Origin: Lentimicrobiaceae bacterium
GTDB lineage: Bacteria > Bacteroidota > Bacteroidia > Bacteroidales > F082
Length of the DNA stretch: 12,402 nucleotides
Assembly: GCA_031262365.1 (NCBI GenBank)
Contig: JAISHW010000067.1
Span: forward strand, 1-12,402
Direction: 5' to 3'
Within the stretch, counting starts at the first letter, position 1; every line of letters starts with the position of its first letter. The notes beneath the pieces were generated by a model. That model ran no database searches and was not told the origin of the DNA. It worked only from the letters and a program-made list of their open reading frames with translations. Shown in pieces: positions 1 to 12,402 of the stretch. Position numbers and translations under genes: made by a program.

Positions 1-314
1 AACGAGTTCTGCTACAAATTTAATAGACGATATTTCGGCGAATGCCTGTTTGATAGACTGATGGTGGCTGCCGTCAGCTACAAAAATCAATTTAGGTATA
101 ACGGCGGATAATCATTAATAGTTATTAACCCGACGTTCATTAAAACGTATTTTATTTACATATAATACGTTTATATTAAGCGAATTATGTTTCTTGATAT
201 TATCGATTAATTAACGTCTGGTTAATAAAAGAATATCCTTATCCGAAATTCGCAGGTAATTTCGGACATTAGATAAAGGTTTAAGTACAATACAATAAGA
301 GAAAAGACTGCACC

Positions 315-345
315 TTGAGCCGATTCAAAATATTAATCGGCTCAA
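315..345 (-). terminator. Hairpin (11-bp stem TTGAGCCGATT/AATCGGCTCAA, 9-nt loop) about 22 nt downstream of the GS stop; on the minus strand it is followed by a moderately T-rich stretch.
   Basis: Perfect inverted repeat read directly from the sequence, sitting 3' of the minus-strand GS gene (stop codon 367-369). Confidence 0.4.
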
Positions 346-366
346 AATATGTATAACTTTTCTATT

Positions 367-1872
367 TTATCCTATATAAAAGTATTTGCTTACCAATGCT
401 AAAATTTTGTTGGTGTCGGTTCCTAGTTCTTCGCGCAGATGTGTGTCATCATATTTACGCAAGTTAGCAATCAAGAAATCGAGAATATTTTCTGAGAACA
501 CGCCTCTTTCAAGATAAATCTGTTTGCTGCGTTCCAAAGCGTCAGCCGAGGCCACACAACTGCTCGGCAGTTGTTCCAATTCGCTTTGTTTTGCTTTGTT
601 TGCGGCTTCGAAAATATTGACAGCCACATACGTTTTTTCGGCTACATCGAGTCCGTTTTGCATTTCTAAGCCAATACGAGCACTGACCGTCAAACCGGCC
701 ATCAACAAGTAAACATCAGCCGAACAATCACTTGCACGCCATTCAACAGTTTGTTTTTGCGAGAAATCGTGTTTTAGATGCGGTTCTTGCGGATTCACTT
801 CCGAAATCATATCGGTAGCTTCGTTTGTCCAACCGAGCGGCACGCGAACCAAAACCGAGCGGTTGCTGTCGCCCCAACAAATATTTGTCGGAGCTTCTTG
901 ATGCGGCACCAAACGCAAATACGAAGTCGGATTGGTATTTCCAAAAGCTGTAAGCGAAGCTGCAAGGGTCATGTAACCCGCAATAACACGTTTTGCTACA
1001 TCGCTAAGTTTGCCGTTCTCAAGCATGACACTTTTACCGTTTTTCATTAATCGCGTGTGAATGTGCATACCACTACCGGCTTTTCCAACAGTGATTTTTG
1101 GTGCAAACGTAATCGTTATACCATATTGATACGCCAGCTGACGCATGATCCATTTTGCAACAACGAGCTGATCGGCAGCATCTTCTACATTTGTCGGTAA
1201 AAATTCGATTTCATTTTGTTCGTAAATTTTTCCTTCGTGTGTAAACGAACCTACTTCAGCATGTCCGTATTTTATCAATCCTCCTGCTTGTGCAATCAAA
1301 CGCATCGCTTCAGTACGGTATCCACCAAATTTATTAAATGGCGATGATTCGTGATAGCCTTTTTGGTTTACTGCCGGATACAATTCGTCTTCTTCGGCAA
1401 TGATATAATATTCTAATTCGCCCATTGTTTCGAAGCTATAGCCCGTGCTTTCGATCATGGCTTTGTGTGCTTTTTTCAAAATATATTCGGGTGAGCTTTC
1501 GAATGGTTTTCCATGACGGTTAAAGAACGAGCACAAAATATCAAGAGTGGGCGTTTCGGCAAACGGGTTTACAAAGGCGGTTTTATACTTCGGAACAACA
1601 TATAAATCGCTCGATCCGGTTTCAACAAATGGGAAAAGACTTGATCCGTCGACACGTTCGCCCGACGACAAAATATCGTCTAAATGTTCAATACTGTTAA
1701 TCACAAAGTTGAGTGTTTTCAACCGACCATCCCATCCGCAATAGCGGAAATTGATCATTTCGATATTGTTTTCTTTTACAAAACGAATCAAATCAGCTTT
1801 CGTAAACTGGTCGGTTGGTTTTTTCAGGTATTGTACCAGCAAGTTGGGATTCATCGCAATATTTTCATTCAT
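367..1872 (-). CDS. glnA: Glutamine synthetase (GlnA family, ~500 aa form).
   Basis: Translation contains the GS hallmarks GSGMHIHTRL (the G-G-H-H-S motif) and NPTSYLRLVPHQEAP (compare E. coli NSYKRLVPGYEAP), plus an N-terminal beta-grasp-like region. The ORF track starts at 1962 on a TTG; the first ATG (MNENIAMN...) is at 1870-1872 and matches the usual GS N-terminus, so I place the start there. Confidence 0.85.
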   Translation of the reverse strand: MNENIAMNPNLLVQYLKKPTDQFTKADLIRFVKENNIEMINFRYCGWDGRLKTLNFVINSIEHLDDILSSGERVDGSSLFPFVETGSSDLYVVPKYKTAFVNPFAETPTLDILCSFFNRHGKPFESSPEYILKKAHKAMIESTGYSFETMGELEYYIIAEEDELYPAVNQKGYHESSPFNKFGGYRTEAMRLIAQAGGLIKYGHAEVGSFTHEGKIYEQNEIEFLPTNVEDAADQLVVAKWIMRQLAYQYGITITFAPKITVGKAGSGMHIHTRLMKNGKSVMLENGKLSDVAKRVIAGYMTLAASLTAFGNTNPTSYLRLVPHQEAPTNICWGDSNRSVLVRVPLGWTNEATDMISEVNPQEPHLKHDFSQKQTVEWRASDCSADVYLLMAGLTVSARIGLEMQNGLDVAEKTYVAVNIFEAANKAKQSELEQLPSSCVASADALERSKQIYLERGVFSENILDFLIANLRKYDDTHLREELGTDTNKILALVSKYFYIG

Positions 1873-2026
1873 GTTGATTTCTCCTTGTATTTTTATGATT
1901 AAATGATGCTTTTTAAAGTTATTTTCAGTGCTTTTTAAGAGCACAATCGCTTGAGAACGCAAACATATAAAATATAGTTTGTCGTTTCAATGTTTCTTTC
2001 GTTTTGAAACGGTTTGTTTCGAAAAT

Positions 2027-3082
2027 TTAGAACTTTTTAATCACTGCTTCCGCAATTTTATCAAATGCTTGCGTAACAGGCGATTTTTCATCGAGAGCTA
2101 TAGGACTTCCTTTGTCGCCCGAAGCCGCAACGGCTTCGACCATCGGAATTTTTCCTATAAGCGGAATGCTTAATTCTTTGGCAAACTGCTCGCCATAACC
2201 CGTTCCGAAAATGTAATATTTTTTTTCAGGCATGTCTTCCGGTGTGAAATAAGCCATATTTTCGATTACGCCGAGCAATGGAATTTCGAGTTCTTTTGTT
2301 TTGAACATGCTTGCGGCACGTTTCACATCGGCAAGTGCCACTTTTTGAGGTGTCGTTACAATCACAGCACCTGATATTTTGTACACTTGCGCCAACGTAA
2401 GCTGAATATCGCCCGTTCCGGGCGGAAGATCGACAATCAGGTAATCGAGTTTTCCCCATAAACCGTCGCCAAGCAATTGATTTAAAGCACCCGTAGCCAT
2501 TGGTCCACGCCAGATCAAAGGTTGTTCGGGCGTTACAAAGAAACCGATTGATAATACTTTGACACCGTATTTTTCGATCGGAATAATAATTGGTTTTCCG
2601 CCTTGTTCAAACACTTCAGGTTTTGTCTCAACAAGATCGAACATCGTTGGAACAGATGGTCCGTAAATATCGGCATCGACGAGTCCTACTTTTTTGCCTG
2701 CCCGCGACAAAGCAATAGCCAAGTTGGCAGCTACGGTCGATTTGCCTACGCCGCCTTTCCCCGATGCAATAGCAATAATATGTTTCACTTCGTTCAGCGA
2801 AGGTGCACCTTTTGAGGCTTCCAAAACAGGTGTAATTTGTACGTCAAGGTTGTTGCCAAAAATTTCGCGTAGCGTTTTTGTTGCCGCATTGATAAGTATC
2901 TCTCGCGCTTTTTCGTTGTTCTTTGATAACACCAAATCGAAGCTAATGCTATTTTCCTGAATTTCAATATTTCCGACCATTCCAAGATCAATAATATTGT
3001 CGGAATCGTGGAACGATATGACGTTTCGGAGTGCTTCAATTACATTTAATTTCGTTAATTCCATATTCGTAAAATTTGCCAT
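2027..3082 (-). CDS. apbC: Mrp/ApbC/NBP35-family iron-sulfur cluster carrier ATPase with an N-terminal DUF59 (MIP18-like) domain.
   Basis: Deviant Walker A SGKGGVGKST, ParA/MinD-like fold motifs (DADIYGPS, DLPPGTGD) and an N-terminal ~90 aa DUF59-like segment. The start codon is ATG. Confidence 0.9.
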   Translation of the reverse strand: MANFTNMELTKLNVIEALRNVISFHDSDNIIDLGMVGNIEIQENSISFDLVLSKNNEKAREILINAATKTLREIFGNNLDVQITPVLEASKGAPSLNEVKHIIAIASGKGGVGKSTVAANLAIALSRAGKKVGLVDADIYGPSVPTMFDLVETKPEVFEQGGKPIIIPIEKYGVKVLSIGFFVTPEQPLIWRGPMATGALNQLLGDGLWGKLDYLIVDLPPGTGDIQLTLAQVYKISGAVIVTTPQKVALADVKRAASMFKTKELEIPLLGVIENMAYFTPEDMPEKKYYIFGTGYGEQFAKELSIPLIGKIPMVEAVAASGDKGSPIALDEKSPVTQAFDKIAEAVIKKF

Positions 3083-3119
3083 TTATCCTGTAAAAATAGG
3101 CTTTTCAAATGAATGTTTC

Positions 3120-3905
3120 TTAGCTTAACCTTAAAAATTCGAGGCAAGAAGTCATAAAGGCTTCGGGTTGGTCGACATGGAGCCAATGCGAGGCGTTTTC
3201 AATCGTTTTTAGTGTAACATTAGGAAAAAATTGTTTCAAAAAATCGAAATCGGATTGTTCAACGAAACCCGATGTTTCGGAGCGCAGACAAAGTGTGGGT
3301 TTTTCGTAACCGTTTGTTGGTTCTTTGGGGGCATTTAGGCGTAAAATATTTTCTTTCAATTGCTCTAAATTCGAACGCCACGCAAATGTTTTTTCTTTTG
3401 TTCGATACAAATTTTTCAGCAAAAAATTGCGCATTTTTTTCGTGTCGAGCTGTTCGGATAAAGTTTTTTCTATTTCGCTTATCGAATTGTATTTCGAAAG
3501 ATCGAGTTGTTGCATGATCCGAATCAAATCAAGGTGTTGATACAACTTCTTAAAAGGCGACAATGCCGTATCGGCAAGTATTAGTTTGCTTATTTTTTCC
3601 GGTTTTTCGAGAGCCATCAAAGCTGCTAATTTTCCGCCCATGCTATGTCCGAGTAAAATCGGCAATTCAAGTTTTTGATTTTCAATCAAGTTCCAGACAT
3701 CAGCCGCCATCACTTCGAAATTAAAAACATCGTTGTGAGGCGATCTTCCATGATTTCTAAGATCGGGAATAACAACGTAAAATCCGTTTTCGACAAATTG
3801 TTTGGCAAACGGAATCCAATTGTCGGAAATACCCAGTAAACCATGCAAAATAAGTATCACAGGTTGATTTTTAACGCCATACTCTCTAAAAAAAAGCTCG
3901 ACCAT
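3120..3905 (-). CDS. Alpha/beta-fold hydrolase (esterase, YbfF/MenH-like).
   Basis: HGLLGISDNW oxyanion-region motif, GHSMGG nucleophile elbow and a C-terminal His (ENASHW), in ~260 aa. The track start at 3911 is a TTG; the first ATG is at 3903-3905. Confidence 0.75.
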   Translation of the reverse strand: MVELFFREYGVKNQPVILILHGLLGISDNWIPFAKQFVENGFYVVIPDLRNHGRSPHNDVFNFEVMAADVWNLIENQKLELPILLGHSMGGKLAALMALEKPEKISKLILADTALSPFKKLYQHLDLIRIMQQLDLSKYNSISEIEKTLSEQLDTKKMRNFLLKNLYRTKEKTFAWRSNLEQLKENILRLNAPKEPTNGYEKPTLCLRSETSGFVEQSDFDFLKQFFPNVTLKTIENASHWLHVDQPEAFMTSCLEFLRLS

Positions 3906-3930
3906 CAGCAAGTTGAATTAGTTGATATTG

Positions 3931-3985
3931 AAAACTGTGAGTCATAAATATTTTCAGACTAAAAATATTTATGACTCACAGTTTT
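3931..3985. terminator. Perfect 24-bp inverted repeat (AAAACTGTGAGTCATAAATATTTT, 7-nt loop, then the reverse complement) in the intergenic region. It is a likely intrinsic terminator at the end of the four-gene block and is flanked by T-runs on both strands.
   Basis: Read directly from the sequence. The arms are 3931-3954 and 3962-3985 and are exact reverse complements. The element lies between the stop of the 4060..5253 gene and the start of the hydrolase gene. Confidence 0.55.
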
Positions 3986-4059
3986 ATGGATACTTTACAC
4001 CAAGCATTTTTGAGGCTATTCTCTATGTTTGATGTAAGTACTTCTTTTTTAGAAGTTTA

Positions 4060-5253
4060 TTATTTTCCTGCGGACTCTTTTTTTGCGGCTTGATTGTTTT
4101 TTATTTGTTGAATCATTAGCTTTGCCTTAGGAATTAAGTCGTAATTACGAATAAGTCCTGCGATGGTAGAATAAACCATTAAGAACATTGAAGTAATACA
4201 GATTACGACCAACGCAGCAGCAAGGAATGCAAATTTCATTGCATAAATCAGCATGCCGTTGTCATCTCTTGTTGTTGTGCCATCACTCCATTTGGTAACC
4301 GTTTCGGTAACCTGAAGTCCTGCTGCAACACTGGCAAGTCCGCCCGCAAGCATCAAACTCAGTTTTTTGATACCACCCAATACTTTGGCTTCGGTGCGGT
4401 AGCGACTCATCAAATAACCGAATGGACGTTCGGCAAAGATGTAAAGCGGAATGAGAATAATAAAAAATGCTGTCCAAAAATACAACGCACGATGGCTACC
4501 TTTGGCGTTATCTATCCACTCTTCTTTTTCTTTGATAGCCATTTTATGCACATCTTTGTTCGATGCCTTTTTTAAGTCAGCCAATTTTTCTTCATAGTCT
4601 TTCTTTCTTTTTTGAGAGTTTTTTAACCATTCTTGATACCTTTTTTTAACGTCTTTGTTTACAGCTGTATCAAGTACCGATTCGTTTCGTTTGATATCAT
4701 CACTTGCTCCTTTAATGTTGCTCTCAATGCTAGTAATCTGTCTTGTTTTGTAAGCGGCAATTGCCGAATCATTCCATTTTTCGATGGTGGTCAACTCTTT
4801 CTGATGGCGTTTCACGTTTTCTTCTGCATCGCCGGTTTGGTAATTTAAAAAGATGATGGAAACGATAACGCCGATGATAATCATCCACGAGAAATTCCAG
4901 TGGCGTTTACGAGACCAATCAATAATATCACGCATTTCAGACAAGTATGATTTAAGTTCACGGTCTGACTGATCGTCGATAGCATTTGTGGCTTGTGTAA
5001 CTAAAGCATCCATGCGCAATGTTTCGTCGAGCGAAGTTGGATAGATATCATCATCGTTGATTTCTCTTCCTTTTTTATTTTTTTTCTGAACATGCTTCGA
5101 AACGTTCGTTGCTTCGTAGAGCAGTTCATAAGCGCGTTGATTTTTTACGCCGCTTTCTTCTGCATTTTTAATGTCTTCTTTCGAAAAAGAGACATATCCC
5201 ATTTCTTTTGCTTTCTTTCCTTTAGGGATTTTTGCTTCTTTCTTTTTTGCCAT
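4060..5253 (-). CDS. Hypothetical membrane protein. It has a Lys-rich N-terminus (MAKKKEAKIPKGKKAK), long coiled-coil-like hydrophilic regions, one central TM segment and about three C-terminal TM segments.
   Basis: 397 aa ORF with an ATG start. Hydrophobic segments WMIIIGVIVSIIFLNY, ALYFWTAFFIILIPLYIF, LSLMLAGGLASVAAGL and FAFLAAALVVICITSMFLMVY. Last gene of the co-directional block, 53 bp downstream of the previous gene. Confidence 0.6.
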   Translation of the reverse strand: MAKKKEAKIPKGKKAKEMGYVSFSKEDIKNAEESGVKNQRAYELLYEATNVSKHVQKKNKKGREINDDDIYPTSLDETLRMDALVTQATNAIDDQSDRELKSYLSEMRDIIDWSRKRHWNFSWMIIIGVIVSIIFLNYQTGDAEENVKRHQKELTTIEKWNDSAIAAYKTRQITSIESNIKGASDDIKRNESVLDTAVNKDVKKRYQEWLKNSQKRKKDYEEKLADLKKASNKDVHKMAIKEKEEWIDNAKGSHRALYFWTAFFIILIPLYIFAERPFGYLMSRYRTEAKVLGGIKKLSLMLAGGLASVAAGLQVTETVTKWSDGTTTRDDNGMLIYAMKFAFLAAALVVICITSMFLMVYSTIAGLIRNYDLIPKAKLMIQQIKNNQAAKKESAGK

Positions 5254-5306
5254 AATGTAAAAGTTTTAAATCATTTAGTTTTTGTGAATGTTAATGTTAG
5301 GTAAAC

Positions 5307-7112
5307 TTATTTATTTTTAAATGAGTTAACGAGTTTATCGAGTGCATGTTTAAATTCGCGTGGATCGGAAGTGCGATCGGTCGAGTAGGAAAGTGTGTCG
5401 TTTGGGTTTTGATTTTGGTATTCGAATACGCTTTCGTCGGGCAGGTTGATCGAAATATCGCCAAAACTGAGTGTGTCTTCGGTCAAACGTACAGATTTGA
5501 TGTCGGAATAGAAAGCTGTTTCGGCTTCGCCAACTTCGAGTTTGTCTTCGTAGATACGCCAGTCGCTACGGAATACAGATACGTGCGTATCTTCCAAAAT
5601 TGCCACAACGTATTCGACTCCCGAATCGGCGTAATTTTCGCCGTCTTCGGCATATTTAAAGTAGTCGCTGATGAATAATGTTTTTCCCTCGAGGTCTTCT
5701 TCGTGTATGCCATGGTATTCGAATTCGGCATCGACAATGGTTGGCATGTATCGAAAAATAAAGTTTTCCATTTGCCGGTTTGTCGGTTTGGTGTTGTACA
5801 TTTCGATTTCGTAAGCATAGTTGTCGTTCAACATTTTGTTGTGAGCAGCGATATCGCTACGTTCTTTAGCGATGCCCGACAGTCGCGAAATGGTTGTCCA
5901 AATCCATATAATCAGCGGCAAGAAAAGCACGAGAGCCCAAATCAGACTTTGCCATTCTTTTTTGAAACCTAACACGGATAGTTGGTTTTTGTCTTTTCCT
6001 TTACCTTCTACTTTTGCAAGAATAAAGTGTTTTGCATAGAAGACACTGTCTTCGCGTGCTTGTTCGATGCTGTCGTTGTAAGTTTTTTTGTACTCAATTT
6101 CTCTTTCTTTTTTCGTAAAAGGTTTGCTTCGTATGCTTTCGTATTCGCTCAGCATTTCGGCTACGGTTTTATTTCCGATTGTTGTTTCCATTTCGCCGAT
6201 TCCTAATTTTGCAACGGTAAGAATGACGTAAAGAACGAGTGTAAGCAATACGGTGAGTATCAGTTTCCAGATGCGGTTTACAATAGGATAACCTGGTTTT
6301 TTGAGATACAAATATTCGGGAGGTAGCCGATTGTAGTCGGTTCCGGGTTTGATGGGTTTGAATCGGTAATCGAAAAATTGTTTGCGTTGTTCTGCTGTGA
6401 GATCCACGTATGCTTCGTCCTCTTCTTCTTGGTCAGTATCTTCATCATCATCTTCATCATCATCATCATCTTCTTCTCTATTTGTATCTACTTCATTCGC
6501 ACGACCTAAAACAATATCGAAACAATTCAGCGTTCGTTTCTCACGTATGGCGGCGTGTTCGAGAATTTCGTCCAAATCTTCCGGAAGGTAATCTTTTGCC
6601 ATATTGAATAAATCGTCAGCCGAGTCGCCTCTAACACGCAGTCCGTTAGCTGCATAATAGTCGTTTTTGATAGCGATGAGTAGCATGAGGTATTTGCATT
6701 TTGTCTCCATGCTAATGGCAGTTTTAAGATATTCTTCAATGCGGTCAATATCTTTTCCATCAAGTGTTTTGAGATTTTTTCCGCCGATGAGCGACAGTGC
6801 GTAGTAATAGTATACATCGGCATCAAGTGGCGACAGGTCGATGGCTTCTTTGAAGTTACGTTGCGCCAGTTCGTAGTTTTTCATGTTGAGGTACAAAAGT
6901 CCCATTGCGTAAAGTGCGTTGGTGTCTTTTGGGTTCTCTTTGGTTTTTTCCGAATAAAAATCGATGTATTCTTTTGCGATATTCGAGTCGATTTTCAACG
7001 GATTGCGTTTCGATTTGATGACATTTTGTGTTTTGCATCGCGAGCAAACGAGCGAGCCCGGTTTGAGTGGTGCACGACATCCGCCACATACTAATATTTC
7101 TAATTCAGCCAT
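5307..7112 (-). CDS. Multidomain protein: N-terminal C4 zinc ribbon (CGGC-x11-CSRC), TPR-like repeats, a poly-Asp/Glu tract (EEDDDDDEDDDEDTDQEEEDE), two TM segments and a ~190 aa C-terminal domain of unknown function.
   Basis: 601 aa ORF with an ATG start at 7110-7112 that directly abuts the upstream gene's TAA (TAAATG). Motifs were read from the translation. Confidence 0.65.
   Translation of the reverse strand: MAELEILVCGGCRAPLKPGSLVCSRCKTQNVIKSKRNPLKIDSNIAKEYIDFYSEKTKENPKDTNALYAMGLLYLNMKNYELAQRNFKEAIDLSPLDADVYYYYALSLIGGKNLKTLDGKDIDRIEEYLKTAISMETKCKYLMLLIAIKNDYYAANGLRVRGDSADDLFNMAKDYLPEDLDEILEHAAIREKRTLNCFDIVLGRANEVDTNREEDDDDDEDDDEDTDQEEEDEAYVDLTAEQRKQFFDYRFKPIKPGTDYNRLPPEYLYLKKPGYPIVNRIWKLILTVLLTLVLYVILTVAKLGIGEMETTIGNKTVAEMLSEYESIRSKPFTKKEREIEYKKTYNDSIEQAREDSVFYAKHFILAKVEGKGKDKNQLSVLGFKKEWQSLIWALVLFLPLIIWIWTTISRLSGIAKERSDIAAHNKMLNDNYAYEIEMYNTKPTNRQMENFIFRYMPTIVDAEFEYHGIHEEDLEGKTLFISDYFKYAEDGENYADSGVEYVVAILEDTHVSVFRSDWRIYEDKLEVGEAETAFYSDIKSVRLTEDTLSFGDISINLPDESVFEYQNQNPNDTLSYSTDRTSDPREFKHALDKLVNSFKNK
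6418..6478. repeat. Simple TCN/GAN trinucleotide-rich tract (tcttcatcatcatcttcatcatcatcatcatcttcttc) that encodes the poly-Asp/Glu run.
   Basis: Seen in the sequence. It is in frame with the 5307..7112 CDS. Confidence 0.5.
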
Positions 7113-7874
7113 TTAACTTCGGTTTATAGTTTTTAAAAATTCAATTTCTTTGATCGATGCGTCGACGAATTTTTTCACTTCGTTAGCAACAGCCGTGTTT
7201 GTTTCGTCGGTGCTGTTTTCGAATTTATCGACCAATGTTTCAGCTTTATCCAAAATGGTTTGTAGTTGATTTACCGTATCCGGATTGCGCAACACATTCG
7301 GTGTAATGGATTGAAAAGCGTTTGTCAGTCTATTAATATCCGAACGGTTTGCCGATTCGTCTTTGTACATGATGTTTTTTTCTTTGCTCAGCGATTCGTA
7401 ATGGTTTGCCAACGCCAACGATCTGCTTTTGAAAATGTTAATCGTATTTTTGTCGATCATAATCTGATCGGTATTTGCTTTGTGCTTGACATCAGTTTCG
7501 GCTAGTAAACCTCCAACAATAAGCCAAATTACAGTCAGAATGCTCAGAATCGAAATGTAATATTTCAGTGCCATTACATCCGAAAGTAACAGCGTATAAA
7601 TAAGCATGATAATCAATCCTGCAATGATGTAATAAAGCGCAAAAGGCCCCATGATTGAGTACATGGCTCCTGATGTATTATTTTTATCTGTACGGATAAA
7701 ATTGAAATAACCGAAAAAGATCAGTTCTAAGAGGCAGGTGTATCCGAGATTCAAATAAAATAAATCTTCGTTTTTTTCTTCGGGAGATAACAGAAAGAAT
7801 AATCCTATCGTAAGACCAATGGTAATCAATGGAATGAGTACTGCCGAGAAAAATGTAACTTGTTTCTTTGCCAT
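7113..7874 (-). CDS. Hypothetical membrane protein: four N-terminal TM helices followed by a ~120 aa coiled-coil-like cytoplasmic tail.
   Basis: 253 aa ORF with an ATG start. It lies 38 bp downstream of the SPFH gene, and its stop is immediately followed by the next gene's start codon. Hydrophobic helices VTFFSAVLIPLITIGLTIGLFFLL, LLELIFFGYFNF, FALYYIIAGLIIMLIYTLLL and ISILSILTVIWLIVGGLL. Confidence 0.6.
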   Translation of the reverse strand: MAKKQVTFFSAVLIPLITIGLTIGLFFLLSPEEKNEDLFYLNLGYTCLLELIFFGYFNFIRTDKNNTSGAMYSIMGPFALYYIIAGLIIMLIYTLLLSDVMALKYYISILSILTVIWLIVGGLLAETDVKHKANTDQIMIDKNTINIFKSRSLALANHYESLSKEKNIMYKDESANRSDINRLTNAFQSITPNVLRNPDTVNQLQTILDKAETLVDKFENSTDETNTAVANEVKKFVDASIKEIEFLKTINRS

Positions 7875-7912
7875 ATCAATAGTGTATTAATGGGTTAATA
7901 AATATGCGGTTT

Positions 7913-9136
7913 TTATAATCCTGGAGGCGGAGGTGGTGGCACCGCTGCAAATAATGATTGTAATTCGATACACTCGCCTGCTTTTGTCCATTGTGCCATG
8001 CCTTGTTTCCAAACATAAGTATCGCGAATAAGTTTATTTTCGCTTACAAGTTGTTTGAGCTTTTCCATATCGAATGGTCCTTGCTGCGCGCCTTCAATAA
8101 GTACGTGAAAAACAAGCGTTGTTGGTGGAGGTGGTGGCGTTGCCCGATTGCTTCCTGTGTTTAAGTTTGAAGTAATACCTCCCATTTGTGCTCCGAAAGC
8201 ACCTCCAAGTCCAAATCCCATTCCCATTCCTATGCCGGCTCCCATCAAGTCTGAAGAGCCCGATCCTTCGTTTCCTGCTGCCGATTCCAGAACGTCGAAC
8301 GAGCGTTGTTCTTGGTAAGTATAGCCTTCAATATCGCGTTGCATTTTGTTGGCTTCGGCTTGTAAAATTTGAGCGACACTAATCGCTTGTTGTTCGTTGA
8401 TTTTAATAACACCTGGATCGTTATCAGGATAAGATATCGATTCGACATAGAAATTCGTAACTTCAATGCCGTAACGCTCAAACTCTTCGATTACACGATT
8501 TTTACAAACATTCGATATTTCGTCGACCATAGTCGGAATTTCGATGATCGAAATTTGTTTTTTGTTGATGTAATTCGAAATCGTATCAGTGGTTTTTGTG
8601 ATGATAAGCGAACGGAATTGTGCTTCTACATCATCAGTATCAGCGGCATGTAGCGTGCCAACAAGCTCTTTTACAAAAGTGTACGCGTCTTTTATCCGAA
8701 CGCCGTATTCACCGTAAGCACTGACCGGAATAAATATTTTCCATTTTGGATCAGGTAGTTTTATCGGCGTTGCCGTTCCCCATCCAAGATTACGTTTTAC
8801 GGTTTTGTTTACGTACCAAATTTCGGCTGTAAATGGTGTTTCTTTTCCAAATGTAAGGTTGACTATTCGTTGCAATAAAGGAAGGTTATTAGCCGATAGT
8901 GTGTGTGTTCCCGGTCCGAAAACGTCGCAAACAGCACCTCCTTTTACAAAAATAGCTTCTTGACTTTCGTTAACAATCAATTGTGCGCCAATAGAAATAT
9001 TGTCGTAAGGATATTTCCAGACAAGATCATCGGCATAACCATTGTATTTTATTCGATCAATAGTCGAATTACGTTCTTCTCCTTGACCATCAAAAGTACG
9101 TCCTTCATCAGGACGTTTTCTACTAAAAATTCCCAT
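7913..9136 (-). CDS. SPFH/Band-7 family protein of the Band_7_1 type, with a C-terminal Gly/Met-rich low-complexity linker and a poly-Pro-flanked DUF4339 (GYF-like) domain.
   Basis: The N-terminal ~250 aa closely follow the Band_7_1 pattern (...VWKYPYDNISIGAQLIVNESQEAIFVKGGAVCDVFGPGTHTLSANNLPLL... compare ...RFPRYNNEIKYGAKLTVRESQAAVFV..GQLADVFGPGMYELTTQNLPVL... of YdjI-like proteins). The C-terminus reads PPPPPTTLVFHVLIEGAQQGPFDMEKLKQLVSENKLIRDTYVWKQGMAQWTKAGE...PPPPPPGL, typical of DUF4339. The start codon is ATG. Confidence 0.85.
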   Translation of the reverse strand: MGIFSRKRPDEGRTFDGQGEERNSTIDRIKYNGYADDLVWKYPYDNISIGAQLIVNESQEAIFVKGGAVCDVFGPGTHTLSANNLPLLQRIVNLTFGKETPFTAEIWYVNKTVKRNLGWGTATPIKLPDPKWKIFIPVSAYGEYGVRIKDAYTFVKELVGTLHAADTDDVEAQFRSLIITKTTDTISNYINKKQISIIEIPTMVDEISNVCKNRVIEEFERYGIEVTNFYVESISYPDNDPGVIKINEQQAISVAQILQAEANKMQRDIEGYTYQEQRSFDVLESAAGNEGSGSSDLMGAGIGMGMGFGLGGAFGAQMGGITSNLNTGSNRATPPPPPTTLVFHVLIEGAQQGPFDMEKLKQLVSENKLIRDTYVWKQGMAQWTKAGECIELQSLFAAVPPPPPPGL

Positions 9137-9341
9137 AGTCGTTTATGTTAAGTTTATTATTTAGTACTATTTCGTGTGTCTTTTCATTGTAGAAATTAGA
9201 ACGTCATAAAACATAAGCTAAAGTAGTGAATAACTTTATTTGGTTACCTGCTTTTTTTAAAAAAAATTTATCCCCAAAAATTCGATGTAAAATGCTTCTT
9301 GCAAAAAATATATTGTATTGATAATGAAATGTTTTTTGCAA

Positions 9342-9363
9342 AAAACAAATATACTTTTGCGCA
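9342..9363 (-). promoter_or_regulatory. Candidate Bacteroidetes-type -7 box (minus-strand TAtaTTTG, plus 9356-9363) immediately followed by a perfect 14-bp palindrome TTTTTTGCAAAAAA (9342-9355). A second TTGCAAAAAA copy lies at 9299-9308. This is a putative promoter/operator for the SPFH block.
   Basis: This is the only CAAAnnTA match on the plus strand (that is, TAnnTTTG on the minus strand) in the 466-bp leader. The palindrome was read directly. No clear -33 TTTG element was seen, and the implied 5' UTR is ~210 nt, so the call is tentative. Confidence 0.25.
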
Positions 9364-9458
9364 AGTAAAAGCCGGTAATTATTCGCTGTTTTAATACGGT
9401 CTTTGTTCAACATGTTACTTTTTTGTCTCGTAATAGTGATGCCAAGCCGTTATCACGA

Positions 9459-9794
9459 TTACGAAACAAAAAACATACAAGAATATTGCCAAACTTTTTT
9501 GGTGTTAAAATCCAAAATACCAATGCGCAACCGAGAGGTAGATGATAGCTCCGATAATGTCGGAGTTCGACTTTTGTATTGATTCGAGATTATTAAAAAA
9601 TTTTAATAACTTTGTAAATTATCGTTTGTTTCGTCGTGGGCGGCAGTGTCGGCAAGCGTTATCGGCATTAAATCCGATTTTGCTTTTATGCGCAAATTAC
9701 CCGACTGATAAACTTCCATAATTTTTGCAACGGCGCAGATTGCTGCATTTACCGCCGTTGCAAACAATTTTTTAAGACTTTCATTCCCAAGCAT
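9459..9794 (-). pseudogene. cysQ: Decayed cysQ/inositol-monophosphatase-family gene (3'(2'),5'-bisphosphate nucleotidase-like). The N-terminal 63 codons are intact and are followed by an in-frame TAA and an indel-ridden continuation.
   Basis: The ORF 9603..9794 encodes ...AVAKIMEVYQSGNLRIKAKSDLMPITLADTAAH..., which matches the CysQ/IMPase N-terminus (A.DAIMQVY...K.D.SPVT.AD..AH). Reading on in the same frame past the TAA gives ...RTPTLSEL...RIGILDFNTKKVW..., which resembles CysQ ...RTLTPDVPVLSEE...WLVDPLDGTKEF... and ends in further stops. The rest of a ~260 aa gene is missing. Confidence 0.45.
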
Positions 9795-9895
9795 ATTTAT
9801 TTAAACTCACCGCTTCGCACTGTTATATGATTTTCATTTTGTCCGTAAGTTGCGCTACGCTCGCTTCCGGTTATTAAAATTTCGCCCTTTCAGGG

Positions 9896-11170
9896 CTACG
9901 AGTTCAATTCAAAATTCAAAATTTCTTCAAAGCTTGTGTCTATTCCGTTCAGATAGTCATAAAAGTTATATTTTACTTTGATTTGCGGCTTTATTGTATT
10001 CAAATTTTCGTCAATAAATTTGAAATATTTTGTTGAATATTGAACGTAAATTTTTGAATTCGGAAGAGAAAAACCGCGTACTTCGCCGTAATGATTTGGT
10101 TTTCCTGCCGTTTCCTCGCCAACGCTTATTGCTTCGGTTTCGCGTTCAAAATCCAAAGTATTGATAATTGCCGACGAAAATGTTGAACGTCCGATAATTA
10201 CAAACAACTTTCCTTTGCGATTTACTTTTTTGTTCTTTTTCAATTGCTGCACAAATTCTGTTCCCTGAGCCGACGAGCCGCCGCCATTGCTTCGCATATC
10301 AAAAATAAAGCGTTTAATTGGCTTTTGCTCAATAGTTTGAAATATTTTTTCGGTAAATTCATTGAACGAAGGCAATTTTGCCGCGCGTGCGCTGTCGCCG
10401 TTTTCAAGCATAATTTCGCGACTTATGCACGAATTGTACTGAACGTAATAAACCGAATCCGTTTCAGAATAATTGTCCCAAAATATTTTGTTGGGATTTT
10501 GCAAAAAAAGTGGAATAGTAACAGGTTTAACTTTAACATATTCAGATTTATCCACACTCTCATTTAATTCAAAAGTTTCTTCAATTTTGCGATTTTCCGA
10601 ATCGACAAAGGAAATTGTCAGAGAATTGGATTTTTCGGGAATAAAACCGAAGAATTTAAAAATATCCGAATAGCTTAAAAGCATAGGTATCAGCAATTTA
10701 TTCATTGCTTTATTATCCTGTACGATTAACGTTTTCAAACTGTCGATAACCTGAGCAATGGGAAAATTGTTGATTGACGATATTTTGCAGCCCAAAGCCG
10801 ATTTGTGTTTTTCGGCAACGGAAACAACAAAAATTCCATCATCGAAAACAGTTGCAGTCAATGGAATAGAGCTATCATTAATCTCCGCAAAAAAATTGCA
10901 GTTTGTATGCGAATCGCCGATTTTTGCAAATATTTTTTGCAAATCCAAGGCAAATTTCCAAGAATCAGAGCCGTAATTTTTTGCAGCAAGTGCGTTGAGT
11001 TCGCGATTAAACTCGGTTTCGGAAATTTTGAAGAAAAGATTTTTATGTTTTTTCGGCAAATTTTCTCGTAAAAACTCAATATCTTCAACGTGTTTTTCAT
11101 TCTCATTTTGCGCTGTACAGTTCATTGAAATCAAGCAGCAGCAAGCAATAATCATAATTAATTTCTTCAT
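9896..11170 (-). CDS. Secreted S41-family peptidase (C-terminal processing/tail-specific protease-like) with an N-terminal signal peptide.
   Basis: Signal-peptide-like MKKLIMIIACCCLISMNCTAQ. S41 motifs FIFDMRSNGGGS (the DxRxNxGG motif) and VIIGRSTFSSA (catalytic Ser region). 424 aa, ATG start. Confidence 0.75.
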   Translation of the reverse strand: MKKLIMIIACCCLISMNCTAQNENEKHVEDIEFLRENLPKKHKNLFFKISETEFNRELNALAAKNYGSDSWKFALDLQKIFAKIGDSHTNCNFFAEINDSSIPLTATVFDDGIFVVSVAEKHKSALGCKISSINNFPIAQVIDSLKTLIVQDNKAMNKLLIPMLLSYSDIFKFFGFIPEKSNSLTISFVDSENRKIEETFELNESVDKSEYVKVKPVTIPLFLQNPNKIFWDNYSETDSVYYVQYNSCISREIMLENGDSARAAKLPSFNEFTEKIFQTIEQKPIKRFIFDMRSNGGGSSAQGTEFVQQLKKNKKVNRKGKLFVIIGRSTFSSAIINTLDFERETEAISVGEETAGKPNHYGEVRGFSLPNSKIYVQYSTKYFKFIDENLNTIKPQIKVKYNFYDYLNGIDTSFEEILNFELNS

Positions 11171-11362
11171 ATTCTAAACTGTTAATTGTTCATACTATAC
11201 ATAGAACGTAAAAAAAACGAATTTGCTACATTTGGTTAATTCAGTAGTCAGTAATTATTATTTGTACGGACTACCGAATACTGATTACATTTTATTTCCG
11301 ACAAAACAATAAGCCATAAAAACATCGGAATCGCCGGCGACTTCTCGACCAAATAAAAAATT

Positions 11363-12230
11363 CTAAAAACTTTTCAAATCAATCCCACCAAAAAAAGCAA
11401 ATCCTTTGATTATAAGTATTTTGTCGTGATTTGGCGAAGTGCCGCCCTTGATCACACGGCTATCGTCATAGCCGCCGAAAATAGAAGTAACTTCCGATTT
11501 CACCGTCCAGTCGTCAGGAACGATCAGTGTGATACCTCCAAAAATTGCTGTATTGTCAAGAATTATGCCTCCTGAAGCAAGTTTCACATGATGCATGTTG
11601 ATGTTTATTCCACCAAAAATAGCCGTCAACTTTCCGCCTAAAAATCGATCGGAAAAAAGTTTGATTGTTTTTCCGCTAAAGACAACCGTTTCGTCTATGA
11701 AATTGCCCGAAAACATGTTTGCGTCGTTATATGATTGGTATTCGTCGCGCTCGAATTCCGTTTTTTCTTTTTTCTTTTGCGATTCATTTACTTCTTCATA
11801 ATCCGTAAATTCGTTTTCCGGTTGGTTATCGTTTTTTGGTTGTTCATTCGATTTTTGATCACCATATTTTTTAAAATCACGCCTACTATTCTGATCGACA
11901 GGCGATTTTCTTTTTGCAATCAACAAAATTCCGATAAAAATAAGAAGTGCCGGAAAGAAAATCTGACGAAAATGGATTCTGAAATTAAAAAACTCCGGAA
12001 GCCAAAAAAGAATTCCTGCGCCAATTAAAACCAATCCCGTTACTCTGTTGTTGGGATTTGCCACCACAACCAACCCGATGATAATGAGGATTGTCTTCCA
12101 TGAAAAGATGTAGTAACTTATATTAAATGTAAAGAAATCAAATAAATTCAAAAAATATAAGACTCCTATTCCGATAAAAATAAGACCAATAATGATTTTA
12201 CGATCCATCGATGTTTTTTCTATTGCCATG
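11363..12230 (-). CDS. LiaF-like protein: an N-terminal 4-TM domain of the LiaI-LiaF-TM type and a C-terminal toast-rack (DUF2154/DUF4097-like) domain with repeated IFGG strands.
   Basis: The C-terminal ~110 aa contain the reiterated motifs LTAIFGGININ / TAIFGGITLIV / TSIFGGYDD / FAFFGGIDL, characteristic of the LiaF C-terminal domain. The N-terminus has four hydrophobic helices. The track start at 12268 is a TTG; the first ATG (MAIEK) is at 12228-12230. Confidence 0.6.
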
Positions 12231-12402
12231 ATCAATTGTATGAAATGAATAACTTGTTTGAAGTGCAAAATTACATTAATTAAAGGGAACTTCTAAAAAT
12301 CCCAATCTCTGCGTTACGCTTCTTCAACAAAATGCTCATTTACGCCAAGTAAACTCCGCTTTTGTTTCAGTCGCAAGCCTTGATATTGAAATTTTTAGAA
12401 GT

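Follow-up and report, generated by a model that had tools for sequence, protein, structure and literature searches.

SPFH proteins occur throughout the domains of life, and the classical bacterial systems are the SPFH-NfeD pairs and HflK/C-FtsH. To our knowledge, few bacterial SPFH proteins have defined partners, and the YdjI class has been studied only in the Bacillus subtilis system. In that organism YdjI (SamI) is a soluble protein, and two membrane proteins, the zinc-ribbon-containing YdjG and YdjH, recruit it (PMC8581546). The YdjH-type partner is marked by a TPM domain (PMC11237479), and SamI restrains signaling by SamGH (bioRxiv 10.64898/2026.02.06.704340).

The 12,402-nt stretch of Lentimicrobiaceae DNA analyzed here (the window) contains a genuine compact operon of four genes, A to D, built around a soluble SPFH protein of the YdjI class together with membrane partners (Table 1). 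The block is a lineage-specific rearrangement of an operon that is common in gut Bacteroides and Prevotella.

Organization of the locus and its proteins

The intergenic gaps are 38 nt (A-B), 0 nt (B-C, a TAAATG junction) and 53 nt (C-D), and structure in the A-B and C-D gaps is not beyond chance (z = -0.06 and +1.44, respectively). The leader 5′ of A has a GC content of 28-32% compared with ~40% within the genes. The hairpin downstream of D has 24 perfect Watson-Crick pairs in addition to one G-U and one A-U pair; its loop is 3 nt long, and a U-tract accompanies it. None of 200 shuffles reached its folding energy of -31.4 kcal/mol (z = -10.4). The initial annotation, made from the sequence alone, had described this spacing, the AT-rich leader and the perfect 24-bp hairpin, and had proposed a single transcription unit. 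The same coordinates and gaps were recovered, and the internal gaps lacking structure, with a strong terminator after D, support one unit. The reported absence of pspA from the window also held, the Pfam model PspA_IM30 giving no match in any ORF.

A search 5′ of A for a Bacteroidetes promoter (-33 TTTG plus -7 TAnnTTTG) revealed a -7-like box only (TATATTTG, ~210 nt 5′ of the A start codon), the canonical -33 element being missing. The sigma-70 promoter scan of the region returned 12 candidates versus 16.5 expected from shuffles, which is not above chance. Two short ORFs within the leader (9603-9794 and 9204-9413) gave no Pfam match, and the status of the former, of 63 aa, as a gene remnant was not confirmed. 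A LiaF-like gene is situated 2.2 kb upstream; this gene and an upstream S41-peptidase-like gene were excluded from the unit, since no other locus has either of them conserved beside A.

Table 1. Positions of the genes, domains and signals of the locus within the window
Feature	Positions	Strand	Basis
Intrinsic-terminator-like hairpin with A-tract and U-tract, closing the unit	3931..3985	-	folding
Gene D (397 aa): Lys-rich N-terminal domain, TM1, ~115-aa helical bundle, three further TM helices	4060..5253	-	
Gene C (601 aa): c module, acidic linker, TM1, periplasmic alpha/beta loop, TM2, U-like domain (predicted)	5307..7112	-	AF2, hhalign, alignment
U-like C-terminal domain of C, aa 441-600 (putative)	5313..5792	-	hhalign, AF2 secondary structure
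C: TM1 aa 277-301, predicted periplasmic loop aa 302-386, TM2 aa 387-408	5889..6284	-	hydropathy, AF2
Poly-D/E tract EEDDDDDEDDDEDTDQEEEDE of C, aa 213-233, at the c/U junction	6414..6476	-	AF2, alignment
c module of C, aa 1-201: zinc ribbon and distinctive TPR-like helical module	6510..7112	-	
Gene B (253 aa): predicted 4-TM protein with ~128-aa cytoplasmic helical (coiled-coil-like) tail	7113..7874	-	hydropathy
Gene A (407 aa): soluble SPFH (Band_7_1), Gly/Met-rich linker, GYF_2 between poly-Pro runs	7913..9136	-	Pfam, hydropathy
A tail: poly-Pro aa 334-338, GYF_2 aa 344-392, poly-Pro aa 400-405	7922..8137	-	Pfam, alignment
Gly/Met-rich low-complexity linker of A, aa 291-320	8177..8266	-	sequence, relatives
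SPFH/Band_7_1 domain of A, aa 39-239	8420..9022	-	Pfam
AT-rich intergenic region/leader 5′ of A, GC 0.28-0.32, two short ORFs inside	9137..9895	-	
Candidate Bacteroidetes-type -7 box TATATTTG, weak motif match	9346..9353	-	pattern scan

The lead protein had been called an SPFH/Band_7_1 family member with YdjI as its nearest characterized relative. Both statements held, the Pfam match to Band_7_1 (PF13421) having E=1.6e-50 and 172.1 bits against a gathering cut-off of 24. Hydropathy analysis of A revealed no window ≥1.6 indicative of a TM segment. The Gly/Met-rich segment and the poly-Pro-bracketed DUF4339 domain, now GYF_2 (PF14237; E=1.5e-16), are present as originally described. The linker motif MMGAGMGLGMG is kept in all Band_7_1 relatives seen, whichever C-terminal tail they carry, those with Zn-ribbon or SHOCT tails having the same Gly/Met-rich linker as A. 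Whereas YdjI ends in a zinc ribbon, A ends in GYF_2 with flanking poly-Pro, and the alignment of the A family displays invariant Pro columns in this tail. The SPFH tail is an adaptor that can be exchanged, with GYF, Zn-ribbon and SHOCT versions. Mutual binding has been proposed for bacterial GYF domains that Pro-rich stretches flank, and the SPFH plus GYF architecture with flanking poly-Pro was described in the same paper in 2007 (PMC2034487); the earlier remark that no described system with the combination seen here was known does not apply to this part of it.

Protein B was expected to be a 4-TM protein with a coiled-coil tail, which agrees with its hydropathy profile of three strong hydrophobic segments and one weaker, followed by a 128-aa helical tail. 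No family was found for it in Pfam, NCBIfam, PADLOC or PHROGs. A word-indexed homologue search with B produced three matches only; tblastn places B beside A everywhere, and in essentially all loci it is the direct downstream neighbor of A. For protein D no family was found in Pfam, NCBIfam or PHROGs. The description of D as a Lys-rich coiled coil with C-terminal TM segments was correct with regard to those segments, and a TM segment is also present before the coiled coil. When profiles of the C and D families were searched against the sequences in PDB, only generic TPR and coiled-coil matches resulted.

Protein C was initially considered a 601-aa protein combining a zinc ribbon, TPR, a polyacidic tract and two TM segments. 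All of these features are present, including a CxxC...CxxC zinc ribbon at C9/C12/C23/C26 (aa 9-26, nt 7035-7088) and a single Pfam TPR match, but the protein appears to be a fusion of two, c and U, which are separate in Bacteroides and Prevotella. Residues 1-201 match the stand-alone c family with an hhalign probability of 100% (E=2.5e-41), residues 441-560 match the U family with a probability of 79.6% (E=1.5e-5), and C matches the U protein of locus L129 with a probability of 48.7% (E=1.8e-4). BLASTP did not reveal a significant match between C and U, for which profile-profile comparison was required. No family was found for U in Pfam, NCBIfam, PADLOC or PHROGs. In the AlphaFold2 model of C (pLDDT 82.9) the U-like domain begins with helices, continues as a beta-rich domain of seven strands and closes with a further helix. 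In U itself a single TM segment at the N-terminus precedes positive residues, which would place that N-terminus outside; fusing a cytosolic c to it would take exactly one extra TM segment, which C possesses. Architecture, topology and the adjacency of c and U elsewhere are all consistent with assigning the C-terminus to U, and we regard the fusion of c (zinc ribbon plus TPR) with U (TM plus beta-rich domain, the latter with a terminal basic helix) as moderately supported. The pLDDT falls below 50 at aa 211-223, and in other C proteins the region of the acidic tract is variable or swapped for a second zinc ribbon. The poly-D/E tract, modeled with low confidence, is a clade-specific linker at the c/U junction.

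Conservation and the unfused operon

The initial annotation had named a lack of synteny among the findings that would count against its four-gene system. Of the 37 genome loci, all those whose contig permits a check have A-B-C contiguous, and the genes flanking it vary between loci. In an independent metagenome scan seeded with A, B again adjoins A, and the next gene is either C or a short c. This conservation does not extend to D, which is found in 23/37 loci and at two different positions, so that the proposed quartet does not stand: D is a facultative member, often encountered alone elsewhere, and the conserved unit is A-B-C. In 13 loci D lies between B and C, its stop overlapping the C start by 29 nt; in ten others it follows C, and in L006 it is present on both sides of the block.

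These data raise the question of whether D belongs to the system at all. It may well be, at somewhat less than even chance in our estimation, an unrelated membrane protein merely co-transcribed with A-B-C in some lineages. Solitary D homologues occur beside unrelated neighbors in L044, L045 and L047 (at least 100 D clusters), and D is absent from ~9 A-B-C loci with enough flanking sequence to judge and from 31/31 unfused (c-type) loci. By comparison, repeated linkage in shuffled order, as described above, would be unusual for a passenger gene, and no terminator was found in the C-D gap of the window.

In Bacteroides and Prevotella the order of the unfused operon is U-YidD-like-A-B-c. It occurs on at least 1000 Bacteroides contigs, where its proteins are labeled “MULTISPECIES,” and in Prevotella; in Bacteroides it adjoins the housekeeping genes obg, adk and hpt. 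The annotations of its proteins go no further than “SPFH domain-containing,” “zinc ribbon domain-containing” or hypothetical. Literature searches for the Bacteroides form of the operon found nothing, and the Band_7_1-B-c-U operon family is defined in this analysis, no published name having been found. The A proteins of the two forms are orthologous (~50% identity), as are the B proteins; the first 200 aa of C are the equivalent of c, and U would correspond to the C-terminal domain of C. The two forms differ in that c and U of the window appear to be joined via the acidic linker together with one additional TM segment and the periplasmic loop, that D is appended, and that the YidD-like gene is lacking. 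This paralogue, which carries an N-terminal TM extension, is present in 27 unfused loci (Pfam YidD, 2.3e-16 and 1.1e-12), whereas neither the window nor any fused-C locus has it.

Elsewhere c and U are neighboring genes (A-B-c-U in L067, L069, L098 and L118), and on a Firmicutes-like contig Band_7_1 is fused directly to ZnR-c (P0397/P0402) and followed by a U gene. The c~U and SPFH~c proteins are two independent fusions tying the parts together.

Proposed function and competing explanations

On balance, the block probably represents a membrane-anchored SPFH scaffold of the YdjI/SamI type (Band_7_1, COG4260) together with a c-U membrane sensor/adaptor, PspA not being encoded nearby. Protein A, itself lacking a TM segment, would oligomerize at the inner membrane, on its cytoplasmic side, where B, through its four TM segments and cytoplasmic helical tail, and C would hold it. 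The latter would comprise, in one chain, a cytosolic zinc-ribbon/TPR adaptor (c) and U, a beta-rich domain protein tethered to the membrane. The c-U pair most likely senses the state of the membrane, possibly during envelope stress, or serves as an adaptor, with the SPFH protein as output or brake. Such an arrangement would mirror that of B. subtilis, in which SamI is recruited by, and restrains, SamG and SamH. GYF_2 and the flanking poly-Pro runs probably mediate association of A with itself or with a partner, and D may be an optional fourth membrane subunit of the complex.

Several observations count against this scaffold model: pspA is not nearby, Pfam detected neither the TPM domain of YdjH nor an NTF2-like domain as in YdjG in B, C or D, and the homology of C to U is only moderately supported (79.6% and 48.7%). 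Neither does the model explain the accessory genes of sibling loci, encoding YidD-like, TM-anchored L7/L12-CTD and TM-anchored EF-Tu GTPase-domain proteins, which hint at a connection to translation or membrane insertion. These genes could be accommodated if the complex were a platform for membrane-protein biogenesis or quality control coupling translation to the membrane, its SPFH ring organizing a microdomain for contacts with ribosomes or translation factors and for insertion helpers. We consider this very unlikely. The unfused operon does contain a dedicated YidD-family paralogue with its TM extension, and sibling loci carry inserted genes for TM-anchored proteins with a Ribosomal_L12 C-terminal domain (3.8e-10) or an EF-Tu GTPase domain (6e-30). 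L12-CTD proteins are found again in L106, a distant locus with a Zn-ribbon-tailed Band_7_1 protein (4.7e-13 and 3.8e-24), and loss of SamI in B. subtilis has been reported to lower translation. However, the window lacks all of these accessory genes, and the associations are ones of context only. The L12-CTD/ClpS-like fold serves generally in protein binding, and the function of YidD is itself poorly defined.

A further difficulty for the scaffold model is that c-U occurs elsewhere with TIR and CHAT domains, a pattern more in keeping with conflict systems than with housekeeping responses to stress. Thoeris-type TIR proteins and TPR-CHAT proteases are components of conflict systems. The c-type TPR module is located C-terminal to TIR_2 in 6/18 and to CHAT in 8/18 of the proteins tested, the matches being full length (profile positions ~40-200, E 1e-17 to 1e-35). 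For one TIR-c and one CHAT-c protein, the next gene downstream belongs to the U family (hhalign 99.6% and 99.0%). The TIR-c/U pair (L129) is flanked by two toxin-antitoxin pairs, while the CHAT-c/U pair (L128) adjoins another TPR-CHAT protein and a caspase-like peptidase. One could imagine a membrane-based immunity or abortive infection system in which c-U senses infection or membrane damage and drives a TIR, CHAT or SPFH/B(/D) effector. For the present locus this is improbable. PADLOC-DB 2.0 gave no significant match, the sole hit being that of D to a DRT/SLATT model (E=0.019, 12.8 bits); no family match to the proteins was found in PHROGs; and C was not found in 50,697 phage records or in IMG/VR. 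Moreover, the unfused operon is widespread in Bacteroides and Prevotella, in the former beside the housekeeping genes noted above, the flanks of the 37 genome loci hold mostly housekeeping genes, and SPFH itself is not a known effector. The window has in common with the TIR/CHAT-TPR loci the c-type TPR module and the U partner downstream of it, in the window presumably as part of C; it differs in having no TIR, CHAT or other enzymatic effector, its c carrying only a zinc ribbon and being linked to an SPFH scaffold. The suggestion in the initial annotation that the block might conceivably function in phage defense thus found no direct match in PADLOC, PHROGs, phage records or IMG/VR, and retains an indirect lead in the association of c-U with TIR and CHAT.

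A broader proposal, which we put forward as a doubtful one, is that c-U constitutes a previously unrecognized cross-phylum membrane sensor cassette wired to TIR NADases, CHAT proteases or Band_7_1 SPFH proteins. The window would then be its SPFH-output version, with SPFH/B(/D) as the effector or damage-containment arm, and in some lineages L7/L12-CTD and EF-Tu-like domains would be membrane-tethered by it as well.

Under the scaffold model, the significance of the locus lies in a conserved set of partners (B, c and U) for a YdjI-class SPFH protein in the dominant gut phylum, which includes the cultivable and genetically tractable Bacteroides and Prevotella. The two independent fusions (c~U and SPFH~c) predict which proteins touch, and the occurrence of the c-U cassette with TIR and CHAT effector domains provides a concrete link from SPFH scaffolds to stress or immune signaling.

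Comparison with known SPFH and GYF systems

As in the SPFH-NfeD pairs and HflK/C-FtsH, an SPFH scaffold is encoded with one or more dedicated membrane partners. Protein A differs from the SPFH proteins of those systems in its subfamily, Band_7_1, and in lacking a TM anchor; no NfeD or FtsH partner was found in the window using Pfam, NfeD having been tested in B, C and D.

The GYF region of A matches GltJ (PDB 7z3c; phmmer 4e-6), a component of the Myxococcus gliding machinery. The match of A to the NCBIfam GltJ model is local and covers one domain only (1.7e-6; 27 bits versus a family cut-off of 450). The GltJ ZnR-GYF switch and the present locus share GYF_2 and the combination of a zinc ribbon with GYF in one membrane-associated system. 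In this case, however, the zinc ribbon and GYF are on separate proteins, and other gliding-motility genes are missing.

Compared with pspA-ydjGHI (samGHI), the window lacks pspA, its gene order is reversed with SPFH first, and the tail of the SPFH protein is GYF_2 as opposed to the zinc ribbon of YdjI. The partners are likewise different, as the initial annotation had recognized: B and the putative c-U protein (ZnR-TPR plus TM/beta-rich) stand in place of YdjG (two ZnR, NTF2-like and TM) and YdjH (TPM). Protein C has one zinc ribbon rather than the two of the YdjG type, along with a TPR module and two TM segments. Neither TPM_phosphatase (E≤1) nor an NTF2-like domain was detected by Pfam in B, C or D, and the bPH models of Pfam matched none of the four proteins. 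Both systems nevertheless possess a soluble Band_7_1 lead protein that includes a linker of low complexity and carries an adaptor at its C-terminus, and in both it is encoded together with a membrane protein bearing a zinc ribbon and a second membrane protein, the partners which in B. subtilis recruit the SPFH protein (PMC8581546; PMC11237479).

Organization of the block and its flanks

The four co-directional ORFs of the initial annotation were all found by ORF coordinates and are designated A, B, C, and D in transcription order. The gaps it gave were measured again at the same values: 38 nt between A and B, 0 nt between B and C (a TAAATG junction), and 53 nt between C and D. Its AT-rich leader before A (759 nt, 28-32% GC) is likewise present, as is the perfect hairpin downstream of the block, which possesses a folding energy of -31.4 kcal/mol (z = -10.4). 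Neither the A-B gap nor the C-D gap folds more stably than shuffled sequence, and promoter-like matches in the window region are not above chance. From the gaps, the flanks, the terminator hairpin, the unstructured internal gaps, and the chance-level promoter matches, the simplest reading is therefore that A-B-C-D is a single predicted transcription unit.

The leader contains two short ORFs, neither with a Pfam match; the 63-aa product looks, by eye, like the N-terminal end of an inositol-monophosphatase/CysQ-type protein and may be what is left of a gene. Located 2.2 kb upstream of A is a LiaF-like gene, the product of which (Pfam: LiaF-TM, 1.9e-16; LiaI-LiaF-like_TM1, 4.1e-10; LiaF-like_C, 4.9e-5) is a member of the Psp/Lia envelope-stress network. 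This gene is kept next to A in none of the other loci, and its nearness is thus probably coincidental.

Coordinates of features in the window and in loci retrieved from genome and metagenome searches
Feature	Sequence	Coordinates	Strand	Details
Gene A	window	7913-9136	-	407 aa
Gene B	window	7113-7874	-	253 aa
Gene C	window	5307-7112	-	601 aa
Gene D	window	4060-5253	-	397 aa
Hairpin	window	3931-3985		downstream of D; 24 perfect Watson-Crick pairs, flanking A-tract and U-tract
Leader ORF	window	9603-9794	-	63 aa
Leader ORF	window	9204-9413	-	69 aa
LiaF-like gene	window	11363-12268	-	
L12 C-terminal-domain proteins	L014; L005; L106	2647-3735; 4811-5194; 5491-6434		small, N-terminal TM; Pfam 3.8e-10 to 3.8e-24
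EF-Tu-domain protein	L031	5995-7332		445 aa
Upstream gene pair	L012	2901-4762		
YidD-family paralogue	L049	5555-5980		
Integrase, primase-like, and restriction genes	L002/L003	12017-21758		
TIR-c, U-family gene	L129	8001-9829		downstream gene vs U family: hhalign 99.6%, E=5.6e-24
CHAT-c, U-family gene	L128	8001-10553		downstream gene vs U family: hhalign 99.0%, E=2.4e-18
Band_7_1~ZnR-c fusion cluster	L130	6001-11273		U-family gene vs U family: hhalign 99.0%, E=7.2e-18

Conservation of the block and the make-up of C

Protein A is, as had been proposed, an SPFH/Band_7_1 protein (Pfam E=1.6e-50) with a DUF4339 domain, presently named GYF_2 (E=1.5e-16); no TM segment is predicted. The Gly/Met-rich segment was located at aa 291-320, after the SPFH domain, and poly-Pro runs do bracket the GYF domain, which matches the solved GltJ domain 7z3c. 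The SPFH+GYF architecture is already known, and contacts via bacterial GYF domains were proposed in 2007 (PMC2034487). In protein B a helical tail of 128 aa accompanies four predicted TM segments, and no family was found for it in any profile library searched.

The C family is rare, with 37 matches among 5.8 billion clusters and, in 185,579 species genomes, 37 loci. The records of 34 of these loci bear Bacteroidales titles (Paludibacteraceae, Rikenellaceae, Prevotellaceae); the other three read Erysipelotrichaceae, Acutalibacteraceae, and Segatella copri, two of which would lie outside Bacteroidales if titles and bins are correct. Synteny of the quartet in relatives had been proposed as a test. 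A and B lie immediately upstream of C wherever the contig permits a check; the place of D varies. The latter is present in 23/37 loci, in 10 of them after C and in 13 between B and C, with a 29-nt overlap there between its stop and the start of C; in one locus (L006) it is found on both sides of the block. The genes flanking A-B-C vary from locus to locus. Homologues of D form a far larger family than C (at least 100 clusters) and often stand alone beside unrelated genes. Because of this incomplete, variable, and often independent occurrence, gene order indicates that A-B-C is the conserved core and D a frequent but facultative addition. That D is a passenger, not truly part of the system, is a serious possibility, if somewhat short of probable.

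In the A-B-C locus L002/L003 a region encoding a tyrosine integrase, AAA_25/primase-like proteins, and a type I restriction-modification system occupies the place of D in A-B-C-D loci. The region begins 258 nt after C, and its content and position suggest that a mobile element integrated at the 3′-end of the operon.

A metagenome scan was seeded with an alignment of A proteins, the matches being then searched by tblastn and their ORFs clustered. In many of these loci A-B is followed by a gene of approximately 195 aa matching only the first third of C; this is c, a short zinc-ribbon and TPR-module protein. Upstream lie U (~228 aa), which combines a beta-rich domain with a TM segment at its N-terminus, and Y (~140 aa; Pfam YidD, 2.3e-16), with an N-terminal TM extension. 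This YidD-family paralogue directly precedes the SPFH gene in L049 and 26 other loci with the Bacteroides/Prevotella operon form; the Pfam model, at 67 positions, is about half as long. The unfused form of the operon is common: exact-sequence look-up placed its proteins on at least 1000 contigs, in Bacteroides finegoldii/"MULTISPECIES Bacteroides" and Prevotella, where the annotations go no further than "SPFH domain-containing protein," "zinc ribbon domain-containing protein," or "hypothetical."

In profile-profile comparison aa 1-201 of C correspond to the c family (probability 100%, E=2.5e-41) and aa 441-560 align to U (79.6%, E=1.5e-5), with 48.7% (E=1.8e-4) against another U protein. The gene order A-B-c-U in four loci makes c and U neighbours. 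Because positive residues follow the one TM segment of U, its N-terminus would, by predicted topology, lie outside; a cytosolic c can be joined to it only across one further TM segment, which is just what C possesses (TM1 plus loop). These sequence comparisons support C being a fusion of c and U. The 601-aa protein described initially, with zinc ribbon, TPR, poly-D/E tract, and two TM segments, is indeed a single ORF, but one of probably composite make-up, the poly-acidic tract lying at the c/U junction; this tract is not constant from clade to clade, a second zinc ribbon sometimes taking its place.

The Gly/Met-rich linker is common to all Band_7_1 relatives retrieved and the C-terminal tails vary: GYF_2 in Bacteroidales, multiple zinc ribbons (as in YdjI), and SHOCT in one case. 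Loci L067, L069, and L118 encode Zn-ribbon-tailed Band_7_1 proteins, with B, c, and U still present. Judged by domain content, the SPFH tail is modular. The SHOCT domain (PF09851, 9.5e-8), in a 362-aa A-family ORF of L117, follows a Gly/Met- and Gln-rich linker and brings the kinds of tail known on this scaffold here to three.

The c-U module and accessory genes

An HMM of the C family, searched against 1.84 billion representative proteins, retrieved approximately 20 full-length fused clusters, more than 100 short c-type proteins, and some two dozen longer proteins with the whole c-type TPR module at the C-terminus (profile positions about 40-200, E 1e-17 to 1e-35). Pfam analysis of 18 of the longer proteins gave TIR_2 in six, CHAT in eight, Band_7_1 in one, and nothing in three. 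The likeness goes well beyond generic TPR, as exemplified by the motif DVYYYYALSL...IEEYL.TAI...KY..L.AI..DYY.ANGL common to window C and TIR protein P0289. The gene directly downstream of the c protein is a U-family member in 3/3 contexts examined, and this comparative evidence makes the c-U pair a separate module. SPFH, c, and U are linked by two independent fusions, c~U and SPFH~c.

Three genes follow that of the 420-aa Band_7_1~ZnR~c protein of L130: the first encodes a membrane protein of 868 aa whose C-terminus is U-like, the second a U-family protein of 244 aa, and the third a TM protein of 201 aa that has a helical tail. This cluster is just upstream of spoIIAA-spoIIAB-sigF-like genes on the same contig. 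The CHAT-c pair of L128 adjoins a 1003-aa TPR-CHAT protein, a Peptidase_C14 protein, and an ECF sigma/anti-sigma pair, and the TIR-c pair of L129 lies between UPF0175/DUF3368 and DUF2281/PIN toxin-antitoxin pairs. Such toxin-antitoxin neighbours, and the coupling of c-U to TIR and CHAT, would suit a defence or abortive-infection system. This we consider unlikely for the block: PADLOC and PHROG gave no significant match for any of A, B, C, and D, searches of phage records and IMG/VR for C were negative, and in Bacteroides the operon resembles a housekeeping locus in both prevalence and context.

Sibling fused-type loci insert TM-anchored proteins with a Ribosomal_L12 C-terminal domain or an EF-Tu GTPase domain, or have, upstream, genes for a TPR-TM-HTH regulator and its short HTH paralogue. 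The L12-type proteins occur in Band_7_1 operons of Bacteroidales and again in the distant Zn-ribbon-tailed locus L106, with cdaA-like neighbours. The EF-Tu protein of L031 (also L043), between A and B, has an N-terminal TM segment, the GTPase domain (PF00009, 6e-30), and C-terminal L12/ClpS-like repeats. The upstream pair recurs in L012 and 13 other loci (L004, L017-L021, L024, L026, L029, L033, L035, L041); its first gene encodes ~470 aa with a signal/TPR region, coiled coil, TM segment, and C-terminal HTH (weak Sigma70_r4_2 match), and its second a 105-aa HTH-only paralogue. The two may together form a membrane-bound regulator dedicated to the fused-type operon. Together with the YidD-like gene, the L12 and EF-Tu genes would point to translation or membrane insertion, a link which is quite improbable here, as none of the three is in the window; the HTH pair is absent too.

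Comparison with YdjGHI/SamGHI

The YdjI class and its reliance on membrane partners are already known. In B. subtilis, YdjI/SamI is a soluble protein whose recruitment depends on two membrane proteins, YdjG (with zinc ribbons) and YdjH (PMC8581546), and SamI restrains SamGH signalling (bioRxiv 10.64898/2026.02.06.704340). Literature searches turned up no account of B, c, and U as a partner set, of a fusion between c and U, or of c-U common to TIR and CHAT proteins.

By analogy with SamGHI, and from the fusions, A would oligomerise under the membrane in a putative complex, held there by B and C; the c-U part of C would act as membrane-state sensor or adaptor, presumably in stress, and the GYF/poly-Pro tail of A could make self-contacts or partner contacts. 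We lean slightly towards such a YdjI/SamI-like membrane scaffold, for which the sequences show domains, gene order, and fusions, while the complex, its topology, and the stress role are inferred. YdjI-type proteins had been named as the nearest characterised relatives, and PspA-YdjGHI/SamGHI of B. subtilis is the closest studied system. The partners differ, as was also stated: pspA, the TPM-domain partner, and the YdjG-type partner, which define the ydjGHI operon, are absent from the window block, which nevertheless probably works in a similar way.
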